In this document: positions 1 through 64,000 of the stretch, piece after piece
How positions within the stretch are numbered: the first letter of the stretch is position 1
How the letters are laid out: each line of letters starts with the position of its first letter
DNA from: a virus
IMG/VR virus record: IMGVR_UViG_3300037851_000431
Location: 1-64,000 of that record
Reading direction: 5' to 3' (one strand)
Length of the DNA: 64,000 bases
The notes under the pieces: generated by a model
Told to the model about the DNA's origin: nothing
Database searches by the model: none
Seen by the model: only the letters and a program-made list of their open reading frames with translations
Program-made: the position numbers and the translations under genes

Positions 1-431
1 GATTAAAGTACCTTGGCTTAAGGATGCCCAAACCCCTTTTTGGATTTCATGCTGTTCGACACTCACCTGTGGTATTTATAGCTGAAGGGCAGTTTGATTG
101 GCTAATTTTGAAACAGTGGCAATATCCGGCTATGGTTTTAGGTGGATCATACCTACCTAAAATGTATGATCATCTCCTTGTTGGTAAGAAGTTGGTTATA
201 CTTCCAGATCAGGATGAGGTCGGCTATAAAACAGCCCAAGAGTTACAGAATCGATTTTCAGATACATTTATCCTAGACTATAGCGATCTAGGTGTTCACG
301 ATATTGGCGATTTAGGAAAAATGGAAAATGGCGAACAATTATTAAAACAAAAAGTATTGGAGCAAGTGGGATGGATACGGTTATTGTCACCAAAGATATT
401 GGAGAAGTGGTTTCCGCACTTAGTGGAGTAA
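1..431 (+). CDS. DNA primase, TOPRIM C-terminal part (5' partial)
   Basis: Frame is open from the window start (LKYLGLRMPKPLFG). Contains AEGQFD and LPDQDEVG TOPRIM motifs and HDIGD; adjacent to the polymerase. Confidence 0.8.
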   Translation, partial: LKYLGLRMPKPLFGFHAVRHSPVVFIAEGQFDWLILKQWQYPAMVLGGSYLPKMYDHLLVGKKLVILPDQDEVGYKTAQELQNRFSDTFILDYSDLGVHDIGDLGKMENGEQLLKQKVLEQVGWIRLLSPKILEKWFPHLVE

Positions 432-2143
432 ACATCTTTTCTGTAGACTTAGAGACTACAGGATTGAATCCGCATGACTCGCGGATGCTTTTGGTTCAGA
501 TAGGACTACCTGATGGTAGGGTGTATATATACCCTATACATGATGATAGCAATATTACAGGTTTGGGGCCATTTTTTGGTGATTCTAATATTAAGAAGAT
601 TTTTCAGCGAGGAAAATTCGATCAGGGATTCTTTCTGTATCATAATCGTAAGTTTGAGTTTAACAACCTATTTGATACACATGTTGCAGAAAAGGTTATC
701 AACTCCGACAGTCGCACCAATTCTCTAGAAAATCTTGCTCTTAAATATACAGGAACATCTCTTAATAAAGAGATTAGAAAATCATTCATTAACATGAAGG
801 GAACCGATTTCACACAGGAGCAGTTGGAATATGCGGCCCAAGATGTAAGTATTTTGTTTCCCATCTACGAAGCACAGAAAGAAAAGATTCAAGCTCAGGG
901 AGTTGAGCGCGTAGCTCAACTAGAATTTGATCTTACGACGGTTATTGCAGACATGGAATTAGCAGGTGTACCTATCGATGTTCCAAAATGGAAGAAGATT
1001 TTGGAAGATCATCGGGTTGAACATGAAACAAGTAAATCCAAGATGTTTGAATTACTGTATGATGATAACCCTATAGATGAGCAATTAGGGTTATTCCATC
1101 GTGAACCCATGAATCTTAATAGTCCAAAGCAACTAAAGGAAATCTTTGCCAAGATTGGTATAGATTTGGAGACTACAAATGAGCGCGAAATTGCTATGGT
1201 TAATCATCCGGCAGCTAGAGAGTTACTTGAATACCGTAGGCTCCAAAAGATTCTCTCGTCTTATGGTGAAACCTTTTTGGATCAGATACACCCCTTCACT
1301 GGAAGAATTCACGCAGATTTTGATCAAATTGGGACGGCAACAGGGCGTTTCTCTTGCAGAAATCCAAACCTTCAGCAAATGCCTGACGAATTTAGGCAGT
1401 GCGTATCCCTTTCGGGTTATAAGGTAGTGGTAGCAGATTACTCACAGATCGAGTTAAGAATTCTCGGTGAATTGAGTAAAGATAAAAGGTTTATCGAGGC
1501 ATTTGTAAACGACATTGATCTTCATACCAACACAGCGTCGATTATGTTCAACACACCCCTTGACAAAGTAACTAAGGATCAGCGATTTATCGCTAAAACC
1601 ATCAACTTTGGAATTGCCTACGGAATGGGGCCGAATAAACTTTCTGATATACTTAATGCAGGGAAGCCTGAGAGTCAAAGACTTCCCCTCCATAGAGTCA
1701 AGGCTATTTTTAACAAATATCGGGATACTTATCGAGATGTTATTCGTTGGCTCCAAGAGGCGGGCGATTCAGCATATCGTCAAGGTTATTCAACTACTAT
1801 GATGGGTAGACGAAGGTATTATAATCCCCCAACAGGTGACGACATTGATTTTCAGATAGCGGGTATTAAAAGACAGGGAGCAAACTCGCCCATTCAGGGT
1901 ACGAATGCAGATATTACTAAACTGGCATTGCTAGATGTACGTAAAGTATTACGAGAGTACAATTTTCGTGCTGATATTATACTTCAGGTACATGATGAGA
2001 TTGTTGTTTTAGCCCACAAATCTCAAGCCGAAGCAGTTAAGGAAGTACTGGAAGATTCTATGATTAAATCTGCGGAGAAGATTTTAAAGACTGTCCCTGT
2101 TAAGGTGGATTCGTATATTAATACTATGTGGAGAAAAGGGTGA
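371..2143 (+). CDS. polA: Family A DNA polymerase with 3'-5' exonuclease domain
   Basis: Exo I DLETTG; TATGRFSCRNPNLQQ; motif A DYSQIELR; motif B RFIAKTINFGIAYG; motif C VHDE. Confidence 0.97.
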   Translation: MDTVIVTKDIGEVVSALSGVNIFSVDLETTGLNPHDSRMLLVQIGLPDGRVYIYPIHDDSNITGLGPFFGDSNIKKIFQRGKFDQGFFLYHNRKFEFNNLFDTHVAEKVINSDSRTNSLENLALKYTGTSLNKEIRKSFINMKGTDFTQEQLEYAAQDVSILFPIYEAQKEKIQAQGVERVAQLEFDLTTVIADMELAGVPIDVPKWKKILEDHRVEHETSKSKMFELLYDDNPIDEQLGLFHREPMNLNSPKQLKEIFAKIGIDLETTNEREIAMVNHPAARELLEYRRLQKILSSYGETFLDQIHPFTGRIHADFDQIGTATGRFSCRNPNLQQMPDEFRQCVSLSGYKVVVADYSQIELRILGELSKDKRFIEAFVNDIDLHTNTASIMFNTPLDKVTKDQRFIAKTINFGIAYGMGPNKLSDILNAGKPESQRLPLHRVKAIFNKYRDTYRDVIRWLQEAGDSAYRQGYSTTMMGRRRYYNPPTGDDIDFQIAGIKRQGANSPIQGTNADITKLALLDVRKVLREYNFRADIILQVHDEIVVLAHKSQAEAVKEVLEDSMIKSAEKILKTVPVKVDSYINTMWRKG

Positions 2144-2580
2144 AAAATTGTCCTGTATGTAAAGAAACTAAATCTTTAGAGGATTTTTATAATAATAAAG
2201 CACAAACCAATGGAAAAAGTAGTGCTTGTAAAAATTGTACAGATATTATAAACCGTAGAGGAAGAATTGGTGCTTATGGATTAACTCAAGAACAGTTTGA
2301 TAATTTACTTAAAGAGCAAGATGGCAGGTGTGCTATTTGTCAACGAGCTTTCACAAATACTTTATTACCCTCTATAGATCACGATCATTCTTGTTGTCCA
2401 AGTAAAAAGCAGGGGGATCGGCCACAAACCCTTTGTGGTCGTTGTATTAGAGGATTATTATGTAAATCCTGTAATACAGGATTAGGAATGTTTAATGATG
2501 ATTTTGAAAGATTAAGAAGTGCAATACTTATCTTCAAACATGGAATCCTAGAGGATATCTTATTAAAGATGAGAGTTTAG
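2128..2580 (+). CDS. Endonuclease VII-domain (HNH-like) nuclease
   Basis: CPVCK..CKNC N-terminus, then YGLT..QDGRCAIC..IDHDH..RGLLCKSCNTGLG. Start may be GTG 2140. Confidence 0.88.
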   Translation: MEKRVKNCPVCKETKSLEDFYNNKAQTNGKSSACKNCTDIINRRGRIGAYGLTQEQFDNLLKEQDGRCAICQRAFTNTLLPSIDHDHSCCPSKKQGDRPQTLCGRCIRGLLCKSCNTGLGMFNDDFERLRSAILIFKHGILEDILLKMRV

Positions 2581-2612
2581 AGCTTCTTGATTTAGTATAT
2601 ACCTTTTAAGGG

Positions 2613-2924
2613 ATGGTGTTTATGGTAACAAGAAAAGAAAATTATTGGAGGACATTAATAAATGATATGAAAAGTGCTCCATTACCAGAAGATGGTAACG
2701 ATCCACCTGAAATGGAAACAATTAAACCAAAAAGTCGCAAAAAGGGTGAGGATTTACCACCCTCTGAGCGCAAGGTGGTCGTACAAAAGGTGACAACGGT
2801 AGTTTACATTATGTCTGATATTGATAACAAGAAATTTGCGTCGGTATCAAAGCAACAAACAAGTATAGTTGGTGAGATGACCCTAGATGATGCTTTAAAG
2901 TTGGCAAATAATAGTGAGGGTTGA
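2613..2924 (+). CDS. hypothetical protein
   Basis: 103 aa ORF filling the gap; no motif recognised. Confidence 0.55.
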   Translation: MVFMVTRKENYWRTLINDMKSAPLPEDGNDPPEMETIKPKSRKKGEDLPPSERKVVVQKVTTVVYIMSDIDNKKFASVSKQQTSIVGEMTLDDALKLANNSEG

Positions 2925-2950
2925 CATAGGCATAACAAAGAGTGTATAAT
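2921..2950 (+). promoter_or_regulatory. sigma70-type promoter
   Basis: TTGACA-N18-TATAAT, immediately abutting tRNA-Ser. Confidence 0.6.
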
Positions 2951-3039
2951 GGAACCGTGGCTGAGAGGCTTAAAGCAGCGGTTTGCTAAACCGCCGTGTG
3001 TAACAGCACCGATGGGTTCGAATCCCTCCGGTTCCGCCA
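2951..3039 (+). tRNA. tRNA-Ser(GCT)
   Basis: Cloverleaf, GCGGT-TTGCTAA-ACCGC, long variable arm, GTTCGAATC, CCA. Confidence 0.95.
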
Positions 3040-3053
3040 AGAAGGAAAGGAAA

Positions 3054-3428
3054 ATGGAAGTTGGAAATCGAATTGCAGTTGTTGGTTCCAGAGAATTCGG
3101 AAACTATGGACAAGTCTGCGAAGTTCTTGATTCAATCCTCTACCGGGGAGACAGTATCGTTTCCGGTGGCGCTGTTGGGGTTGACAGTATGGCACAACGA
3201 TACGCCAAGGAAAGGGGATTTACTATCGTTATCATCTATCCCGATTATGCGCATTACGGTAGAGGGGCAGCATTCGTTAGAAATAAAGAAATTGTTGAAA
3301 ATTCTGATCGAGTCCTTGCCTTTTACGCCAAAGGAAGATTTCACCAAGGAGGAACAGCAAATACGGCTGAGTGGGCCAGAAAACTTGGAAAAGCCCTTCA
3401 AGAATTCGAAGAAGAAGAAAGTGTGTAA
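3054..3428 (+). CDS. SLOG-superfamily (YspA/DUF2493-like) protein
   Basis: IAVVGSREF, IVSGGAVGVD, RNKEIV and GGTANT motifs. ATG 3054 follows an RBS; the listed 2949 start runs through the tRNA. Confidence 0.8.
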   Translation: MEVGNRIAVVGSREFGNYGQVCEVLDSILYRGDSIVSGGAVGVDSMAQRYAKERGFTIVIIYPDYAHYGRGAAFVRNKEIVENSDRVLAFYAKGRFHQGGTANTAEWARKLGKALQEFEEEESV

Positions 3429-3499
3429 GTGTCCTGAAGGTGGACACTATGCTGATTGTAAATATTTATCTTATTTGAGATGGGATGAAATATAATTAC

Positions 3500-3586
3500 G
3501 GATGGTTGGCCGAGTGGTAAGGCGGCGGTCTTGAAAACCGTTGAAGCAGAAATGTTGCGTGGGTTCGAATCCTACACCATCCGCCA
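3500..3586 (+). tRNA. tRNA-Ser(TGA)
   Basis: GCGGT-CTTGAAA-ACCGT, long variable arm, CCA. Confidence 0.95.
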
Positions 3587-3601
3587 ATTTTGGAGCAATA
3601 A

Positions 3602-3844
3602 ATGAATTATGATTGGGATGCTCATTGGAACAGGCTTGCCGAATCTGTTAAAGGGCGTGAGGATGAAGTAGAAAGGTTGGCGTTTATTCTCCACGATATA
3701 TTTGGTGGAGAGGCGTGGGCAACAGGAGAATTAGATTGTTGGTGTGAAGGGGACGATTATGATGGAATGGATAAGCCGATATATCACCCCTCTCCTGATA
3801 CGAATTGTTGGAGATTAGCGGCAGCTATTATTAAAGAGTTATAA
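3602..3844 (+). CDS. hypothetical protein
   Basis: 80 aa ORF with GGAG RBS, between tRNAs. Confidence 0.6.
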   Translation: MNYDWDAHWNRLAESVKGREDEVERLAFILHDIFGGEAWATGELDCWCEGDDYDGMDKPIYHPSPDTNCWRLAAAIIKEL

Positions 3845-3922
3845 GGTTCCTTGCCTGAGTGGTTTAAAGGGGGCGGTTGCAGACCGCTTATTTCGTCAGT
3901 TCGAATCTGACAGGAACCTCCA
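3845..3922 (+). tRNA. tRNA-Cys(GCA)
   Basis: GGCGG-TTGCAGA-CCGCT, U73, CCA. Confidence 0.93.
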
Positions 3923-3923
3923 C

Positions 3924-3997
3924 GGGGGTATAGTTTAGCGGGAGAACATCTGCTTTGCACGCAGAAAACGGCAGTTCAATTCTGCCTACCTCCACCA
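3924..3997 (+). tRNA. tRNA-Ala(TGC)
   Basis: TCTGC-TTTGCAC-GCAGA, G3:U70 pair, CCA. Confidence 0.93.
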
Positions 3998-4013
3998 AGA
4001 AAACGAGGATTAT

Positions 4014-4352
4014 ATGGAACCTACTGAAGAAGCAATTGTAGCAATGGAAGCAGCGGTAGATGCTGCTTTAGGACTTCAACCCTATTCTTTTGGCGGAAGA
4101 AAGACGTTTGCTAAGAATATCATCGAGCATTTACCGCCTTCGTTCTGTTTCGGGTCCGAATATCTTGAATTGGAATCAGAGTATGCTCGCCTTCGCAGAA
4201 TCGAGGAAGCACGGGACCAATGTTCCGGTTCGCCCGAACATTACGGTGGTTGTGGCTGTCTGTGCCACGGTGATTATATCATTGAAACTCATTATACAGC
4301 GACGGATGCTTTTCCCGGTATAGAAAAATCAGGGATAAATGAGAATGGTTGA
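4014..4352 (+). CDS. hypothetical protein
   Basis: 112 aa ORF with GAGG RBS. Confidence 0.55.
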   Translation: MEPTEEAIVAMEAAVDAALGLQPYSFGGRKTFAKNIIEHLPPSFCFGSEYLELESEYARLRRIEEARDQCSGSPEHYGGCGCLCHGDYIIETHYTATDAFPGIEKSGINENG

Positions 4353-5520
4353 TGTAGTAGTAGGACTTCAATGGGGAGATGAGGGGAAGGGCAAACTTGT
4401 TGATCTTTTAACCCCACTTTATGATATTGTAGCAAGATTTCAAGGGGGACCAAACGCTGGGCACACCATCTATATAGATGAAAATAAGTATGTACTTCAT
4501 ACAATTCCTAGTGGAATTCTTCATCCCCACACCCAAAATGTAATAGGTAGTGGGGTAGTTATTGATCCTATTTGTCTTCAAAAAGAAGTCGGAGAATTAG
4601 AAGCACTTGGTATTGATGTTAAATCTCGACTTTTTATCTCTAAAAAGGCTCACCTTATTCTTCCTACGCATATTCTGCTTGATAAGGCACACGATAAGGT
4701 AGGAACAACCCATAAAGGGATTGGTCCTGCTTATACTGATAAGATTGCGAGAAATGGGCTTCGGGTTGGGGATATATTAAATAATATTTGGAGAACCCAA
4801 TATCAGGATATGGTTGTTGTTCATGGAAATATCCTAAAGATGGATGAACAAACGACTAAAGAATATACAGAAGCAGAAGATAGGTGGTTTGAGAGCATTG
4901 AATTTCTAAGGGGGTTGCAACTCGTTGATACTGAAGAGTATCTTAATAGTGCCATTATGCAGGATAAAAACATCCTTGCAGAAGGGGCGCAAGGAACGAT
5001 GCTAGATGTTGATTTTGGAAACTACCCTTATGTAACATCATCTAATACTGTTGCTGGTGCAGCTTGTACGGGACTTGGTATTGCGCCCACCAAAATTAAG
5101 AATGTTATCGGTGTTTTTAAAGCTTATGCAACAAGAGTAGGAAATGGTCCATTTCCATCTGAACAGGATAACGAGATTGGGGAACAAATTCGTTCTGTTG
5201 GTAATGAGTATGGATCAACAACAGGCCGACCAAGACGAGTTGGTTGGCTTGATATGCCCGCCCTAAAGTATGCTGTTATGCTTAACGGGGTAACAGAGTT
5301 GGCAATGATGAAAGCCGATGTTTTGAGTGGTTTTGAAACTATTAAGGTGTGTACTGGTTATGATGAACAGTCAACCATGTATACTGAGTTTGAAGGATGG
5401 AATGAAAAAGGTATTTCACCCGCCCTGCAAAATTATATAGATTATATATATAATTATGTGGGTGTAAAGATTACACTTGTATCTGTTGGAAGAGATAGAA
5501 AAGATGTATGTTTTCCATAA
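4339..5520 (+). CDS. purA: Adenylosuccinate synthetase
   Basis: GLQWGDEGKGK, RFQGGPNAGHT, GTTHKGIGPAY, EGAQG, YPYVTSS, TTGRPRRVGWLD. Confidence 0.97.
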   Translation: MRMVDVVVGLQWGDEGKGKLVDLLTPLYDIVARFQGGPNAGHTIYIDENKYVLHTIPSGILHPHTQNVIGSGVVIDPICLQKEVGELEALGIDVKSRLFISKKAHLILPTHILLDKAHDKVGTTHKGIGPAYTDKIARNGLRVGDILNNIWRTQYQDMVVVHGNILKMDEQTTKEYTEAEDRWFESIEFLRGLQLVDTEEYLNSAIMQDKNILAEGAQGTMLDVDFGNYPYVTSSNTVAGAACTGLGIAPTKIKNVIGVFKAYATRVGNGPFPSEQDNEIGEQIRSVGNEYGSTTGRPRRVGWLDMPALKYAVMLNGVTELAMMKADVLSGFETIKVCTGYDEQSTMYTEFEGWNEKGISPALQNYIDYIYNYVGVKITLVSVGRDRKDVCFP

Positions 5521-5553
5521 CGCCTTTTGTTAAAAATTTATTAGAGGAATACA

Positions 5554-6126
5554 ATGATTTCACGGGATGAGTTTTGGACAAAATCAACGGAAATTATGGA
5601 AGTTTATAATTCTAGGACATTTAAAGGATTGAATGAGGAATGGACTGGTTTGGTATTTTTAGGTGATAGTTATTATCGTTGGTTATGGGCAGCAGTAAAG
5701 GTACTTCAACCTAAAATACTTGTTGAAATTGGAAGAGAGCGCGGTGTAAGTGCGTTAATTATGCTTGATGCTATGTCTGAGGATGCTACACTCACTAGTA
5801 TTGATATTATTAAAGAATCTGTGTTTTTAGAGAACAGGGAAGAACCAAGATTAACGCTCATTACTGGAAACAGTTTATCCGTATCAGATCAGGTTTCGAA
5901 TAATATAGACTTTCTATTTATTGACGGTCTACATGAGGGGGATCATGTTACTAAAGAGTGGGAATTATATCGACCTAAATTAGCAGAAAAAGCTGTTGTA
6001 ATATTCGATGATATTCACTTCAATTCTGGAATGTCCAAATTTTGGGAAAATTTACAAGAAGATAAACATGATATTTCTCAGTGGCATCGTAAGGGTTTTG
6101 GGGTAGTATTTATAGGCTATGAGTAG
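5554..6126 (+). CDS. Class I SAM-dependent methyltransferase (Methyltransf_24-like)
   Basis: VEIGRERGVS, IDFLFIDGLH, VIFDDI. Confidence 0.8.
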   Translation: MISRDEFWTKSTEIMEVYNSRTFKGLNEEWTGLVFLGDSYYRWLWAAVKVLQPKILVEIGRERGVSALIMLDAMSEDATLTSIDIIKESVFLENREEPRLTLITGNSLSVSDQVSNNIDFLFIDGLHEGDHVTKEWELYRPKLAEKAVVIFDDIHFNSGMSKFWENLQEDKHDISQWHRKGFGVVFIGYE

Positions 6127-6922
6127 TATAACGCTAGTAACAGGTTTATTTAATATAGGAAGGGCTAATCTTGATGGCCAGTTTGGCCGTCCTTTTGAAC
6201 AGTATAAGGAATGGTTTTCGCAGACTATGCAGATTGACCTTCCTATGGTGGTTTACTGTGAATCCGTGTTGGAGGATTTTGTTTTGGAAAATCGTAAAGG
6301 TAAAAAGACAGTTGTTAATACCTTATCTTTAGATTATTTTAAAAAAATCTTCTACTACAAAAAAGTACAAAAAATACGAACTGATCCAGCGTGGTATAAT
6401 CAAACGTGGTGGCTGCCCCAAAGTCCACAAGCAGCTTTAGACCTTTATAACCCCCTTATAATGTATAAGATGTATTTCTTGCTCCTGAGTGCGGGCAGAA
6501 ATGATTTTAATAAGGAAAAACTCCTATGGATAGATGCAGGAATAACAAATATAATTCCACTATACAATTTTGAGAATTTTGGCGAGAAGATAGACGAATG
6601 GACTGATAAGTTGTTATTTCTATGTTTTCCTTATAGAAGTGAGGAAGCACACGGATTTAAGACGGAAGGATTGGATAAATTTGCGGGTACCTATGTCGAT
6701 AGGGTGGCTAGAGCGACACTATTCGGAGGTCCAGCTAAATTAATTAAAGAAATAGCGCCCAAATACACCTCTATATTGAATGATACATTATCCAAGGGTT
6801 ATATGGGAACAGAGGAAAATCTTCTTACACTATTAACCTATTTGGAACCGGATAAGTGTAATATCTACATGCTGGAAAATGACCGATTAACATCATTCTT
6901 CGAAATGTTATCGAAAGGTTGA
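6119..6922 (+). CDS. HtrL/WlaTC-like putative glycosyltransferase
   Basis: ITLVTGLFNIGR N-terminus, WIDAG, LFGG, GTEE motifs. Confidence 0.7.
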   Translation: MSSITLVTGLFNIGRANLDGQFGRPFEQYKEWFSQTMQIDLPMVVYCESVLEDFVLENRKGKKTVVNTLSLDYFKKIFYYKKVQKIRTDPAWYNQTWWLPQSPQAALDLYNPLIMYKMYFLLLSAGRNDFNKEKLLWIDAGITNIIPLYNFENFGEKIDEWTDKLLFLCFPYRSEEAHGFKTEGLDKFAGTYVDRVARATLFGGPAKLIKEIAPKYTSILNDTLSKGYMGTEENLLTLLTYLEPDKCNIYMLENDRLTSFFEMLSKG

Positions 6923-6925
6923 AAT

Positions 6926-7318
6926 ATGGAGACACGATCTGTTACAATACGGGAAGTGGTGGAAGCAATAAATGCGGCAGGGTACCCACAAGGATTCTAT
7001 CACGCTATAGAGTGGTCACACCCAACGGAAGAGTATGAAGGTACTATTGTTAATGCTTGTGCAATAGGACAAGCAGCACTAAATTTGGGTGTTGATCCAG
7101 AGTTTTTAGAGATGTATCTTTATGAAGTAAAATCTAGGAAAAATTCAACTTTTAGTTTACGGGAATTTATTGTTGAGCTAAACGATGAAAAAAAGTTTGA
7201 TCTTCCTAGAATTGCAAAAGAGGTAGAGGTTAAGTTCAAGGCAAAGTTAAATGAGCAGTTTGCGGTTGCTGTTATGGATTATAGCAGCATTCCAAACTAT
7301 CAAGGAAAGAAACTGTAG
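6926..7318 (+). CDS. hypothetical protein
   Basis: 130 aa; CAIG and LND motifs of a kind common in small phage proteins. Confidence 0.6.
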   Translation: METRSVTIREVVEAINAAGYPQGFYHAIEWSHPTEEYEGTIVNACAIGQAALNLGVDPEFLEMYLYEVKSRKNSTFSLREFIVELNDEKKFDLPRIAKEVEVKFKAKLNEQFAVAVMDYSSIPNYQGKKL

Positions 7319-7344
7319 TAATTTACTCTCAGGAGGTAAAGGAA

Positions 7345-8892
7345 ATGGCTAGATTAAATACGAAAAAAATTCCAACTAAGATGGAAGAATTAACTGTTAA
7401 CTATGAAGGTGCTGAAGCATATAAGCTTCCTGTAAAGATGCGCTTAGTTGAGCGTGTTGTAGGAGCCTTTTGGAGCGAGGATTTATTCTACGCTACCGGA
7501 AAGGAAATCAGTGGGGAAATCCTGAAAGATATTCAGGAAGTTGCCAAATCTGATCCTAAATTTATTTTACAGCTTGCCGTGTTTGCACGCAATGAGTTGT
7601 ACCTTCGAACAACTCCACAGGTTTTACTTGTTGAGGCGTCGTATATCGCAGAATGCAAGCCTTTTGTTGAGGAGTACACCTCTAAGATTGTACGCCGAGC
7701 CGACGAGTTAACTGAGGTAGTTGCTTATCATATAAGTCGAATGGGAAGTAAGAAAAACTTCGCTAACTCGCTTAAGAGGGGATTAGCGAATGCTTTTCAG
7801 TCATTCGATGAATATCAGTTGAATAAGTACAAGGGCAATACTTCAAGCGTTTCACTTGGCGATGTTGTGAAGATTGTTCACCCAACTTTCAAGGGTGATG
7901 AAGAGTACCGAAAGGCTCTATACGCATATCTAACCAAGGGGGAGGTATCCCCTGTTCTTACAAAGGTATCGGCACTTAAAACCCTGCTTTCACGCGAATC
8001 TTTTGATGATGAGGCTAAGTCTCTCATTAACCAGTCAGCGGCAACGTGGGAATCTGTTGTATCAAAATTTGGCTCAACCAAGGAAGTTTGGGAAGCCATG
8101 ATACCTAAGATGGGTTATATGGCACTTCTTAGGAACCTTCGAAATTTTGAAGAGAAAAATGTTCAATTAAATTCTGTAATTGAACGGTTAACGAATGAAG
8201 AAGAGGTTAAGCGTTCAAAGCAGCTTCCATTCCGGTTTTATGCCGCCCATCAGGAGGTTAAAACCCCTCAGTTAAAGAAAGCCGTTTCCAAGGCATTTGA
8301 GTTATCTATTAATAATACTGTTTTGGGTGGATCAACTGCTGTACTTGTTGACCTTTCGGGATCAATGTATGGTCACACTGTAAGTAAGGGTTCTAAGATG
8401 CTTTATACAGATGTTGCAGCAGTAATGGGCGCAATAGCTGTAAAGAAATCCGAATATCCTGTAGTTATTGCCTTTGCTAACAGTGCAACAAGGGTAGATG
8501 TTGATCCAGATGATACTATGATGACTACAATGAAGAATATTCTTAATTGTGGTGAGGGTGGAGGAACATATGCGTATAAGGCATTTGAAAATCTGCTACA
8601 GAATAAGCACATTAAGTTTGATCGTGTAGTCATGTTTTCAGATATGCAGTGTTATACTGAGAAAAATTATGATGGAAACGATGTTTCCAAACTTTGGAAA
8701 GAATATGTAAACACAGTTAATAAAGATGCTGTGCTATACTCTTTTGATCTTTCTGGATATGGTACATCCAAGTTTAATTCGAAATCTAAAAATGTTGTTA
8801 CAGTAGCGGGTTGGTCTGATAAGATTCTTGATTTTATCAACCTTCACGAAAAAGACAAGAATTTACTTTTGAACGAAATTGCAAAAATGTGA
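7345..8892 (+). CDS. Ro60/Rsr-like TROVE-domain RNA-binding protein with C-terminal vWA domain
   Basis: MARLN start, NYEGAEAY, FDEYQLNKY, HP, TWES, YMALLRNLRN, SKQLPFRF, MIDAS DLSGSM, FSDMQ. Strong AGGAGGT RBS. Confidence 0.93.
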   Translation: MARLNTKKIPTKMEELTVNYEGAEAYKLPVKMRLVERVVGAFWSEDLFYATGKEISGEILKDIQEVAKSDPKFILQLAVFARNELYLRTTPQVLLVEASYIAECKPFVEEYTSKIVRRADELTEVVAYHISRMGSKKNFANSLKRGLANAFQSFDEYQLNKYKGNTSSVSLGDVVKIVHPTFKGDEEYRKALYAYLTKGEVSPVLTKVSALKTLLSRESFDDEAKSLINQSAATWESVVSKFGSTKEVWEAMIPKMGYMALLRNLRNFEEKNVQLNSVIERLTNEEEVKRSKQLPFRFYAAHQEVKTPQLKKAVSKAFELSINNTVLGGSTAVLVDLSGSMYGHTVSKGSKMLYTDVAAVMGAIAVKKSEYPVVIAFANSATRVDVDPDDTMMTTMKNILNCGEGGGTYAYKAFENLLQNKHIKFDRVVMFSDMQCYTEKNYDGNDVSKLWKEYVNTVNKDAVLYSFDLSGYGTSKFNSKSKNVVTVAGWSDKILDFINLHEKDKNLLLNEIAKM

Positions 8893-8893
8893 C

Positions 8894-8923
8894 TTGAAAT
8901 CGGCACTCTATGAGTGTTATAAT
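8894..8923 (+). promoter_or_regulatory. sigma70-type extended -10 promoter for the ncRNA array
   Basis: TTGAAA-N18-TATAAT with TGn; predicted +1 falls at the 5' end of ncRNA 1. Confidence 0.7.
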
Positions 8924-8924
8924 A

Positions 8925-8996
8925 ATATGGGTAGTGTGAAAGGGGATACTTCGACTTGAAACCGCTAAAACCCCCCTTCGTTTTTCTCTCCCATAT
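8925..8996 (+). ncRNA. Y-RNA-like element 1 (short payload)
   Basis: Terminal stem ATATGGG/CCCATAT, TAGTG, inner purine/pyrimidine stem, TACTTC, pyrimidine tract; directly after Ro60. Confidence 0.7.
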
Positions 8997-9009
8997 AATT
9001 AAAAACTAA

Positions 9010-9142
9010 TTAGGTAGTGCAGTGTAGGATTTCTTCGCTTTGGGAGCCTCTGATGTAGGTGCGATTCCTACTCCCCCGAACAACGGGGGATAGCTTAATA
9101 GTAAAGCAGGGTTTGAAGCCTACGCGCGTTCTTCTCTCCTAA
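9010..9142 (+). ncRNA. Y-RNA-like element 2 carrying a circularly permuted tRNA-Pro(TGG)
   Basis: TTAGG/CCTAA, TAGTG, GTGTAGG/CCTACGC, TTCTTC. Payload order: anticodon loop, T arm, closed acceptor hairpin, D arm. Confidence 0.8.
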
Positions 9143-9145
9143 TGC

Positions 9146-9221
9146 GGCCCTATCGTCTAATGGCTCAGGATAACAGACTTTCAATCTGTTGATCGGGGTT
9201 CGATCCCCCGTGGGGCTACCA
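9146..9221 (+). tRNA. tRNA-Glu(TTC)
   Basis: ACAGA-CTTTCAA-TCTGT, CCA. Confidence 0.93.
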
Positions 9222-9236
9222 ACCATAGATAGAAAT

Positions 9237-9368
9237 TGGGGTAGTGACTACTACAGTTACTTCTATTCACCATACTTATGAATTGTAGTGAAATGGTATC
9301 ACGCTTGGCCTTTAACCAAGAGTTACGGTTCGATTCCGGTAATGTCTGTAGTAAAATTTCTCTCCCCA
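9237..9368 (+). ncRNA. Y-RNA-like element 3 carrying a permuted tRNA-Lys(TTT)-like module
   Basis: TGGGG/CCCCA, TAGTG, TACTACAG/CTGTAGTA, TACTTC. Payload order: acceptor 3' strand plus CCA, acceptor 5' strand, D, anticodon, T. Confidence 0.78.
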
Positions 9369-9391
9369 TCTTCTCTAAAAGAAGGTAATTA

Positions 9392-9607
9392 ATGAAAAAA
9401 TTAGATATATTTTTGATAATAGGTATTATGATACTAATTGCTATAGTTGTAGCATTAGTAGGTGGAATAATATTCACATTTTTATGGAATTTAGTTATTC
9501 CTGTAGCATTTAATGGACCAACACTTTCCCTTATAGAAGGAACAGCTTTAATGCTATTGATTCAATTAGTTTTAGCTCCATTAAGTGTTTCAGTTAAAAC
9601 AAGGTAG
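9392..9607 (+). CDS. small two-helix membrane protein
   Basis: Hydrophobic 71 aa ORF with RBS; its TAG stop is the TAG of element 4's TAGTG. Confidence 0.65.
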   Translation: MKKLDIFLIIGIMILIAIVVALVGGIIFTFLWNLVIPVAFNGPTLSLIEGTALMLLIQLVLAPLSVSVKTR

Positions 9608-9694
9608 TGTAGTTATTGGATACTTCGGTGGGTTTGAACCCACGGGTCTTGGTGGAGACTTTTATACGTTCCAATAACGACTCCCCCTCCTTGT
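9599..9694 (+). ncRNA. Y-RNA-like element 4 (T-arm plus closed acceptor-like minihelix)
   Basis: ACAAGG/CCTTGT, TAGTG, GTTATTGGA/TCCAATAAC, TACTTC; two payload hairpins. Confidence 0.72.
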
Positions 9695-9709
9695 ATTTAT
9701 TAAAGTTAA

Positions 9710-9846
9710 TTAGAGTAGTGTTAGTATCAGTTACTTCGGTAAAGCACAAAACATTGAATTTTGAGATTGTAAGTTCGACTCTTACCCTCCCTACTCAGTT
9801 TGGGAGGAAGCTATAAAAACGCTGATACGCCCGTTACCCTCTCTAA
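9710..9846 (+). ncRNA. Y-RNA-like element 5 carrying a permuted tRNA-Gln(TTG)-like module
   Basis: TTAGAG/CTCTAA, TAGTG, GTATCAG/CTGATAC, TACTTC; payload opened in the D loop. Confidence 0.8.
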
Positions 9847-9852
9847 ACTTAT

Positions 9853-9928
9853 TCCGGTGTAGCTCAATTGGTAGAGCGGTTGACTGTTAATCAACTGGTT
9901 GTAGGATCGTACCCTACCACCGGAGCCA
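9853..9928 (+). tRNA. tRNA-Asn(GTT)
   Basis: GTTGA-CTGTTAA-TCAAC, atypical T loop ATCGTAC, CCA. Confidence 0.9.
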
Positions 9929-9948
9929 TTTTTTATTTGGTGGTGTAT

Positions 9949-10200
9949 ATGTTAAGACATTCACGGGATATTACCCGATTTAATCGACAAAGATATATAC
10001 AAAAAAGAAAAAAGGCTTGGTGGGTAAGAAAAACCTTATGGAGAAAGCCGCTTGGTGAGGGTTATTTTAGTAAGTTTGATGTTAAATCGAAATCTAAATC
10101 GAAATTAAAAAGCTCACCCTTTCCACTGCCAGAACCTTACGATAGAGCAAAAGTAAGAGAAGAGACTGTTCGTGTATTAAAAGATTATAGTATGAGGTAA
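9949..10200 (+). CDS. small basic hypothetical protein
   Basis: ATG 9949 after a GGTGG RBS; K/R-rich. Confidence 0.55.
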   Translation: MLRHSRDITRFNRQRYIQKRKKAWWVRKTLWRKPLGEGYFSKFDVKSKSKSKLKSSPFPLPEPYDRAKVREETVRVLKDYSMR

Positions 10201-10204
10201 TCGT

Positions 10205-10278
10205 TCGGGGATCGTCTAATGGTAGGACGACTGACTTTGGATCAGTCTATCGAGGTTCAAATCCTTGTCCCCGAGCCA
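10205..10278 (+). tRNA. tRNA-Gln(TTG)
   Basis: ACTGA-CTTTGGA-TCAGT, U1-A72, CCA. Confidence 0.93.
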
Positions 10279-10287
10279 GTATATAAA

Positions 10288-10470
10288 ATGATAAAACTCA
10301 TTATTAAAAGAATTTTATATGGTATATTAGTCACTATTGGAATAGTGATTATTGTTATTTTAATTTCATTTATTCCTAATCTAATATTTATTATAGCAGT
10401 TATATTAATATTTTATGTTCTTGGTATGATAGTAGAGGATGAATTAAAAGAAAGAAAGAGTTTGAAATGA
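10288..10470 (+). CDS. small membrane protein
   Basis: Hydrophobic ORF after the tRNA; ATGA overlap with the next gene. Confidence 0.55.
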   Translation: MIKLIIKRILYGILVTIGIVIIVILISFIPNLIFIIAVILIFYVLGMIVEDELKERKSLK

Positions 10471-11150
10471 GTTTGACAATAGGAATACTTAGTTGGGGTC
10501 AACATAAAACTCTTCTTAACACACTCCAATCCTACAGTGACTGGGGTTTACTATATAAACCAGATGTTGAGTATTTAATCTTTTTCCAAGAGATTAATGA
10601 AAGAGATGAAGAAATAGCAAATCTTTATGGATTTGATTATTTTGGAATGGCTAATAATATAGGTATAGCGGGCGGTTATAGAAAATTAGTAGAGGCAACG
10701 ACTAGCGAACACTTTCTCTTTTTAGAGAATGATTGGGAGTTGCTTCGTTATCCTTGGGGGCAATTGTTAAGTGCCCAAACAGCCTTAGCTACAAGGGAGT
10801 TTGATGTAGTTAGGTTTAGGCACAGGACACAACCCGGAAATCCTCTATGGACCCGTCAATTTGCGGGAAATGAGATGAGTCGGCCTGAACACCTATTGGA
10901 TTGTATTCATTGGGTGGACGAGCCGACGCAATTTAGTCAAATTTATTATCTGGAACCTTTTTGGTATACGACTTCGCGCTATGCTAACTGGACTAACAAT
11001 CCTACTATGTTTAGAACAAAGTTTTTGGAAAAGTACATTTTACCTAGAATGGGCAGTCGAGATGTTGAATTAGATATACAACAATGGTGGCAGGAACAAA
11101 ACTTTTGGGTGGCTCAGGGAGAGGGATTATTTACGCATAATAGGTTGTGA
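10467..11150 (+). CDS. GT-A fold glycosyltransferase-like protein
   Basis: LTIGILS N-terminus, NNIGIAGG, FLFLENDW, WTNNP. Confidence 0.7.
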   Translation: MSLTIGILSWGQHKTLLNTLQSYSDWGLLYKPDVEYLIFFQEINERDEEIANLYGFDYFGMANNIGIAGGYRKLVEATTSEHFLFLENDWELLRYPWGQLLSAQTALATREFDVVRFRHRTQPGNPLWTRQFAGNEMSRPEHLLDCIHWVDEPTQFSQIYYLEPFWYTTSRYANWTNNPTMFRTKFLEKYILPRMGSRDVELDIQQWWQEQNFWVAQGEGLFTHNRL

Positions 11151-11154
11151 TACA

Positions 11155-12168
11155 ATGAAAATAGGATTCCTAAATAATCAGATAGATTATAGAGGAACGG
11201 GGAACGCGGTATTTGATTATGCTCATTATAATGAGGAGGTACTAAATAATAAATCATATATTATTTCGTTTAAAAACGGTTCTCATAATATAGAGCAGAT
11301 GAATCGCTGGGCTGAAAGGTTTGGAAAAATTTGGTTTCTGGAAGATGGTCTTCCAAATGAGATAGATGCTTTATACCATATTAAATATGGTACTAAAGAT
11401 ATAGATTTATCCTCCCAACTTCCTTATTGGGTACACGCGGTATTTGATGGCTCACAGCCGCATGGAAGCCGCTACGCTGTCATCTCGCCGTGGATGAGCG
11501 CCATTTATGATCGATCCTATGTTCCTCATATTGTTGCTCCACCTATCCCATCAAAAGATAATTATAAGCTATTAAGGCAAGTTTTAAATATCCCCTTAGA
11601 GGCTACGGTAATTGGAAGAATTGGGGGAGCAGATACTTTTGATATTTCTTTTATACGAGAAGTACTTATTGAATCGTTAGAGCAACGAGATAATCTTTAT
11701 TATCTATTTATAGGACCAGTAGATAATTTACCCAAACATGAACGAATAATTATTACAGAGTTAACTGTAGAACCTTATACTAAGGCAGCATACATTAATA
11801 TATGTAATGCAATGCTACATGCACGGGCACGGGGAGAAACCTTTGGACTTAGTTGTGCAGAGTTTGCTTATCAAGGATTACCTGTTATAACTTATTTGAA
11901 TTCTGCTGAAAAAGCACACCTTTTAGAATTAGAGTTACAACCCGCAGAGTGGTTTTATACCGATAAAGAAAGTTGCTTAAAAGCAGTTCTTTCGATAAAT
12001 TATTTAGATAAGGCTCTCATAAATTACGGTTATAACTATAATCCTGTAACTGTTATGGAAATTTTTAAAAAGGTATTTATTCGTGGGGAAGATTATAAAT
12101 TTGATCGGAGTGAACCACAGATAGGAAGATTAAATAACGATGCTAACATTTATTTGTGCGGTGTATAA
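11155..12168 (+). CDS. GT-B fold glycosyltransferase
   Basis: MKIGFL..RGTGNAVFDYA, IGRIGG, GETFGLSCAEF (E-x7-E). Confidence 0.8.
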   Translation: MKIGFLNNQIDYRGTGNAVFDYAHYNEEVLNNKSYIISFKNGSHNIEQMNRWAERFGKIWFLEDGLPNEIDALYHIKYGTKDIDLSSQLPYWVHAVFDGSQPHGSRYAVISPWMSAIYDRSYVPHIVAPPIPSKDNYKLLRQVLNIPLEATVIGRIGGADTFDISFIREVLIESLEQRDNLYYLFIGPVDNLPKHERIIITELTVEPYTKAAYINICNAMLHARARGETFGLSCAEFAYQGLPVITYLNSAEKAHLLELELQPAEWFYTDKESCLKAVLSINYLDKALINYGYNYNPVTVMEIFKKVFIRGEDYKFDRSEPQIGRLNNDANIYLCGV

Positions 12169-12772
12169 TGAAGCAAATGAAGTAGTTGATCTTGTAAATC
12201 ATGTTTATGATTATGTAGACAAACTTATTTTTTGTGATGATGGGAGTGATGATGACACCCCCCTATTAGTAGAAAATCTTGAGTGGCAAACTAAAAATAA
12301 AGTAACTTTACTTAGGATTAATCATACAGGACTTCCAGAAACAGTTAAAAATCGGGCGCTGGAATTGGCTGATGATGGATGGATACTTATGTTAGACGCT
12401 GATGAGCGTTTTGCTTCCGGTGTTCTGGATAAGATTCAAGCATGGTTAAACTCAGATGAATCTTCTGGTATGTCTTATGTATACTTTAACCAGTTTGAGA
12501 TAATTGATGGCGCTCATGTTAGGACTTTTCAGAAGTCAAAACTCTACAAAAAGAGTGCAATTACTTTTTCTACTACTATTCATGAGGATGATCGATTTAC
12601 AGGAGAGGGTATATTTAAAGAGGATTGGGTTGTCTTACATAGAAAGACTCGCAGCAAGCAAATTAACCGTGAAAAAGAGTATCTTGAAACCTACAAAAAA
12701 TTACTTGCGAATGGTAAAATAGATCAAGATCGGTATAACTGGCTAGTTGGATTGCATCATTACATCAAATAA
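12140..12772 (+). CDS. Glycosyltransferase family 2
   Basis: AVYNE, DDGSDDDT, WILMLDADE, IHE. Confidence 0.88.
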   Translation: MLTFICAVYNEANEVVDLVNHVYDYVDKLIFCDDGSDDDTPLLVENLEWQTKNKVTLLRINHTGLPETVKNRALELADDGWILMLDADERFASGVLDKIQAWLNSDESSGMSYVYFNQFEIIDGAHVRTFQKSKLYKKSAITFSTTIHEDDRFTGEGIFKEDWVVLHRKTRSKQINREKEYLETYKKLLANGKIDQDRYNWLVGLHHYIK

Positions 12773-12779
12773 ATTCGGG

Positions 12780-12809
12780 TTGAAACGCGCTCTGTCAATA
12801 TGGTATACT
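12780..12809 (+). promoter_or_regulatory. sigma70-type extended -10 promoter
   Basis: TTGAAA-N18-TATACT with TGn. Confidence 0.6.
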
Positions 12810-12897
12810 AGTGTCATGGACAGATGCGAACACAAGTCCGAATGGATCGGAGAGCGGAATGGAGAACGATACTGTAAAGTCTGTAGAGCAACCATCT

Positions 12898-13575
12898 ATG
12901 ATGAAGTCAATCCAAGTATTGGACAAGGGTTTCGTAAGGCTCGTCCAACACATGGGCGGGGACGAGATGGTAGCCCTCTCAGCAAGAGTAAGTAATGGGG
13001 TTTTTGAGTCTGTACCAACCAAGGATCAAAAACTTATCAATTATTTAGTAAAGCACCGTCATGGAACACCTTTCGAACATAGTGTATTTACATTTCATGT
13101 TAAAGTACCGCTGTTTGTTGCGAGAGAGTGGCAAAGACATAGGATAGGAAGTTATAACGAAATATCAGGAAGGTATGTTCAGTTTGAACCAGAGTTTTAT
13201 ATTCCTTCTACATTTAGAACCCCTGCTCAGGATAATAAGCAGGGATCGGTAATTTCTACTGATCAAATGGCAGCAGATTGGTTGGCGATTCAGGTAGAAA
13301 AGTGGGCAATTAAAGCTTATGACGAATATAAAGTACTTTTGAGTACTGGACTTGCTAAAGAGATGGCAAGAATGATCTTGCCCCTTAATCTTTATACTCA
13401 GTTTTATTGGACGGTAAATGCAAGATCGTTGATGAATTTTCTAGGTCTTCGTTGTGCGCTTGATGCACAATGGGAGATAAGAATGTATGCCCTAACAATT
13501 AGGGATGAGTATTTTGCAAAAATCATGCCCATGACGCATGGAGCGTGGATGTTAAATGGTGGGATAGTCCCATAG
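12898..13575 (+). CDS. thyX: Flavin-dependent thymidylate synthase
   Basis: GFVRLV, SARVS, HGTPFEH, RHRIGSYNEISGRY, KEMARMILP, AQWEIR. Start most likely ATG 12898 or 12901. Confidence 0.95.
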   Translation: MMKSIQVLDKGFVRLVQHMGGDEMVALSARVSNGVFESVPTKDQKLINYLVKHRHGTPFEHSVFTFHVKVPLFVAREWQRHRIGSYNEISGRYVQFEPEFYIPSTFRTPAQDNKQGSVISTDQMAADWLAIQVEKWAIKAYDEYKVLLSTGLAKEMARMILPLNLYTQFYWTVNARSLMNFLGLRCALDAQWEIRMYALTIRDEYFAKIMPMTHGAWMLNGGIVP

Positions 13576-13649
13576 CCGGATTGTTGTAATGGTTAGCGAT
13601 CTTCGTTTACACCGAAGCAGAAGAGGTTCGATTCCTCTATTCGGCACCA
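13575..13649 (+). tRNA. tRNA-Val(TAC)
   Basis: CTTCG-TTTACAC-CGAAG, CCA. Confidence 0.88.
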
Positions 13650-13793
13650 GATAAGTAGCGACTCCTGACGGTTGAAACATCCCGAAGGGATAGCAGCTAT
13701 TTTATAGCAGTGGAAATGGCGGCATGATGGCTACATCTGTGGAGCGCCATATGAGAGATAACGGGGCAAGGCTCTCTAAAAGGGGTGATTTAA

Positions 13794-13922
13794 GTGTTTG
13801 CGCCCAAAAAGCTTTTGTTATCTGTGTTAAAGAGGAGAGGGAAGAAAATTTGGTTTACTCTAGTGGAGATAAAAGAACCGGACCAAATAGATAAGGAAGT
13901 CTACAAAATAGCGAAGGGCTAG
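13794..13922 (+). CDS. small hypothetical protein (42 aa, not in ORF track)
   Basis: GTG start after AGGGGTGA RBS; MFAPKKLLLSVLKRRGKKIWF... Confidence 0.4.
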   Translation: MFAPKKLLLSVLKRRGKKIWFTLVEIKEPDQIDKEVYKIAKG

Positions 13923-13930
13923 ATAGATAT

Positions 13931-14007
13931 GGCCCCTGAGCCATCCGGTTGTAGGCGGCGGTCTTATAAACCGCTACAGGTAGGTTCGACTCCTACAGGG
14001 GCTACCA
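13931..14007 (+). tRNA. tRNA-Ile(TAT)
   Basis: GCGGT-CTTATAA-ACCGC, A73, CCA. Confidence 0.88.
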
Positions 14008-14013
14008 TTTAAG

Positions 14014-14268
14014 GTGGCGAGTGCCGTGCAAAGAAGCACAATAGGAGAAGTATGGGATGACATAAGGGAGATATTTCATCCAGTTTGGAGTGAAGCTATG
14101 AGGAAAGAAGAGGAAAAAAAGAATCCCGAGATGGAGGTTCGTTACAACAAATATAAGGAACCTCCTCGCTGCAAGAAATGTGGCAGACCCTCCGCGTTAA
14201 TAGAAACAGAGGTCGGGAAAATAACTTGGTGGTGTTTTTATTGTGACTCTCCACGGTTGGGGATGTAA
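14014..14268 (+). CDS. small zinc-ribbon protein
   Basis: CKKC...CFYC. Confidence 0.5.
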   Translation: MASAVQRSTIGEVWDDIREIFHPVWSEAMRKEEEKKNPEMEVRYNKYKEPPRCKKCGRPSALIETEVGKITWWCFYCDSPRLGM

Positions 14269-14270
14269 TA

Positions 14271-14717
14271 ATGAGAGTAGTTTATACAGGTGGAACATTC
14301 GATCTTTTTCACTCAGGCCATGTAAATTTCTTGCGACAATGTAAAGAAATTGCGGGGAAAGACGATGGTTGGGTTGTAGTAAGTTTGAATACAGATGAGT
14401 TTATAAAAGAGTTTAAGGGTAAGCCACCAGTTTATTCTTATAATGAACGAAAAAAAATACTTGAATCATGTAAATACGTTGATCAGGTAATTAAAAATAC
14501 GGGTGGAAAAGATTCTAAAGTAGCTATAGAAGATTATAGGCAATGGACAACCTTAAATTATATAGTTATCGGTAGCGATTGGGCCAATAAGGATTATTAT
14601 GCTCAAATGGGATTCACTCAAGACTGGTTAGATGCTAGAAATATTGTACTTATCTATGTTCCTTATACAAAAGGTATCTCAACAACAGAATTAAAGAAAA
14701 GAATTCAGGATTACTAG
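14271..14717 (+). CDS. Cytidylyltransferase (TagD/RfaE-like)
   Basis: VYTGGTFDLFHSGH, VIGSDW, YTKGISTT. Confidence 0.9.
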   Translation: MRVVYTGGTFDLFHSGHVNFLRQCKEIAGKDDGWVVVSLNTDEFIKEFKGKPPVYSYNERKKILESCKYVDQVIKNTGGKDSKVAIEDYRQWTTLNYIVIGSDWANKDYYAQMGFTQDWLDARNIVLIYVPYTKGISTTELKKRIQDY

Positions 14718-14791
14718 CCGTCGTAACTCAATGGTAGAGTAGCGGTTTTGTAAACCGCCTGTTGGGGGTTCAAGTCCCTTCGACGGCTCCA
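14717..14791 (+). tRNA. tRNA-Thr(TGT)
   Basis: GCGGT-TTTGTAA-ACCGC, CCA. Confidence 0.94.
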
Positions 14792-14804
14792 TATTCAAAA
14801 GGTT

Positions 14805-14837
14805 AAAGCACCTAATAACATAGGTGCTTTTTATTTT
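14805..14837 (+). terminator. intrinsic terminator
   Basis: AAAGCACCTA-ataaca-TAGGTGCTTT followed by a T tract. Confidence 0.7.
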
Positions 14838-14897
14838 GCCTGAAAGTAATTCAATACTGGTTGGCAATAAAATATATACTTTCAGGAGTGTGAAACT

Positions 14898-15461
14898 ATG
14901 GCAGCAACATTCAGTTGGGTCCAATATACAGGATCAGGCGCAAACTCAACTACACCGGGAGGATCAGGATTAACTGGCACTTCTTCAGCGGCAGCAATGT
15001 CTTGGGACTTTGAAACAGCCGACAGTACAGGAACACAGTCTTATACTGCTAACCCTGTCAGTGCTGGATCAGCATCTTATCCAGTATGGCTAAAAGGGTA
15101 TTTTACAAACAGTACTCAGTATACAATTACGAATGTAAAGTTTTGGCAGTTCGTTCCCGCTAACTCATCTGCTAACACCGCTACATTCACGATTTATGGT
15201 ACTACTAATGCACAGTATTCAATAGCAACAGGAACAGCTACCGGAACAAACTATGCAAGCAATGTTACAGTTGCAACAAACGGTACAAACTCAACAGCTT
15301 CTCCTGCTGGCGCATTAACAAATATTGCGGGCTTCGCAACCAACGCAGCAGCAACAGGAACCTTGGGAAGTTACATCTGCTTGCAGCTAAGTGCTGGAAC
15401 AGGTGCCCCAGCAGGAACATCAGGATACTTTGGATTTACTCTTCAGTATGACGAACAGTAA
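14898..15461 (+). CDS. putative virion structural protein (S/T/A/G-rich beta protein)
   Basis: Composition, C-terminal FTLQYDEQ and strong RBS. Confidence 0.55.
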   Translation: MAATFSWVQYTGSGANSTTPGGSGLTGTSSAAAMSWDFETADSTGTQSYTANPVSAGSASYPVWLKGYFTNSTQYTITNVKFWQFVPANSSANTATFTIYGTTNAQYSIATGTATGTNYASNVTVATNGTNSTASPAGALTNIAGFATNAAATGTLGSYICLQLSAGTGAPAGTSGYFGFTLQYDEQ

Positions 15462-15463
15462 GG

Positions 15464-15493
15464 TTGACTTATAATGGCAACAGGTGTTAAAAT
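15464..15493 (+). promoter_or_regulatory. sigma70-type extended -10 promoter
   Basis: TTGACT-N18-TAAAAT with TGn. Confidence 0.5.
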
Positions 15494-15598
15494 AAAGGCG
15501 CAACCAAAGAGTATTACTTTGGCTGGATGCGGGGGGAGAGGGAAAAAGAAGAAGTAACCTGAATTAGACAAAGGTGGTGAAAGATTGGATAAATCTAA

Positions 15599-16102
<504 letters not shown>

Positions 16103-16122
16103 GATTAGAAAAAGGAGAAGGT

Positions 16123-17616
16123 ATGGCAGTAAAAGGAGCTAATGTAATTATAGGTATACCATCTTTTGGAATGGTATCTACCTACTTTTTACAGTCTAGA
16201 GCATCGCAACAGTTTCCACTTGTTTCAAGTTCGTTTGATAAAATTGTATTAAATAAACCTATTGCTGATGCTAGAAATGAAATCGTGGAATTTGCATTGT
16301 CACAGGGCGCAAATTACATCTTCTGGTTAGATGATGATGTAATTGCGCCCGGTGACGCCTTCCTAAAGTTATATCGACATAATAAAGATATAATTAATGG
16401 AGTATACTGGTCTAAGTCTAATCCACCTATGCCGCTGCTTTTTCGCGGGCATTTAAGTGGTCCATATTGGGATTGGCATTTTGGCGATCTAATTGAGATT
16501 GACGCAGCCGGTAATGGTTTAACTTTAGTTAAAACAGATGTTTATAGAAAAATTGGAGAACCTTGGTATTCTGTTAATTACCACTCCTTCCCCGGAGTAA
16601 CAGAAGGAATGCCTTCAAGTAATACCGAAGATTTATATTTTTATTGGAAAGCTAAGAAAGCGGGATATAAGGTTTGGGCAGATACGACTATTCAAGCTTT
16701 CCATTATGATAAAAACTCTAACATGTTTTATGGAATGCCCGCAAATGCTCCTCAGGCTCACCCCGGCTGGGAAATTTTACCGCAGGGAGAGAAACTAATA
16801 GCAGATTATGGATCAGGATCAGGCTCAATTTATTTAAGGGACGAAGGAAAAGTAGTTTCCTTTGATATAAGAGAAGAAGTAAATCCAACCGTTGTTTGTG
16901 ATATAAGACGATTACCTGTTCCAGATCAAACTTTTGATATAGTATTTAGTTCACACACCTTGGAACATTTTGGATTCAATGATGTTCAAAATGTTCTTAA
17001 AGAATGGGTAAGGACTCTTAAAGTTGGTGGAGAGCTAAGATTAGTTGTTCCTAATCTACGTCATGTTGGATATAGGTTAGTAACAGATACAATGACACAT
17101 ACAGATATGTTTGTAATGTATGGAGAGCAGGATTATCCTAAAAATTTTCATGCCGCAGGATTTACACCTAATACATTAAGATCATTAGTTGAAAGTTTAA
17201 AATGTTTTGAGAATATAGAAATAGCAGAAGCAGACGTTTTTGGGCCTCCTAATGCAGATAATTGGAGTCTACAACTCCGAGCAATAAAAGTTAAGCATCC
17301 TGTTTTAGATAATATAGCACCGGACGACCTTGAACCAGCACCCACTTCTGGAAGTATGTGGGCAATACCAATCTATCCAGAAACAACTGAACGTCCTATG
17401 ACTCAAGAAGAAGTTTTAGCAGATATGGAAAAAGCGGCAGATAATAAAGAACCACCAAAATTTAATTTCTTTGGACCGCCTGAAGAACGGATTTGGAAAC
17501 GAGAGGAAAAAGTGGAGGATCAAAATGGGTTGGACAGCAATAAAGAAGTCGGGGGAAGTACTGAGGGAGGAAACCCACGGAAGACCAGTACAAGAAGGCG
17601 AAGAGGGACAACTTAA
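16123..17616 (+). CDS. GT2-like glycosyltransferase fused to a class I methyltransferase
   Basis: N-half ARN, FWLDDD, TEDLYF. C-half DYGSG, DIRRLP, FSSHTLEHF, LKVGGELRLVVP. Confidence 0.85.
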   Translation: MAVKGANVIIGIPSFGMVSTYFLQSRASQQFPLVSSSFDKIVLNKPIADARNEIVEFALSQGANYIFWLDDDVIAPGDAFLKLYRHNKDIINGVYWSKSNPPMPLLFRGHLSGPYWDWHFGDLIEIDAAGNGLTLVKTDVYRKIGEPWYSVNYHSFPGVTEGMPSSNTEDLYFYWKAKKAGYKVWADTTIQAFHYDKNSNMFYGMPANAPQAHPGWEILPQGEKLIADYGSGSGSIYLRDEGKVVSFDIREEVNPTVVCDIRRLPVPDQTFDIVFSSHTLEHFGFNDVQNVLKEWVRTLKVGGELRLVVPNLRHVGYRLVTDTMTHTDMFVMYGEQDYPKNFHAAGFTPNTLRSLVESLKCFENIEIAEADVFGPPNADNWSLQLRAIKVKHPVLDNIAPDDLEPAPTSGSMWAIPIYPETTERPMTQEEVLADMEKAADNKEPPKFNFFGPPEERIWKREEKVEDQNGLDSNKEVGGSTEGGNPRKTSTRRRRGTT

Positions 17617-17995
17617 ATTTATTTTTCAAGAAGACTTTGGAAACAAAGTAGGTATTGATTTAATTAATGGCGTAATAATCTTCGGCTATGATAGCTGGGG
17701 TTTTCAGGGTGACGATGTAGAAATATATGGACCTAGAACAATTATAGTTATTTGTGATGAAACAACTATAGTTGGAGAGATAGGGGATATAGAACAAACC
17801 GAACCAGATGAAAATGGAACCGTTATCAATACTTTTATTCCTCTTATTTGGAGGCCTATCTGGTTTACACGCTATATTGGTGGCGAACCAACTAAAGTGG
17901 TAGGTGCCCAAACAACACTTCCACAAATGTATGGTGGAAGAAATGTTAAAAAACTTGTATCTATTTTTAATAATGGAAAATTAGGAATTGATTAA
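17525..17995 (+). CDS. hypothetical protein
   Basis: ATG 17525 after a GGAGG RBS. Confidence 0.6.
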   Translation: MGWTAIKKSGEVLREETHGRPVQEGEEGQLKFIFQEDFGNKVGIDLINGVIIFGYDSWGFQGDDVEIYGPRTIIVICDETTIVGEIGDIEQTEPDENGTVINTFIPLIWRPIWFTRYIGGEPTKVVGAQTTLPQMYGGRNVKKLVSIFNNGKLGID

Positions 17996-17997
17996 AG

Positions 17998-20130
17998 GTG
18001 ATTAAAATAGTAGCAACAATTACCGCAACACCATCTTCTCTTAAAGTGGGGGAGATAGTAACTATAGCCTATACTGGATCAAATGGTGGTCCACTAAAAA
18101 TAACATTACCGACTGGCAGTGTTTATTCAAGGGCAACTGTAGTAGGTTCGGGATCAATAATCTACACCCCAACATTAGCTGGTTCTTTCAAGGTAGAATT
18201 AATTTCACTTAAGCCACCACGAAAACCAATAGCCAGAACAAGTTTTACTGTTACCAGTATATCTCCCCCACCACCCCCACCTGATCCACTTCCTACAGCA
18301 CCAACAGGGCTTAAAGCGACCGGCGGGGATAAACTTGTAAATCTATCGTGGGAGGTAGTAGCCTTGGCAGTATCTTATAAAATCTATCGAGATAATGTAG
18401 CAGTTGGTACATCTACCTCTCCATCATTTACGAATACCGGATTGACAAACGGGCAGTCTTACAGTTTCAAGGTTTCGGCTGTTAACGCTGTTGGGGAAGG
18501 CCCGTTTTCTAATAGCGTAAGTGCTACTCCCTTATCCAGCGGTACAACTATTAACGTGCCCTCTGGTGGTAAAGGTGTAACGATTACGCAGAATAATCAA
18601 ATCGTAGAAAATCTAACTATTATTGGTCCGGGGGCAACCGAAAGTGTTGGCACATATGGTATATATGCAAACGGTGCCTATTCTGGTGTAGTTATTCGCA
18701 ATTGCACAATTAAAAATATTTCTGGTTCAGGTATGTGGCTAATCAATTTGGTAAATCCTGTAATTGAGGATTGTATTATTGAAGATGTAGCCTATTCTGG
18801 AATCATGACGCTTGGTTGGACTGGTGGGCGCATAAGCCGCAATACGATTCGCCGTGTAGGAGTAAATGGGCCATTTAATGGAAACAATAATGCCTACGGT
18901 ATAGCAATTTCAGGTTTAACATCTACCACTAGGTCGTCAGATGTAATAGTTAACGACAATATTATTACAGATGTTCCATTCTGGCACGGATTGGATACCC
19001 ACGGGGGCTTAAGAATTACTTTTAGTCATAATACTGTTCGCAGATCGCCAAGAGCAGTCTTCATAACTTCAGGAGATTTTTCTGGCGGGGAATATTTTGC
19101 TACCAGTTGTGTTATTAAAGATAACCTATTTACTGAGCCAGTACAGGTTTCAGGTGGAACCAATCCTACCGCAATGACCACATATGCTACCTCCAATTGT
19201 TCCTTTACTGGAAATCATATTGGAGCAGCCTATGGATCAGCAGGTGTGTATGACTATCTTGGTCAATCTACCGGGCTTGTACAGTCGAACAATATCATAA
19301 GCGAGACTTTACCAACTGTTACTATTCCTGCTGGATTCCTATCTTATACTGCTCGTAGCCCATTTACTCTTCAAGATGTTAACGATATTGAACTATCCTA
19401 CTTTACCATTAAAGATTTTGCTTCCGTTGGAATTACCCTAAGAAGGGTCAAAAGAGCGTATATTCACCATGTTGATCTTGCTAATCTAGTTGGAGGAATC
19501 TATTTAGATAGTTGTGAGGATATAATTATTGAAGATGTTCGTGGGCGAAATATTGGTGACGGTACAATTGGCTCTGGTCATAGTAATTATATTCAGTTTG
19601 CCACTACCCGTGGTGGAGCAGTTAGACGCTGTAAATTCTTGGGTGGTAGAACAGAGGATATGATTTCAATCTGGCATTCTGGTGGCTGGAGTTCTTCTAA
19701 TCCATTATTAATAGAAGATAACAAACTTCAAGGTTTAGTTTCTGATACTACCGATGCCAAGGCTTGGACAAGCAGTTCTGGTACTGGTATTATTATTAGT
19801 GATGGTGCTGGTCATGCCTACAATGGAAATGTTACAGTTCGTAGAAATACCCTTCTAACGCCGGGACAAGTGGGAATTCAGCATATCGATGGCCCAAATA
19901 TTAAAACTTATTCAAATATAGTTTATGGTCAACAGCGTTCCAACTCCAACGTAGGAATGTCTTCGTGGGAAGGAACGCCTTATGCAGAGATTTATAGTAA
20001 TCAGGTACGTTGGTATGCTGCTGGGGGCAATGAGAATCCCTATTGGTGGGTAAATCCAGCAGTTATCAATGAACACGATAATGATTGGCACGCAAATATC
20101 GATCCTAACTCATTAGTGGTCGTATTATAG
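17998..20130 (+). CDS. Fn3 plus right-handed beta-helix (pectin lyase-like) protein, possible depolymerase
   Basis: Poly-Pro linker; Fn3 PTAPTGL..LSW..YKIYRD..YSFKVSAVNAVGEG; IRNCTI/IEDCII/ISRNTI beta-helix repeats in two blocks. Confidence 0.8.
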   Translation: MIKIVATITATPSSLKVGEIVTIAYTGSNGGPLKITLPTGSVYSRATVVGSGSIIYTPTLAGSFKVELISLKPPRKPIARTSFTVTSISPPPPPPDPLPTAPTGLKATGGDKLVNLSWEVVALAVSYKIYRDNVAVGTSTSPSFTNTGLTNGQSYSFKVSAVNAVGEGPFSNSVSATPLSSGTTINVPSGGKGVTITQNNQIVENLTIIGPGATESVGTYGIYANGAYSGVVIRNCTIKNISGSGMWLINLVNPVIEDCIIEDVAYSGIMTLGWTGGRISRNTIRRVGVNGPFNGNNNAYGIAISGLTSTTRSSDVIVNDNIITDVPFWHGLDTHGGLRITFSHNTVRRSPRAVFITSGDFSGGEYFATSCVIKDNLFTEPVQVSGGTNPTAMTTYATSNCSFTGNHIGAAYGSAGVYDYLGQSTGLVQSNNIISETLPTVTIPAGFLSYTARSPFTLQDVNDIELSYFTIKDFASVGITLRRVKRAYIHHVDLANLVGGIYLDSCEDIIIEDVRGRNIGDGTIGSGHSNYIQFATTRGGAVRRCKFLGGRTEDMISIWHSGGWSSSNPLLIEDNKLQGLVSDTTDAKAWTSSSGTGIIISDGAGHAYNGNVTVRRNTLLTPGQVGIQHIDGPNIKTYSNIVYGQQRSNSNVGMSSWEGTPYAEIYSNQVRWYAAGGNENPYWWVNPAVINEHDNDWHANIDPNSLVVVL

Positions 20131-20238
20131 GAGAAATACAATTTTGGATAAGAACAAAGCTAAATTGATACATGACACTCAACACTTTGAATATGTTATA
20201 GGATGCCCTTGGTGTGCAAAGAGGTCGGGTGAAGTTTA

Positions 20239-20379
20239 ATGTCACCGTCAGTCAGTAAAAAGCAATTCGGCAAAATGGGAGTCCTGTACAAACAGGGCAA
20301 GATAAGCCGAGATACCCTAGAAGACTTTAACAAGGGAGTAAGTCCTAAGAAACTTCCAACGAGAAAGAAGCCAAAGTAA
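20239..20379 (+). CDS. small basic protein (46 aa, not in ORF track)
   Basis: MSPSVSKKQFGKMGVLYKQGKISRDTLEDFNKGVSPKKLPTRKKPK, after a GGGTGA RBS. Confidence 0.55.
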   Translation: MSPSVSKKQFGKMGVLYKQGKISRDTLEDFNKGVSPKKLPTRKKPK

Positions 20380-20436
20380 ACAAGAAGTAATTCAATACTT
20401 TTACCCATACAAGGGGATGATCTAGTTGAATAGAAG

Positions 20437-20484
20437 AATAACCGGAGTGAAGACATTAAAAATCTTCGCTCCGGTTATTTTTTT
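20437..20484 (+). terminator. intrinsic terminator
   Basis: AACCGGAGTGAAGA...TCTTCGCTCCGGTT followed by T7. Confidence 0.75.
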
Positions 20485-20521
20485 GTCTTTTACCCCAAAT
20501 TCAGTTTTGGGGGTGAGATAA

Positions 20522-23500
20522 ATGGCAATTAGCGTGAGGGCAGCAGAAGAATGGGTAGCAGTTAACGCTACCACACAAACCGTATCATTACCGACTCACG
20601 CAGCCGGTGATATGTTAATTGTTCGTGCTGCCTGTAAGCCCTATACTGCCACAATTACATGTAGCACGACTGGCTGGAACCCTGTAGGGAATCAATATAC
20701 CAACGGTACTACCGCCAATGGTAACGGTACAGGTTCTCTTGCTTTCCGCACCTTCTACAAGATTGCTGAGTCAGCCTCAGAGACAAATCCTGTCATTGCT
20801 TGGGGTACGACTGCTGCTCCCGGCGGTGCTGTTGCAATCTCCTATCAGAAAGGTTCTGACGAGTTCTGGATAACACCAACTGGTGCCGGTGGTGGAGACT
20901 CAACCGCCAGAACATCTCAGACTTGTACGATTTCATCGCATATCAGCGTAACTGCTGGTGATATGATAGATTTTTGGTTGGCATGGTGTGATAATTACGC
21001 GAGTACAAATCCTACAATTACGCAGACAGGAGTAACATACGATACCGTTGCTGAATATCCTGCTACAGCATTGTCTTCTGCTACATCAAATGATATGGCC
21101 GCAGATGGTGGCTATCGATTAGCATCATCTGGTACATCAAGTGCAGCGGCAGTAGTTACCGCTACATTTGGCAACTCTGAAGAGGGTGGCGCATGGCAGA
21201 CAAGATTGCGAGTAGCAACTTCTAGTAGATCGTATGCTCAGGCAAATGCCAAAATTAAAGCTATTGGTGTACAAGGCTATGCACAAGCGAACGCACAAAT
21301 TTCTGCTGCTGGTGGGGGCCAAGCTGCATATGTCCAATCCATAGGTTCCAATAGTACAACCTCAACAGTCACTAGTCTTGTTATTTCAACTAGCAAGACA
21401 GTAACAGTTGGAAATACGATAATTGTTATATTTGCTAGTTATAATACAACTGCTCCCACAAGTGTTGTTGATAATCTAGGTAATACTTATTCAGAAATCA
21501 GTTATAAATCTTATACTTCCCCAACCTTCAACGAGAGAATGTACGCCGCACCGATTACAACTGGTGGAACATTAACTTCGCTTACTGCTAATTTCAGTAG
21601 CCGGAGTTATGTATCTATTGTTGCCGATGAGTTTTCTGGTTTGTCTGCTTCTTCAACAGATGGTGGAAACAGTTCTGGTAGTAGCGCGACTGCAACATGG
21701 TCCTCATCTTCTACGATTCCAGCAAATGGGATAATAATAGGTGGGGTTGTAAGCCAAAACCCACGCACTCATACTGCTGGTTCCGCTAGTGGATCACCCT
21801 CCACCAGCATATCTATGGGTACTAAAGCAGACTCTCCGAATGATCCTTCTACCTCACTTGCATATGCAATTTCTTCTGGTTCTGAAGTTACATCGTTTGT
21901 TGGAACCACATCCCTAGGCCTATCAACTGCTTGGATCGGTACTTCAAGAATTTTTGGTCCTGCTGCTGGGGCAACAACAAAAACAACTTATGCACAAGCA
22001 CAAGCAACAATCTTTGCCACTTATCGAGGATATGCACAATCTCAAGTTTATACAGTATATCCAGATACCTTGGCTTACGATACTTTTACTCGTACCGAAT
22101 CAAATACTTGGGGCACATCAGATAGTAATCATGTCTGGACTGTAAATGGGTATGGTAGCAATCCTCAAAATAACTTTGATGTAGCCTCTGGTGTTGGTAC
22201 CATTTCCATACCAGCAGCTGGTTCTGGATATCAGCAATCAGCGCGATTGGGTGCCTATTTCTTACGAGGTGACTATTCGTTTAAATTTAAGGGACCGGCT
22301 GTAAGTGGAGCCACGTTAAATATTCAAGCAATTTTTCGTTATCTTCACATGGGCTCTGTTTCCAAAGATGCCTATAAATTAGTAATATTTATTCTTACTG
22401 ATAATCAATTTGATATTCAATTTCAAAGGGTTGTCGATGGTTCTAGTACGGGGTTTGGTGGAGGTTTAAACGGGCGTTCCTATGTAGCAGATACTTGGTT
22501 TAATGTAAGAGTACAATTCTGGCAGAGTAATAGTACCACAACTTCTATGCGGGGGCGAGTATGGAAAGCCTCTGATCCAGAGCCTACAACGTGGGATCAA
22601 ACTCAAACCGATTCCACAGCCGGTATGTTACAAAATATGTATACCCCTATAGGTATAGATGCACTAGTAGGATCAGCTTGGACAGGAGATTTACCGGCTA
22701 TTATATCATTCGATGATATTAATATGGCGGATGAATTACCTACCAGAGTATCTGCATTAGCACAGACTACTATATCTGTTGCTGCGGTTACTTACACAAG
22801 CTATGCACAATCTCTGGCTAGAATCAAGCAAACTTACCCGTTTACAAGCATTACTACTTATGCCCAAGATTCATTTACAAGAACCGTTTCCAATGGCTGG
22901 GGTACAGCAGATATTGGCGGGGCATGGACTTCCAGCGCTAATCCTTCTTGGGATTCAGTAGACGGTTCGGCAGCAAAGATCGCCATTGCTACTGGTGATA
23001 CAAGTGAATTTTTGCGGTTAGACTCTGTTTCTGTGTCTGATATAGATCAGTGTATTACTTGGAGCATGGACAAAATACCAACAGGTGCTGTCGCTGCTGT
23101 ACACTTATTTGCTAGACGTGATAGCAATAATTACTATGTAAATGTTCGATGCTATATTGGTACTACTGGGACTGTAACTCTTAACTTTAGAGCATTTACA
23201 TCAAGCGGAAATTACACTCTAGCCACCGAAACTAGTTCCCTTGGTACCTACGGTGTAGGAGATACTTGGCGGCTAAGATTCCGTGTTTATGGAAACATGG
23301 TATATGCCAAGACTTGGAATTCTACTTCATCAGAGCCTACTGCTTGGCAAACATCTGCTGATATCAGCAGTTATTCCATTCCTTCAACGGGGTCGATAGG
23401 TGTTTGGGCATGGAATAGTGCAAGTATAAGTAATTTACCTATTACCTATACTTATGATAATTATTTGGCCCAATCTCCCTATGATTTCCCATTTGCTCAA

Positions 23501-25231
23501 GCACAAGCACAGATTTCTGCTGCTGTCGCAGTTACTTATCGAGGATATGCGCAAGCACAAACGCACATTAAACAAACCTATCGAGTTTGGGCGCAAGGTC
23601 AAGCACAAATTAAAACAACATATAAAGTCTATGCTCAAGTTAATGCCAAGATAATCCTCTTGCGCCAAGTTAATGCTCAGGCCCAAGCCATAATTAAGCA
23701 GACTTATCGGAGTTATGCACAGAGCCAAGCAAAAATTATTTTATCCAGTATTAAGGGTTATGCACAGTCCCAAGCATGGATAAAGCGAGCGTACCAGTCT
23801 TATGCTCAAGCACAGAGCCGCATTAAACAAACGTATCGTGGTTACGCTCAAGCCCAAGGACAAGTCAAACAGATTTACAGAGTTTGGGCGCAAGCAAATA
23901 CCAAGGTTATACTATCTAATCTACAAGCCTATGCCCAAGGTCAAGTCCAAATAAAGACTACCTATAGAGGATACGCACAGGCTAATGCCAAGATCATTTT
24001 GTCTGGACTCTTGGTGTATGCACAGGCTCAGTCTAGAATCAAGCAAACCTACCAAAATTATGCACAGGGCCAAGCGTGGATAAAGCAGACTTATCGATTC
24101 TATGCACAAGCCAATACGAAGATTATTTTGTCAGCTTTGCAAGTCTACGCGCAAGCACAGGCAATCATTAAGCAAACGTATCAGGGTTATGCGCAAGGCC
24201 AAGCGAAGATCATTCTATCCAACGTGAAAGGCTACGCTCAGGCTAATGTAAAGATTATTCTTTCTGGTCTACAAGGGTATGCTCAGTCACAGGTGTGCAT
24301 AAAATCCACCTACCTTGGATATGCACAGGGTAATACCTATATCAAAGTAACTGGTATTAATTCCTGCGCCCAAGCGCAAGCACAAATAAAGCAAGCCTAT
24401 CAAGCCTATGCACAGGCTCAGGTTCAATTAAGGACTTCCTATAACGGCTATGCCCAAGCACAGTCTCGGATTAAAACAACGTACATAACATGGGCACAAG
24501 GTAATGCACTTATCAAGGCTACTTCAAATACGTATGCACAAGCACAGGCACAAGTAAAGCAGACTTATAGAGTTTGGGCGCAAGGTAATGCTAAGATCAT
24601 TCTTTCAAATCTACAAGGATACGCACAAACTCAAGCAACAATTAAAGCAACCTATACTGTATTCGCACAAGCACAGACCTATATTAAACTTGACGCTCTC
24701 CAAGCCTATGCACAGGGCCAAGCGCAGATCAAGACTACGTATAAAGATTATGCCCAAGCGCAAGCATACATTAAGCAAACATATTTGGCTTATGCTCAAT
24801 CACAAGCAAGTATTAAAGCAACTTATCTAGCATACGCCCAAGCACAGGCAATTATTAAAACAACATATCAAAGATATGCACAGACACAATCGCTAATCAA
24901 ACAAATCTATAATGCGCATGGACAGGCTCAGGCAAAGATTATCCTATCCGGGTTAAATGTTTATGCCCAAGCTCAAGCGCAAATAAAGGCTGTATATTTA
25001 GGTTATGCTCAATCCAATACTTATATTAAACTATCTGGAATAATTTATAGTGCACAGGCGCAATCTCTCATCGTTGTCAAGGATATAGAAGCATTTGCTC
25101 AGGCGGGCGCAACAATAGCAGCCACAGGTCAAGGATATGCCCAAGCAGAAGTAGAGATTTATATTCCTCAAATAGCACGACCAATTGCTGATATCAGTAA
25201 TGATGGCTGGGTAAGGACGGTGAGAGACTAA
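20522..25231 (+). CDS. giant AQAQA-repeat virion fibre/adhesin protein 1
   Basis: Several beta-sandwich-like modules separated by YAQAQA linkers, then more than 40 tandem 13/14-aa repeats. Confidence 0.75.
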   Translation: MAISVRAAEEWVAVNATTQTVSLPTHAAGDMLIVRAACKPYTATITCSTTGWNPVGNQYTNGTTANGNGTGSLAFRTFYKIAESASETNPVIAWGTTAAPGGAVAISYQKGSDEFWITPTGAGGGDSTARTSQTCTISSHISVTAGDMIDFWLAWCDNYASTNPTITQTGVTYDTVAEYPATALSSATSNDMAADGGYRLASSGTSSAAAVVTATFGNSEEGGAWQTRLRVATSSRSYAQANAKIKAIGVQGYAQANAQISAAGGGQAAYVQSIGSNSTTSTVTSLVISTSKTVTVGNTIIVIFASYNTTAPTSVVDNLGNTYSEISYKSYTSPTFNERMYAAPITTGGTLTSLTANFSSRSYVSIVADEFSGLSASSTDGGNSSGSSATATWSSSSTIPANGIIIGGVVSQNPRTHTAGSASGSPSTSISMGTKADSPNDPSTSLAYAISSGSEVTSFVGTTSLGLSTAWIGTSRIFGPAAGATTKTTYAQAQATIFATYRGYAQSQVYTVYPDTLAYDTFTRTESNTWGTSDSNHVWTVNGYGSNPQNNFDVASGVGTISIPAAGSGYQQSARLGAYFLRGDYSFKFKGPAVSGATLNIQAIFRYLHMGSVSKDAYKLVIFILTDNQFDIQFQRVVDGSSTGFGGGLNGRSYVADTWFNVRVQFWQSNSTTTSMRGRVWKASDPEPTTWDQTQTDSTAGMLQNMYTPIGIDALVGSAWTGDLPAIISFDDINMADELPTRVSALAQTTISVAAVTYTSYAQSLARIKQTYPFTSITTYAQDSFTRTVSNGWGTADIGGAWTSSANPSWDSVDGSAAKIAIATGDTSEFLRLDSVSVSDIDQCITWSMDKIPTGAVAAVHLFARRDSNNYYVNVRCYIGTTGTVTLNFRAFTSSGNYTLATETSSLGTYGVGDTWRLRFRVYGNMVYAKTWNSTSSEPTAWQTSADISSYSIPSTGSIGVWAWNSASISNLPITYTYDNYLAQSPYDFPFAQAQAQISAAVAVTYRGYAQAQTHIKQTYRVWAQGQAQIKTTYKVYAQVNAKIILLRQVNAQAQAIIKQTYRSYAQSQAKIILSSIKGYAQSQAWIKRAYQSYAQAQSRIKQTYRGYAQAQGQVKQIYRVWAQANTKVILSNLQAYAQGQVQIKTTYRGYAQANAKIILSGLLVYAQAQSRIKQTYQNYAQGQAWIKQTYRFYAQANTKIILSALQVYAQAQAIIKQTYQGYAQGQAKIILSNVKGYAQANVKIILSGLQGYAQSQVCIKSTYLGYAQGNTYIKVTGINSCAQAQAQIKQAYQAYAQAQVQLRTSYNGYAQAQSRIKTTYITWAQGNALIKATSNTYAQAQAQVKQTYRVWAQGNAKIILSNLQGYAQTQATIKATYTVFAQAQTYIKLDALQAYAQGQAQIKTTYKDYAQAQAYIKQTYLAYAQSQASIKATYLAYAQAQAIIKTTYQRYAQTQSLIKQIYNAHGQAQAKIILSGLNVYAQAQAQIKAVYLGYAQSNTYIKLSGIIYSAQAQSLIVVKDIEAFAQAGATIAATGQGYAQAEVEIYIPQIARPIADISNDGWVRTVRD

Positions 25232-28200
25232 TGGCTAATGCAACGTACCTTCATGCGAGAATAACTACGCAGCAATCGCAGAATACGACTACGCTTACTA
25301 CTAAGCAAACTGTCAGTAGCTCTGATCTGTCCACCGCAGGGTTTGCTAACAATGATGAAGTTCTTGTTATCTGGTATTTCAAGGTTTCTCACTCAACAAC
25401 TAACGAAACTCGTGTTGATCTAACCTACAATACTGCCACAATAATGTCTGGAACAACCACAAGGTTAGACCTTGGGGCAGCGGGACGAGAACGGGCATTC
25501 ATGTTCATGGAAAGAGTAAGTCTTGGTACTCTTGCTGCCTTTGAAGTAAAGTTAGCTGATTCAACTACTACCTCTGCTTATTTGGAAAAGTCCGAGTTAT
25601 TCATTGTTAAGTTAGCCGATTTCGGGGTAGAAAATACTGATTGGTTCTGGAATAAAAACACAACGGTTACACAGAATACCACAACATATTCCGGTACTAA
25701 CCGTGCGGCAATAACTTGGACTCCACCCTCTGTTGAAGATTGGATTTACTTTGCTTATGCCCACCACGCAATAGACTCTGCCTCTGTTAATGCGGAAGGT
25801 CGGGTTGTGCTTGATGGTGCTTTACATTCTGGAGATTGGTCGATAGAAGGCGAATCTACAACAGAAGAAATCCCTGTTACTTGGTTTGCGGTTCTTTCAT
25901 CTCTGGCTGCTAGTGAACATACCTTGTCAATGGAGACAAGAGATGATACGACTACTGCTGCAAATGATCACAGGGAGTCTGCTATCTTCCTATTTAGGAA
26001 GAATAAGTGGTCTGATATCTATACGAATATTGCTGGTACGGTTGCTGTTGCCAATGGTTCAGATGTTCAGGTTGCTACGATAACTAATACTCTTACAGTT
26101 TCCCAGCCCCTAATAATTTGGGGCCAAGGAAATATGAATCTTGATACAGTAGATACTCAAGCTTATATGTGGATACGCCAAGGTGGATCAACAGTTATTG
26201 ATCCGCTTGGCAATACAGCTACAGGACTTGCTTCTGGTTATGCTTATGATGCTACGGATGAGGTACCACTTTCTGTCTTTGGTTATATATCTTCGGAATC
26301 AGGGGCACAGGATATCGATCTATTTGCCAGTCAAACTAACACAGCATCTAGAAACTTGCTGGGTACTGGACTCCTTGTTTGGGGCATGGCAAAGAAAAAT
26401 ACTTATAAAGTATCTGCACAGGCACAAGCACACGTTAAATCTATAGATGTGCAAGGTTATGCTCAGAGCGAAGCTTATATATTGGTAACAAGTAAGGTTT
26501 ACGCTCAGGCACAAACAGGGATTGTCCTACCATCATTTACCTATAAAGAATATGCTCAATCTTTGGGAGCAATAAAGCAGACATATCCTATATTTCCAAA
26601 GATACTTGCACAAGATACTTTTACAGAAGCGGGTACTGGCACAACAGAGCTTTATAATCACACGCCAGAGGTAGGCGGGTCGTGGGATAGTTCTAATGTT
26701 TATGTTAATAAGGATACTGATACGCTTGTTACTACTTATTCTGATACAGGTGAAGGGTTTCTTCGTTCAGTATTAATTAGTAATGCTTCTATATATTTTA
26801 CAGCTAGTGCAGGTAGCACAGTTGATTACCCAATAGCCTTATTGGCCAAAATTACGGGGGATATAAATCCTTCGTACTATATGCTTCTAGTATATAGAGG
26901 CTCGTCAACATATTGGGAATATTCTTTGGATAGGGTTTCGTTTGGAGGGCCGCCAGAAACTATTTCGTCTGGTATATCTACTGTCGCTTTCGGTAATAAT
27001 GCTAGAATGCTGTTCTTTGTAAGTGGGTATAGTCCTACCACACTTAAAGTAAAAGTTTGGGCGGCTACTGATGAGGAACCTAATTCATGGCTAGATACAC
27101 AAACTGATAATAATGGATCAAATCAGCATGAATCAGGGTATTTTGGATTGGCGTTAGCCGCAGATGCTTCCGGTGTTACGAGTGGCGACGATTTATTAAT
27201 TATTAGTCATGTTATAAATCCAACATTTGCTCAATCTCAAGCATCGGTTAAATCTATCGTTTCGGTTTGGGCGCAAGGTAACTCTTACATAAAGGTTACA
27301 GGGTTACAATCCTATGCCCAAGCGCAATCCCATATTAACCGAACAGAGCAAGGTTATGCACAGGCTCAAACCAGCATATTAAGAACAGGCTTAGTTTATG
27401 CACAGGCGCAATCAATAGTACTTAGAAGTGAGCAAGGATACGCCCAATCACAAGCAGATATTAAGCAAGGCTATAATGTATACGCGCAAGCAGCAGCAAT
27501 CATAACGATTACCGTGCAAGCCTATGCTCAGGCACAAACAGAGACTACCATACCAACTATGGGCGGATACGGTTACGCACAGGCTTTGGGGCAAATAGGA
27601 AGAATAGAAGACCTATATACAGCAATAGATGAAGTAACTGCTGATGATAATGATTATATAGTAAATATTGCGGACGGAAATGCTGTAATAAGTTTGGGAC
27701 CACTAGTAACTCCTGATTGGTTCCAAGACCACGTATTAAGAGTACGGTATCAAACTACAGGCACAGGTTCGGGGGGAACAATACAGTTACGTCAGGGTAC
27801 TACGATAATCTGGCAAACAACAGGAATTACCTCTTCTGATTGGACGCTTCTTGAATATGCATTAAACTCTTCGGAAATAGCAAGTATCACCGATTATACA
27901 GACCTCAACATTAAGTTTGAAACAAGTGACAAGTTCCTTGTGTCTTGGGTTGAGTTCCAAGTACCGTATGGTAGTGGGGCAAAGAAGACTAGAAAATATG
28001 CACAAGCGGAAGCATTTATCTATGTACCTATACAGACACTCAATGTTCATGCTCAGGCACAGGTTGTTATATTCCGCACAGAGCAAGGCTATGCACAGGC
28101 AAATGCTTGGCTCAAAGTTACCGACAATGTAACATCTGGTCAAGCACAGGCACAGATAAAAACAACTTCGTTTGCATATGCCAACGCTCAGGGTACAGTA

Positions 28201-30108
28201 CTGCAAACGTATTTGTCGTATGCTACCGCTCAGGGTCAAGTTCTGCAAAGCTACCTATCGGTAGCACAGACACAGGCTATTGTAAAGGTAACTACTGCAC
28301 AGTATGCTAATGCACAGTCTCAAATCCTGCAAACTTACCCATCTTATGCACAAGCGCAAACCTATGTAAAGACAGTAGATATAAATGCTTATGCACAAGC
28401 GCAAACACAAATCAAGTCTACTTATCAAGCATATGGACAAGCAGCCGCAAAGATAATCCTTTCAGACCTTCAGGCATATGCTCAGGCTCAGGCGTGGATC
28501 AAGCAGACCTATCAGCAATGGGCGCAAGCAAATGCTTATATCCAATTAACAGGTCTTCAAGTATATGCTCAAGCGAATGCACAGATTAAGCAAGTCTGTT
28601 TGGGCTACGCACAAGCACAGGCGCAAATCAATGCTACTTACCTAGCATTTGCTCAAGCCAATGCAAGCATAATTCTTTCGAATCAGCAGGCTTATGCACA
28701 AGCTGAAGCGCAGATCAAGGCAACCTATACTGCTTATGCTCAGGCTAATGCTTATATTCAATTAACGGGACTTACCGTTTATGCACAAGCCCAAGTCTGG
28801 ATCAAGACTACTTACTTTGCGTATGCTCAGGCTCAGGCTAAACTTAATGCGTTTGGTACTCAGCAGTATGCGCAAGCGGCTGTGTGGATAGAAGGTTCAT
28901 TTATCCAGCACGCTCAGGCACAAGCCAAGTTAAATGCCTTTGGTACTCTTGTTTATGCACAAGCACAGGCTTCGATACTTCAGACCTATGTTGCTTGGGC
29001 GCAAGGAAATGCCTACATTATTCTAACTAATTTACAGGTTTATGCTCAGGCACAAGCAGTCATTCTAGCAACTTATCAGGGTGTTGCACAAGCCCAAGCA
29101 TTCATTCTGTTGTCGGGATTGAACGCTTATGCCCAAGCAGGGGCAACAACTGTTCAATCTTATAGTAAATTTGCTCAAGCACAAGCAAAACTAAATGCTT
29201 ATGATGTTAATCAATATGCCCAAGCAGCGGCTTGGATTGCAGGAGCATTTATACAATTTGCGCAAGCACAAGTTAAAATTAATGCTTATAATGTACAGGC
29301 TTATGGACAGGCACAGGGCATAATAAAATCTACATATATTATATTTGCTCAAGCACAAGTATTAATAAGAAATACATATCAAAACCATGCTCAGGCACAA
29401 GTAAATGTTAAGGCTATCTATCAGGTATACGCTCAGACGGGGGCCGCAATAAAAACTTCCTACTATCAAGTAGGACAAGCACAGACACAAATTAAATCTA
29501 CCTACCTTGCATGGGCGCAAGCAGAAGCCCGCATACTTGCTACTTATCAAGGATATGCAAATGCGTTAGCACAAATCTACATTGTCGGGCAAAGATTTGC
29601 AAACGCAATTGTCTCTATAAAAACTACATACTCATCTCCTGCTCAAGCACAAACTCTTGTATATGGAACTTGGCAACAACATGCGAGTGCCCAAACGCTA
29701 GTTAAAACAGGTGTTAATATTTATGCTCAGGCTCAAGCCTATGTTATAATTAGAAACACTCTTAATTACGCTCAATCACAAGTTAGTATCGTAACAAATT
29801 ATATACAACAAGCACAAGCATTAGCAACAATTTTGGCTACCTCTAGCCAGTTTGGTCAAGCCGAAGGAATAGTAGCCAAACTTGCTGGTTATGGACAAGC
29901 CGAAACCTTTGTTGTAATAACACACATACTTAAAAAACTTACAGTTTCAGATACAAATCTAATAAGTGTGACATTAAGTGATACCTTACCAACACAGACA
30001 ATTGATGAAACTGAGGTAATCAGTGTAGAAATAACAGATACAAACATCTCACTAGAGATAGCGGATTATTTACACGAAGATTTCTTATTAAGTGACAGTA
30101 ACTACTAA
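25231..30108 (+). CDS. giant AQAQA-repeat virion fibre/adhesin protein 2
   Basis: TAATG-coupled to the previous gene; globular modules plus long YAQAQA repeat tracts. Confidence 0.75.
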   Translation: MANATYLHARITTQQSQNTTTLTTKQTVSSSDLSTAGFANNDEVLVIWYFKVSHSTTNETRVDLTYNTATIMSGTTTRLDLGAAGRERAFMFMERVSLGTLAAFEVKLADSTTTSAYLEKSELFIVKLADFGVENTDWFWNKNTTVTQNTTTYSGTNRAAITWTPPSVEDWIYFAYAHHAIDSASVNAEGRVVLDGALHSGDWSIEGESTTEEIPVTWFAVLSSLAASEHTLSMETRDDTTTAANDHRESAIFLFRKNKWSDIYTNIAGTVAVANGSDVQVATITNTLTVSQPLIIWGQGNMNLDTVDTQAYMWIRQGGSTVIDPLGNTATGLASGYAYDATDEVPLSVFGYISSESGAQDIDLFASQTNTASRNLLGTGLLVWGMAKKNTYKVSAQAQAHVKSIDVQGYAQSEAYILVTSKVYAQAQTGIVLPSFTYKEYAQSLGAIKQTYPIFPKILAQDTFTEAGTGTTELYNHTPEVGGSWDSSNVYVNKDTDTLVTTYSDTGEGFLRSVLISNASIYFTASAGSTVDYPIALLAKITGDINPSYYMLLVYRGSSTYWEYSLDRVSFGGPPETISSGISTVAFGNNARMLFFVSGYSPTTLKVKVWAATDEEPNSWLDTQTDNNGSNQHESGYFGLALAADASGVTSGDDLLIISHVINPTFAQSQASVKSIVSVWAQGNSYIKVTGLQSYAQAQSHINRTEQGYAQAQTSILRTGLVYAQAQSIVLRSEQGYAQSQADIKQGYNVYAQAAAIITITVQAYAQAQTETTIPTMGGYGYAQALGQIGRIEDLYTAIDEVTADDNDYIVNIADGNAVISLGPLVTPDWFQDHVLRVRYQTTGTGSGGTIQLRQGTTIIWQTTGITSSDWTLLEYALNSSEIASITDYTDLNIKFETSDKFLVSWVEFQVPYGSGAKKTRKYAQAEAFIYVPIQTLNVHAQAQVVIFRTEQGYAQANAWLKVTDNVTSGQAQAQIKTTSFAYANAQGTVLQTYLSYATAQGQVLQSYLSVAQTQAIVKVTTAQYANAQSQILQTYPSYAQAQTYVKTVDINAYAQAQTQIKSTYQAYGQAAAKIILSDLQAYAQAQAWIKQTYQQWAQANAYIQLTGLQVYAQANAQIKQVCLGYAQAQAQINATYLAFAQANASIILSNQQAYAQAEAQIKATYTAYAQANAYIQLTGLTVYAQAQVWIKTTYFAYAQAQAKLNAFGTQQYAQAAVWIEGSFIQHAQAQAKLNAFGTLVYAQAQASILQTYVAWAQGNAYIILTNLQVYAQAQAVILATYQGVAQAQAFILLSGLNAYAQAGATTVQSYSKFAQAQAKLNAYDVNQYAQAAAWIAGAFIQFAQAQVKINAYNVQAYGQAQGIIKSTYIIFAQAQVLIRNTYQNHAQAQVNVKAIYQVYAQTGAAIKTSYYQVGQAQTQIKSTYLAWAQAEARILATYQGYANALAQIYIVGQRFANAIVSIKTTYSSPAQAQTLVYGTWQQHASAQTLVKTGVNIYAQAQAYVIIRNTLNYAQSQVSIVTNYIQQAQALATILATSSQFGQAEGIVAKLAGYGQAETFVVITHILKKLTVSDTNLISVTLSDTLPTQTIDETEVISVEITDTNISLEIADYLHEDFLLSDSNY

Positions 30109-30122
30109 GGTGGTGAAATTTC

Positions 30123-30422
30123 ATGACCAAATATAATCCTAATGTTTACGTATTGGGAGCTAGACCTGAATTATGGTTAACCCCTAGAGATAGAAATGAT
30201 GAATTTTTTACCCCAACAGAAATGAGACTAAGTGTAGAACAACCTGACGGAGTTATTGTCACTTATTCGGGAGCCGAGATGACTCTTGCATCAGGTTATT
30301 ATTATGTTCTATATAGACCATTATTAGTTGGTTGGTATGAATATGAGGGTTGGGTAAAAGATGGGACGGGCCGCGAGGCAGCACAAACTAGAGGCTTTGA
30401 AGTGACCGATAGAGTGTACTAG
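30123..30422 (+). CDS. small Ig-like structural protein
   Basis: PDG..TYS..GYYY..GWYEY pattern; follows the fibre genes. Confidence 0.5.
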   Translation: MTKYNPNVYVLGARPELWLTPRDRNDEFFTPTEMRLSVEQPDGVIVTYSGAEMTLASGYYYVLYRPLLVGWYEYEGWVKDGTGREAAQTRGFEVTDRVY

Positions 30423-30423
30423 G

Positions 30424-30453
30424 TTGAAACTGAACATATCAATCTGTTATAGT
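30424..30453 (+). promoter_or_regulatory. sigma70-type extended -10 promoter
   Basis: TTGAAA-N18-TATAGT with TGn. Confidence 0.55.
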
Positions 30454-30555
30454 ATAGGTGAGGCGAAAGGGGTTCCCTAAGTTGAAGCGAATTTCGCCTC
30501 GCACACTAGATGCCATATCCTTGTTTCTTTTTCAAGGGGCGAGGATATGGCGCTT

Positions 30556-30632
30556 GGCCCCGTATCCCAACCGGCAGAGGAAGAGGACTTAAAATCCTTA
30601 TAGTGTCAGTTCGAATCTGACCGGGGCTACCA
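30556..30632 (+). tRNA. tRNA-Leu(TAA), short variable loop
   Basis: GAGGA-CTTAAAA-TCCTT, A73, CCA. Confidence 0.9.
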
Positions 30633-30634
30633 TT

Positions 30635-30711
30635 GGCTTCGTAGCCCAATAGGTAGAGGCGTATGCCTTAGGAGCATATTAGTAAGAGTTCGAATCTCTT
30701 CGAAGCCACCA
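30635..30711 (+). tRNA. tRNA-Leu(TAG), short variable loop
   Basis: TATGC-CTTAGGA-GCATA, A73, CCA. Confidence 0.92.
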
Positions 30712-30728
30712 AATTTTAGGAGAAATTA

Positions 30729-31322
30729 ATGATTAAACTGGATATAGGGAGCGGTAAAAAGTACGAGGATACCAACGATTTTATTGGTGTTGATGCCTTT
30801 ACAGATGCTAATGTAAAAGCAAATATGTGGGACTTACCATTTAAAGATGGTGAGGTTGATTTAATTTATTCTTCTAATACATTGGAACATGTTTCAAAAT
30901 ATGCTATTATACCTACCCTTAGAGAGTGGCACCGTGTTTTAAAGATGGGGGGAATAATTGACCTTATTGTTCCCGATCTTGAATGGTCTGTTCTATGGTG
31001 GTTGGATCATCAAAATGTTGATTGGAGTATGGATATAATTTTCGGCCATCAAAGAGCCGAAGGTCAAACCCACATGACAGGGTTTACAGAAGATATAATG
31101 AGACTTTATCTTAAGATGGTGGGTGGATTAGAAATTAAAGAGGTCCAATATGTGGGTAATTCTCTGGAAGATATCCCACTCTTTGGTACCCTCATTAAAG
31201 AAGACCCTAATACTATTGTAAGACAAAGATGTATGAGATTTACAATTGAGAAGACAGGTGGATTAACGGGATGGGAAAATCTTCCTGCACTTGAAGGATT
31301 TTATACTATAAGTTTTGAATAA
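30729..31322 (+). CDS. Class I SAM-dependent methyltransferase (Methyltransf_11-like)
   Basis: LDIGSG, LPFKDGEVD, SNTLEH, RVLKMGG..VPD. Confidence 0.85.
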   Translation: MIKLDIGSGKKYEDTNDFIGVDAFTDANVKANMWDLPFKDGEVDLIYSSNTLEHVSKYAIIPTLREWHRVLKMGGIIDLIVPDLEWSVLWWLDHQNVDWSMDIIFGHQRAEGQTHMTGFTEDIMRLYLKMVGGLEIKEVQYVGNSLEDIPLFGTLIKEDPNTIVRQRCMRFTIEKTGGLTGWENLPALEGFYTISFE

Positions 31323-31399
31323 GGCTCAGTACTCCAATAGGCAGAGAGACTAGTTTCAAAAACTAGATAGTGTGGGTTCGACTCCCTCCTGAGCTACCA
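31323..31399 (+). tRNA. tRNA-Leu(CAA), short variable loop
   Basis: CTAGT-TTCAAAA-ACTAG, A73, CCA. Confidence 0.9.
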
Positions 31400-31417
31400 A
31401 TATACGGGGGTGAAAAT

Positions 31418-31888
31418 ATGAAACGATCAACAAGATTTATTATAATTTTTATAGCTGCCATTTTGATTGGCTTCTTTTTTGCAGATACAGTACTATCTGA
31501 TACAGGTGGACCACCAGTACCACTGCCATCTGAAACTCCGATTATAGTTACACCGGAACCAGTAGTAACTCCTGAACCTACATTGGAACCAACGCCCGAG
31601 CCAACGGCTATGCCAACTCCTGAGCCAACTGTTATTCCTCCACCAGTACCAGATATTGATATATTAGATTTAATAGAAGAAAACAGGCTCTTATTGGAGG
31701 AGAATGCTGCTCTAATAGCAGCAAATACAGTCGCAATAGAAGAAAATGCTGAATTAGCGGCTGCTAATAGTGATCTTACAAATCTCCTAATACTATTAGG
31801 GGTAGTATTATTAGTTGCACTGTTTTTAACAGTACTTTTTACTTACCGTTTATATAGATTAATAAAGCAGATGCTATTCGATTGGTAA
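31418..31888 (+). CDS. membrane protein with signal peptide, PT/PE-rich linker, coiled coil and C-terminal TM helix
   Basis: MKRSTRFIIIF.., TPEP repeats, hydrophobic C-terminal helix. Confidence 0.65.
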   Translation: MKRSTRFIIIFIAAILIGFFFADTVLSDTGGPPVPLPSETPIIVTPEPVVTPEPTLEPTPEPTAMPTPEPTVIPPPVPDIDILDLIEENRLLLEENAALIAANTVAIEENAELAAANSDLTNLLILLGVVLLVALFLTVLFTYRLYRLIKQMLFDW

Positions 31889-31938
31889 ATTTGCCCACGA
31901 ATAGGTAAAAGTGAAAGGTACTTTAATAGGAACAATAA

Positions 31939-32015
31939 GCCCCCGTAGCTCAACTGGATAGAGCGAAGGACTTCTAATCCTTAGGTTGTGGGTCCGAGTC
32001 CCGCCGGGGGTGCCA
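31939..32015 (+). tRNA. tRNA-Arg(TCT)
   Basis: AAGGA-CTTCTAA-TCCTT, CCA. Confidence 0.94.
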
Positions 32016-32028
32016 AATTGGAGAGCAA

Positions 32029-32724
32029 ATGAGAAAAGGTATATTAGTTGGTACGTGGAGTGGGGGCAAAGATTTTGCAACTCTTTGCCTAAACAGTCTA
32101 GAACCTATAAGAAAAGATTTTCCTATTATTGTAGGAATTAATGATTTTTACAACGCTGATAGCGATTGGGTAGAGTCATTAAGATACAAATACGATATTA
32201 TGGAAATATATAAAGATGGTTATGAACTTGCTCCAATATTTGGTATGGCAAATATTTCTCAAATTGATGTAGATGAGTTTTGGTTTTTTCAGGACACAAT
32301 AGAAATTACAGACTGTAGTTTTATACCACTTTCCTTACAACAGGAGGGACTTTCTTTTTCTTATTGTAAAGAGTATATGATATTTTATTTAGGAAAATAT
32401 CGAACAGAAACATTGAAAAAAATGATGGCTGTTGAAGTAAGATCAAAAAAAGATTCCATGTATTGGGAATGGTATTTTACTAGATTGTATCATTATATTG
32501 ATTATGATGGCCAAAATTCTTATGTAGTTGATCCAGAATTAGATATCTGGAATAAAGATAATAATTATATAGAGAACATATTTGGGGAAGATCGGTTAGT
32601 CATCAAAGGAAAATATCTAATTAAGCGGTTAGGTTTAACTGATTTTAATATCCCTAATTTATTAGGAAGAAGTTCAGAAGAGACTTTTGAAGCATGGAAA
32701 TCCGCGTTTTCGGGAGGTAGATAA
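32029..32724 (+). CDS. hypothetical protein, possible glycosyltransferase-like fold
   Basis: GYELAPI and FWFFQDT motifs; weak similarity only. Confidence 0.45.
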   Translation: MRKGILVGTWSGGKDFATLCLNSLEPIRKDFPIIVGINDFYNADSDWVESLRYKYDIMEIYKDGYELAPIFGMANISQIDVDEFWFFQDTIEITDCSFIPLSLQQEGLSFSYCKEYMIFYLGKYRTETLKKMMAVEVRSKKDSMYWEWYFTRLYHYIDYDGQNSYVVDPELDIWNKDNNYIENIFGEDRLVIKGKYLIKRLGLTDFNIPNLLGRSSEETFEAWKSAFSGGR

Positions 32725-32931
32725 ATGGTTAATGTAGTTAGGGATGGTCAGAAAGTTTGGCCGACTTGTCCAGAATGTGGGTGTAGGTTAAATATTGAGG
32801 TAATGGAAGAATGGACTTGTTTATCTCATTTTGGAATGGACTCTGAAAAAGATGCAAGAGGTTGCATTTGTGTTTTGTTTGATAAAAATTATTGGACTAA
32901 AACAGAATTATTATCCCATATTTGGGGGTGA
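32725..32931 (+). CDS. small zinc-binding hypothetical protein
   Basis: CPECG; strong GGAGG RBS. Confidence 0.55.
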   Translation: MVNVVRDGQKVWPTCPECGCRLNIEVMEEWTCLSHFGMDSEKDARGCICVLFDKNYWTKTELLSHIWG

Positions 32932-32936
32932 ATTAA

Positions 32937-33308
32937 TTGTCGAAAAGAATTACAATATTGCCATTACTGGCAAGAACAGCAACCACGGTTTCTAGTGCTG
33001 TTAGTACTCATGATGCCGTTGGTGCAGTAGTAATTGTTAATGTTTCTGCTATTGCTAATACCCCTTCTGTCACGGTTACAGTTGAAGGTGTTGATGAAAC
33101 TAGCGCACTAAATACAGCGTATACATTACTTACATCTGCTGCAATAACAGGTGTTGGATTAACAAGATTAACTGTTCATCCTGCTATGACTGCCGCTGCA
33201 AACACGGTTGCCAAGGATGTTATACCATCGAAAATAAGAGTAACCTGTACACACGCAGATACAGATTCAATCACATACGCTGTTTCAGCATATTTAGTAA
33301 ACGCTTAA
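32937..33308 (+). CDS. small beta-rich putative virion protein
   Basis: A/T/V-rich with alternating strand pattern; TTG start after a GGGGTGA RBS. Confidence 0.5.
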   Translation: MSKRITILPLLARTATTVSSAVSTHDAVGAVVIVNVSAIANTPSVTVTVEGVDETSALNTAYTLLTSAAITGVGLTRLTVHPAMTAAANTVAKDVIPSKIRVTCTHADTDSITYAVSAYLVNA

Positions 33309-33313
33309 TATTT

Positions 33314-33392
33314 CGGGGTGTAGCTCAGTTTGGTTAGAGCGCCCGCTTTGGGAGCGGGAGGTTCGTAGGTTCGAATCCTATCACCCCGACCA
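33314..33392 (+). tRNA. tRNA-Pro(TGG)
   Basis: CCCGC-TTTGGGA-GCGGG, C1-G72, CCA. Confidence 0.96.
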
Positions 33393-33414
33393 CCTAGAAA
33401 GGTGGTGATGTAAA

Positions 33415-33690
33415 TTGGGACGTAAGAAAAGAGTCCCAATACCAAGAGGACAGTCTTATTATCCTTTAGATTATAACTTTGTATATCATAGATACGATGG
33501 TAAGGTACAATGTTCATACTGTGGTATTTTTGAAAATTATGATACCATAACACGCGATCATGTATATCCTAAGAGCAAAGGTGGCTCAATAACAGTACCT
33601 TGTTGCTATAGTTGTAATGAAGCGAAAAAAGATGCCTTACCTATCGAATGGGCAATTTTTATTTCTAGCGCCATTGATGTTAATGGTTAG
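33415..33690 (+). CDS. HNH endonuclease
   Basis: CSYCG, TRDHVYPKSKGG, CCYSCNEAK. Confidence 0.85.
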   Translation: MGRKKRVPIPRGQSYYPLDYNFVYHRYDGKVQCSYCGIFENYDTITRDHVYPKSKGGSITVPCCYSCNEAKKDALPIEWAIFISSAIDVNG

Positions 33691-33743
33691 CATGACAGCC
33701 TTCCAAGCTGTGTGTATCGGTTCGAATCCGATATGGCGCTCCA
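33668..33743 (+). tRNA. tRNA-Gly(TCC)
   Basis: ACAGC-CTTCCAA-GCTGT, U73, CCA. Confidence 0.93.
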
Positions 33744-33744
33744 T

Positions 33745-33818
33745 AGGACTGTGGTGTAAAGGTAGCATAAGTGACTCCAAACCATTTGGCGAGGGTTCGA
33801 ATCCTTCCAGTCCTGCCA
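33745..33818 (+). tRNA. tRNA-Trp(CCA)
   Basis: Loop CTCCAAA, G73, CCA. Confidence 0.88.
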
Positions 33819-33840
33819 AACTATATAAAAGGAATAGTTA

Positions 33841-34032
33841 ATGAAATGCCATAACATACACTGCTTTAAAGAAGCAGATGTTAATTGCAGTGTAATTTTT
33901 ACAAAGCCTTCTCAGCATGATTCCTATATATTTTGTAAAGATTGTTACAAATTAGTTATATTGACGGTAAGGCGACTTGTAGATTTTGAAGATTATGCCA
34001 CGGTAGCTCAGTCCGGTAGAGCGTCGGTTTGA
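33841..34032 (+). CDS. small Cys-containing hypothetical protein
   Basis: AAGGA RBS, CxxxxC..CKDC; 3' end overlaps tRNA-Phe. Confidence 0.45.
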   Translation: MKCHNIHCFKEADVNCSVIFTKPSQHDSYIFCKDCYKLVILTVRRLVDFEDYATVAQSGRASV

Positions 34033-34073
34033 AGGTCCGTGCGTCGTAGGTTCAAATCCTACCCGTGGCACCA
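33997..34073 (+). tRNA. tRNA-Phe(GAA)
   Basis: Good acceptor, D and T arms; anticodon stem has two T-T mismatches; CCA. Confidence 0.8.
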
Positions 34074-34093
34074 ATTAATTTGGAGGAAAGGAA

Positions 34094-34414
34094 ATGGTAG
34101 CAAAAGATTGGGACTTTAATTATACAATTAAAGATTCTTATAAACCAGTAAGTACAAATAAAACAATTACTTTAGGTAATGTTTCTTCTACTTATTATCG
34201 GGACGATAATACTTATACAGTCCCATCATATACTTACTCAACTTATTGGTATCCAACAACAATTTATATGTATCAAATATTTTGTCCAAGACCAAGATGC
34301 AAGGGAGTATTTTGGGGGGCAATAGATTCAATAGCAGTATGTCCTAAGTGTAAATCAAGAGTAAAAGTTACAGACTCTCCTCCACCGGATTATGAAGTGG
34401 AAGTGACAAAATAG
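34094..34414 (+). CDS. zinc-ribbon hypothetical protein
   Basis: CPRPRC..CPKC; strong RBS. Confidence 0.6.
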   Translation: MVAKDWDFNYTIKDSYKPVSTNKTITLGNVSSTYYRDDNTYTVPSYTYSTYWYPTTIYMYQIFCPRPRCKGVFWGAIDSIAVCPKCKSRVKVTDSPPPDYEVEVTK

Positions 34415-34597
34415 AGGGGGTGGAATATGCGTGGTAAGAATATGGATGATCTTTGAAGATAACACGTTCTATGCCACGCCGCCTCTAGAGCGTTATTTAG
34501 CGGAATTACTATTAGTAAATTTAGGGGTAGACGCTCTTTGGGAGATAACATCAAATCCTCAAACCTTTAAGAGAGTATTAAGGGCTAAATTAATTTA

Positions 34598-34672
34598 GGG
34601 TGCGTAGCTCAATGGTAGAGTAAGAGACTCTTAACCTCTAGGTTGAAGGTTCAAATCCTTCCGCACTCACCA
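34598..34672 (+). tRNA. tRNA-Lys(CTT)
   Basis: Loop CTCTTAA, CCA. Confidence 0.9.
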
Positions 34673-34769
34673 GTAATTATTTTTAGGTTTACAAAGACAC
34701 AACCAAAAGTTGTGGGGCGGAACGCCTATTGGATTGGAGGAAGGTGTAAATAGGGCCAATTACATTAAT

Positions 34770-34845
34770 GGTTCTATAGTATATCGGAATAGTATATCTG
34801 TCTGTCGAACAGAAGGGACGGGTTCGATTCCCGTTAGAACCGCCA
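34770..34845 (+). tRNA. tRNA-Asp(GTC)
   Basis: TCTGT-CTGTCGA-ACAGA, G73, CCA. Confidence 0.92.
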
Positions 34846-34870
34846 AATCTAAGGAATAGGAAAGGTATAA

Positions 34871-35461
34871 ATGGATACATCGACATGGCTATGTGGACCC
34901 CCACCAGCTAAAGGTCAATATCAGAGATACCCAAGTAGATTTATGTACAATCTCAAAAAGTATTACCCGGAGTTTATAAATGACAATACGCTTCATATGT
35001 TTTCAGGTTTTTCTGACTTTGGTGTTACTACCGATTTTCGTCCTGAGACTGGTGCTAGCATTATTGCTGATTATCGCAACATTCCTGTGGGGAATAATGT
35101 ATTTAGCAATGTGTTGGCTGACCCGCCTTACGCGGACCATTGGCAAGGGCAATGGCATGGGGATTTACCCAAGCCTAAGCATATACTACGCGAAGCAAGC
35201 AGAGTTGTTAAATTGGGTGGCCTCATCGGCATCCTCCATATCATCATCATACCTGCCTACAAAGAATTAGGTGTCAAACGAATTGGGTTACACCCTATTC
35301 TTACCGGACCCAATAATGCTATAAGAGTATTTAATGTGTTTAGGCTCGTAACTCAGTCTGGTTTAGAGTACGATCCTGATAAGATCGAAGTCGTTGGTTC
35401 AAATCCAACCGAGCCTACCAGATTTATTCAGTTAACAATGACAGATTATATTGGCCCTTAG
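34871..35461 (+). CDS. putative amino (N6-adenine-type) DNA methyltransferase
   Basis: YP..LHMFSG motif I-like; VLADPPY motif IV; RVVKLGG. Confidence 0.7.
   Translation: MDTSTWLCGPPPAKGQYQRYPSRFMYNLKKYYPEFINDNTLHMFSGFSDFGVTTDFRPETGASIIADYRNIPVGNNVFSNVLADPPYADHWQGQWHGDLPKPKHILREASRVVKLGGLIGILHIIIIPAYKELGVKRIGLHPILTGPNNAIRVFNVFRLVTQSGLEYDPDKIEVVGSNPTEPTRFIQLTMTDYIGP
35342..35420 (+). tRNA. tRNA-Ile(GAT)
   Basis: CGATC-CTGATAA-GATCG, CCA; lies inside the MTase ORF. Confidence 0.94.
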
Positions 35462-35527
35462 TCTAATTGGTAAAACGCCTGTCTCTGGAACAGGAGAGTC
35501 TTGGTTCGATCCCAAGAGGGCCAGCCA
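35452..35527 (+). tRNA. tRNA-Gln(CTG)
   Basis: CCTGT-CTCTGGA-ACAGG, CCA. Confidence 0.92.
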
Positions 35528-35528
35528 C

Positions 35529-35604
35529 CCGCCTATAGCACAATGGATAAGTGTAACAGAGTTCGATCCTGTGGATGGGGGTTCGAATCCCTCTAGGCGG
35601 GCCA
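35529..35604 (+). tRNA. tRNA-Arg(TCG)
   Basis: Loop GTTCGAT, A20, CCA. Confidence 0.85.
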
Positions 35605-35625
35605 AATTAAAGGGGTGTGGAATGG

Positions 35626-36294
35626 ATGAGGGTACTGGATTTATTTTGTGGAGCAGGAGGAGCTTCAGTAGGTTACTTTAAAGCGGGATTTGATGTTACA
35701 GGAGTGGACATTAATCCACAACCTAATTACCCTTTTGAATTTATTCAAGCAGATGCTTTTGAAGTATTTGCTACAATAGGGGGAAGATTTGATCTTATTC
35801 ATGCTAGTCCTCCGTGTCAATACTATTCATGGGGCACTCGCAAAGGAAGAGAAACTAAATTTCCTCGATATATACCACAACTAAAAGAATGTTTTTTTGA
35901 AACACCTTATGTAATAGAAAATATAATGAATGCTAAAAAAGATTTAGATAATCCTATTATGCTTTGTGGAACCATGTTTAATCTTAGGTTACTAAAACAC
36001 AGATTATTTGAATCTAATATGCCGCTACTGCAACCTGAACATAAGAAACATGTGGGGTCAGTTAGTAGCGGTGATTATGTTACAGTAGCAGGACATGGGG
36101 GCAATTCTAAAACAGGGGATTTTTCTATAGCAGCGTGGCAAGAAGCAATGGGTATAAACTGGCTGTATACAAGGCCAGAATTAGCAGAGGCTATCCCACC
36201 CTCTTATACAGAATACATAGGTATACAATTAATGGATCGGTTGAGCAATTTGGCTGGCTCGCCTGACTGTAGATCAGGTCTGAAAGGCGTGTAG
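35626..36294 (+). CDS. short C5-cytosine DNA methyltransferase
   Basis: VLDLFCGAGG, HASPPCQ, VIENI, HRLFE, EAIPP. Confidence 0.88.
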   Translation: MRVLDLFCGAGGASVGYFKAGFDVTGVDINPQPNYPFEFIQADAFEVFATIGGRFDLIHASPPCQYYSWGTRKGRETKFPRYIPQLKECFFETPYVIENIMNAKKDLDNPIMLCGTMFNLRLLKHRLFESNMPLLQPEHKKHVGSVSSGDYVTVAGHGGNSKTGDFSIAAWQEAMGINWLYTRPELAEAIPPSYTEYIGIQLMDRLSNLAGSPDCRSGLKGV

Positions 36295-36318
36295 GTTCGA
36301 ATCCTACCCGGTCCACCA
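36234..36318 (+). tRNA. tRNA-Tyr(GTA)
   Basis: CCTGA-CTGTAGA-TCAGG, long variable arm, CCA. Confidence 0.92.
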
Positions 36319-36321
36319 AAT

Positions 36322-36394
36322 GGCGGGGAGGCTTGGTAGCCCAGCCAGTCTCATAAGCTGTGCTAAGAGTGTTCGATTCACTCCCCCGCAACCA
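36322..36394 (+). tRNA. tRNA-Met(CAT), initiator-like 1:72 mismatch
   Basis: Loop CTCATAA, G1xA72 mismatch, short D arm, CCA. Confidence 0.75.
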
Positions 36395-36417
36395 AAAATT
36401 TTTGAGCGAGGAATATT

Positions 36418-37050
36418 ATGGACGAAAACAAACTAAAAAGGTTAAAGAACCTTAGGTTGTTTAGGGACTGGACACAGGAGCAGATTATTGCTTATATGGA
36501 GGAAAAGGAATCTAGACCCAAGGTTGAATCAACAATAGTAAGCGTTGAGACAGAAGGTAAAACATACGATAGACAGTTTCGAAAATTGCTTTCAGTCTTG
36601 AAAGAAGATTATAGCGTTGATATGAATGATTCTAACGACGCACAAGCACTAATGTCATTAGCGCGGCATCTTATTCAAGCAGAAAAAGCAGATCAAAGAA
36701 TTCGGGCAATTCAAGATAAAGCAACATTGTCTGATGATGATGTTAGGACACTTAAAAATCTAGGCGATTTTCAATCGGGTATTCAACGAACAGTAAATGA
36801 ATTACAGGCACAACTAGGAATATCTAGGAAAATAAGAAAGGAAAAACAAGCAGACGATATTCCTCAGTATATCGCTGCTCTACAAAAGAAAGCCAAAGAT
36901 TTTTGGGAAAGAAAAACAGTAGGTATAAAATGTGAAAACTGTATGATAGAATTAGCCCGCTACTGGATTAACTTTCCTGATTCAGCATATACGGTAAAGA
37001 TGGAGTTGGAATGTTGGAAATGCCAAGAGAAAATAGTATTCGTGAGATAA
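36418..37050 (+). CDS. putative terminase small subunit
   Basis: Helical protein with LGISRKIRK, directly upstream of and coupled to terL. Confidence 0.5.
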   Translation: MDENKLKRLKNLRLFRDWTQEQIIAYMEEKESRPKVESTIVSVETEGKTYDRQFRKLLSVLKEDYSVDMNDSNDAQALMSLARHLIQAEKADQRIRAIQDKATLSDDDVRTLKNLGDFQSGIQRTVNELQAQLGISRKIRKEKQADDIPQYIAALQKKAKDFWERKTVGIKCENCMIELARYWINFPDSAYTVKMELECWKCQEKIVFVR

Positions 37051-38672
37051 TGACTCCCGAAGAAATAGAAGAAGCAGAGTGGGGATTGGTACAGATCATT
37101 GCTCATCCTGTTCTATTTCGGGAGTTTATTAATGAATCGGATGAAAATTGGTCGCAATTAGAAAATCACGAAAGAGCTTGGTCTACTTGCACTTCTTCTT
37201 ATTTTGGTATGTGTTGTGGACGAGGCGTTAGAAAAACCACAGCAATGATTGAATTGCTTTATTGGTGGATGATAAACAACATGTTTGTGCCGGGTGATCC
37301 CGGCCTTTTTGTTGTGGTACCAAATAAAGCGCAGAAAGATGTTATTTTTTATAGGATACGATCAGCTTGTGAGAAGCACTGGCTTATTAAACACTTTGTA
37401 AGTCCTAATTCGATTAACCAAAACGAAGGTCGTATAGATTTTGTTAATGGATTCCAATTTATTCTTAGAATTGCTGGATCAGCAGGATCGGAATCCAACG
37501 TGATTTCTGTTCACACTTACAGGATATGGGTTGATGAAGCACAGGACTTCCCGTGGAGAACATGGCTCTCACTACAGAATGTTCTTAAGCGTGAAATACC
37601 CGGTTATCAATTAATTGTTTCAGGTGTTCCAAATGGGGAGCGCAGAGAAAATGTTTTATTTGAATGTGATCAAGTAGACGATAAGTATGTATCATTTAAT
37701 ATACCACAGACAATGATGAGTTGGTGGAATCCTGAAGTAGAATTTCAGAGAAGAAAAGAATACCATGCCGTACAAGAAGATAGTGAGGATTATAAGCACT
37801 ATGTTTTGGGTCAGCATGGAATGCCTACTTATTCTGTATTCGATAGAATACGATTCTTACAAGAAGATTTTGAGATTCCTAAGATAGTAGTAACGCAACG
37901 TATGTTTGATTCGTATGCAGAAAATGTGTGGGATGAAAAAGCAGAACAAACGAAGCGTGTGTATCATCCTGAAATGGTGTTAACTCCCTGTCCACCATTA
38001 CCTTTGGAGAATGGTGTCAAGCCACTAGTAGGATTAGGTTACGATGTGGGTTACTCTCCTGATCCGGCTGTATTCTTTATTATGTATCAGACAACTAATG
38101 GTACATGGAGAAATTTAGCCCGGTTTGTACTACAACGAGTAGAGTATGGTATACAGAGAGAAGCTTTTGTATATTTAGATAGAATATATCAATTTGACTT
38201 TTTAGGTATAGATATGGGTGGTCCCGGTAAAGTTCAATATCAAGATTTGGCCGGGGAAACTTCTGATTACGAACCACAGTATCATTATTCAGAAAGAATA
38301 TATCCTGTTGAATTTGGTGGTTGGATGGTTGTTGCTGCTCGTAATGATAAGGGCGAAATAATTGAAAAGAAAGATCAAACAAAAAGAGTAGCAGTTGAAA
38401 CAGTATCCCGATGGGTACACGAAAAGCGTTTTGTGTTCGCTAAGATGGATACTGATTTAATGGAAGAGCTAGAACGAACAAAATTTACACGTACAATAAC
38501 AGGTGAACCTGTTTATAAAACAGAGGACGATCATCAGATGGCGGCAATGATGTGCGCTATCATGGCATATGAACACCGTTTTGGTAAACCATTAATGTTT
38601 GCTAGATCGGAATTTAAACCTAGACTCCTTCCTGCGGGATGGTTAAATGTTAGTAAATATGGGGTAATGTAA
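37050..38672 (+). CDS. terL: Terminase large subunit
   Basis: Walker A CGRGVRKT, Walker B IWVDEAQD, SGVP, nuclease GYDVG / GIDMGG / DDH. ATG 37050 overlaps the upstream stop. Confidence 0.85.
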   Translation: MTPEEIEEAEWGLVQIIAHPVLFREFINESDENWSQLENHERAWSTCTSSYFGMCCGRGVRKTTAMIELLYWWMINNMFVPGDPGLFVVVPNKAQKDVIFYRIRSACEKHWLIKHFVSPNSINQNEGRIDFVNGFQFILRIAGSAGSESNVISVHTYRIWVDEAQDFPWRTWLSLQNVLKREIPGYQLIVSGVPNGERRENVLFECDQVDDKYVSFNIPQTMMSWWNPEVEFQRRKEYHAVQEDSEDYKHYVLGQHGMPTYSVFDRIRFLQEDFEIPKIVVTQRMFDSYAENVWDEKAEQTKRVYHPEMVLTPCPPLPLENGVKPLVGLGYDVGYSPDPAVFFIMYQTTNGTWRNLARFVLQRVEYGIQREAFVYLDRIYQFDFLGIDMGGPGKVQYQDLAGETSDYEPQYHYSERIYPVEFGGWMVVAARNDKGEIIEKKDQTKRVAVETVSRWVHEKRFVFAKMDTDLMEELERTKFTRTITGEPVYKTEDDHQMAAMMCAIMAYEHRFGKPLMFARSEFKPRLLPAGWLNVSKYGVM

Positions 38673-40391
38673 ATGACAGAAAAGGTACAATTGGCAAAAG
38701 CCTCCTCAGAGTATATAAAGACTGCTTTGTCTGACTCCGGTGGCTTCTATTTGCCTTCGCAATCTTGGGATTCTCTAAGTCAGAAATATGGATTAACCCC
38801 TGAAAAATTAACCGTACCCAAAAATTACCACAAAGTTTTAACTATGTGCTATGATTTTTATCAAAGGGGCGGGTTAGTAACAACGGTTATAAACAGATTA
38901 TCAGAATTTACAATTACCGAGATTCGAAACGGTCAAAGAAAAACGACAGACGAAGCTAATGCTTATTACAGTGCAGTGCTACATAGAAGCCCATCAAGAT
39001 TAATGCGGTATCTAAGATCGATTGCACTTGAATATTATCTATCAGGTTTGATAATACCCAATGTTACTTGGGAAGAGAAAACGGGAGCCGAGATTTCTCC
39101 TTCGCTTATAGCAGGGAAGAAGTATGTGGTTCCCGTATTTGATTATTATCCACCTATTTTAGTTCACATCGAGTGGGCTGGGTGGGGAAAGAAAAAGTAT
39201 TATCTTAAGGTATCAGATGAAGATAAAAGGATTATAAGGAATGCCAAAACAGTAAAAGAAGAACAAAAGAGAAGGCTGGAATTACTTGAACAGTATCCTC
39301 AGTACTTTAATGATGTTGCCAACGGTGCTGATATGGTAGAAATTAAAGAGGTTAATGCTATCTTAAGAAAGGAGATTTCATACTCTCCTTATCCCACACC
39401 ATACCTATTTAATGTATTAGAGGCTCTTATATTTAAGCAGCAACTTAGAAGAATGGATTTCTCTGTGGCCTCTAGAATTATTAATGCTATCCTACTTGTT
39501 CAAGAGGGTAGTGATATGTTCCCATTAACCGAAGAAACTAGAGAAAATCTAGATGAATTAAAAACTCAGATTTTAGCGCGCGCAAACAATCCTTTACAAT
39601 TAGAAAGGTTGTTCATGCTATTTTCAAACCATACAACAAAACTTACATGGGTAACGCCTGATGTAGCAGCCCTATTGGATCAAGATAAATATCGACAAAC
39701 CAATGAAGAAATTTATGATGCACTAGGATTTCCAAAGATTCTTATTACAGGAGAATCAAGCAATAGTAGTGGTGGGGATATTTCAACTTGGGCTATTCAG
39801 CCTCAGATGGAAGATTTAAGATCAAATTTGAAAGAATGGATAACAGATATCTATGAAGAGGCGGGGGACTTGAACAGATTTAGAAATATACCAGAACCTA
39901 ATTTTAAGCCAGTTAGGTTGGTAGACTTTGTAAAGAATGCCGCAATGTTCCAGCAAGGATTTACAGAAGGAAACATCTCAAGAACAACACGGTCAGAATC
40001 TCTTGGTACAGATTTCGAAACTGAAGTTGAATTAATGAAAGACGAAAGAAAATTAATGGAAGGCTTACCGGAGTTCCCTGCCATGCCTTATAGCGCCGTA
40101 GCGCCGCTTGTAGGCGGTCGTAGCGGAATGCCGGGGATACAGGGACCAAATAATGGGCGACCACTTGGAAGCCAAAATGTTCCTGTTAATAATAGAAACT
40201 CAGGTGTTAAACCTAAGGGTCAACAACCTGTTTCAAGGTTAAAGTCAGCAGCAGAAAATGAAATGGATTTATCTGACGAAGAAGTTATTAACTTAATCGA
40301 TAAGGTAGCAAAGGATCGAGGTATTATTGTAAACATGGAAATGTTTGCCAAAGTTGGAGAATTATTAGATGGCGAAGGAGAAACAATATAA
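38673..40391 (+). CDS. Portal protein
   Basis: Position after terL, size, IYDALGFPKILITG motif. Confidence 0.75.
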   Translation: MTEKVQLAKASSEYIKTALSDSGGFYLPSQSWDSLSQKYGLTPEKLTVPKNYHKVLTMCYDFYQRGGLVTTVINRLSEFTITEIRNGQRKTTDEANAYYSAVLHRSPSRLMRYLRSIALEYYLSGLIIPNVTWEEKTGAEISPSLIAGKKYVVPVFDYYPPILVHIEWAGWGKKKYYLKVSDEDKRIIRNAKTVKEEQKRRLELLEQYPQYFNDVANGADMVEIKEVNAILRKEISYSPYPTPYLFNVLEALIFKQQLRRMDFSVASRIINAILLVQEGSDMFPLTEETRENLDELKTQILARANNPLQLERLFMLFSNHTTKLTWVTPDVAALLDQDKYRQTNEEIYDALGFPKILITGESSNSSGGDISTWAIQPQMEDLRSNLKEWITDIYEEAGDLNRFRNIPEPNFKPVRLVDFVKNAAMFQQGFTEGNISRTTRSESLGTDFETEVELMKDERKLMEGLPEFPAMPYSAVAPLVGGRSGMPGIQGPNNGRPLGSQNVPVNNRNSGVKPKGQQPVSRLKSAAENEMDLSDEEVINLIDKVAKDRGIIVNMEMFAKVGELLDGEGETI

Positions 40392-40653
40392 GATAGTAGG
40401 AGTATTATGGGAAGATCATATTCAAGTAACACGTTCGGAAATTCCTAAAAATATAGAAACCGTCTTAAATAAACCTACTTTATCTATAGGGATATTGGCA
40501 AAGGAAACGGATAAATGTATAATGTTAATATCAGATATTGAGCGGTATATCGAATACGACGAGGGTAATTATATAATAATTTATAAGTCTTCTATAATAA
40601 ATATGAAGGAGTTTGGAGATATACCGCTTAGGATACGATTTACATCATCCTAA
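40369..40653 (+). CDS. hypothetical protein
   Basis: VLWED..SIGIL pattern typical of small phage beta proteins. Confidence 0.55.
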   Translation: MAKEKQYKIVGVLWEDHIQVTRSEIPKNIETVLNKPTLSIGILAKETDKCIMLISDIERYIEYDEGNYIIIYKSSIINMKEFGDIPLRIRFTSS

Positions 40654-40669
40654 AGGGCGGTGACACTAT

Positions 40670-40975
40670 TTGGAAACATTATTAGCGGCATTAGTTGGGG
40701 CAGGAGCAACAGTAATAGTTGCTTTGATAGGTGTAATTGGGGCTTATAAATTAAAGATTGGTGTAAATCAAGACCGTTTAATCGAAACTTTAAATTTTTT
40801 AATTCATGCACAAGAGAATAAAATAAAATTATTAGAGGATCAAGCTAAGATTTATGAATCTAAGATAGAAGAGTTAGTTAAAAAAGTTGACGAGTTGGAA
40901 CGAGTTGTTGTTTTACAGGCAGAAACCATAGAAAAACTTTCAAGAGAGGCGGATAATAAAAATATTTCGCCCTAA
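40670..40975 (+). CDS. N-terminal TM plus coiled-coil protein
   Basis: Hydrophobic N-terminus, heptad repeats. Confidence 0.55.
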   Translation: METLLAALVGAGATVIVALIGVIGAYKLKIGVNQDRLIETLNFLIHAQENKIKLLEDQAKIYESKIEELVKKVDELERVVVLQAETIEKLSREADNKNISP

Positions 40976-41018
40976 AATAATGATTTATGAACGATAAATT
41001 AAAGGGGGTGATCCCATA

Positions 41019-42107
41019 GTGAAGGAAGAAAAGACTCCAAAAATAGCGGTTTTTAATACAACAATCGCTGAAATATTCGAAGTCGAAAATGAGGGAGATT
41101 TTAAGCACCCTCTTTTAACAATTGCTAAATTTGTATTCGCTGATGATAAGGGTAACTCAAATAATCAGGGCATTAAGGCCGATGATTTTGATGAGGTTAT
41201 TAAAACGGCAATACACATGCCCGTCAAAATGCGCTATTTAGGCGCATCTGCTGGTGGCCACCAATCATCCGTACCCATTGGACATATTATAAAAATGGAT
41301 AAGGAAACACTTGCTGACTCTAGTAATAGGCTTGTGGCATCGGCTGTACTTTATTCCGAAGAATTTCATGATGAAGTAATGTTTCTAAAGGAAGCATTTA
41401 ATAAAGGTGAGGCACCCGGAATCTCTTATGAGATTATGTATGCTGATAGCGTGGAAGAGAATGGAATTCAATGGCTAAAGAAAATGATTACAAAGGCAGC
41501 AACTTTTGTTAGATCACCAGCATATGGAAATCGAACTGCTCTATTAGCCTTAGCTACTCGACAGGATATTGATAGCGAGGAATTTTTGACAGACTTTGTA
41601 ACAATGGCCCAAGATTGGGCGGGAGAAAGTCTATCGAAAAAGAGCAAGGAAGAAAATACCCAAGAAGAAGGAGGGAAACTAATGGAGGAAGAGCTAAAGC
41701 AGTTAAAGGCTGAAGCTGAAGGACTTAAAGAGCAAATTGAATCTTTGAAGAAAGAGAATGACGATCTTAAGGAAAAGCTTACAACCACAAACGCAGAACT
41801 AGCCAAATTAAATGAGGAAGCCTTGGCGGCAACAAGAGAAAAGAAGTATCTTGAAGCAGGATTTTCTCTAGAGTCAGATGCAGAGAAGGCAGCTAAAAAG
41901 CGGGCATTCTGGATTTCACTTTCAGAGGAAGCCTTTGAAGAATATATTGCTGATTTGAAAGCAGCAAAGGGCGCAACCAAAGCAGCGGAAGCCTCAACAA
42001 CTAAAAAGCCTGAATTACCAAAGTTAGCGGTTGCATCAGGAGATACACAGATAGAATATACAGTAGATAGCCTTAAGGCGGAATTACGGAACGCCGCTAG
42101 AGAATAA
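41019..42107 (+). CDS. Prohead protease-scaffold protein
   Basis: NxNxQG..H..PIG..ISYE..PAYG protease-like N-half with a charged coiled-coil C-half; upstream of capsid genes. Confidence 0.75.
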   Translation: MKEEKTPKIAVFNTTIAEIFEVENEGDFKHPLLTIAKFVFADDKGNSNNQGIKADDFDEVIKTAIHMPVKMRYLGASAGGHQSSVPIGHIIKMDKETLADSSNRLVASAVLYSEEFHDEVMFLKEAFNKGEAPGISYEIMYADSVEENGIQWLKKMITKAATFVRSPAYGNRTALLALATRQDIDSEEFLTDFVTMAQDWAGESLSKKSKEENTQEEGGKLMEEELKQLKAEAEGLKEQIESLKKENDDLKEKLTTTNAELAKLNEEALAATREKKYLEAGFSLESDAEKAAKKRAFWISLSEEAFEEYIADLKAAKGATKAAEASTTKKPELPKLAVASGDTQIEYTVDSLKAELRNAARE

Positions 42108-42133
42108 GGTAAATAAGGAGGTAAGAGGATAAC

Positions 42134-42787
42134 ATGGCGGATTTTTACACACAGAATCCCGTTAAGCCGTTGTTCATCGTCAATAAATATGACGATATTG
42201 ACGGTGGTAGGGTTGCGCAGGAAACTCCAAGAGGAAGATTTGCTTTCCGAGATGCGGCAACAAATAAGTTGACGCTTCCTAGAACATTAACAGAAGCAAA
42301 GTTAGCGGTCTATCCTGTTGATTGGGCAAAACCTCTCAATCCCGGCCCATATTTCTTGAATGGAAATGGACTTAACGGTACAACACTTTATCCATTTAAT
42401 GACGGAAGTTTGAACGAGCAGGAAAATGATTTCTCGCTTGATCCAGACCTACTTTTTTCAACACCCTGGCCAGCGGCAGTTGGACCAACATATGAAATTC
42501 CACCGGCTCTTTATAACCAGCCGATTCCTTCAGGAGCAATGTGCTTAGTTTATGATGGTGAAGCCACCTTCACATTCGGATCAGGTGCTTATGTAGGACA
42601 GAAGGAAGACTATTCTTACGGCAGTAAAGTATATGTTGACTATACCACAGGAAACGAAGGTAAGTTAACTGTATCTGGTGCAGTCGCAGGAAATACAGTT
42701 GTTGGAGTTGTTGTTAACAAGTTGCTATTTGGCGACCCCGGTAACGACACAATCACAGTCAAGATCAAGGGCACACCAGCTCTATAG
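42134..42787 (+). CDS. putative head decoration protein
   Basis: Between scaffold and MCP; GKLT..VVGVV C-terminus. Confidence 0.6.
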   Translation: MADFYTQNPVKPLFIVNKYDDIDGGRVAQETPRGRFAFRDAATNKLTLPRTLTEAKLAVYPVDWAKPLNPGPYFLNGNGLNGTTLYPFNDGSLNEQENDFSLDPDLLFSTPWPAAVGPTYEIPPALYNQPIPSGAMCLVYDGEATFTFGSGAYVGQKEDYSYGSKVYVDYTTGNEGKLTVSGAVAGNTVVGVVVNKLLFGDPGNDTITVKIKGTPAL

Positions 42788-42805
42788 GAAGGAGGGAATT
42801 GACGA

Positions 42806-43810
42806 ATGAAGGAGCTTACTAAAGAGCAGAGATTAGCCCTTGCAGAATTGGCTAAAACAGATAGACGAGCATTTGCTGAAGTTATTACTGAGTATGTTGA
42901 TCCAGTGTTTCTAACACTAGATATCGCAGGAGCATTTATGGGTACTCGGGAAATGAAATTCGGTGATATACTTGTTAAAAGATTTAAGGGTAAGTACCAT
43001 GTCCAGCAGATCGTACCCGGTCAGATCACATTAGGTGAACAGATCGTTGTACGAGACAAGGCAATGAGTATTAACCTTGATATCCTTTCTGCAAAGGCAG
43101 CTTATAATACACTAGAATTAGAACATGGTGGACCAGCATTTAGACCAGAAGTAGTACGAAGTGATGTTCGAAAGGCATTAGAAGAAAGAATTCTTATGCG
43201 CACATGGAATGCACTAGGAAATATCTGGACAGCAGGAAATGCATCCGCATTGACTTTAACAGGTTCAGCATCTTCGAATTTCATTGATGCCTCAGGCGCA
43301 CTTACGGAATCAGTACTTGATACCGCAATTGACCATACAAATTTCTGGTCAGGAAGCGTAAAGGCAATCATTGGAACAGAACAGGCACTAGCGCCACTTT
43401 CTACATTTGGACAGTATAAGCTAGTACAGCAGACATTAACAGGCCCAGCATATACTGGACACCTTCTAAAGAAAGAGGGGCAGGAAGGTATGTGGGATAA
43501 CCGTTCTCCATATGGAGATGGCCCAAAGCCTGTTGAATCATATCGAGGCGTAAATAATATCATTAGAATCAAGCAGATTTTTGATGAGACAGAATATCCT
43601 CCAAAGCCACTTCTACCGACAGACTTTGTGCTGGTAGTGGGAGATAACATCGGAGAATTCATTACTTACGGTGGACCTCAGACCAAGGAATTTATTGATA
43701 ACGAGCCAACTCCTCCATACTGGAACTTCGAAGTTTGGGTACAGTTTGGTATGATGATCTGGAATGCCCGTGGGCTAACCAAGATCAAGGTTACATCAAC
43801 AACACCATAA
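42806..43810 (+). CDS. Major capsid protein
   Basis: 334 aa, strong RBS, expected position, followed by a terminator-like hairpin. Confidence 0.75.
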   Translation: MKELTKEQRLALAELAKTDRRAFAEVITEYVDPVFLTLDIAGAFMGTREMKFGDILVKRFKGKYHVQQIVPGQITLGEQIVVRDKAMSINLDILSAKAAYNTLELEHGGPAFRPEVVRSDVRKALEERILMRTWNALGNIWTAGNASALTLTGSASSNFIDASGALTESVLDTAIDHTNFWSGSVKAIIGTEQALAPLSTFGQYKLVQQTLTGPAYTGHLLKKEGQEGMWDNRSPYGDGPKPVESYRGVNNIIRIKQIFDETEYPPKPLLPTDFVLVVGDNIGEFITYGGPQTKEFIDNEPTPPYWNFEVWVQFGMMIWNARGLTKIKVTSTTP

Positions 43811-43850
43811 TATTCGCCCATAGGTAACTATGGTTGAGTGTTAGTAATAA

Positions 43851-43897
43851 GGGGCCATCGGTCATATCACAATGGCCGGTGGCCCACTTATTTTATT
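43851..43897 (+). terminator. terminator-like hairpin after MCP
   Basis: GGGCCATCGGTCAT/ATGGCCGGTGGCCC plus T-rich tail. Confidence 0.65.
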
Positions 43898-43924
43898 AGG
43901 AAAAGGAACAGGAGGATTATTACA

Positions 43925-44350
43925 ATGGAACAAGAGGAAATAGTATTTTATCAGAAAACAACAAAATATCCTATAGGTGTAAAAGAAAGTCTTAAGGATG
44001 TTCGGGGAACAGTACTTAATGAAGAACAACCCTATGTAGGAGTTAAAAAGTCTTTATTAAGAGATTTTGTTCTTGCAAATCGATATGCTATTAGTAACGG
44101 GTTACTTATGGAAATTCCTGAACCCCCCTTAGAGATTATAACTCCTAATGCATATACCGACGATGAGCTTAAGGTATTACTTAAAAATTATATACAGTTA
44201 AAGAAAAAATTACCGGAAATAACTTCTGATTCTTTGCTATATAGAATGCTAGGTATCGCAAAAGAAGAGAATCGTCCACCTAAAACAATTCAATTAATCC
44301 AAGATCGTTTGGAAGAAATATCGCCTGTTGTTATGAGGGGTGTGGAATAA
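43925..44350 (+). CDS. hypothetical head-associated protein
   Basis: ATG 43925 after AGGAGG. Confidence 0.6.
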   Translation: MEQEEIVFYQKTTKYPIGVKESLKDVRGTVLNEEQPYVGVKKSLLRDFVLANRYAISNGLLMEIPEPPLEIITPNAYTDDELKVLLKNYIQLKKKLPEITSDSLLYRMLGIAKEENRPPKTIQLIQDRLEEISPVVMRGVE

Positions 44351-44351
44351 A

Positions 44352-44810
44352 ATGAATTTACTCGATCTAGTCCCGACGTTTAAACGTCATATAGGAGTTT
44401 ACTTAGCTGAAGAGGACACTGATTCAAGGCTTACGGGTTATTTAGCGGACGGGATCGAGGCTTTATCCTTTCGATGGTCACGAACCTATGTAGTAACACA
44501 GGTCGGTCCAGAGTCTTTTTCAGTAACACCTGATATAGCATCTAAAGATAAAAGACCCATTATATTAATGTCGTCCATAATCTACAAATTAGCATCCTTG
44601 CAACTAGCAAGTTTTACAGATCAGGATTTCTCCTATGATCCACAGCAGGGTAGACAGAATCCAATTCAATTAGATATTGAAGAGTTGGCCAGATTTCTTC
44701 CTATCTATAGACTAGCGAAACCAGCTACCGCACCTATGCGTGGATTTAATAATGTATATAATCCTGAATCGTATCAGTATATGGATTGGTTAAATACAAT
44801 TTGGCCATAA
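44352..44810 (+). CDS. putative head-tail adaptor
   Basis: Position; helical N-half and SFTDQDFSYD strand. Confidence 0.55.
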   Translation: MNLLDLVPTFKRHIGVYLAEEDTDSRLTGYLADGIEALSFRWSRTYVVTQVGPESFSVTPDIASKDKRPIILMSSIIYKLASLQLASFTDQDFSYDPQQGRQNPIQLDIEELARFLPIYRLAKPATAPMRGFNNVYNPESYQYMDWLNTIWP

Positions 44811-44824
44811 TAAAGAGGTAAGGA

Positions 44825-45493
44825 ATGGAAAGGAATGATACCGTAGTACTTGTAGCTACCTATTTTGGAAACAGTATGACTACTCAATGTATTGGTAGCA
44901 TACTTAATACTGTTACCCAGCCAAAAATTCTTACATATAAAAATGATGAGGGTTGGGTAAAAGCGTGCAATCGCATGATAGATTTAGTACCAAATGCAGA
45001 TGTTATTCTGTTAAATGATGACACATATCTTTTAACTGATATTGTAAAAGAAATGTCGGAAGTTGCTTACTCTGACTCTACAATAGGTATTGTGGGAGCA
45101 AAAGCACTATCAGCAGCAGATAAAGTGACCATTATTAATTATGGAATTTATGTAGCACCTGATGGTAATACAGCACACAGATATTACGGAAAAAGGGATG
45201 AGGAAGTAGATGAAGTTATAACCCAACAGGCTGTGGAAGGCAGTTGTATGTTTATCAAACGAAAGCTTATCGATAAGATGGGAGTTTTCGATGAGGGCTT
45301 TGGAATGGGTTATAGAGCCGAGGTAGACTACTGTTTTAATGCTAGACTATCAGGCTATAAAGTAGTATCAGCACCCAATGCAAAATACCTACACTTTACT
45401 TCTCAAACTGCGGGAAGATTAGGCATTCAAAACGATACTCACGAATATTTCATGAAGCGATGGGCTACACCGTTAGCTCTAGGGAAAGTATAA
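44825..45493 (+). CDS. Glycosyltransferase family 2
   Basis: VILLNDD, GIVGAK, GSCMFIKR, GVFDEGF, EVDYC. Confidence 0.88.
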   Translation: MERNDTVVLVATYFGNSMTTQCIGSILNTVTQPKILTYKNDEGWVKACNRMIDLVPNADVILLNDDTYLLTDIVKEMSEVAYSDSTIGIVGAKALSAADKVTIINYGIYVAPDGNTAHRYYGKRDEEVDEVITQQAVEGSCMFIKRKLIDKMGVFDEGFGMGYRAEVDYCFNARLSGYKVVSAPNAKYLHFTSQTAGRLGIQNDTHEYFMKRWATPLALGKV

Positions 45494-45505
45494 GGAGAAG
45501 GAAAA

Positions 45506-46486
45506 ATGGCACAAAGAGCAGTAGGCGAAATGGCCATATTTTATGGAGATAAACCAAATAATGGGATGTACGATAATGGTGTTTGGATGCACCTACTTGA
45601 CATTCCTTATTTACAGAAAATAGAGGAAGCTTCGCTATATAAAGTTATTATCAGAACTTTATGGTTAGAGGCTATTGGATGGTCGAGAGAAATACGAAAC
45701 AGGTATCCCGATGTTATTCAAATCGGGTTATCCGATCATCCTCTTTCTACACATATAAGCAAATTACCCGCTAATAAACAGCATGATTACATCTCTGATT
45801 TACAATATTTAGATGGAATAATGGCTCTCACTGAAGAGGAACGCCAATGGTATCAAATTGCTGCACCATCAAAACCTGTAATACATGCTGGCCTTCCGTT
45901 TCCTTTCGAATCATATGAGGAGAAATATGGAAAGTTTAGATCAAATGAAAAACAATGGATAGGTCTAGGTGTCGGGGCATCTGATAATGACCGAAATTTT
46001 GTGAGTAATGTTTTAGCATTTCGTTACTTAAAATTGAATAATCCAGATTTAAAAGGTGTATTTCTATCGATTCCTCACCAGCTTATTATGCAAACATCAT
46101 ATTGGGCTGACCAGATTGAGGGCATTTATATCCATGAAAGGACAAAAATGGATGAATACTTGGAGATTCTTTCTAATTGCAAGTTTGTTCTCAATCTTGC
46201 TGACAGAAATACACCGGGTCGAATTCAGGGGGAAGCCGCGTTTTTAAATGTGCCCGTCATAGGCTCAAACCGACTGGAATTACAGCGGGAGTTGTTTCCC
46301 GATTTGGCTGTTATGCCATATGAATTAGAAAAGGTAGTAGAGTTAGGTCAATACCTACTTGATAAGCCTGACGAGGCCACGCGGCTAGGAAAGCAAGCGC
46401 ACGAATCCCTAAAGAATTACGATTATGAACATAGTAAGATGCGGTTTAATCAACTACTAGAGGAAATTAAAAAGAGGCGATCTTAA
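45506..46486 (+). CDS. GT-B fold glycosyltransferase-like protein
   Basis: YLEILSNCKFV..TPGRIQGEAAFLNVPVIGS C-domain. Confidence 0.7.
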   Translation: MAQRAVGEMAIFYGDKPNNGMYDNGVWMHLLDIPYLQKIEEASLYKVIIRTLWLEAIGWSREIRNRYPDVIQIGLSDHPLSTHISKLPANKQHDYISDLQYLDGIMALTEEERQWYQIAAPSKPVIHAGLPFPFESYEEKYGKFRSNEKQWIGLGVGASDNDRNFVSNVLAFRYLKLNNPDLKGVFLSIPHQLIMQTSYWADQIEGIYIHERTKMDEYLEILSNCKFVLNLADRNTPGRIQGEAAFLNVPVIGSNRLELQRELFPDLAVMPYELEKVVELGQYLLDKPDEATRLGKQAHESLKNYDYEHSKMRFNQLLEEIKKRRS

Positions 46487-46962
46487 TGCCGGAAATTATC
46501 CAAGTAAATAGAGCATGGATTAAACGCCAGATTGATTCTGCGCGACAAAGTATTGGAAGGTACGTAACATTTTATGTTCCTACTAGAACAGCTTGTTCTC
46601 TTTGTCTTGCTAGTGGTTGGTATGACACACAAAATGATACAACCTATTATACAACATGCCCTATATGCCAAGGTGGTTATTGGATAACGGGTTATGATGA
46701 GCATGAGATTTTAGGAAGAATACATTGGGTATCTGATGAAGCTATAACAGCAACTCCGGGGGGAAAATACTACATCGGAGAAGCAACTGTTACCATAGAG
46801 AATAAGTATCTTTCTATAGCACAGGCAGCACAAACCGACAAGGGTAAAGTTATAGTAGATAATCATGAGATGACTATAACGAAAATAATCCCTTATGGTG
46901 CGCCAGAAATAACAAGGTATAGGGTTATATTAAGAAACGCAGGAGAAAAACCTAGCACATAA
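46486..46962 (+). CDS. putative head closure protein
   Basis: CSLC..CPICQGG, beta-rich, expected position. Confidence 0.5.
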   Translation: MPEIIQVNRAWIKRQIDSARQSIGRYVTFYVPTRTACSLCLASGWYDTQNDTTYYTTCPICQGGYWITGYDEHEILGRIHWVSDEAITATPGGKYYIGEATVTIENKYLSIAQAAQTDKGKVIVDNHEMTITKIIPYGAPEITRYRVILRNAGEKPST

Positions 46963-46976
46963 AGGAGTGGAAAGGA

Positions 46977-47255
46977 ATGGATAAAATTTTATTTAGTCCT
47001 AATGTGGTTGTATGCCCTCATTGTGAGAAAGAATTTACGTATAATAAAGTCAATGGGATTGCGCTAATAGAAGCTGCACAAAATATTGAATCTAGAAAAC
47101 GTATGTATCTTAGATTAACTTTAGACAATCTTGAAAGACTATCGCGTGAGAATAAGATGGAATTTGCGGCAGTTAAAAAGACTGTCTTGGATAATATAAA
47201 TGATTTAGTTAGAGATATACACACGATATTGGGGTTTGGTAGCGAGGCTGAGTAA
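46977..47255 (+). CDS. hypothetical protein
   Basis: CPHC; RBS present. Confidence 0.55.
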   Translation: MDKILFSPNVVVCPHCEKEFTYNKVNGIALIEAAQNIESRKRMYLRLTLDNLERLSRENKMEFAAVKKTVLDNINDLVRDIHTILGFGSEAE

Positions 47256-47256
47256 T

Positions 47257-48090
47257 ATGCCGTTTAGATTACAGGTAGATACTAGTGAAGTAGATCGAAT
47301 GACGGGGAGTTTTCCCCAATATTTAAATGCTGAAATGACTCGACTCCGAGGAGCAGCGAGTGTCATTGCTAAAGAAGCTTTGATGGATTCTTTTATGGAA
47401 GCTGCTACAGGTCAAGAAGGGTTTTACCCGCAATATATTGAGCATGTATTAACAGTTTTAAGTATGACACCTATTAGAATTGGGATTTCGCCATCAGGCT
47501 TTATTCTAGAATTTACTTGGAATTTACTTGGTAATAGGGAGGAGTTACAAAGAGGATTCCACCAAGGAGCTAAACTTAGAAGTGGTGGGCATCATCCTGT
47601 AGGAGTACCGTGGATGGGATCAGAAAATAATCTTAAAAATCCTCAATATACTAGGTATAAAGCATGGTTAGCTATTGCTACAGGAGAACCGTGGGAGACT
47701 CAGAAAACAAATAAGAAGGGTGTAACTAAATCATACACATGGCCGGGTGAGGATGTAAATCTAGATGAAGCATTAGAAGAAACTATTAATGCAAGAGTTT
47801 CTATATGGGGCAATCGTGCGCCGGAATGGCATTTACTAGATGAGGGTACCACATGGTATCCTCCTGTTACACCTACAGCCTTTACTGAAGATTCATATCT
47901 TGAAGTTGCTAAAAGACTAACACCCTTATTTCATGATGCTGTTAATTATGCTCAATACCGAGCAGCAGAAGTAGCTACTTATGGAAAAGCCCGCAAAACA
48001 GAAGGACAGTCCCTACATGATTTTCAAGTTGAAATATCTTATCTACGCAATAGAAATAGGGGGCAATTTGCTCCCGGTTATATAGGATAG
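47257..48090 (+). CDS. putative tail completion/neck protein
   Basis: APEWHLLDEGT resembles the HK97 gp10-like APY..LE.GT motif; expected position. Confidence 0.5.
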   Translation: MPFRLQVDTSEVDRMTGSFPQYLNAEMTRLRGAASVIAKEALMDSFMEAATGQEGFYPQYIEHVLTVLSMTPIRIGISPSGFILEFTWNLLGNREELQRGFHQGAKLRSGGHHPVGVPWMGSENNLKNPQYTRYKAWLAIATGEPWETQKTNKKGVTKSYTWPGEDVNLDEALEETINARVSIWGNRAPEWHLLDEGTTWYPPVTPTAFTEDSYLEVAKRLTPLFHDAVNYAQYRAAEVATYGKARKTEGQSLHDFQVEISYLRNRNRGQFAPGYIG

Positions 48091-48100
48091 GGAGTAAATT

Positions 48101-48556
48101 ATGGCAAGAAAAACGTATGAAATAACAGCCTTTCGTGCAGCATTAAACACTTATTTATCTGCGCGCGGTTGGACAGGGATAAACTATAAAGAAAGATTTC
48201 CTACTGAATCTCAGATAGTTGTTCCTACTGTAGCCATAACATTTACCCAACCTTCAAGAGCTTCGGCGTTACAGTTAGGATCAACGGGGGAAAAAACCTT
48301 TCGTAGAATAATACAAGTAGATTGTTTCATGGAAAATAATGAACGAGCAGAGGGCATATCTGATGACATTATGGATTTTATGGATTTAGAAGCCGTATTA
48401 ATTGTTGATAAAATGTCAGATGCTACTATAGGTACATTAATTTGTTTTGATACAGATTCAATATATGCAGATGTTGTGCCCCCGGATTTAGAGATTGAGA
48501 AGGTTAATAGATGGCGGGCAATAGTTAGAGGTAACTATGAAGCCCATTATTTCTAG
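48101..48556 (+). CDS. putative tail terminator
   Basis: Size and position before the major tail protein; IQVDCF strand. Confidence 0.55.
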   Translation: MARKTYEITAFRAALNTYLSARGWTGINYKERFPTESQIVVPTVAITFTQPSRASALQLGSTGEKTFRRIIQVDCFMENNERAEGISDDIMDFMDLEAVLIVDKMSDATIGTLICFDTDSIYADVVPPDLEIEKVNRWRAIVRGNYEAHYF

Positions 48557-48642
48557 ATTATCGACACACAGCAGGGCGATAATTATAGATCAAGGTAAGG
48601 TGAAATCGAGCGAATCTATTATTTAAGGAGGATTTGATTTAA

Positions 48643-49830
48643 ATGGCAAAGAGAGTTAGGGTTCACTCAAGAGATTTGCAGCCGCAAATCGTAGCACCCC
48701 GAGGAATGTTCGCTGCTGCTAGAGTTCAGAGATTTGATTGGCCTACGTCATTACCAACAACAGCAATTGATGAAATTGGACGAAAGCTACATGTGGGAAC
48801 AACGACAGAAATTCCCGAAGTTACTGTTACAATAGAAGCATTTAATGTTAATCATAACATTGATGCCTATATGACAGGATATACACCGGGAACATTTCCA
48901 ACCGTTTCGGGTGTTTCCATTACAGACCTTAAGGGAATTGATGTTGTAGGTCAAATTAGAGATGCTACAACAGCAGCTATAGTAAATGCACTTTATGTTA
49001 AGAGAGGTATCGTTTCAGGAATGGACGCCACGTTTGGTGTGCGAGATAACTCTTCAGTAACATATACAATTACAGCCTCATCTAAAAAGGAATTTAAAAA
49101 TCCTGTATTTAGTGACGGTTTCACTGTCTCAGGCGCACAGACAAATCTTTATTTAACATACACACCAACATATCTACCACTTACTTCAGGTTATATAATT
49201 AATGCTGGTAGAGTTACGGCAGCAGGAGCGCAAACATACCTCGATGAAGGAACAGACTATACTGTAACAGGTACGAATGTTCAACTATTAGCTGATGGTA
49301 CTACAGGAGATTATGTTTGGTTTACGTATTGTTCCGCACAATCTGCTACATTCCAGCCATTGGATGATGTATCAGCAGCAGCAATTCAGGGTAAATATGT
49401 TCCAGTGGCTATTTCAGTTAACAATATCCCAAGAGCGCAGAGTGCTTCAATTCGGGCTTCAATGGAAGTTGAAAGAATCTTCGAATTGGGTGGATTAGGA
49501 AAGCCCGTAGGAACAGAAATTGGTATTCCAAGTGTTACAGGTGATCTTAGTGTACTAAAGACTGATAACGAGTTACTTAATATTCTAACAGGACAGTCCT
49601 CAACAGCAGATGAAGCTGACTTGGAGTATCAGGCTAACAATCTATCGTTAAAGATTCAGTTGAAAGACCCGGCGAATCCAACAAAAGTTGTTAAAACATA
49701 TTATGTACCATCAATTACGATCACACAAGAAAATGATGAATCAACTGTTAACCAGTCAATGAATGAGACATTCTCATGGGAATCAAAGACCGGAGAATTG
49801 TTCATTGCGTCTGGTGCTGGTCCTTGGTAA
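48643..49830 (+). CDS. Major tail (tube) protein
   Basis: Position before the chaperone and TMP, strong RBS, followed by a terminator. Confidence 0.75.
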   Translation: MAKRVRVHSRDLQPQIVAPRGMFAAARVQRFDWPTSLPTTAIDEIGRKLHVGTTTEIPEVTVTIEAFNVNHNIDAYMTGYTPGTFPTVSGVSITDLKGIDVVGQIRDATTAAIVNALYVKRGIVSGMDATFGVRDNSSVTYTITASSKKEFKNPVFSDGFTVSGAQTNLYLTYTPTYLPLTSGYIINAGRVTAAGAQTYLDEGTDYTVTGTNVQLLADGTTGDYVWFTYCSAQSATFQPLDDVSAAAIQGKYVPVAISVNNIPRAQSASIRASMEVERIFELGGLGKPVGTEIGIPSVTGDLSVLKTDNELLNILTGQSSTADEADLEYQANNLSLKIQLKDPANPTKVVKTYYVPSITITQENDESTVNQSMNETFSWESKTGELFIASGAGPW

Positions 49831-49886
49831 ATCATTTAACTGATAATACAATATCGGGTATTTATAAGAATTAACTTATAAAACAC

Positions 49887-49932
49887 AGGGATTAAGCTCG
49901 TCAAATCGGCGGGCTTAATCCCTTTTATTTTT
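49887..49932 (+). terminator. intrinsic terminator
   Basis: AGGGATTAAGCTCGTC/GGCGGGCTTAATCCCT plus T tract. Confidence 0.8.
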
Positions 49933-49948
49933 ATTAGGAGGAAAGGTA

Positions 49949-50686
49949 ATGGGCAAGTTAGCAAGTCTTCTTCGATGGAAGAGGAAGGTAGAGTTAAAGG
50001 ACGAACACAATAATCCTATATTAGATGAAAATGGTAGTCCTGTTATAGTATGGGTAAGGCTTCTTGGTGATTTTGATCTACAGGAAGCTTATAAAAGATC
50101 AAGAGTAGAGTCCAGTAAAATGCGAGAGTTACTTAGAACGCCTGAATCACCTGAATATAAGGATCAGGTTGAACCTCTTTTTGAAGCAGATGAGGAACAA
50201 TGCAAGGAAATTATACGTGCAGCCAAGGGTGCTAACTGGACAGCAGATGCGTACTCCGTGGTTGAAAGACCCAATCTAATTGAAATGAGTGAGATAGCAA
50301 TTGATCCTGATGCTCCAACACTTGAAGAACAAGAAAAATTAGATAAACAAAATGAAGAGTTAGATGTTAAATATAAAAAAGATGTTGAAGATTATATAGA
50401 TACAAAATCGAAAGAGTTGGAAGCAGAATTAAGTGTATTAAACTTGGAAGAATTAAGAGAAAAAGCTAAATTTGAAGTTTCAAATGTTATGCCGCTCTCA
50501 ACTTTTGTAGTATCTTTAAATGATGAAAAAGTTTGGCGTTCAGTATATGTAGATGAGGGTTGTAAAGAAAGGGGTTTTTCAAATATTGGGGAATTTAGAG
50601 AAGCCTCTCCCATTATTAGAGAGCAACTTATTAAAGCATATATAAATTTGGAAAGCGGTGTTAGTGTAGAAGAATTAAAAAACTAG
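49949..50686 (+). CDS. Tail assembly chaperone (gpG-like)
   Basis: Acidic, between MTP and TMP; ends in slippery A AAA AAC. Confidence 0.75.
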   Translation: MGKLASLLRWKRKVELKDEHNNPILDENGSPVIVWVRLLGDFDLQEAYKRSRVESSKMRELLRTPESPEYKDQVEPLFEADEEQCKEIIRAAKGANWTADAYSVVERPNLIEMSEIAIDPDAPTLEEQEKLDKQNEELDVKYKKDVEDYIDTKSKELEAELSVLNLEELREKAKFEVSNVMPLSTFVVSLNDEKVWRSVYVDEGCKERGFSNIGEFREASPIIREQLIKAYINLESGVSVEELKN

Positions 50687-50976
50687 CAGAGGGTAACGCT
50701 TTCGGTATGGCTGTAGCTATTTCCAAGCAATTAGGTATTCCTATTATGGAAGGATTACCTAATTCAACAGAAGAGTTACCCAATATCATTACATATATGA
50801 TTTTACATAGGGCAAAAATTGATTCATTTAATGAGTTACCAAAAGAAAAGCGCCCACCCCGCGATCTTTGGGATAAACCCTATAAACTAGAAGAATTTTT
50901 TGAGGAAATATTTAAAGTTGATGACAAACCAAAGGGAAAATCCTACATAGAATATAATTATAAGGAAGTGGAATAA
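50680..50976 (+). CDS. Tail assembly chaperone -1 frameshift extension (gpT-like)
   Basis: The -1 frame is open from the slip site into ORF 50707-50976. Confidence 0.7.
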   Translation, partial: KLAEGNAFGMAVAISKQLGIPIMEGLPNSTEELPNIITYMILHRAKIDSFNELPKEKRPPRDLWDKPYKLEEFFEEIFKVDDKPKGKSYIEYNYKEVE

Positions 50977-50979
50977 ACC

Positions 50980-53900
50980 GTGGCTGATGTACGAGTAAGG
51001 TTTATTGGTGATGCAGCATCGCTACGGAGTTTTTATGCCCAATTAGGGAATGAAACCAGAGTAGCAGGGCAGGAAATAAAAAGAGCGGGCGAAAAAGCAT
51101 TATCCGGTCTTTTTGGAGACAACCCTAATGTTCAAATGTCGGGTGTAAGAACTACAATAGATGGTGTTAATAAAACTTTTCGTGCATTAGGTGATGCTGT
51201 TTTAACTGTTGATAGACGAGTTGCAGATATTGATTGGAGAGGGGTTGCGGGGGGAGAGAAAAATTTTAGAAGTACACTTAAAGCGGTACAAGATTTTGAA
51301 AGGGCTGCTAGAAGTGGGATAGTAGCAACAGACGAACAAACAGAGGCGTATAGACAGCAGAAAGTCCAACTTCAAGCTTTAACAACTCAAATGATGGCAA
51401 ATACAAGGGTATCAACTCTTAAACAACCTGTTGGAATACTAGGTCAAGCTCAAACTGTTTTTGGTAACGAACCTTTCTATGAAATAGCTAAGCAAAATTT
51501 AAGTAGACTAAAGCAAACACTCGGAGAAATTGTTCAAGTACTACCCGGTGTAAATTTAAAAGCACTTACAGCATCAATGAGAGAGCCACTTAAATTAGCA
51601 GAAGAATCCTTAAGAAATATGGGGTTAATGGTTGATACAAATGGAAGATTACGAACAACTCAAGGTAGGTTTGCGAGTGTTGCTGATCCAACTGTTGCAT
51701 CTTTAAGAGAAGAGGTTAGATGGCGAAGACAAAATATTGGTGTTATTGAAACTGAAGCAAAAGCTTTAACGCAAAGAAGGATTGCTGCTTCTGCCCAAGG
51801 CCGGGTTGCTTTAGGTCAAGCACAACAAGCGGTTAGTCAAAGTTTTGATATGTTACCACCAATACCAAGTACATTTGGTCAGTTATTAGCGGCAGATAAA
51901 AAGGGACAACTATTAAAATTAATGGGTCGATCAGGCTTTGGAATTGGGCAAAATATCGGTGAGTTATCAAAATCAATAGATGCTTCAGATATCCATGTAG
52001 TCGATGATCTTGTTCGTGGTGTAACTAGAGTTAGTGGATCATTTACAGATGTAAGTGGACGAACGAAAGAATTTTCTGCTGAGTTAGATAAGAACGGAAA
52101 TATTGTTACAAGATTCGGTGGTCAATTAAGAGGTTTAAGGCAATTCTTAGCCCAAACAGGGAGAGACTTTCAAAAAGTTGTTGAATGGACAATTGCTACT
52201 ACTGTTGTATTCGCATCTTTAAGACTTGTAATGCAAGGATTAGGTATAATCAAAGAATTTGATACACTGTTGGCAAGATTTGGTATAACAGCCCAATTAA
52301 CAACCGAACAGGCTCGCCAATATTTCGGTGAATTTGCTCAGATTGCTACCAATACAGCAACACCTTTAAGGGAAATGCTAACTGTAGCCGATGATATAGC
52401 ACTTGGTACTAGAAAGGCTGGACAGACGACAGAACAGTGGAAAGCACAGATGCTTGATTTAGCAAATGCTGTTGGTATTTATACTAATTTAACAGGGCAA
52501 GATGCTACTAAAGCTACAGATATACTGATTTCATCCATGAAACAGTTGGGATTAACTGCTAGTGATGTTGTTGGTGTACTTAACAAAGTTACTGCTGTTG
52601 CTGGTGGTCAAGCAGGAGCAATTTCTGACATTTCACAAGGTCTAGCCGTTATGGCAGAAGCAGGAAAACAGGCTGGATTAAGTGTTGATCAGCAAATTGC
52701 CACTATCCAAGTATTATCTCAGGTAACAGCCAAAACTCCTGCTGAAGTTGCAACTGCTTTCAAAAACCTTGTTGGTGCGCTTGATAATCCTGCGGCTATA
52801 AAAGCATTGGATAAATATAATATTTCCCTTAAAGATCAGGAAGGTAATCTAAGAAATATTATTGATATTTATGGTGAGATAAATCAAAAAATACGACAAG
52901 GTGTAATCCCTGCTAGTGATGTTAAAGGGCTATTACGAGCCATTTCAGGCGGTCCTAGAAGGCTTCCAGATGCAGCCGCATTGCTTTCAAATATTGATAG
53001 TGTTAATGACGTTACCCAAAAGAGCATTAGTGCAACTAATGAAGCCTTAGTTGCAAACGCCAAAGTATTAGATACCTTAAATGCTAAGTGGATACAGCTT
53101 CAAAACCTTCTTCAGAAAAATTTGTTTGGATCATTTGGTTCTCAATTTAGATCGCTAGCAGAAGCCGGTATAGACGCATTAACTGCAATAACAAATTTAA
53201 CCTCGCAATTTTCTTCCGCTATAGTAGTAATACTTAAATTTGTGGCTGTACTAGCACTTGTTAAAGGTGGTTTAGCAATATTTAAAGCCATTTCTGGAAC
53301 ATTCGGTAATATGGCATTTGCATTGTCAGGTGGATACGTAGCAATGCAAGAAAATGTTAAAAGATTAGTAGCAATGACAGAAGCGCAGAGAGCGTATGCG
53401 GCTACTACCAGAACAACAACTGGAATTACATGGCAAAATACATTTGCTATTCAAGAACAGGTAGTGGCTATGGAAAAGGCGGCTATTACTCAAGCAACTT
53501 TCTCACAAAGAATGAAAGATTGGGGAAAAGCTGCTAAAGGAGCTTTTGCCGGTGTTGCAGCGGGTGCTGCTGCTGGTGCAGTAATGGGTGGTTTAGCAAC
53601 AGGAGGAGATATTAGAGGAATTGCCGGTGGTGGATTAATGGCCGGTGGCTTAGGATTAATGCAAATTCCATCTCCTTATGGAATTAGTCAAATTGCTGGT
53701 CTATCAATGATGGTGGGGGGTTTTGCATTAACACAGCTTACAGGGGACCAACAAAAAGCCGCAGATGCTACCAAGATGCAAGTAGAAGAATTAACAAATC
53801 TTATTAAACAATATGAGGAAGCAGGTGCAATATATAGTAATGCTTCTAAAGCAAATAAAGAATTAGAAAAAACTATTGGAGATTTAAATAGTAAGACAAA

Positions 53901-56112
53901 TAAATCAGCAGCAGAGCTTGAACAATTAAAAGAATTCCAAAGAACATATACCTCAAATGTACTTGAAATGGCTGATGCAACCCGACAATTAGATGATGCA
54001 CAAGCTAAAATTTTAGAGAGTACTGGACAAGTAGGTTCCCGAATTACTAAGCCACTCTTGGAAGCAGGGAGATTAACCACCGCCTCTATGCAACAGCTTA
54101 AAAGAGAAGTATATTCTGGTTTATTTGGAATTTCTGATCAACCAATCAGAGGTACCATACCTTGGGGTACTACTGGTAGAGGAGCATTAGCTACTGCTGG
54201 CTCAAGTATAGCAAGAAGTTTAGCACCCGATAAAATCGTGGTGGGTTCAACGGGTGAAACCCAAGCTTTCTATAAAGAGATTAATTTAGCAAAATTAAAT
54301 GCTGAATCTGTTAAGGAATTATTTGATGAACTAGGAAATCTTAAATTTAATATTCCTATAAATGCTGAAAATTTAAAAAATATAGATAAAGCATTACAGT
54401 CTATAAAAGGTACTGTTCCTGATGAAGTGTTTAATAGGATGGAATTGTCTCTTTATGCTGCCGCCGGTGCTGGCTCTCAATTATATGCTACCCTTTTCCA
54501 AATAGATAACGCTATTGCTGAGTTACAAACACGCTCTATATTAGCACTTATTAATCCTGATGATGCCGCAAACGCAGAAAAAGTTTTAAATGCGATGAAA
54601 AATATTATTCCTCAACTTGAAACTAATACAAATATGCTAGGACAAAGTTTGGGTACTAGTGGGTGGCAAGGAGCTTCAACTGTTGGACAAACGAGACTTG
54701 ATGAATTAAGTAAATTAACAGCACAAATAATGTACGGTGATTTATCAAAAGAACAGTTAACAACTGTTTTTGAAAGAGTAGCTGAAATAACAAACGAGTT
54801 AACAGGACAAGCATCTAAATGGGACGATATTAATTATCGTCTAGCATTTATGTCAAATTTAGCTGAGTTGTTTGGATTAAAAGGTAAATTAGCTTTTGAT
54901 GATGTAACGGTATCTGCTAGGGATTTTACAGAAGAGTTAGAAGCAATGACAGGTGCTTTGGAAAAAGCCCGAGACAGTTTCTTAGGGTCATTAGCTGAAA
55001 AATCCGCCTCTTTACAGGCAGATATTTTGGGGGGCCAGTTTAAAGATAAGCCCGGTGAGCAAGCATTTTTACAAGGACAACTTCAGGCCGCATTTGATGC
55101 CATAGATGCATATAATGCTGTTATAGCCAGTTTGGAAAATTTAAAAGATCGAGCAGCAGAAGCAAAAATAAACTTTGAGAATCTTTCACAGGGAATTATA
55201 AGTGATTTTGGAGCAAGTTTAGCGAAAATACCGGGTTTGGAAGACGCTGCCTCCTTGTCATTAGATCAATTAATGACAAGATTATTAGAATTGGGTTTCC
55301 GAATGGGCTTAAGTAGAGAACAGATGGGAAAATTAATTGAAAAGATAGCTGAGTTACCTAAATTAATTAAAGACATTGGTGATTTAAAACTTAGGTTTGG
55401 TATAGTTGGAGATTTAAGCGAGGCAATTAATTCATTTAAACTACTATCTAATGCGACTGCTAGATTAGCAAAAATTTTTCCTCAGTGGCAGGGTATGGCA
55501 GATATGTTTGCTGGTATAGTTAGTGATTTACAAGAAGGGCAAAATAGAATAAATACATGGGCATCAGATATTGGTGGTTATTATGCTGGCGGTAGAGGCA
55601 ATGTAGCTACAGGTAGTAGTTCTGCTGCTGCTAGACAGGCGGGAATGTTGGAAATTCCTGATGAGTTCAGGGAAATGAATAGACCAGTAATTGATCTAGT
55701 AAAAGAAGCTGTTGCTAATGCAAAACTTATACAAAGTCAAATACCGGGAGAAGCCAAACGAAATAAAGACCAAATTGTAGCCATTTTTGATGGTGTAAAG
55801 AAAATTCTTCAAACCAAAGGTATTGGGGAAGAATATCTACGCAAGGCTATGCAAGATTTGACAGATGAAATAAAGAAACAAAATGAATTACTTGCCAAAG
55901 CAGATACCATGAGAAGAATTCGTGTTGGAGCAGGAGATTTTGCAGCCCTCGCAAATGTTCCTATCAATGCAAAATCTGGTATCAGTTTAGGAAGTCCAGA
56001 GGGACCAATAACAATTAGTTTAAATGTTACTGGACAAATATTAACCCCAGCACAGATACAACAATTAGCTGAATTCTTAGGTGCTGCGTTAGGCCGTCAT
56101 ATAGGAGGGTAA
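50980..56112 (+). CDS. Tape measure protein
   Basis: 1710 aa, helical and Ala-rich; TP901-type core (AEAGKQAGLSVDQ..VATAFKNL), central hydrophobic segments. Confidence 0.92.
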   Translation: MADVRVRFIGDAASLRSFYAQLGNETRVAGQEIKRAGEKALSGLFGDNPNVQMSGVRTTIDGVNKTFRALGDAVLTVDRRVADIDWRGVAGGEKNFRSTLKAVQDFERAARSGIVATDEQTEAYRQQKVQLQALTTQMMANTRVSTLKQPVGILGQAQTVFGNEPFYEIAKQNLSRLKQTLGEIVQVLPGVNLKALTASMREPLKLAEESLRNMGLMVDTNGRLRTTQGRFASVADPTVASLREEVRWRRQNIGVIETEAKALTQRRIAASAQGRVALGQAQQAVSQSFDMLPPIPSTFGQLLAADKKGQLLKLMGRSGFGIGQNIGELSKSIDASDIHVVDDLVRGVTRVSGSFTDVSGRTKEFSAELDKNGNIVTRFGGQLRGLRQFLAQTGRDFQKVVEWTIATTVVFASLRLVMQGLGIIKEFDTLLARFGITAQLTTEQARQYFGEFAQIATNTATPLREMLTVADDIALGTRKAGQTTEQWKAQMLDLANAVGIYTNLTGQDATKATDILISSMKQLGLTASDVVGVLNKVTAVAGGQAGAISDISQGLAVMAEAGKQAGLSVDQQIATIQVLSQVTAKTPAEVATAFKNLVGALDNPAAIKALDKYNISLKDQEGNLRNIIDIYGEINQKIRQGVIPASDVKGLLRAISGGPRRLPDAAALLSNIDSVNDVTQKSISATNEALVANAKVLDTLNAKWIQLQNLLQKNLFGSFGSQFRSLAEAGIDALTAITNLTSQFSSAIVVILKFVAVLALVKGGLAIFKAISGTFGNMAFALSGGYVAMQENVKRLVAMTEAQRAYAATTRTTTGITWQNTFAIQEQVVAMEKAAITQATFSQRMKDWGKAAKGAFAGVAAGAAAGAVMGGLATGGDIRGIAGGGLMAGGLGLMQIPSPYGISQIAGLSMMVGGFALTQLTGDQQKAADATKMQVEELTNLIKQYEEAGAIYSNASKANKELEKTIGDLNSKTNKSAAELEQLKEFQRTYTSNVLEMADATRQLDDAQAKILESTGQVGSRITKPLLEAGRLTTASMQQLKREVYSGLFGISDQPIRGTIPWGTTGRGALATAGSSIARSLAPDKIVVGSTGETQAFYKEINLAKLNAESVKELFDELGNLKFNIPINAENLKNIDKALQSIKGTVPDEVFNRMELSLYAAAGAGSQLYATLFQIDNAIAELQTRSILALINPDDAANAEKVLNAMKNIIPQLETNTNMLGQSLGTSGWQGASTVGQTRLDELSKLTAQIMYGDLSKEQLTTVFERVAEITNELTGQASKWDDINYRLAFMSNLAELFGLKGKLAFDDVTVSARDFTEELEAMTGALEKARDSFLGSLAEKSASLQADILGGQFKDKPGEQAFLQGQLQAAFDAIDAYNAVIASLENLKDRAAEAKINFENLSQGIISDFGASLAKIPGLEDAASLSLDQLMTRLLELGFRMGLSREQMGKLIEKIAELPKLIKDIGDLKLRFGIVGDLSEAINSFKLLSNATARLAKIFPQWQGMADMFAGIVSDLQEGQNRINTWASDIGGYYAGGRGNVATGSSSAAARQAGMLEIPDEFREMNRPVIDLVKEAVANAKLIQSQIPGEAKRNKDQIVAIFDGVKKILQTKGIGEEYLRKAMQDLTDEIKKQNELLAKADTMRRIRVGAGDFAALANVPINAKSGISLGSPEGPITISLNVTGQILTPAQIQQLAEFLGAALGRHIGG

Positions 56113-56117
56113 AGTAA

Positions 56118-56843
56118 ATGCCTTTAGGACCATCACAACAATATCTCGCTGAATATAATGGATATACTTTACCCGGATATGTTCAGAGTGAATCCTTTGA
56201 TTCTATTATGAATATAGCTCCACATTATGGGGTATACATCGATGGCTCACCGTCTGAGGAGTTGGGCCTACAAAATAAAAAACTCTCCTTGACTTTAAAA
56301 GTGTGGGAAACAGATTATTTAACCTGTAAACAGCAGGTTGAATTAGCCTATACCTATCTTAGAAGTTTTCGTAATGGATTTGCTCAACTAAAAGTACAAT
56401 ATCCTGACAAACATTACATGGCAATGGTTATATCCATTACAACAGAAAAATCTGTACCATCATCAGTACGAGTGCTTGAGTATAAGGTAGATTTTGAGTG
56501 CAAGCCTTGGCTTATAGGTGAAACACTTCATAGTATTAGTAGTGATACAGACGAAGTTGGACGAACCTTAGATAATGGCGGGTGGGCACCAACTATTACT
56601 ACTCTTACAGGAACCAGTATAAGTGGTATAACAGCAGACGGTCAATCAACCGGCAGCGTGGTCACTACAGGCGTTACAGGGCTTGTTATAGACACAGAAG
56701 CATTCACCGCTACCATTGGTGGGGTAAATAAAAATGAGTTGGTTACAACAAAGGATTATAGGCTTTATGTTGGCCCCGGAAAAACCACCTTTACAGTAGA
56801 TGGATCGGCAACTATACAATGGTATGATCGTTGGTATATATAG
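56118..56843 (+). CDS. Distal tail (Dit)-like protein
   Basis: Directly after TMP; DFECKPW and IQWYDRWY motifs. Confidence 0.7.
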   Translation: MPLGPSQQYLAEYNGYTLPGYVQSESFDSIMNIAPHYGVYIDGSPSEELGLQNKKLSLTLKVWETDYLTCKQQVELAYTYLRSFRNGFAQLKVQYPDKHYMAMVISITTEKSVPSSVRVLEYKVDFECKPWLIGETLHSISSDTDEVGRTLDNGGWAPTITTLTGTSISGITADGQSTGSVVTTGVTGLVIDTEAFTATIGGVNKNELVTTKDYRLYVGPGKTTFTVDGSATIQWYDRWYI

Positions 56844-56890
56844 ACTAATAATATAGTCTTCTTCAATACAATGAAGGTAGGTGAATAGGA

Positions 56891-59800
56891 ATGGAGTATC
56901 AAAACTACGGACAAGCGGTAGTCTATATTGTTCTGCCTTATGTAGTTGAGTGGAAGTTTGATGAAATTTCTGGAAGTACGCTGTACGATACTCTCAATAC
57001 TAATAACCTTACCGTTACAGGGGCGCTTACCCTTAATCAAGCAGGACCGAATTTATATAATTCAAGCGATAGGGCTGTTACCTTTCCGGGTTCAACAAGT
57101 GCCTATGCGGTCAAAACTTCCCCCACAGGATTACCTACTGGCGCTTCGGCGCGTTCTATTGAGGTTTGGTTTAAAACCACGTCTACTGCTACCCAAACTC
57201 TTATAAGTTATGGTACTGCCAGTACTCGACAAAGTTTTGGTCTTAAGATAAATGGATCAAATTCTATAGGGTTTTGGACATATAGTGATGATGGATACTA
57301 TCCAGCAACAGTAAATAATGGAGCTTGGCATCAACTTGTTGTAACATATAATGGTGGAGTAATTGTTTACGCATATTTAGATGGTATTCAGATTGGAGGA
57401 AAAAATCTCGGGGGAACCTTAAATACTGTTGTTAATGCTAATGGTATAGTAGTAGGAAAAGATTTTCATGCTAGTGCTAATGCATTTAACGGGCAGATAG
57501 GTCAGATTAAAGTCTATAATTTTAAATTATCTCCAATACAAATTTCATCTCAATATAATTTAATATTAAGAGGATTTAGTCTTGCACAAGCACAAGCAGC
57601 CATTCGTGGATTTGTATATGCTCAAACACAAACAGAAATAACACCAACTAAAGCCGCTTTTGCTCAAAGCGAAGTTTTTATAAATAACTGGAATGTTTTT
57701 GCTCAAGCTCAAGCCTTTATTTTTACTTATATAAGTTTAGGACAGGCAGAAACTTTTATTGGTCCTAGATATAAAATTGCTCAAGCAAAAATACTTGTAG
57801 ATTCTCCTATTAAAAATGCTCTAGCTTCAGTTAGAGCACAAATAACTGCTACTACAATACATGGTCTTGCTCAGGTAAAAATATGGGACCAAAGAGCATT
57901 CGGTCAAGCGCACACTAACATACTTCTACCTTTCTATTGGGAAGATCATCAGTTAAAAGATGATGTGTTTGAAGCAGAAACAATATACCTAGGAAGAAAT
58001 ACTTATATAGGCCCACAAAATCTAAATAGTTTTACAGTAAATACAGGTGAAATTTACGATCCTACCTACGTAGGAACATATTATAAAACAGGCTGGATAA
58101 AAATTGTAGTATCCAGTTCTATGACTTTAAGAATAGATACTTTTGGTAGTACTGGAAATCCCTATCTATCTCTTATGGCTAATGAACCGGGAAGTTTCGA
58201 CTTTTATAATTGGGGATATAAAACACTTCCTGCATGTGGTGTTGCTGCTGGTACTTATTATATCGAAGTATCTGCTGATTCTGGTGCTTCTCTCGATAGT
58301 GTTTATTTAAGAATAAGTAGTACTAGTTTTCCTGCATCATCTCCTCAGGCTTTAGGTCAGGCACAAGTATATATTTATCGAGCGCCCCAAAATGATACAC
58401 AAATCTATAGCCAATCTTTGACTTATACTTTAAGAGAACAAGATTATTATAATGAAATAATAGATAATGATGATCCTCTTGCTTATTATAAATTTAATGA
58501 AGATGTAGATTATTTATATAATGATGGAATTATAGATTCATTAGGAAATAGAAATATAATCTATAATTATTCCAACGGTGAGTCTAAACCTCTTTATATT
58601 CAGGGTCCAATTTGGCCTGATTTCAGGGGTATACAACTTGGTCAATCTTATGTGTATTATTATAGTAGCACACAAGGATTATTTACAGGAACTCAGGGTT
58701 GGGCAATAGAGTATTGGGTAAGACCAAATAATCCAGATCAATCTTGGTGTTTTAGACTGTATGATTATAATACATCAGACTATTATATATATCTTGGCTT
58801 AGGTGATCCATCTAATGTGCCCGAAGGTAGTTTACCTTGGTATAATTATACGCCTAACGTGGGAACGCAAGCTATCTTGGCAGTCTATGATTATACTAAT
58901 AGTACATATTATTATAATTATATTGCTAGTCCATCACCTATTTCTAATGAGGATTGGCATCATGTTGTAGGTACTCTTTCAAATGATGGTACAACACTTA
59001 AACTTTATGTAGATGGAAAATTAGTAGCATCTAAAGCATTAGGACATAATGCTAATAAAGTTTGGACAGGCTGGCATCAATATATTCCCGATGATTCGGC
59101 TTATAATGTACAAATAGATGACTATGTTATTTATGATCATGAGTTAACAGAAGATCGGGTATTAAGACACTATAATCTTGTTAATTATGTTTCTTCAGAT
59201 ACACAATTTATCTGGTCACAGGCTCAAACCTTTGTTGTTTATCAAGACGGTAATACGTATACACGATTTAATGTAGGTCAAGCTCAAGTATATAGTGGCT
59301 CATACAAAATATTTGCTCAAGCTATATGTATAATCAAAGTAATAACTGATAGTTATGGTTTATTAGTAGCACAAGATGGAGCAGTTCATTTATATGGAAT
59401 GCATTTAATAAATGCTAGCGGCGGCAGTGATATATACTATTGGGATGATGATATAGGGACGGCTGATGTTTCTAGTTTTTCTGGTACATTTAATTATACA
59501 CTTTCTCCTATTGGTTCTGAGTATTATGGTTTAGTTCAAAGTACAACTTCTGCTAATAGATATTGGACTAGTTCTGCTACTAATAGATTAAAAGAGCTTT
59601 ATGATGTAACTAAATCATGGACAATTGAAACATGGGTTAGATCACCGGGGTCCGCTAATCAACAGGGATGGGTATGGTCATTAGGTGCAACATCCCCCGG
59701 ATATTATCTCGCAGCATTAGGTTTTGGAAGTGGTACTACTAATCCCGCTAATGGAAATCAAATTATTGTTCATTTTTATAATCCTACTACATATGGAACT

Positions 59801-62800
59801 GTTTATGATACTGGAATAACTTACACCCCTAATACTTGGTATCATACCGCAGTTACTTATAACGGTAATAAGGTTTTTAGTGTTTACATAAATGGAACAT
59901 TAGTTAAAACAATTAATTATTCTTATTGGTTATATAATTTACCATATTTTTATCTAGCTTATAATTTTTATTGGGGATCAAATAGTGTAGTATTAGCATA
60001 CGATAATTTAGCAATCTACCCATTTGAATTGTCTCTAAGTAAAATTATATCCCATTCTGAATATAGGGCAACAATTACAAATGCTTATGCTTCCGCATCA
60101 TTCCAAATAAATTCTAATAAATATAATCAGTATGCAAGTGCTGCATTCTATCCTTGGAATCCTACTGGAACAAATAAAGTACAACAGTACTCTCAGGCTG
60201 CTTCCTATCGCCCTTACTACGTATTTGGTCAGGCAAATGCTATTACAAATGTTATACAACAATCATATTATGGATTAGCTGTTGCTAGTATTTTACAAAC
60301 ATATCCTTTACCAGATTATAAAGCAGTGGTATTGGCAGATACACCGGATGTATATTGGCCGTTTGATGATAGTACTGTTACTACCGCGAAAGAGATTGTT
60401 GCTAATAAAATAGCAACACTTGGAGGTTCAAGTACATCACCAACACCAAATACCTATATTGGATATGGTGGTATTGATCCCGGTTGGTCGTGGGCAGGAA
60501 CATCAAGATATGTATATACTAGTTATGCTCAACCTTCTACTAATATTGCTATTGTAGAAGCATGGTTTAAAACTACAGGAACAGGTGAAATTTGGCAAGG
60601 TCGCTATAATCTTGCAGGGAATACCTCTGGAAAAGGTATTACTTTAACATTAAATTCAACTGTAGGATTTGGATGCGAAAACGGTAAACTTAACTTCTTT
60701 GTAAATTCTGATGGTATACTACACGGCATTAAATCCAATAATTTCTATAACGATAATCAGTTATATCATGTTGTAGCAGCATGGCGATCTAGTACGGGTG
60801 TAGGACTTAATAATAGTCAATTTAGTTTGTATGTAAATGGAGTACAAATCTCAACTACGAACCTTAGTACGGCTGGATCGGCTACAGCACCATTAGCAGG
60901 AAATACTGATACCCCATTCGCGGGCGCAAGGTATGGTGTTTTCTCAGGTTATTTATCAAATATAGCATTCTATACACATGATCTAACAACCGATCAAATT
61001 CTTGCCCACTACGATGCCAGAGGATTAGCTGTTAATGCTCGTCCTTTTGGTCAAGCACAGGTATATATTGGACACTTTTTGCCCGGTTTAGCTCAAGCCC
61101 TAATACGGCAAACTACACCTAATTATCCTGTATTTGGTGATAATGGTCCATTTGGTTTAGCTCAAACAATTATTTGGCCATTTAAATTTGGTTTAGCTAT
61201 AGCACAAATTGCTTGGGAACAGGAAGGTTATAGAAAAACTGTACTTGCAGATAAACCTATTTTATACTACCCAATGGAGGAACCAAACTTTAACAATGAT
61301 CTTACAAATCTTGTAAGATATCCTGTAGGTGGTTCAGCAAATTATAGTGCTTCGTCTGTTTATAGTGCTTCATATTCGGTTGACAAAGCTGCTGATGGTA
61401 ACTATGCCGATGGTTGGGCAGCCCTAGGTTATACATCAGGAGAATATTGGAAAGTAACTTGGACTGTACCTCAAACCTTTAAAACTCTTAGGTTGGTTGC
61501 TAGACCCGGTAATGATTATTTTGGTATTGGTTACATTGAATTATATGATGGTACTAATACAACAATAATAGATAATATAACTTACCCGCCTACTCCAAAC
61601 GGAAGTTCAATTTATACTATAAATGCAGAAAATATTCTGTCTATGAAATTAGTAAGTACAAGTGGGGGGGTATCTAATCCCGGCTTCTCAGAGGTAGAGG
61701 CGTTTGATGCTTACGATGCGGCTGGTGTTTTACATACAATAGTAGGCCGAAGAAATGGTTATTGGACAGGAGCATCGGCTACATTTAATGGGGTAAGTCC
61801 TGTATATCCCGGTAAGTCCATCGCATTTAATGGTAATGCGGTATATATTTCCCCTAATGTTAACTATACTACAATTACTGAAAATTTAACTATTCCCGGT
61901 ATTTATTCTTCTGTAGATAATCATAATATTATAGGAAATGATTTTTGGGCAGTAACAGGAGATACCATTACCTTTAGATTAAAAATGACAAATGGTTCTC
62001 CTTATAGTATAGGTGTATACGATGTAACAAATGGGGGAGCCAACAACTGGCTCCAAGTTGCCAGTCAGTATTCGTATATTGATGAAAATGGTTACAAAGT
62101 CTTTAATATTACTATCACTGCTACAGGATTTTTTCACCCCTATATTTATAGTTATAGTAGCTCTTATGCTGGAACAGGTACTATAACAAGAAAACATTAC
62201 GATCAAGATTCTATGATTCCAATAGGAGATTTTCCAACTCCTAATAATGCCTGTGTAACAATTGAAAGCTGGGTTAAATGGGATGGAACAACAAATCGAA
62301 TGATCTTTGGATTTGATTGGAATGATTTGTTTGTAATCTCACAATCAGGTATAGGCTTTATAGGATTTAATACAGGTAATAGTGATAATTATGGGGTAGC
62401 CGCCTTGTCTGTTGGCGGTTGGTATCATATAGTTGCTGTCTTTTATGCTGGACAGTATACAACTATTAAAAATAAGTTGTATATAAACGGTGTTCGTCAA
62501 GAATTAGCATACATAGATGGTAATATATCAAGACAATATCCTACATTTGGACAAGATTTTTATATAGGAAGTTGGCCTACTAATACATCATATCAGTGGA
62601 CAGGCGCTCTAGATGAGTTTGCTATCTTTAATTATGAGTTAACACCTGAACAGATATTAACACATTATAATGCGAGAACAAACTTTCAAGCATTTGCTTA
62701 TAGCCAAGCACATATTTACGTTTACGGCGGAAGTGGCGATCCTCCATATCCACGTAATCAGATGTATGCCGGTGCCTTTACTCATGTTAATACACATTTT

Positions 62801-64000
62801 GGAATTGCTCAAGCCGAAGCAAGAATTATAGGAACCTATTATTTAGGTAGTCAAGCGTTAGCATTAACCACCACACCCGGACAGGGCTTAATGCGAATGA
62901 TCTGGAATGGTGGAGCATATGCTATTGAGAATATCTTTAATTGGTACATTGAGGATGGAGCAAGTCAACCTAATTATTCAAATGGTAATCCTATTCCTTA
63001 TTTCCCCGGTCCTAATGGTGGTGCTGCATGGTCTGCTAGATTTGTAGCAGATGAAGAGGGATGGTGGCAATTTCAGACTTATTCTGATGATAACTCTGAA
63101 TTATGGATTAATAATACAAGAGTAGTGGCAAATAATGGTGGAGGAGGATCAGGCAGTTTCTTTGAGGGTGGACAATCTCCTACTTATAGTAGTGTTGGTT
63201 CTATTTATTTATACGATGGAGCAGAATATAATCTACATCTGCGTTTCGGGAACCTTAATAATTCCGGTTGGGTTATAGGAGCATGGTACAAACGACCAAC
63301 TGACAGTGAATTGAAATATTTAACTAACGGTAGTCCTCCTTGGTTAGATGCTCCAAAGACTAGGAAGTATTCTCAGGCCCAAGCAGAAATTTTCCCACAA
63401 CCCCGTCGTAATCAATCTGCACAAGCAGAAGCTAATATAATTAGAATAATAAAGGTTCATGCTCAGGCGCAGGTACGAGTGAGTTGGCAGCATTGGGCAC
63501 AGGCTAATGCTAGGATAATTGCTTTTAATGTTAATGCATATGGTCAGGCAAGGGTAGTAGCAGGACACCAGCATCACGCTAATGCTCAGGCTAAACTTAA
63601 TTCATTTGATTGGCCACAGTGGGGACAATCTCAAGCAAATATCTATAAATCTGCTGGTTATGGTTTAGCTAGAGCGCATATATATAGAACTGAATATTGC
63701 ATAGGTTATGCTGTAGCAATAATTTTGGGTGGGGTAGGAAAAGGAATTACGCAAGCAAATATTAAACAGACCTACCCATTAATGAGTATGGATGTTAATT
63801 ACGCTCTTATTTCTCAAGGTGCTACAGCCTTTGACTCTACAGGACAACAGGATGTTCCTTACTATGCTATTGATGGAGATGATTTAGGCTCTGCATGGAT
63901 TCTAGGAGGAGCAGCATTAGGTCAATTCCTTGTAGTTAATTTAGGACAATATAGAACTATTAACTTCATAAGAATTTTACCTGTTACTTATAACTGTGTA
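56891..64000 (+). CDS. giant multi-lectin AQAQA-linker protein (3' partial, at least 2370 aa; not in ORF track)
   Basis: ATG 56891. Segments translated by hand stay in one frame to the window end, and the track lists no terminated ORF in this frame. About five LamG-like modules (IEVWFK, WHHVV, LYVDG), F5/8 discoidin-like modules near 61330 and 63800, PA14-like module near 62900-63300 (FQTYSDDNSELWIN). Confidence 0.85.
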   Translation, partial: MEYQNYGQAVVYIVLPYVVEWKFDEISGSTLYDTLNTNNLTVTGALTLNQAGPNLYNSSDRAVTFPGSTSAYAVKTSPTGLPTGASARSIEVWFKTTSTATQTLISYGTASTRQSFGLKINGSNSIGFWTYSDDGYYPATVNNGAWHQLVVTYNGGVIVYAYLDGIQIGGKNLGGTLNTVVNANGIVVGKDFHASANAFNGQIGQIKVYNFKLSPIQISSQYNLILRGFSLAQAQAAIRGFVYAQTQTEITPTKAAFAQSEVFINNWNVFAQAQAFIFTYISLGQAETFIGPRYKIAQAKILVDSPIKNALASVRAQITATTIHGLAQVKIWDQRAFGQAHTNILLPFYWEDHQLKDDVFEAETIYLGRNTYIGPQNLNSFTVNTGEIYDPTYVGTYYKTGWIKIVVSSSMTLRIDTFGSTGNPYLSLMANEPGSFDFYNWGYKTLPACGVAAGTYYIEVSADSGASLDSVYLRISSTSFPASSPQALGQAQVYIYRAPQNDTQIYSQSLTYTLREQDYYNEIIDNDDPLAYYKFNEDVDYLYNDGIIDSLGNRNIIYNYSNGESKPLYIQGPIWPDFRGIQLGQSYVYYYSSTQGLFTGTQGWAIEYWVRPNNPDQSWCFRLYDYNTSDYYIYLGLGDPSNVPEGSLPWYNYTPNVGTQAILAVYDYTNSTYYYNYIASPSPISNEDWHHVVGTLSNDGTTLKLYVDGKLVASKALGHNANKVWTGWHQYIPDDSAYNVQIDDYVIYDHELTEDRVLRHYNLVNYVSSDTQFIWSQAQTFVVYQDGNTYTRFNVGQAQVYSGSYKIFAQAICIIKVITDSYGLLVAQDGAVHLYGMHLINASGGSDIYYWDDDIGTADVSSFSGTFNYTLSPIGSEYYGLVQSTTSANRYWTSSATNRLKELYDVTKSWTIETWVRSPGSANQQGWVWSLGATSPGYYLAALGFGSGTTNPANGNQIIVHFYNPTTYGTVYDTGITYTPNTWYHTAVTYNGNKVFSVYINGTLVKTINYSYWLYNLPYFYLAYNFYWGSNSVVLAYDNLAIYPFELSLSKIISHSEYRATITNAYASASFQINSNKYNQYASAAFYPWNPTGTNKVQQYSQAASYRPYYVFGQANAITNVIQQSYYGLAVASILQTYPLPDYKAVVLADTPDVYWPFDDSTVTTAKEIVANKIATLGGSSTSPTPNTYIGYGGIDPGWSWAGTSRYVYTSYAQPSTNIAIVEAWFKTTGTGEIWQGRYNLAGNTSGKGITLTLNSTVGFGCENGKLNFFVNSDGILHGIKSNNFYNDNQLYHVVAAWRSSTGVGLNNSQFSLYVNGVQISTTNLSTAGSATAPLAGNTDTPFAGARYGVFSGYLSNIAFYTHDLTTDQILAHYDARGLAVNARPFGQAQVYIGHFLPGLAQALIRQTTPNYPVFGDNGPFGLAQTIIWPFKFGLAIAQIAWEQEGYRKTVLADKPILYYPMEEPNFNNDLTNLVRYPVGGSANYSASSVYSASYSVDKAADGNYADGWAALGYTSGEYWKVTWTVPQTFKTLRLVARPGNDYFGIGYIELYDGTNTTIIDNITYPPTPNGSSIYTINAENILSMKLVSTSGGVSNPGFSEVEAFDAYDAAGVLHTIVGRRNGYWTGASATFNGVSPVYPGKSIAFNGNAVYISPNVNYTTITENLTIPGIYSSVDNHNIIGNDFWAVTGDTITFRLKMTNGSPYSIGVYDVTNGGANNWLQVASQYSYIDENGYKVFNITITATGFFHPYIYSYSSSYAGTGTITRKHYDQDSMIPIGDFPTPNNACVTIESWVKWDGTTNRMIFGFDWNDLFVISQSGIGFIGFNTGNSDNYGVAALSVGGWYHIVAVFYAGQYTTIKNKLYINGVRQELAYIDGNISRQYPTFGQDFYIGSWPTNTSYQWTGALDEFAIFNYELTPEQILTHYNARTNFQAFAYSQAHIYVYGGSGDPPYPRNQMYAGAFTHVNTHFGIAQAEARIIGTYYLGSQALALTTTPGQGLMRMIWNGGAYAIENIFNWYIEDGASQPNYSNGNPIPYFPGPNGGAAWSARFVADEEGWWQFQTYSDDNSELWINNTRVVANNGGGGSGSFFEGGQSPTYSSVGSIYLYDGAEYNLHLRFGNLNNSGWVIGAWYKRPTDSELKYLTNGSPPWLDAPKTRKYSQAQAEIFPQPRRNQSAQAEANIIRIIKVHAQAQVRVSWQHWAQANARIIAFNVNAYGQARVVAGHQHHANAQAKLNSFDWPQWGQSQANIYKSAGYGLARAHIYRTEYCIGYAVAIILGGVGKGITQANIKQTYPLMSMDVNYALISQGATAFDSTGQQDVPYYAIDGDDLGSAWILGGAALGQFLVVNLGQYRTINFIRILPVTYNCV

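What the first reader, a model, noticed from the sequence alone, without database searches (positions are those of the whole stretch)
7345..9846. Ro60/TROVE gene followed by an array of five Y-RNA-like ncRNAs with a shared scaffold and interchangeable tRNA-derived payloads
Seen in the sequence: right after the Ro60 stop and a promoter, five elements (8925-8996, 9010-9142, 9237-9368, 9599-9694, 9710-9846) share one plan. The plan is terminal stem, invariant GTAGTG, inner stem, T[AT]CTTC, variable payload, inner stem complement, pyrimidine tract, terminal complement. The stems differ in sequence but keep pairing. Terminal: ATATGGG/CCCATAT, TTAGG/CCTAA, TGGGG/CCCCA, ACAAGG/CCTTGT, TTAGAG/CTCTAA. 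Inner: GTGTAGG/CCTACGC, TACTACAG/CTGTAGTA, GTTATTGGA/TCCAATAAC, GTATCAG/CTGATAC. Established: bacterial Ro60 (Rsr) binds adjacent Y RNAs, and the YrlA class has a tRNA-like module joined through the anticodon-stem position; some phages encode Ro. Unusual here: five paralogues, a GUAGUG motif rather than the GNCGAA motif I recall for YrlA, payloads from different tRNA species, retained anticodon loops, and a different opening point in each. Inference: a modular Ro60-RNP library displaying tRNA mimics, for example as decoys for host anticodon nucleases or tRNA-targeting toxins, or as adaptors recruiting different tRNA-binding enzymes.
Basis: partly seen in the sequence, partly recalled or inferred. 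Interest (0 to 1): 0.95.

Follow-up and report, generated by a model that had tools for sequence, protein, structure and literature searches.

The report
Phage Ro60 gene with five Y RNAs
A phage encodes the RNA-binding ring protein Ro60 followed by five small RNA genes that share one conserved two-helix handle and carry different tRNA-like pieces; they belong to a large class of Ro60 partner RNAs that the Rfam library does not detect, a variant of a known system rather than a new one.

Summary
Downstream of a Ro60/TROVE+vWA gene (7345-8892) lie five elements, interleaved with tRNA-Glu, tRNA-Asn and a small membrane ORF. All five share this plan: terminal helix, GUAGUG-NA loop, inner helix, UACUUC, payload, inner helix', pyrimidine loop ending UUCUC, terminal helix'.

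A covariance model built from other phages finds exactly these five in the 105.7-kb genome and nothing else. The same model finds over 400 copies next to Ro60 genes in viral, metagenomic and bacterial DNA. All but one are on the Ro60 strand, and none lies elsewhere in about 24 Mb of whole genomes. Both helices covary strongly.

Rfam YrlA does not reach threshold on any copy, and the published GNCGAA motif is absent. The architecture nevertheless matches the YrlA Ro60-binding module, and some relatives carry GCGAAG at the GUAGUG position. These are therefore Y RNAs of an unmodelled variant class.

Payloads:
- E1: minimal.
- E2: classical T-acceptor-D tRNA mimic, Pro-like.
- E3: closed acceptor with internal CCA plus D, anticodon and T arms.
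- E4: two hairpins.
- E5: tRNA-like body opened in the D loop.

Arrays of five to seven copies are common. Binding, expression and any decoy role remain untested. This scan has flagged similar Ro60 RNA arrays on other DNA.

The parts
7345..8892 (+). Ro60 / Rsr-like protein gene (515 aa, TROVE ring plus vWA domain)
   Evidence: ORF. Pfam TROVE 1.6e-40 and vWA_Ro60 1.1e-08. PHROG 850 'RNA-binding protein' 3.3e-49. PDB 9KOP/9L5Y, phiLo Ro60, 1.6e-39.
8894..8923 (+). Sigma-70-like promoter consensus (TTGAAA, 18-nt spacer, TGT-TATAAT)
   Evidence: 11 of 12 matches with an extended -10. This is a consensus match only. The predicted start, about 8929-8931, lies inside E1's terminal stem.
8925..8996 (+). 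E1: minimal Y RNA (72 nt), scaffold plus a short loop, YrlB-like
   Evidence: R2 47.8 bits, E 1.5e-7. Belongs to the 70-80-nt length class that makes up half of family members.
9009..9143 (+). E2: YrlA-architecture Y RNA. Scaffold (AUUUCUUC variant), Pro-like 7-nt loop hairpin, T arm, closed acceptor hairpin, D arm
   Evidence: R2 32.7 bits. Rfam YrlA positions 23-89 at 30.7 bits over 9047-9115. In an 8-sequence alignment 22 of 31 pairs are compensatory. The permuted sequence best matches the phage tRNA-Pro(UGG), with GCUUUGGGAGC identical.
9146..9221 (+). tRNA-Glu(UUC), 3 nt after E2
   Evidence: ARAGORN. Rfam tRNA 59.6 bits.
9237..9368 (+). E3: Y RNA with a tRNA-like body. Closed acceptor hairpin (CUAUUCA-CCA-loop-UGAAUUG, 9263-9285), D arm, anticodon-like arm (loop CCUUUAA), degenerate T arm joined to the scaffold
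   Evidence: R2 39.8 bits. Rfam tRNA 35 bits at 9280-9347, but ARAGORN finds no tRNA there. An orthologous layout occurs in L009:5282-5429 with a different, perfectly paired acceptor hairpin followed by U-CCA.
9392..9607 (+). 71-aa hydrophobic ORF between E3 and E4; its TAG stop lies inside E4's GGUAGUG
   Evidence: ORF list and translation. No Pfam or PHROG hit. Whether it is a real gene was not established.
9599..9694 (+). E4: mid-size Y RNA (96 nt) with two payload hairpins (GUGGG-UUUGAA-CCCAC and GUCU-UGGUGG-AGAC)
   Evidence: R2 43.7 bits, E 1e-6. Fold. No clear payload orthologue found.
9710..9846 (+). E5: Y RNA with a tRNA-like body opened in the D loop. Order: GG-UA-AAGC (3' half of D arm), anticodon-like arm (loop CAUUGAA), T arm (GUAAG-UUCGACU-CUUAC), closed acceptor hairpin, AA-GCU (5' half of D stem)
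   Evidence: R2 30.8 bits. Rfam tRNA positions 9-63 at 25.4 bits. The type is conserved in L010:5509-5647, L089:2121-2262 and L004:6094-6222, with compensatory changes in the anticodon-like and T arms.
9853..9928 (+). tRNA-Asn(GUU), 6 nt after E5
   Evidence: ARAGORN. Rfam tRNA 67.4 bits.

Best explanation
The locus is a phage Ro60 ribonucleoprotein cassette. It holds a Ro60 ring-protein gene followed by an array of five Y RNA genes, probably co-transcribed with the interleaved tRNAs.

Each RNA has the same Ro60-docking handle: a terminal helix formed by its two ends, an asymmetric internal loop (5' side UAGUG-N-A, 3' side G..U..UUCU), an inner helix closed by G:C, and an invariant UACUUC.

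Each RNA displays a different apical module. Three of these are differently permuted tRNA-like bodies.

The handle is a lineage-specific form of the stem-loop-stem Ro60-binding module known from YrlA, YrlB and Yrn RNAs. By analogy with characterised Ro60-Y RNA particles, the RNAs would dock on Ro60's outer surface, gate its cavity, and use the tRNA-like modules to tether Ro60 to host tRNA- or RNA-processing proteins. PNPase is the precedent.

Shown here: the RNA family, its structure, and its exclusive linkage to Ro60 genes. Inferred: transcription, processing, binding to Ro60, and the partners of the payloads.
For: 1. Model R2 finds the five elements and nothing else in the 105.7-kb genome.

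2. R2 finds many copies beside Ro60 genes. The counts are 175 hits in 70 viral Ro60 loci (174 on the Ro60 strand), 115 in 67 metagenome loci (all on that strand) and 133 in 80 bacterial or MAG Ro60 loci (all on that strand).

3. In five complete phage genomes (about 1.0 Mb) and five bacterial genomes (23.5 Mb), every hit lies beside the Ro60 gene.

4. Covariation is strong. In 143 members 89.9% of cells pair, against 53.6% in shuffles and 40-48% when partners are slid. All 17 pairs show double changes. Even the G:C pair that closes the terminal helix switches to A:U.

5. UACUUC is essentially invariant.

6. Paralogues within one locus share the 5' loop hexamer (0.85 identity, against 0.62 between loci). 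Their helices differ almost as much within a locus as between loci (0.40 against 0.32). This fits one protein partner per genome.

7. E2 has the YrlA T-acceptor-D domain.

8. The closest solved Ro60, from phage phiLo, binds Y-like RNAs through a stem-bulge-stem carrying CGAA. There a C-to-U change cost only about 3-fold in affinity (PMC12135203).

9. Y RNAs within 4 kb of Ro60 on the same strand, several per genome, tRNA-like, and co-transcribed with tRNAs are all established (PMC4201824).

10. tRNA genes start 3 and 6 nt after E2 and E5.
Against: There is no binding assay.

Rfam YrlA does not reach its threshold: 30.7 against 69 bits, and only over the tRNA-like part of E2.

The published GNCGAAN0-1G motif is absent from the + strand of all five elements.

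Model R2 does not hit the two experimentally bound phiLo RNAs, Yrl1 and Yrl2. It hits only a different site downstream of that gene. No family member therefore has direct biochemical support.

The alignments used for covariation were fitted to the model structure, which leans the counts towards that structure.

The only strong promoter-like site would start transcription inside E1's terminal stem.
Confidence: 0.82

Rival explanations
1. Decoy or adaptor library. The Ro60-bound RNAs display different faces of tRNA (anticodon arms, elbow, CCA-bearing acceptor) so as to soak up host tRNA-cleaving defence nucleases, or to recruit particular tRNA enzymes during infection.
For: E2, E3 and E5 keep 5-bp stem and 7-nt loop anticodon-like arms, which described YrlA lacks (10.1101/312249). 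Those arms covary and keep their geometry in related phages. E2's loop is identical to that of the phage tRNA-Pro. Relatives carry Lys(CUU)-like arms inside the same handle (L008 and L009). The phage invests in 24 tRNAs of its own.
Against: The anticodon triplet is not conserved among E5 orthologues (UUG, AAU, UUU, UUA). U33 is replaced in E3 (C) and E5 (A). No anticodon nuclease, RNA ligase, RtcB or CCA enzyme is evident in the genome. Half of the family has no tRNA-like payload at all. The host is unknown and there are no functional data.
Confidence: 0.1
2. Structured tRNA precursors. The handle is a leader-trailer helix that guides processing or quality control, and the payloads are released as working tRNAs or tRNA fragments.
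For: In relatives the handle encloses complete cloverleaves in native order. One has a 7-bp acceptor stem and ACCA (L142:853-992, tRNA 60 bits). NCCA is enriched at the start of acceptor-hairpin loops (5 of 34). M. smegmatis YrlA is cut by RNase P and receives CCA (PMC4201824).
Against: In this window no payload can be released as a tRNA. E2, E3 and E5 are permuted, with acceptor ends joined by a loop. E1 and E4 have no tRNA body. ARAGORN calls none of them. The short members keep the handle without any cargo.
Confidence: 0.05
3. Decaying tRNA genes or chance hairpins in a tRNA-rich intergenic region, with no function.
For: The single-sequence folds are not much more stable than shuffles (z from -0.55 to -1.9). 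The region lies within a tRNA array.
Against: Hundreds of copies show compensatory changes in both helices, invariant motifs, strict same-strand linkage to Ro60, and absence elsewhere in 24 Mb.
Confidence: 0.02

Closest known systems
YrlA / YrlB Y RNAs with Rsr (Ro60) of Salmonella, Mycobacterium smegmatis and mycobacteriophages (Chen et al. 2014, PMC4201824; Rfam RF02553; structure in 10.1101/312249)
   Same: Encoded within a few kb of Ro60 on the same strand, with several per genome. The ends pair into a long stem interrupted by an internal loop, followed by a second helix and a conserved Y-U-A-Y/UA junction. One RNA (E2) carries the T arm, closed acceptor and D arm tRNA mimic. A short form (E1) resembles YrlB.
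   Different: No GNCGAAN0-1G motif; the loop reads UAGUG-N-A instead. UACUUC and a 3' UUCUC are conserved. The Rfam model scores only the tRNA-like part, at 30.7 against 69 bits. E3 and E5 use break points not described for YrlA, and both keep anticodon-like arms, which YrlA lacks.
Deinococcus radiodurans Yrn1 / Yrn2 with Rsr and PNPase (RYPER)
   Same: Several Y RNAs lie next to rsr and are made as a polycistron with a tRNA. Yrn1 has a tRNA-like part in a different orientation from YrlA, including an anticodon-like arm. The Y RNA tethers Ro60 to an effector.
   Different: Yrn RNAs keep the metazoan-like GGUCCGA-type helix on both strands. No sequence or model similarity to them was detected here, and no PNPase link was tested.
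Thermus phage phiLo Ro60 with Yrl1 / Yrl2 (PMC12135203; PDB 9KOP, 9L5Y)
   Same: It is the closest solved Ro60 to this protein (E 1.6e-39). It is a phage Ro60 that binds phage-encoded stem-bulge-stem RNAs and can join host PNPase.
   Different: Yrl1 and Yrl2 lie upstream of the gene, were picked by a CGAA motif, and are not matched by model R2. R2 instead matches an unreported site just downstream of the phiLo gene.
Circularly permuted tRNA-like RNAs (permuted tmRNA, permuted tRNA genes)
   Same: The tRNA body is encoded in rotated order, with the natural ends joined by a loop.
   Different: Here the new ends are not free. They continue into a conserved protein-binding handle, and three different rotations coexist in one array.

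Membership tests
Bacterial/phage Y RNA (Ro60-associated ncRNA, functional class) | Encoded close to a Ro60/TROVE gene (within about 4 kb) on the same strand | tested here: met
   All five lie 33-954 nt downstream of the Ro60 stop on the + strand. Family-wide, all but 1 of more than 400 hits are on the Ro60 strand. None lies away from Ro60 in whole genomes.
Bacterial/phage Y RNA (Ro60-associated ncRNA, functional class) | About 70-150 nt, with 5' and 3' ends paired into a long stem interrupted by an internal loop that holds the Ro60 site | tested here: met
   Lengths are 72-137 nt. There are two covarying helices around an asymmetric loop, 89.9% paired against 53.6% in shuffles.
Bacterial/phage Y RNA (Ro60-associated ncRNA, functional class) | Physically bound by Ro60 in vivo or in vitro | not testable with these tools
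   No binding data. The only indirect support is that the loop hexamer is shared within a genome and differs between genomes.
YrlA (Rfam RF02553) | Reaches the Rfam gathering score (69 bits) | tested here: not met
   The best hit is 30.7 bits over model positions 23-89 in E2. The other elements have no hit or 17.8 bits. None of 60 related loci reaches the threshold.
YrlA (Rfam RF02553) | GNCGAAN0-1G motif near the 5' end | tested here: not met
   There is no + strand match within 8925-9846. Only 11 of 143 family members have CGAA in the 5' loop.
YrlA (Rfam RF02553) | tRNA-like domain in the order T arm, closed acceptor-like hairpin, D arm | tested here: met
   Met for E2 only. E1 and E4 lack it. 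E3 and E5 have other orders.
YrlA (Rfam RF02553) | No anticodon loop and no free CCA (Wang et al. 2018) | tested here: not met
   E3 and E5 keep 5-bp/7-nt anticodon-like arms, and E2 keeps a 7-nt Pro-like loop. E3 encodes CCA after the acceptor 3' strand, inside a loop.
tRNA (RF00005) | Complete cloverleaf with free acceptor ends, U33, called by tRNA finders | tested here: not met
   E3 9280-9347 scores 35 bits (threshold 29), but ARAGORN rejects it. Position 33 is C, the T stem is degenerate, and the ends run into the handle.

The most novel reading that the evidence does not exclude
The handle is a general docking adaptor that lets one Ro60 ring be armed with interchangeable tRNA faces. The faces are the elbow with a closed acceptor (E2), a CCA-bearing acceptor plus anticodon arm (E3), and an anticodon arm with T arm on a split D arm (E5). 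The array would then work as a counter-defence or tRNA-surveillance toolkit that intercepts host tRNA-targeting nucleases or recruits distinct tRNA enzymes. This mode of phage-host conflict has not been described for Ro60.
Probability: 0.12. Interest if true: 0.85.

Novelty: new variant of a known kind. Interest (0 to 1): 0.58.

Why it matters
Ro60 and Y RNAs are conserved from bacteria to humans, yet what the RNA modules recruit is still unclear.

This locus and its relatives show that the commonest Ro60-linked RNAs in phages and in many Firmicutes, CPR and other genomes are missed by the Rfam model (0 of 60 related loci) and, in the window, lack the published motif. They include the cultured gut phage crAss001, Bacillus phage G and Streptomyces phage BRock.

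A handle-based model recovers more than 400 of them. It shows that about half have no tRNA mimic. It also shows that the tRNA-like body can be attached to the handle at three or more different points, sometimes with a full anticodon arm or an encoded CCA.

That gives experimentalists tractable systems (crAss001, phage G) and natural 'domain-swap' series. With these they can test what the tRNA-like modules bind and whether Ro60 RNPs take part in phage-host conflicts over tRNA.

Tried and rejected
The 80-87% identical Ro60 relatives (P0002-P0004) could therefore not be fetched for orthologue-by-orthologue comparison.
- A single-protein scan of viral contigs found nothing. The alignment-based scans worked.
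- MAFFT alignments of whole elements misplace the 3' half. I therefore seeded a model from one sequence with a hand-written structure and rebuilt it from its own hits.
- Rfam in E-value mode gave no Y_RNA hit or other family hit on the handle.
- No payload except E2 shows specific similarity to any of the phage's 24 tRNAs. 'Different tRNA species' could therefore not be assigned for E3, E4 or E5.
- R2 does not match the published phiLo Yrl1/Yrl2, so no biochemical link could be made.
- RtcB, Rnl-type RNA ligase and CCA-adding enzyme families are absent from the 88%-complete genome record. An RNA-repair context is therefore not supported here.
- A simple regex for 'acceptor strand + NCCA + complement' after CUUC gave mostly noise.
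- The resemblance of GUAGUG to the upper stem of human Y1 RNA was considered and rejected as coincidence. Here GUAGUG has no CACUAC partner and sits in a loop.
- The reviews PMC10870794 and PMC6047535 and the supplements of Chen 2014 are not held. I could not check whether some T-acceptor-D members were already listed in those supplements.
Full report
**1. What is in the window**

The window is the first 64 kb of a 105.7-kb IMG/VR virus record, estimated 88% complete. It carries 24 tRNA genes.

The ORF at 7345-8892 (+) encodes a 515-aa protein with a TROVE domain (1.6e-40) and a Ro60-type vWA domain. It matches PHROG 850. Its closest solved structure is the Ro60 of Thermus phage phiLo (PDB 9KOP/9L5Y, E 1.6e-39), ahead of Deinococcus Rsr and vertebrate Ro60. 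It is a bona fide Ro60 orthologue.

**2. Check of the observation**

Reading the sequence and parsing it by script confirms the plan in all five elements: terminal stem, GUAGUG, 1-3 nt, inner stem, (A/U)U(A/U)CUUC, payload, inner-stem complement, pyrimidine-rich linker ending UCUC or CCUC, terminal complement.

GTAGTG is not over-represented in the window as a whole (21 found, 22 expected), but six copies sit within 0.8 kb.

Single-sequence folding is not impressive on its own (z from -0.55 to -1.9). The case therefore rests on comparative evidence.

**3. Relatives and a model of the handle**

The Ro60 protein has many relatives at 46-87% identity on contigs of about 110-120 kb. An alignment of 38 of them retrieved 80 viral loci, 80 metagenome loci and 80 bacterial or MAG loci.

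A regex anchored on GTAGTG...CTTC already showed the same plan, on the Ro60 strand, next to Ro60 in dozens of loci. Some of those Ro60s are only 30-37% identical to the query.

I seeded a covariance model from one short element of another phage with a hand-drawn two-helix structure. I then rebuilt it from its 74 hits as model R2.

R2 finds exactly the five window elements (30.8-47.8 bits, E 1.5e-7 to 5e-4). Nothing else appears in the window or in the whole genome up to E=10. Four of the five were not in the seed.

**4. Linkage to Ro60**

At E<=0.01, R2 gives:
- 175 hits in 70 viral loci, 174 of them on the Ro60 strand.
- 115 hits in 67 metagenome loci, all on that strand.
- 133 hits in 80 bacterial or MAG loci, all on that strand. 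These include the Bacillus cereus group, Clostridia, Ruminococcus, Patescibacteria and Myxococcales.

In five complete phage genomes (about 1.0 Mb, including crAss001, Bacillus phage G and Streptomyces phage BRock), all 18 hits lie within a few kb of the Ro60 gene. In five bacterial genomes (23.5 Mb), all 7 hits lie at the Ro60 locus. In that last search only 150 first-look candidates per genome were scored.

**5. Structure**

On 143 members from viral loci:
- 89.9% of cells form standard pairs, against 53.6% after shuffling (0 of 500 shuffles reach the observed value) and 40-48% when partners are slid.
- All 17 pairs show double (compensatory) changes.
- The G of GUAGUG pairs with the C of CUC, and this pair switches to A:U in 16 sequences.

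These alignments are fitted to the model, which favours the structure. The margin is nevertheless large, and the helices differ freely in sequence.

The column consensus is:
- an 8-bp terminal helix;
- a 5' loop (U/A)(A/U)G(U/C)G-N-A;
- a 9-bp inner helix closed by G:C (96%);
- then U(100%) A(96%) C U U C (100% each);
- the payload;
- the inner helix';
- G-N-Y..U..UUCU;
- the terminal helix'.

**6. Relation to the known Ro60 site**

Chen et al. 2014 defined YrlA by a 5' GNCGAAN0-1G motif and a T arm, acceptor-like hairpin and D arm tRNA mimic. They found 355 candidates in 254 bacteria and 22 phages, always within 4 kb of Ro60 on the same strand, with two or more Y RNAs per species.

None of the five elements has GNCGAA on the + strand. 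Rfam YrlA (threshold 69 bits) reaches only 30.7 bits, and only over positions 23-89, the tRNA-like part of E2. It reaches threshold in none of 60 related loci.

The architecture is nevertheless the same as in the Rfam YrlA consensus: stem, 5-nt loop AUGCu, stem, CUA. Family members span a continuum at the 5' loop: GUAGUG, GCAGUG, GAAGCG, GAUGCG. Some read GAUGCGAAG or GGUGCGAAG and so contain CGAA(G).

The UA of UACUUC occupies the place of the conserved UA (YUAY) that kinks the stem in the YrlA crystal structure (10.1101/312249).

In phiLo, the CGAA motif sits in a stem-bulge-stem contacted by Ro60, and a C-to-U change costs only about 3-fold in affinity.

I therefore read GUAGUG-N-A as a lineage variant of the known docking loop, not as a new kind of site.

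One further result supports a role as protein contact. Paralogues within one locus share the loop hexamer (identity 0.85, against 0.62 between loci). Their helices are hardly more alike within a locus than between loci (0.40 against 0.32, and 0.46 against 0.39).

**7. Payloads**

Across the 143 members, 72 are short (under 105 nt, no tRNA body). Another 44 have a canonical T arm starting about 47-49 nt from the 5' end (YrlA order). In 11 the T arm lies late, and 16 are long without a canonical T arm.

In the window:
- **E1** is the short form.
- **E2** has the YrlA order. An 8-sequence alignment including Bacillus gives T, acceptor-hairpin, D and linking stems, with 22 of 31 pairs compensatory. 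It folds as a perfect cloverleaf and best matches tRNA-Pro(UGG) (score 67, next best 55). An 11-nt stretch, GCUUUGGGAGC, covers the anticodon loop and is identical. E2's clade relatives also carry a UGGG-containing stretch at this position.
- **E3** scores 35 bits with the tRNA model in native order. The better reading is a closed acceptor hairpin, CUAUUCA-CCA-UACUUA-UGAAUUG, followed by D, anticodon-like (CCUUUAA) and weak T arms. The orthologous element L009:5282-5429 has a different, perfectly paired hairpin, UAUUGAC-U-CCA...GUCAAUA, in the same place.
- **E4** has two hairpins and no recognisable orthologue.
- **E5** is a tRNA-like body opened in the D loop. Its order is GG-UA-AAGC, then an anticodon-like arm, then a canonical T arm, then a closed acceptor hairpin, then AA-GCU. 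The GCU/AGC D stem becomes GUU/AAC in L010 and L089. The anticodon-like arm covaries at 4 of 5 pairs across four phages. Its triplet is not conserved: UUG, AAU, UUU, UUA.

Apart from E2, no payload resembles a particular phage tRNA.

**8. Context and likely biogenesis**

tRNA-Glu starts 3 nt after E2 and tRNA-Asn 6 nt after E5. In relatives, handles and tRNAs alternate with gaps of 1-6 nt. This suggests polycistronic transcripts cut by RNase P and other tRNA-processing enzymes, as shown for Yrn2-tRNA-Yrn1 in Deinococcus.

The best promoter-like site (8894-8923) would start transcription inside E1's terminal stem, so the true start is open.

No RtcB, Rnl-type ligase or CCA-adding enzyme was found in the genome record.

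**9. Function**

By analogy with characterised systems, the RNAs most likely dock on Ro60, gate it, and tether it to host factors through their apical modules.

The decoy or adaptor 'library' idea is compatible with the retained anticodon-like arms. It has no direct support, and the anticodon triplet is not conserved between orthologues.

**10. Novelty**

Already known: phage Ro60 genes with adjacent Y RNAs, several Y RNAs per genome, and tRNA mimicry.

Apparently undescribed in the papers I could reach and absent from Rfam 15:
- the handle signature;
- the size of this class;
- the attachment points used by E3 and E5;
- the retained anticodon-like arms and the encoded CCA.

Other windows of this scan have flagged comparable Ro60 arrays of 'handle plus tRNA piece'. 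I did not check whether their handle is the same.

Verdict: a real feature and a new variant of a known kind, of moderate to high interest.

Noticed in passing
L168:5193-5336 (Bacteroides phage crAss001, NC_049977.1, unannotated 905-nt gap downstream of the TROVE gene gp96): A 144-nt tRNA-like RNA (Rfam tRNA 46.6 bits) has an open acceptor stem, a D arm and a T arm. Its anticodon arm is replaced by a circularly permuted copy of the same handle: inner stem' CUUUGUUC, AAUGUUC, terminal stem CACA-GUAA-UGUG closed by a tetraloop, UUGGUGUA, inner stem GAAUAGAG, UUACUUC. A standard handle RNA lies at L168:5015-5100 (47.6 bits).
   Followed up: partly
L251:4485-4552 (Thermus phage phiLo, MH673673.1): The only match of the handle model in the phiLo Ro60 locus lies 12 nt downstream of the Ro60 stop (26.5 bits, E 4.6e-4) and overlaps the start of the annotated CDS phiLo_25. 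The published Yrl1 and Yrl2, upstream of the gene, are not matched.
   Followed up: partly
window 9392-9607: A 71-aa strongly hydrophobic ORF with a plausible ribosome-binding site sits between E3 and E4. Its TAG stop codon is part of E4's GGUAGUG. It has no Pfam or PHROG match.
   Followed up: partly
L142:853-992; L008:6085-6221; L009:5933-6064: In relatives the handle encloses whole cloverleaves in native order. One has a 7-bp acceptor stem plus ACCA (Rfam tRNA 60 bits). Two are called tRNA-Lys(CUU) by ARAGORN, with part of the conserved UACUUCG serving as the acceptor 5' strand.
   Followed up: partly
A8 members (viral loci), acceptor-like hairpins after the T arm: Five of 34 acceptor-hairpin loops begin with N-CCA, where about 1.6% would be expected by chance. 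This suggests that an encoded tRNA 3' end is retained in a subset of these RNAs.
   Followed up: partly
window 8894-8923: This is the best sigma-70-like site in the region (11 of 12, extended -10). It would place the transcription start at about 8929-8931, inside E1's terminal stem. Either E1's stem is shorter in vivo or the RNAs come from an upstream transcript.
   Followed up: no
L171 (7.8-kb contig binned in a Flavobacteriaceae MAG): It carries a Ro60 51% identical to the window's, with three handle RNAs. This is a weak hint that the phage clade infects Bacteroidota, or that the contig is phage DNA mis-binned.
   Followed up: no
L170:5492-5655 (Streptomyces phage BRock): A near-threshold match to the manA RNA motif (49.7 against 55.2 bits) lies between two tRNA-Lys genes near the Ro60 gene.
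   Followed up: no

What the first reader, a model, noticed from the sequence alone, without database searches (positions are those of the whole stretch)
9037..9111. Element 2 payload is an essentially complete circularly permuted tRNA-Pro(UGG) opened in the anticodon stem
Joining 9084-9111 to 9037-9079 gives CGGGGGA TA GCTT AATAGTA AAGC A GGG|GC TTTGGGA GCCTC TGAT GTAGG TGCGATT CCTAC TCCCCCG A. All four stems pair, the anticodon loop is identical to the phage's tRNA-Pro at 33314, and the Pro identity elements C1-G72/A73 are present. The acceptor ends are joined by a short ACAA linker, and the T loop has TGC in place of TTC. The break after position 29 is where the scaffold attaches. It is either a non-chargeable mimic or a permuted tRNA gene matured by excision and ligation, as known for permuted tRNAs of red algae and some archaea.
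Basis: seen in the sequence. Interest (0 to 1): 0.85.

Follow-up and report, generated by a model that had tools for sequence, protein, structure and literature searches.

The report
Phage Y RNA carrying tRNA-Pro mimic
The "inside-out tRNA-Pro" is real, but it is not a tRNA gene: it is the tRNA-shaped part of a small Y RNA beside the phage's Ro60 gene, a known kind of tRNA mimic that here, as in most relatives I examined, also keeps an anticodon arm.

Summary
Observation confirmed. Joining 9084-9111 to 9037-9079 gives a 71-nt cloverleaf that ARAGORN calls tRNA-Pro(UGG); none of 2000 shuffles is called, and neither is the native order.

The element (9010-9142) starts 118 nt after a Ro60 (TROVE+vWA) gene and ends 3 nt before tRNA-Glu. 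Its core hits Rfam YrlA at 30.7 bits, below the family's cut-off of 69. It is a YrlA-type Y RNA, a published class of Ro60-associated tRNA mimics in bacteria and phages (Chen 2014; Wang 2018).

A model built from it finds about 60 phage and 85 bacterial relatives beside Ro60 genes. In most of them a hairpin of 2-3 bp with a 7-nt loop (U33, R37, A38 conserved; triplet free) stacks on 2-3 bp made with the strand after the D arm. Together these form a nicked 5-bp anticodon stem, with many compensatory changes. The papers I could read call this hairpin a variable arm, or say YrlA lacks an anticodon loop.

The permuted-gene reading (excision and ligation) is not supported. There is no CCA, the T loop has G55, the scaffold is conserved, and no ligase or splicing endonuclease was found in the record.

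In this copy the hairpin has only 2 bp, and energy models prefer a colinear fold.

This scan has found Ro60-linked tRNA-like Y RNAs before on other DNA.

The parts
7345..8892 (+). Ro60 (Rsr-like) gene, 515 aa: the presumed protein partner
   Evidence: Pfam TROVE E=1.6e-40 and vWA_Ro60 E=1.1e-08; more than 1000 homologues
8894..8923 (+). sigma-70-like promoter (TTGAAA, 18 nt, TG-TATAAT) ahead of the array of small RNAs
   Evidence: 11 of 12 consensus matches; no + strand terminator between 8700 and 10500. A consensus match only.
9010..9142 (+). Whole Element 2, a YrlA-type Y RNA
   Evidence: Model R1 scores 85.7 bits on 9030-9123. Homologues in the same position, followed by tRNA-Glu, occur in L032, L035 and L039.
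9010..9014 (+). Terminal stem, 5' strand UUAGG; pairs with 9138-9142 CCUAA
   Evidence: Pair probabilities 0.4-0.93. In the relatives the strands change together: CUAGG/CCUAG, AAUCGG/CCGAUU (read).
9015..9021 (+). Conserved 5' motif (G)GUAGUG-N-AG, likely the Ro60-contact region
   Evidence: A7 G8 U9 G10. A12 G13 are invariant in 8 homologues. The role is inferred; the motif differs from the published GNCGAAN0-1G.
9022..9033 (+). Scaffold inner helix, 5' strand; pairs with 9115-9125 (7 bp, bulged A9029, then 4 bp)
   Evidence: Pair probabilities 0.61-0.99
9037..9047 (+). Anticodon-arm tip: G30 C31, loop UUUGGGA (UGG, G37), G39 C40
   Evidence: Identical to the phage tRNA-Pro. Same 11-mer in 15 other Y-type RNAs, 12 of them beside Ro60 genes. 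Family rule of 5 bp plus a 7-nt loop. Weak in energy terms.
9048..9050 (+). Positions 41-43 (CUC); pair with G29-G27 at 9111-9109
   Evidence: Pairs 27:43 and 28:42 are canonical in 130 and 133 of 143 homologues, with 4 or more pair types
9051..9054 (+). 4-nt variable loop UGAU; U48 can form the Levitt pair with A15
   Evidence: 15:48 is G:C in 79 and A:U in 44 of 143 homologues
9055..9071 (+). T arm GUAGG-UGCGAUU-CCUAC (G55 in place of U55)
   Evidence: T-arm cells 100% paired in A6
9072..9090 (+). Closed acceptor: 7 bp (UCCCCCG/CGGGGGA) with loop AACAA (A73 plus ACAA)
   Evidence: Pair probabilities 0.87-1.0; acceptor cells 97% paired, with changes on both sides in all 7 pairs
9091..9108 (+). 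U8 A9, D arm GCUU-AAUAGUA-AAGC, A26
   Evidence: D-arm cells 100% paired in A6
9109..9111 (+). G27-G29, 5' strand of the upper anticodon stem; the scaffold leaves after G29
9115..9125 (+). Scaffold inner helix, 3' strand
9126..9142 (+). Pyrimidine-rich 3' tract (UUCUUCUCU) and terminal stem 3' strand CCUAA
   Evidence: An AAUUCUCC-like tract ends every element of the array and its homologues (read)
9146..9221 (+). tRNA-Glu(UUC), 3 nt downstream. RNase P cutting at its 5' end would make the 3' end of Element 2 (inferred).
   Evidence: ARAGORN and Rfam, 59.6 bits; same neighbour in L032, L035 and L039

Best explanation
Element 2 (9010-9142) is a phage YrlA-type Y RNA. Its two ends pair into a conserved scaffold that presumably docks on the phage Ro60 protein encoded just upstream. 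Its interior is a full-length mimic of tRNA-Pro(UGG), wired inside-out: the acceptor stem is closed by a 5-nt loop, and the scaffold enters through a nick in the 5' strand of the anticodon stem, after position 29. It is probably co-transcribed with four sister elements and with tRNA-Glu, Asn and Gln from the promoter at 8894-8923. Its ends would then be trimmed by the tRNA-processing enzymes that cut the neighbouring tRNAs. The tRNA-shaped module probably works as a non-chargeable handle or decoy for host tRNA-recognising proteins. Candidates are modification enzymes, RNase P, and an anticodon-specific nuclease or another factor that reads a Pro-type loop. This would tether or titrate them at a Ro60 particle, which in bacteria works with exonucleases such as PNPase. 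Shown here: the sequence, the fold pattern, the position beside Ro60, and family-wide covariation. Inferred: transcription, processing, Ro60 binding and the effector. It most likely arose from tRNA-Pro gene copies in tandem, the published dimeric-tRNA origin model.
For: A Ro60 gene ends 118 nt upstream on the same strand. Rfam YrlA matches 9047-9115 over model positions 23-89, the T arm - closed acceptor - D arm core, at 30.7 bits and E=3e-4. The re-joined sequence is called tRNA-Pro; 0 of 2000 shuffles are. Model R1 finds 62 hits at E<=1e-4 in phage Ro60 loci, 60 of them on the Ro60 strand, and 87 hits in bacterial Ro60 loci, all on the Ro60 strand. It finds only this one hit in the whole 105.7-kb record. 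T, acceptor and D helices covary: 94.3% of cells paired and covariation score 0.664, against 0.193 for shuffles and 0.05-0.11 for slid controls. The composite anticodon arm (5 bp, 7-nt loop) is fully met in 43 of 58 phage hits and 73 of 85 bacterial hits, against 5.8% of shuffles and 14-21 hits for other loop lengths. With the nick fixed after position 28 for all 143 hits, the five pairs are canonical in 79-93%, against 40-53% when partners are shuffled. The loops keep U33, R37 and A38 while positions 34-36 vary freely. 46 of 58 re-joined phage homologues are called tRNAs. The Levitt pair covaries, and the window has A15:U48. Published work shows that YrlA is a tRNA mimic bound by Ro60, is modified by TruB and DusA, and occurs in 254 bacteria and 22 phages (PMC4201824). 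A crystal structure shows the L shape (bioRxiv 10.1101/312249). A role as competitive inhibitor of an anticodon nuclease has been proposed (PMC7790460).
Against: The Rfam score is far below the YrlA gathering score (30.7 against 69). The published Ro60 motif GNCGAAN0-1G is not present literally; the element has GGUAGUGCAG instead. In this copy the anticodon hairpin has only 2 bp. The proposed fold is -33.7 kcal/mol against an MFE of -43.0, and the MFE uses a colinear helix. The two nearest homologues I could fetch (L032, L039) fit a colinear stem better. G55 and a D loop with a single G depart from the conserved elbow. No expression, binding or processing data exist for this virus. The effector is unknown even for the studied YrlA RNAs.
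Confidence: 0.85

Rival explanations
1. It is the same Y RNA, but in this copy the anticodon hairpin does not form. The stem below the D arm runs on colinearly into the scaffold, as in Salmonella YrlA. UUUGGGA is then only a single-stranded relic or internal loop left from a tRNA-Pro ancestor.
For: ViennaRNA's MFE pairs 9044-9052 with 9107-9114 and gives the GC/GC hairpin a probability of about 0.1. L032 (GCCGC/GCGGC) and L039 fit colinear stems of 4-5 bp. The Rfam YrlA consensus has no hairpin at this place. Wang 2018 states that Salmonella YrlA lacks an anticodon loop.
Against: The 11-mer GC-UUUGGGA-GC is identical to the phage's tRNA-Pro. It recurs in L052 and L055, where no colinear alternative exists. 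The family-wide rule of 5 bp plus a 7-nt loop holds in 116 of 143 hits. Nearest-neighbour models often mis-fold real tRNAs and ignore coaxial stacking.
Confidence: 0.22
2. The closed acceptor is opened after transcription. RNase P cuts before C9084, the 3' side is trimmed to A9079, and CCA is added, as shown for Mycobacterium smegmatis YrlA. The result is a two-piece, possibly prolyl-chargeable tRNA mimic still held together on the scaffold.
For: The acceptor stem has 7 bp and stacks on a 5-bp T stem, the feature that Chen 2014 link to RNase P cleavage of M. smegmatis YrlA. C1-G72, A73, G35, G36 and G37 are all present; these match bacterial tRNA-Pro identity elements as I recall them. The loop AACAA resembles a decayed A-CCA. 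Homologues keep N73-CCA in the loop: L037 ACCAAAUCGA, L094 ACCA, L065 ACCAUGC, L043 AACCAUA.
Against: Most Pro-type homologues close the acceptor with GNRA-like or UUCG tetraloops and lack C1-G72/A73, so charging is not a conserved property. The record has no CCA-adding enzyme, although the host would have one. G55 and the odd D loop may weaken recognition. Chen 2014 saw no such cleavage for Salmonella YrlA or Deinococcus Yrn1.
Confidence: 0.12
3. It is a true permuted tRNA-Pro gene. The transcript is cut out of the scaffold, joined 9111 to 9037, and opened at the acceptor to give a working tRNA, as in red algae and some archaea.
For: The re-joined sequence scores as a tRNA. The 3' half lies upstream of the 5' half.
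Against: No CCA is present, while all 24 window tRNAs encode it, including a normal tRNA-Pro(UGG). The T loop has G55. The flanks form a conserved scaffold shared with other payloads, not a bulge-helix-bulge. No splicing endonuclease, RtcB, Rnl1 or Rnl2 was found. The element is tied to Ro60 genes across phages and bacteria. Many homologues have tetraloop-closed acceptors.
Confidence: 0.02
4. It is chance resemblance or a dead fragment of rearranged tRNA genes with no function.
For: The region is crowded with tRNA genes, and phage tRNA clusters do rearrange.
Against: 0 of 2000 shuffles are called tRNA. Homologues are conserved and covarying in many phages and bacteria, always beside Ro60. Synteny with tRNA-Glu is kept in relatives whose Ro60 is only 52-54% identical.
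Confidence: 0.01

Closest known systems
YrlA (Y RNA-like A; Rfam RF02553), the Ro60/Rsr-bound tRNA-mimic Y RNAs of bacteria and phages (Chen et al. 2014, PMC4201824; Wang et al. 2018, bioRxiv 10.1101/312249)
   Same: It is encoded within 4 kb of a Ro60 gene on the same strand. The order is scaffold 5' strand, T arm, loop-closed acceptor-like stem, D arm, scaffold 3' strand. U8, A14, the Levitt 15:48 pair, C56 and A58 are kept. Several Y RNAs sit in one locus, co-located with tRNA genes.
   Different: It scores 30.7 bits against the family cut-off of 69. The 5' motif is GGUAGUG-N-AG, not GNCGAAN0-1G. It has UUUC where most relatives have the conserved UUAC (the published YUAY). It has G55 and a one-G D loop. 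It carries an anticodon-type hairpin that completes a 5-bp stem. The papers I could read describe a 'V' (variable) stem-loop or state that YrlA lacks an anticodon loop.
Mycobacterium smegmatis YrlA (Chen et al. 2014)
   Same: [quoted passage not shown]
   Different: Cleavage by RNase P and CCA addition were shown for the M. smegmatis RNA. Nothing is known for this RNA, and its loop reads A-ACA-A.
Permuted tRNA genes of Cyanidioschyzon merolae and split or permuted archaeal tRNAs (from my own knowledge; not read here)
   Same: The 3' half is encoded upstream of the 5' half, and the acceptor ends are joined by a short linker.
   Different: Those genes are matured through a bulge-helix-bulge cut and ligation into working, CCA-ended tRNAs. 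Here there is no such motif, no such enzymes and no CCA, and the flanks are a conserved protein-docking scaffold.
Thermus phage phiLo Ro60 with Yrl1 and Yrl2 (PMC12135203)
   Same: A phage-encoded Ro60 has adjacent Y-RNA-like genes. In that system binding and complex formation with host PNPase were shown in vitro.
   Different: Those RNAs were found through a CGAA motif, lie upstream of the gene, and are not described as tRNA-like in the passages I read.

Membership tests
YrlA-type Y RNA | Encoded within about 4 kb of a Ro60/TROVE gene on the same strand | tested here: met
   Ro60 ORF 7345-8892 (+); the element starts at 9010 (+)
YrlA-type Y RNA | Central domain ordered T arm, loop-closed acceptor-like stem, D arm, enclosed by a stem | tested here: met
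   Rfam YrlA alignment over model positions 23-89; R1 85.7 bits; covariation of these helices in homologues
YrlA-type Y RNA | Reaches the Rfam RF02553 gathering score (69 bits) | tested here: not met
   30.7 bits, E=3e-4 in a 1.6-kb search; no hit at gathering threshold. This is a curators' threshold, not a biological feature.
YrlA-type Y RNA | GNCGAAN0-1G motif near the 5' end (proposed Ro60 contact) | tested here: not met
   The 5' region reads GGUAGUGCAG. Relatives have AGUG(A/C/U)AG, at best a divergent form (UGAAG against CGAAG).
YrlA-type Y RNA | tRNA tertiary-contact nucleotides: U8, A14, 15:48 Levitt pair, G18 G19, U54 U55 C56, A58 | tested here: inconclusive
   U8, A14, A15:U48, U54, C56 and A58 are present. 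Position 55 is G, and the D loop AAUAGUA has one G.
YrlA-type Y RNA | Bound by Ro60/Rsr in vivo | not testable with these tools
   Needs co-immunoprecipitation or a gel-shift assay
Permuted tRNA gene (matured to a working tRNA) | 3' half upstream of 5' half, re-joinable into a cloverleaf | tested here: met
   ARAGORN calls tRNA-Pro(tgg) on the re-joined sequence
Permuted tRNA gene (matured to a working tRNA) | Processing signals and enzymes for excision and ligation (bulge-helix-bulge, splicing endonuclease, RNA ligase) | tested here: not met
   The junction is an 11-bp scaffold helix plus a terminal stem. No PF01974, RtcB, Rnl2 or Rnl1 was found in the record. The Rnl1 control rang nowhere, and the record is 88% complete.
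Permuted tRNA gene (matured to a working tRNA) | Features of a usable tRNA: 3' CCA as in the genome's other tRNAs, and a canonical T loop | tested here: not met
   A73 is followed by ACA. All 24 window tRNAs encode CCA. The T loop is UGCGAUU.
Canonical tRNA gene | Colinear cloverleaf detected by tRNA finders | tested here: not met
   Not called by ARAGORN or the Rfam tRNA model in native order

The most novel reading that the evidence does not exclude
The stem-loop upstream of the T arm, published as the 'V' (variable) arm of YrlA RNAs, is in fact the distal half of a nicked anticodon arm. If so, most YrlA-type Y RNAs of phages and bacteria are complete, isoacceptor-specific tRNA mimics (Pro-UGG, Asn-GUU, Lys-UUU, Arg-UCU and others). 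Ro60 loci would then carry sets of them as anticodon-specific decoys or handles, for example against anticodon nucleases or for anticodon-reading enzymes. Element 2 would be the Pro-UGG member. The motif ACUUC may descend from the anticodon stem of an ancestral tRNA-Pro.
Probability: 0.3. Interest if true: 0.7.

Novelty: new member of a known kind. Interest (0 to 1): 0.4.

Why it matters
The element itself adds a divergent phage member to a known RNA class that Rfam's model misses at its own threshold.

The wider point concerns what the tRNA-like module of Y RNAs binds, which is still unknown. Across about 140 Ro60-linked homologues the module keeps a 5-bp stem and a 7-nt anticodon-type loop. 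The framing nucleotides of that loop are conserved and the triplet varies freely. This suggests that the partner reads the anticodon end as well as the elbow.

That narrows the candidates to anticodon nucleases, anticodon-loop modification enzymes and synthetases. It also makes the published decoy idea testable with defined loop swaps in laboratory phage-host pairs.

Tried and rejected
1. A search for close relatives of the Ro60 protein in IMG/VR by exact peptides found none. The single metagenome scan returned only three distant loci. The nearest loci I could study therefore have Ro60 only 52-54% identical.

2. An exact search with the T arm GTAGGTGCGATTCCTAC returned 29 viral stretches. All were unrelated tRNA-like or other sequences, not relatives.

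3. Single-sequence folding does not recover the cloverleaf. The z-score is -1.1, and the proposed fold lies 9.3 kcal/mol above the MFE. I do not count folding as support.

4. My first greedy search for hairpins over-fitted by shifting the variable-loop length. I replaced it with a fixed-geometry test with shuffles and other loop and stem lengths, and then with a test with the nick fixed.

5. MAFFT alignments of the hairpin region put gaps in inconsistent places. I therefore counted covariation of the anticodon stem on structure-anchored positions in a script rather than with the count of structure pairs.

6. I tested whether Pro-type homologues keep the acceptor identity of tRNA-Pro. Most do not, which argues against charging as the conserved function.

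7. The reviews by Sim and Wolin (2018) and Sim et al. (2020), and Burroughs and Aravind (2016), were not held. I cannot exclude that the anticodon-arm reading is already in print there.

Full report
**1. What is there**

The window is the first 64 kb of a 105.7-kb IMG/VR virus record, 88% complete by CheckV. It holds 24 tRNA genes.

In order, 9037-9111 contains:
- G30 C31
- the loop UUUGGGA
- G39-C43
- a 4-nt variable loop
- a T arm, GUAGG-UGCGAUU-CCUAC
- the 3' acceptor strand UCCCCCG
- A73
- the linker ACAA
- the 5' acceptor strand CGGGGGA
- U8 A9
- a D arm, GCUU-AAUAGUA-AAGC
- A26
- G27-G29

When 9084-9111 is put in front of 9037-9079, ARAGORN calls the 71-mer tRNA-Pro(tgg). It calls none of 2000 dinucleotide shuffles, and it does not call the native order.

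Among the window's 24 tRNAs the closest is the tRNA-Pro at 33314. The two share C1-G72, A73, the T stem GUAGG, and the eleven bases GC-UUUGGGA-GC.

**2. Context**

The ORF at 7345-8892 (+), which ends 118 nt upstream, is a Ro60 orthologue: TROVE E=1.6e-40 and the Ro60 vWA domain.

A strong sigma-70-like promoter follows its stop codon at 8894-8923. No + strand terminator is predicted up to 10500.

Element 2 (9010-9142) ends 3 nt before tRNA-Glu (9146).

Its ends pair in three steps: a terminal stem (9010-9014 with 9138-9142), an inner helix (9022-9028 with 9119-9125), and a further helix (9030-9033 with 9115-9118). All have high predicted pair probabilities.

With relaxed thresholds the Rfam YrlA model matches 9047-9115 over its T arm - closed acceptor - D arm core. 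The score is 30.7 bits, E=3e-4, against a gathering score of 69.

**3. What is known**

Chen et al. 2014 (PMC4201824) described YrlA RNAs. They are bound by Ro60/Rsr and encoded within 4 kb of its gene on the same strand in 254 bacteria and 22 phages. Their central domain mimics tRNA: T arm, acceptor-like stem-loop, D arm. The domain is modified by TruB and DusA. In M. smegmatis, where the acceptor has 7 bp, it is cut by RNase P and given CCA.

Wang et al. 2018 solved the Salmonella domain. [quoted passage not shown] They cite a model in which these RNAs arose from dimeric tRNA transcripts.

**4. Relatives**

Relatives with Ro60 52-54% identical, in phages of 65-120 kb, carry a homologous element downstream of Ro60. 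In L032, L035 and L039 it is again followed by tRNA-Glu.

I built a covariance model of the core, R1. Its results:
- 62 hits at E<=1e-4 in 80 phage Ro60 loci, 60 of them on the Ro60 strand.
- 87 hits, all on the Ro60 strand, in 80 bacterial Ro60 loci: Lentzea, Streptomyces, Microbispora, Sphingobacterium, Myxococcales and others.
- One hit only, Element 2, in the whole virus record.

On the bacterial alignment the T, acceptor and D helices are 97-100% paired. The covariation score is 0.664, against 0.193 for shuffles and 0.05-0.11 for slid partners.

The 15:48 Levitt pair covaries: G:C in 79 hits and A:U in 44. The window has A15:U48.

**5. The anticodon arm**

Nearly all hits begin with the conserved (G)GUUACUUC. 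This contains the published conserved tetramer YUAY.

After it come, in order:
- a hairpin of 2-4 bp with a 7-nt loop
- 2-3 nt that pair with the 2-3 nt directly after the D arm
- a 4-5 nt variable loop, typically A/UGGUC
- the T arm

.

I tested a fixed geometry: a 5-bp stem made of k pairs with the post-D strand plus 5-k local pairs, a 7-nt loop, and a variable loop of 4 or 5 nt.
- All five pairs are canonical in 43 of 58 phage hits, against 5.8% of shuffles. With loops of 4-10 nt other than 7, the count is 15-19. With stems of 6 or 7 bp it is 10 or 6.
- All five pairs are canonical in 73 of 85 bacterial hits, against 14-21 for other loop lengths. k = 2 in 59 of the 73.
- With k fixed at 2 for all 143 hits, pairs 27:43 to 31:39 are canonical in 79-93%, against 40-53% when partners are shuffled, with four or more pair types each. 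The two bases 5' of the hairpin could pair with 27 and 28 in only 20-29%.
- Over the unique loops, U33 is present in 21 of 24 phage and 36 of 40 bacterial loops, a purine at 37 in 22/24 and 37/40, and A38 in 21/24 and 35/40. Positions 34-36 use all four bases.
- 46 of 58 re-joined phage homologues are called tRNAs, with many different anticodons.

So the complete cloverleaf, opened in the 5' strand of the anticodon stem, is the general design of these RNAs.

The papers I could read label this hairpin 'V' (variable arm). The Rfam consensus has no hairpin at this place. The two readings differ in which helices stack. The fixed sum of 5 bp, the 7-nt loop and the U33/R37 pattern favour the anticodon-arm reading. 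I could not read the 2018 and 2020 reviews, so it may already be in print.

**6. Caveats for this copy**

- Here k = 3 and the local hairpin has only 2 bp (GC/GC).
- ViennaRNA puts the proposed fold at -33.7 kcal/mol against an MFE of -43.0. The MFE extends the stem colinearly, pairing 9044-9048 with 9110-9114.
- L032 and L039 fit colinear stems better.
- The scaffold has UUUC where most relatives have UUAC.
- The 5' motif GGUAGUG-N-AG is not the published GNCGAAN0-1G.
- The T loop has G55, and the D loop has a single G. The only other homologue with a UGC T loop and no GG in its D loop is L043:2412.

**7. Pro-type subfamily and origin**

The exact 15-mer CUUCGCUUUGGGAGC occurs in 62 IMG/VR stretches.
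- Fifteen of these continue as T arm, closed acceptor and D arm. Twelve of the fifteen have a Ro60 gene 150-400 nt away on the same strand.
- None of the 42 other distinct stretches has a Ro60 gene nearby.

Most Pro-type members close the acceptor with GNRA-like tetraloops and lack C1-G72/A73. L055 and L032 share the window's G-A-ACA.

Several homologues of other types keep N73-CCA in the loop. This fits descent from the 3' part of one tRNA gene plus the 5' part of the next.

Real phage tRNA-Pro genes (L207, L213, L250) share the 23 bases CUUCGCUUUGGGAGCGAGAGGUC with the Y RNA in L233. This is a lead that the conserved ACUUC descends from a tRNA-Pro anticodon stem. I did not test it further.

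**8. Mechanism**

Most likely (0.85 for identity) this is a non-chargeable tRNA-Pro mimic on a Ro60-docking scaffold. It would be made from a polycistronic transcript together with tRNAs.

Its function is inferred from the family. It could tether Ro60, and through it an exonuclease such as PNPase, to a tRNA-recognising protein. PNPase tethering is shown for Deinococcus (Chen 2014), and complex formation in vitro for a Thermus phage (PMC12135203). Alternatively it could act as a decoy. Hughes et al. 2020 (PMC7790460) proposed that the YrlA domain competitively inhibits an anticodon nuclease.

The conserved anticodon-type loop fits a partner that reads that end.

A minor possibility (0.12) is opening by RNase P with CCA addition, as in M. 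smegmatis.

**9. The permuted-gene reading**

I put a true permuted tRNA gene at about 0.02, for these reasons:
- No CCA follows A73, while all 24 window tRNAs encode it.
- A normal tRNA-Pro(UGG) is already present.
- The flanks are conserved.
- Many homologues have tetraloop-closed acceptors.
- No RtcB, Rnl2, Rnl1, CCA-adding enzyme or splicing endonuclease was found. The Rnl1 control was uninformative, and the record is 88% complete.

**10. Verdict**

This is a real feature and a new, divergent phage member of the known YrlA class.

Earlier notes of this scan describe the same array (e1-5978226) and a sister element (e1-5978229). They also record Ro60-linked tRNA-like Y RNAs on other DNA, for example e1-272486.

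Noticed in passing
window 8925-9846: Element 2 is one of five small elements after the Ro60 gene. They share the ends GGUAGUG ... (A)AUUCUCC and a terminal stem, and are interleaved with tRNA-Glu, Asn and Gln. Element 3 (9237-9368) reads as a Lys(UUU)-like tRNA wired differently: acceptor 3' strand plus CCA first, T arm last. It scores 35 bits on the Rfam tRNA model (9280-9347).
   Followed up: partly
window 9392-9607: A 71-aa hydrophobic ORF sits inside the RNA array. A similar small membrane ORF sits at the matching place in L032 and L035 (about 5411-5650).
   Followed up: no
window 4339-5520: The phage encodes an adenylosuccinate synthetase homologue (Pfam PF00709, E=3.6e-148, 393 aa). Phage copies of this enzyme can be PurZ, which makes 2-aminoadenine genomes. 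I did not examine it.
   Followed up: no
L043 2260-2798; L056 2074-2822; L121, L123, L127 (Myxococcales): Many Ro60 loci carry three to five permuted tRNA mimics in a row, each with a different anticodon-type triplet.
   Followed up: partly
window 9060-9066 and 9097-9103; L043 2412-2508; L005, L017: The unusual T loop UGCGA/UGCAA (G55) goes with a D loop that has AGUA in place of GG. This holds in two Y RNAs and in some ordinary phage tRNAs found with the T-arm pattern, and hints at a compensated elbow contact (18:55).
   Followed up: partly
L233 about 1165-1260 (- strand); L207, L213, L250: A Y RNA and real phage tRNA-Pro genes share the 23 bases CUUCGCUUUGGGAGCGAGAGGUC: anticodon stem, loop and variable loop. 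The conserved Y-RNA motif ACUUC overlaps what is the 5' strand of the anticodon stem in the tRNA.
   Followed up: partly
L196, L199: Two viral stretches carry the same Pro-type permuted tRNA-like core but a different upstream motif (AAUAUUCUUC). No Ro60 gene is present in the fetched DNA. They may belong to a Ro60-independent family.
   Followed up: no
window, all 24 tRNA genes: Every tRNA gene of the window encodes its 3' CCA.
   Followed up: yes

What the first reader, a model, noticed from the sequence alone, without database searches (positions are those of the whole stretch)
9263..9343. Element 3 payload: Lys(UUU)-like tRNA permuted at the T-arm/acceptor junction, with an internal CCA
Order: CTATTCA-CCA (3' acceptor strand and CCA), linker, TGAATTG (5' acceptor), TA, GTGA-AATGGTA-TCAC, G, CTTGG-CCTTTAA-CCAAG, then a T arm with TTCGATT. 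The invariant U33 is C. No ordinary Lys(UUU) tRNA occurs among the 25 tRNAs of this window. tRNA-Lys(UUU) is the established target of PrrC and PARIS AriB, which fits a decoy role (inference).
Basis: partly seen in the sequence, partly recalled or inferred. Interest (0 to 1): 0.75.

Follow-up and report, generated by a model that had tools for sequence, protein, structure and literature searches.

The report
Phage Y RNA with permuted tRNA mimic
The stretch is one of five small RNAs encoded just after a phage Ro60 gene: a conserved Y-RNA-type handle carries an almost complete, rewired tRNA look-alike with a lysine-type anticodon loop, an unusual variant of a known class of tRNA mimics whose function is still unknown.

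Summary
At 9263-9343 a 3' acceptor strand plus CCA lies upstream of a 5' acceptor strand, D arm, anticodon arm (loop CCUUUAA, C at position 33) and T arm. ARAGORN calls tRNA-Lys(UUU) only after re-permutation.

The context changes the reading. The ORF at 7345-8892 is a Ro60/TROVE protein. Directly downstream are five elements that share one handle: a basal stem, UAGUG, a second stem, UACUUC, the payload, and a 3' AUUCU tail. The handle recurs next to Ro60 in many phage contigs and its basal stem covaries. Element 2 has the canonical YrlA layout. So element 3 is a phage Y RNA whose effector module is a tRNA mimic attached to the handle at the T-arm/acceptor junction.

The same topology occurs in two other phages (L007, L041), with different helix sequences and an in-register NCCA in the acceptor loop.

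The genome does hold an ordinary tRNA-Lys(UUU), at 97471-97545 outside the window. The anticodon loop is not conserved in the positional orthologue, and Lys-like loops are only weakly enriched. The anticodon-nuclease decoy idea is therefore possible but unsupported.

An earlier follow-up of this scan on element 5 reached the same Y RNA reading.

Verdict: new variant of a known kind.

The parts
7345..8892 (+). Ro60/Rsr (TROVE + Ro60-type vWA) gene, the presumed protein partner
   Evidence: Pfam TROVE 1.6e-40 and vWA_Ro60 1.1e-8. PHROG 850 'RNA-binding protein' 3.3e-49. More than 1000 homologues, some named 60 kDa SS-A/Ro.
8894..8923 (+). Sigma-70-like promoter between the Ro60 stop codon and element 1. 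It may drive the RNA array.
   Evidence: TTGAAA-18-TATAAT with an upstream TG, 11 of 12 matches. This is a consensus match only.
9237..9368 (+). Whole element 3 RNA as bounded by its basal stem. The true 5' and 3' ends are unknown.
   Evidence: 9237-9241 pairs with 9364-9368. The fold of 9230-9375 is -36 kcal/mol, z -2.46, and 2 of 200 shuffles fold as well.
9237..9241 (+). Basal stem, 5' strand. It pairs with 9364-9368.
   Evidence: In 67 non-redundant elements the 7 nt before YAGUG pair with the 7 nt after the 3' AUUCU motif: 5.39 of 7 against 3.26 +/- 0.15 for shuffled partners. The innermost pairs covary: GG/CC, AG/CU, GA/UC, CG/CG, UG/CA.
9242..9246 (+). Conserved 5' internal-loop motif UAGUG, a candidate Ro60 contact
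   Evidence: Invariant or Y-AGUG in all elements catalogued. Ro60 binding is inferred.
9249..9256 (+). Second (middle) stem, 5' strand. It pairs with 9346-9353 over 8 bp.
   Evidence: Among the 67 elements there are 61 different 5' strands, each with a complementary partner.
9257..9263 (+). Conserved motif UUACUUC at the entry to the payload
   Evidence: (U/A)UACUUC is present in nearly every element of every array.
9263..9285 (+). Closed acceptor-like hairpin: 3' acceptor strand 9263-9269, CCA 9270-9272, linker 9273-9278, 5' acceptor strand 9279-9285
   Evidence: 6 of 7 pairs. ARAGORN accepts it after re-permutation. Homologous hairpins of 7 of 7 pairs occur in L007:5789 and L041:2909, with loops that start UCCA and GCCA.
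9288..9302 (+). D arm (4 bp, loop AAUGGUA with G18 and G19)
   Evidence: Rfam tRNA alignment. ARAGORN drawing.
9304..9320 (+). Anticodon arm: 5 bp, loop 9309-9315, UUU at 9311-9313, C in place of U33 at 9310
9324..9340 (+). T arm: loop UUCGAUU at 9329-9335. The stem has 3 canonical pairs plus 2 mismatches, or 6 bp with a bulged G if 9323-9325 pair with 9340-9342.
   Evidence: The T stems of L007:5789 and L041:2909 have a mismatch at the same position, 50:64.
9346..9353 (+). Second (middle) stem, 3' strand
9354..9363 (+). 3' internal-loop strand, pyrimidine-rich (family consensus ..AAUUCU)
8925..8996 (+). Sister element 1: same handle, very short payload
9009..9143 (+). Sister element 2: same handle, payload in the canonical YrlA order (T arm, closed acceptor hairpin, D arm)
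   Evidence: Rfam YrlA RF02553 scores 30.7 bits, E 1.9e-4, at 9047-9115, below the gathering score of 69.
9599..9694 (+). Sister element 4: same handle, two-hairpin payload
9710..9846 (+). Sister element 5: same handle, payload with a UUCG hairpin in the D-arm position, an anticodon arm, a T arm and a closed acceptor hairpin
   Evidence: Rfam tRNA partial match of 25.4 bits at 9729-9785..

Best explanation
Element 3 (about 9237-9368) is a phage-encoded Y RNA, a small non-coding RNA that works as a ribonucleoprotein with the Ro60 protein encoded just upstream.

It has two modules.
- The handle is shared by all five elements of the array and by arrays in many other Ro60 phages. It consists of a basal stem, an internal loop with conserved UAGUG on the 5' side and AUUCU on the 3' side, a second 8-bp stem, and UACUUC. 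It is the most likely Ro60-binding part.
- The payload is a tRNA-shaped effector module. The acceptor stem is closed by a loop that starts with CCA, followed by a D arm, a complete anticodon arm and a T arm. The handle enters between the T arm and the 3' acceptor strand.

Canonical YrlA RNAs instead have the handle in place of the anticodon arm and have no anticodon loop.

Most likely mechanism (inferred): the array is transcribed with the interspersed tRNA genes and cut out by tRNA-processing enzymes. The tRNA-shaped module recruits or occupies a host protein that recognises tRNA shape and, here, a tRNA-Lys-like anticodon arm. Ro60 is thereby coupled to that partner, as Y RNA couples Ro60 to PNPase in Deinococcus and in Thermus phage phiLo.

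The acceptor loop may be opened by RNase P, leaving a CCA-type 3' end and a two-piece RNA held together by the handle. This has been shown for Mycobacterium smegmatis YrlA.

Shown here: the gene neighbourhood, the conserved and covarying handle, the tRNA-like anatomy, and its recurrence in two other phages. Inferred: Ro60 binding, processing, and the identity of the partner.
For: - Ro60 identity of the ORF at 7345-8892.
- Five elements with one handle lie within 950 nt downstream on the same strand.
- Syntenic arrays occur in relatives L001-L008 and L081-L086, in the order tRNA Ser/Cys/Ala, Ro60, array with tRNA-Glu, then Asn and Gln.
- The same handle lies next to Ro60 in distant phages L012, L031, L041, L052, L074 and L095.
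- The basal stem covaries strongly: 5.39 of 7 against 3.26 +/- 0.15, with none of 2000 shuffles above 3.72.
- Element 2 matches the tRNA-like core of Rfam YrlA.
- Element 3 core: Rfam tRNA 35 bits. ARAGORN calls tRNA-Lys after re-permutation only. The permuted fold is favoured over the linear one. The whole element folds better than shuffles, z -2.46.
- The same order (acceptor hairpin, D, anticodon arm, T) occurs in L007:5789, which like element 3 lies directly after tRNA-Glu, and in L041:2909. All helices keep pairing with different sequences.
- NCCA in register after the acceptor 3' strand occurs in 7 of about 28 closed acceptor hairpins, against 0.4 expected.
- Published precedent: YrlA mimics tRNA, and M. 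smegmatis YrlA is cut by RNase P and gets CCA (PMC4201824). The crystal structure shows a closed acceptor stem and no anticodon loop (bioRxiv 10.1101/312249). Phage Ro60 binds phage Yrl RNAs and host PNPase (PMC12135203).
Against: - No expression, end-mapping or binding data exist for this RNA.
- The handle lacks the GNCGAA / CGAA motif that marks Ro60-binding modules of described bacterial and phiLo Y RNAs. Ro60 binding therefore rests on adjacency only.
- No Rfam Y RNA family reaches threshold on element 3.
- The acceptor hairpin and T stem of element 3 are weak, and RNAfold's minimum-energy fold breaks the D arm.
- Only two homologues with the same topology were found, and the closest relatives could not be fetched.
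- The genome has no RtcB or Rnl-type ligase that would tie the locus to RNA repair.
Confidence: 0.75

Rival explanations
1. Decoy or competitive inhibitor of a tRNA-Lys-specific anticodon nuclease (PrrC, PARIS AriB or similar). The Lys-like anticodon arm, made uncleavable or non-decoding by C33, soaks up or blocks the nuclease, possibly delivering it to Ro60 and an exonuclease. This is a possible function of the Y RNA, not an alternative to its being one.
For: - The loop CCUUUAA differs from a tRNA-Lys(UUU) loop only at position 33.
- Lys-like loops recur in payloads of other arrays: L001:6654, L083:2128, L082:3642 (also C33), L006:6592, L007:6438, L012:3543, L052:3845 and L041:2652.
- The phage carries 26 tRNAs, as expected of a phage facing tRNA-targeting defences.
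- Hughes et al. 2020 (PMC7790460) proposed that the YrlA tRNA-like domain may inhibit an anticodon nuclease.
- A Ro60-like protein of phage Bas63, encoded next to tRNA genes, counters a defence system (PMC11482910).
- Phage tRNA-Lys variants neutralise PARIS, and the authors consider that viral tRNAs may also inhibit AriB (PMC11464382, PMC12409363).
Against: - The strict tally gives only 4 Lys-like loops among 16 anticodon arms (p = 0.04), and three of them are orthologues.
- The positional orthologue L007:5789 has a different, 8-nt loop.
- Payload anticodons are otherwise diverse: UUG, AAU, UUA, UCA, GUU, CUA, CAG, CCA and others.
- The 3' side of the element 3 anticodon stem (C39 C40 A41) does not match the AriB cleavage context U36-A-A-U-C|A reported in PMC12409363.
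- The host and its defences are unknown.
Confidence: 0.2
2. A true permuted tRNA-Lys(UUU) gene. The transcript would be circularised or trans-joined at the handle and opened in the acceptor loop to give a working tRNA, as in the permuted tRNA genes of the red alga Cyanidioschyzon merolae.
For: Re-permutation gives an ARAGORN tRNA-Lys call with CCA. A 4-bp helix (9257-9260 with 9339-9342) flanked by a 3-nt bulge faintly recalls a bulge-helix-bulge site.
Against: - C33, a weak T stem and a U-U pair in the acceptor stem.
- An ordinary tRNA-Lys(UUU) exists in the genome.
- No RNA ligase was found.
- The bulge-helix-bulge-like feature is absent from L007:5789 and L041:2909.
- The same handle carries payloads that are not tRNA-like at all, such as elements 1 and 4. 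The constant, selected part is therefore the handle and not a tRNA product.
- Bacteria are not known to have the splicing endonuclease this needs (established knowledge).
Confidence: 0.03
3. A decayed tRNA or tRNA-dimer remnant, or a mere processing signal. The tRNA-like shape would only serve to attract RNase P or RNase Z and so punctuate a long transcript. Alternatively it has no function of its own.
For: [quoted passage not shown]
- The array is interleaved with real tRNA genes.
- Neighbouring tRNA-Leu genes at 30556-30711 already show a 3' acceptor strand, ACCA and the next 5' acceptor strand that can pair 7 of 7.
- The NCCA loops are what such an origin predicts.
Against: - All tertiary-contact bases of the tRNA core are kept.
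- The topology is kept with compensatory changes in a phage whose Ro60 is only about 33% identical.
- The element is framed by a handle under clear structural selection.
Confidence: 0.1

Closest known systems
YrlA-type bacterial and phage Y RNAs (Rfam RF02553; Chen et al. 2014, PMC4201824; Wang et al. 2018, bioRxiv 10.1101/312249)
   Same: - Encoded within 4 kb of Ro60 and on the same strand.
- The 5' and 3' ends pair into a long stem.
- The interior mimics tRNA, with D and T arms and an acceptor stem closed by a loop.
- Several Y RNAs per locus.
- M. smegmatis YrlA has a 7-bp acceptor stem, is cut by RNase P in that loop and carries CCA.
   Different: - In YrlA the order is T arm, acceptor hairpin, D arm. 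The stem to Ro60 replaces the anticodon arm and there is no anticodon loop.
- Element 3 has the order acceptor hairpin, D, complete anticodon arm, T, and the handle enters at position 65/66.
- The handle has UAGUG, UACUUC and AUUCU motifs instead of GNCGAA.
- RF02553 does not match element 3.
Deinococcus radiodurans Yrn1 (Chen et al. 2014)
   Same: A Y RNA whose T and D arms are in a different orientation from YrlA, and which can be drawn with an 'anticodon arm' between them. It shows that tRNA-like modules of Y RNAs exist in more than one wiring.
   Different: Yrn1 has a 6-nt loop, no clear D arm and no dihydrouridine. Both strands of the metazoan-type Ro60-binding helix are present. It shows no sequence relation to element 3.
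Thermus phage phiLo Yrl1/Yrl2 with phage Ro60 (PMC12135203)
   Same: Phage-encoded Ro60 with several phage-encoded Y-like RNAs next to the gene. Binding to Ro60 and to host PNPase has been shown.
   Different: The phiLo RNAs were picked by a CGAA motif and a stem-bulge-stem shape. No tRNA-like module is described for them.
Permuted tRNA genes of Cyanidioschyzon merolae and other algae
   Same: The 3' acceptor part lies upstream of the 5' part in the gene, and the two are joined through a closed acceptor stem in the precursor.
   Different: Those genes yield functional tRNAs through a bulge-helix-bulge site, a splicing endonuclease and a circular intermediate. None of that is evident here, and only the 7-nt acceptor strand plus CCA is displaced.
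Phage tRNA-Lys variants that defeat tRNA-targeting defences (T5 tRNA-Lys against PARIS, PMC11464382 and PMC12409363; anticodon-loop variants, van den Berg et al. 2023, cited in PMC11482910)
   Same: A phage-encoded Lys(UUU)-type anticodon arm with a deviation from the host-type loop.
   Different: Those are ordinary, decoding tRNAs that replace the cleaved host tRNA. Element 3 cannot be an ordinary tRNA: it has a permuted chain and C33, and it is embedded in a Y RNA handle.

Membership tests
Y RNA (Ro60-associated ncRNA), YrlA subfamily | Encoded close to a Ro60/Rsr gene (within about 4 kb) and on the same strand | tested here: met
   The Ro60 ORF ends at 8892 and the element starts at about 9237, both on the + strand. 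The same arrangement occurs in more than 20 other phage loci.
Y RNA (Ro60-associated ncRNA), YrlA subfamily | The 5' and 3' ends pair into a stem that frames an effector module | tested here: met
   A basal stem plus an 8-bp second stem. The basal stem covaries across 67 elements. There are 61 distinct second-stem sequences, each with a complementary partner.
Y RNA (Ro60-associated ncRNA), YrlA subfamily | Ro60-binding motif GNCGAA(N)G / CGAA in the stem region | tested here: not met
   No such motif occurs in the handle of any of the five elements. The conserved motifs are UAGUG, UACUUC and AUUCU.
Y RNA (Ro60-associated ncRNA), YrlA subfamily | tRNA-like module in the order T arm, closed acceptor stem, D arm, with the stem to Ro60 in place of the anticodon arm and no anticodon loop | tested here: not met
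   Element 3 has the order closed acceptor stem, D, anticodon arm with a 7-nt loop, T. Element 2 of the same array does have the YrlA order.
Y RNA (Ro60-associated ncRNA), YrlA subfamily | Reaches the gathering score of Rfam RF02553 | tested here: not met
   Element 3 gives no RF02553 match at E up to 10. Element 2 scores 30.7 bits against a gathering score of 69.
Y RNA (Ro60-associated ncRNA), YrlA subfamily | Physically bound by Ro60 | not testable with these tools
   Needs immunoprecipitation or a gel-shift assay with the phage Ro60.
Ordinary tRNA (Rfam RF00005) | Contiguous cloverleaf whose 5' and 3' ends form the acceptor stem | tested here: not met
   Rfam scores it 35 bits (gathering score 29), but with a gapped acceptor stem of 6 pairs. 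ARAGORN rejects the linear form. The linear fold is 7-8 kcal/mol worse than the permuted one.
Ordinary tRNA (Rfam RF00005) | Invariant U33 and a 5-bp T stem | tested here: not met
   C at 9310. The T stem has 3 canonical pairs plus A-G and U-U.
Permuted tRNA gene (algal type) | Bulge-helix-bulge site at the junction, conserved among homologues, and a mature circularly re-joined tRNA | tested here: not met
   Only a faint resemblance in element 3 (4-bp helix plus a 3-nt bulge), absent in L007:5789 and L041:2909. The mature product cannot be tested here.
Anticodon-nuclease decoy (no formal family) | Anticodon arm conserved as tRNA-Lys-like in homologous arrays | tested here: inconclusive
   The hairpin is kept, but the loop is not kept in the positional orthologue. 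Lys-like loops recur in other element types, but the strict tally is 4 of 16, p = 0.04.

The most novel reading that the evidence does not exclude
Phage Ro60 particles carry a set of interchangeable, circularly permuted tRNA mimics on one common handle. Element 3 is the tRNA-Lys member of this set. RNase P would open its CCA-bearing acceptor loop to give a two-piece, CCA-ended tRNA look-alike. That RNA would bind and neutralise, or hand over to an exonuclease, a host tRNA-Lys-directed defence nuclease. This would be an RNA-guided anti-defence particle.
Probability: 0.15. Interest if true: 0.85.

Novelty: new variant of a known kind. Interest (0 to 1): 0.6.

Why it matters
What the tRNA-like part of bacterial Y RNAs binds has been an open question since 2014. 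Described YrlA RNAs lack an anticodon arm, so they give no hint of tRNA specificity.

This phage group offers a natural series. One conserved handle carries payloads that run from nothing, through the YrlA core, to near-complete tRNA shapes with defined anticodon-type loops. These are wired to the handle at three or four different positions, and many have an encoded NCCA in the closed acceptor loop.

That makes three things directly testable:
- which tRNA-binding proteins are captured;
- whether RNase P turns these RNAs into two-piece molecules;
- whether phage Ro60 particles act against tRNA-targeting defences.

There is also a practical point. ARAGORN calls some of these payloads as tRNA genes, for example the 'tRNA-Lys' in L006 and L007, and Rfam calls element 3 a tRNA. 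Phage tRNA counts can therefore be inflated by Y RNAs.

Tried and rejected
- **Closest relatives.** The single-protein scan of viral contigs found nothing. The metagenome scan found no relative above 54%.
- **Pattern scans for more E3-type elements.** The first found only L007's contig. The second pattern was mis-specified and found nothing. The third gave L007's contig plus 23 chance hits in coding DNA.
- **Nucleotide search.** The locus matched known phages only through tRNA-Glu.
- **Genome relatives.** These are not available for a virus record.
- **RNA repair context.** No RtcB, Rnl2 or Rnl1 was found in the genome. The Rnl1 control rang nowhere, so that absence is weak.
- **Recent copy of the phage's tRNA-Lys?** No. 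Element 3 is no closer to the Lys tRNAs than to Val, Gln or Gly.
- **Thermodynamic folding.** On its own it is not decisive. The handle-less element has z -0.21, and the minimum-energy fold disrupts the D arm.
- **Alignment for a covariance model.** A MAFFT alignment of the three E3-type elements puts the acceptor stems one column out of register. I therefore compared the helices by hand and built no covariance model.
- **Hand tally of Lys-like loops.** My count of about 8 of 24 shrank to 4 of 16 under a strict script, so I do not rely on it.
- **Loops ending U36-A37-A38.** These are frequent, but not clearly more so than among real tRNAs.
- **Metazoan Y RNAs.** From memory, GGUAGUG also occurs in them. 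Rfam's Y_RNA model gave no match, so this stays an unverified lead.
- **Reviews.** Two reviews by Sim and Wolin were not held.
Full report
**1. What is at the coordinates**

- 9263-9269 is complementary to 9279-9285 in 6 of 7 positions, with one U-U.
- CCA follows at 9270-9272.
- After the 5' acceptor strand come U8/A9, a 4-bp D arm with loop AAUGGUA, and G26.
- Next is a 5-bp anticodon arm with loop CCUUUAA, then a short variable region and a T arm with loop UUCGAUU.
- All the bases that make the tertiary contacts of a tRNA are there: U8, A14, G18, G19, A21, G53, U54, U55, C56, A58 and C61, plus an R15-Y48 pair and a G26-A44 pair. U33 is the exception, since position 33 is C at 9310.
- The T stem is poor: three canonical pairs, then A-G and U-U.

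Rfam's tRNA model scores the linear stretch 9280-9347 at 35.0 bits, above its gathering score of 29. That score comes from the D, anticodon and T arms. The acceptor stem it uses is gapped.

ARAGORN does not call the element in its natural order. At default thresholds it calls tRNA-Lys(ttt) when 9263-9272 is placed behind 9279-9338, 9339 or 9340.

The permuted cloverleaf evaluates to -19.5 to -20.5 kcal/mol, against -12.4 for the linear alternative. The unconstrained optimum (-24.2) breaks the D arm, and the acceptor hairpin by itself is nearly neutral.

**2. The surroundings change the picture**

The 515-aa ORF at 7345-8892 is a Ro60/Rsr protein: Pfam TROVE 1.6e-40 and Ro60-type vWA 1.1e-8, and PHROG 850.

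A strong sigma-70-like promoter match lies between its stop codon and the first element.

Five elements then follow within 950 nt: 8925-8996, 9009-9143, 9237-9368, 9599-9694 and 9710-9846. They are interleaved with tRNA-Glu, a 71-aa membrane ORF and tRNA-Asn.

All five share one frame:
- a basal stem;
- UAGUG;
- two or three free bases;
- an 8-bp second stem;
- (U/A)UACUUC;
- a variable payload;
- the return strand of the second stem;
- a pyrimidine-rich strand ending AUUCU;
- the return strand of the basal stem.

Element 2's payload has the order T arm, closed acceptor hairpin, D arm. It matches the tRNA-like core of Rfam's YrlA family (30.7 bits, E 1.9e-4, below gathering).

The genome is an IMG/VR record of 105.7 kb (88% complete) from a tailed phage with 26 tRNA genes.

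**3. Related loci**

Ro60 has more than 1000 homologues. An alignment of the closest ones retrieved 80 viral and 23 metagenomic loci.

The nearest available relatives have Ro60 52-54% identical (L001-L008, L081-L086, L102). They are syntenic: tRNA Ser/Cys/Ala, Ro60, an array with tRNA-Glu inside it, then tRNA-Asn and tRNA-Gln. They carry four to seven elements with the same frame.

The frame also stands next to Ro60 in much more distant phages (L012, L031, L041, L052, L074 and L095).

Across 67 non-redundant elements, the 7 nt before YAGUG pair with the 7 nt after AUUCU at 5.39 of 7 positions. Shuffled partners give 3.26 +/- 0.15, and none of 2000 shuffles exceeded 3.72. The innermost pairs switch between GG/CC, AG/CU, GA/UC, CG/CG and UG/CA. 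The second stem has 61 different sequences, each with its complement.

The frame is thus an RNA structure under selection. Its conserved internal loop is the natural candidate for the Ro60 contact. That last step is inference, because the published GNCGAA/CGAA motif (PMC4201824, PMC12135203) is absent.

**4. Payloads**

Payloads fall into several classes:
- very short ones;
- the YrlA order;
- anticodon arm, T arm, acceptor hairpin, D arm (for example L001:6654);
- D-like hairpin, anticodon arm, T arm, acceptor hairpin (window element 5, L008:6016, L002:6601 and L083:2128);
- near-linear tRNA-like ones that ARAGORN calls tRNA-Lys or 'SeC' (L006:6592, L007:6438, L082:3642 and L005:6397);
- one complete tRNA with ACCA inside the frame (L031:860);
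- the order of element 3, namely acceptor hairpin, D, anticodon arm, T.

That last order occurs in two further loci.
- L007:5789 sits directly after tRNA-Glu, like element 3, and is its positional orthologue. It has a perfect 7-bp hairpin whose loop begins UCCA.
- L041:2909 comes from a phage whose Ro60 is only about 33% identical. It has a 7-bp hairpin whose loop begins GCCA.

In all three, the acceptor, D and anticodon helices pair with different sequences. All three T stems carry a mismatch at 50:64. RNAfold recovers the hairpin, D arm and anticodon arm of L007:5789 unaided.

With its basal stem included, element 3 folds at -36 kcal/mol, z -2.46.

**5. The internal CCA**

Among about 28 closed acceptor hairpins in scaffolded payloads, seven have N-CCA in register right after a 7-bp 3' strand: L084:2900, L006:6256, L041:2786, L074:3255, L002:6601, L041:2909 and L007:5789. 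About 0.4 would be expected by chance. Several others have ACAA or AACA.

In element 3 the CCA is in register only if A9269 is read as the discriminator, which gives a 6-bp stem.

This pattern fits two published points. M. smegmatis YrlA, which has a 7-bp acceptor stem, is cut by RNase P in that loop, acquires CCA, and both halves stay bound to Rsr (PMC4201824). Y RNAs are thought to descend from dimeric tRNA transcripts (quoted in bioRxiv 10.1101/312249).

The window itself shows such a precursor state. In the adjacent tRNA-Leu genes at 30556-30711, the first 3' acceptor strand, ACCA and the next 5' acceptor strand can pair 7 of 7.

**6. The Lys question**

The genome has normal tRNA-Lys(UUU) at 97471-97545 and tRNA-Lys(CUU) at 34598-34672, both with A73-CCA. 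Element 3 is not a recent copy of either.

Lys-type loops are frequent by eye in other payloads, including one with C33 (L082:3642). A strict script keeps 16 anticodon arms, of which 4 are Lys-like (p = 0.04), and three of those are orthologues.

The orthologue L007:5789 has an 8-nt loop and L041:2909 has a 6- or 8-nt U-rich loop. So the arm is conserved but the Lys-like loop is not.

The phage has no RtcB or Rnl-type ligase.

The decoy idea has published relatives:
- a proposed competitive inhibition of an anticodon nuclease by YrlA (PMC7790460);
- a Ro60-like anti-defence protein next to tRNAs in phage Bas63 (PMC11482910);
- phage tRNAs that neutralise PARIS (PMC11464382, PMC12409363).

Nothing here tests it.

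**7. Verdict**

Element 3 is best read as a Y RNA of a phage Ro60 particle with an unusually complete and differently wired tRNA mimic. It works like a YrlA RNA, but it fails three of that family's defining features: motif, module order and Rfam score. I class it as a new variant of a known kind.

An earlier follow-up of this scan on element 5 of the same array reached the same general reading. My evidence was gathered independently of it.

Noticed in passing
window 8894-8923: A near-consensus sigma-70-type promoter (TTGAAA, 18 nt, TATAAT, with TG) sits exactly between the Ro60 stop codon and the basal stem of element 1. The array may have its own start, with element 1 at the 5' end of the transcript.
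   Followed up: no
window 9392-9607; L001:6410-6652: A 71-aa membrane-type ORF lies inside the RNA array, and its stop codon falls within the UAGUG motif of element 4. A homologue (30% identity, E 1e-6) lies at the same place in the L001 array and also ends at the next element's motif.
   Followed up: partly
L006:6610-6682, L007:6455-6526, L005:6411-6480: ARAGORN calls these as tRNA-Lys(ctt), tRNA-Lys(ctt) and 'tRNA-SeC(tca)'. They lie inside the Y RNA frame, and their 'acceptor stem' is made by the conserved CUUC motif. Phage tRNA counts may include such Y RNA payloads.
   Followed up: partly
L031:860-985: A complete, unpermuted tRNA with a 7-bp acceptor stem and encoded ACCA sits as the payload inside a Y RNA frame next to a distant Ro60 gene.
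   Followed up: no
window 30556-30711: In two adjacent tRNA-Leu genes, the first 3' acceptor strand, ACCA and the next 5' acceptor strand can pair 7 of 7. This is the kind of dimeric tRNA transcript from which Y RNA tRNA-like modules are proposed to derive.
   Followed up: no
window 9241-9246 and 9258-9263 (all elements): The two conserved handle motifs GUAGUG and UACUUC are complementary to each other in 5 of 6 positions. Pairing them would exclude the second stem, so an alternative conformation is conceivable.
   Followed up: no
window 9256-9260 and 9322-9326: The pentamer GUUAC occurs twice in element 3. Both copies of UUAC can pair with GUAA at 9339-9342. One pairing extends the handle and the other lengthens the T stem, and the two are mutually exclusive.
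   Followed up: partly
window 9036-9043 and homologous elements (L006:6216, L008:5778, L082:3344): The YrlA-order payloads keep a conserved CUUGGGA-type heptamer right after UACUUC. It looks like a tRNA-Pro(UGG) anticodon loop, and in L082 and L006 it is closed by a short stem made with the CUUC motif.
   Followed up: partly
window 4339-5520 and 12811-13575: The phage encodes a full-length adenylosuccinate synthetase homologue (Pfam 3.6e-148) and a ThyX thymidylate synthase. Whether the former is a PurZ-type enzyme of a modified-base pathway was not examined.
   Followed up: no
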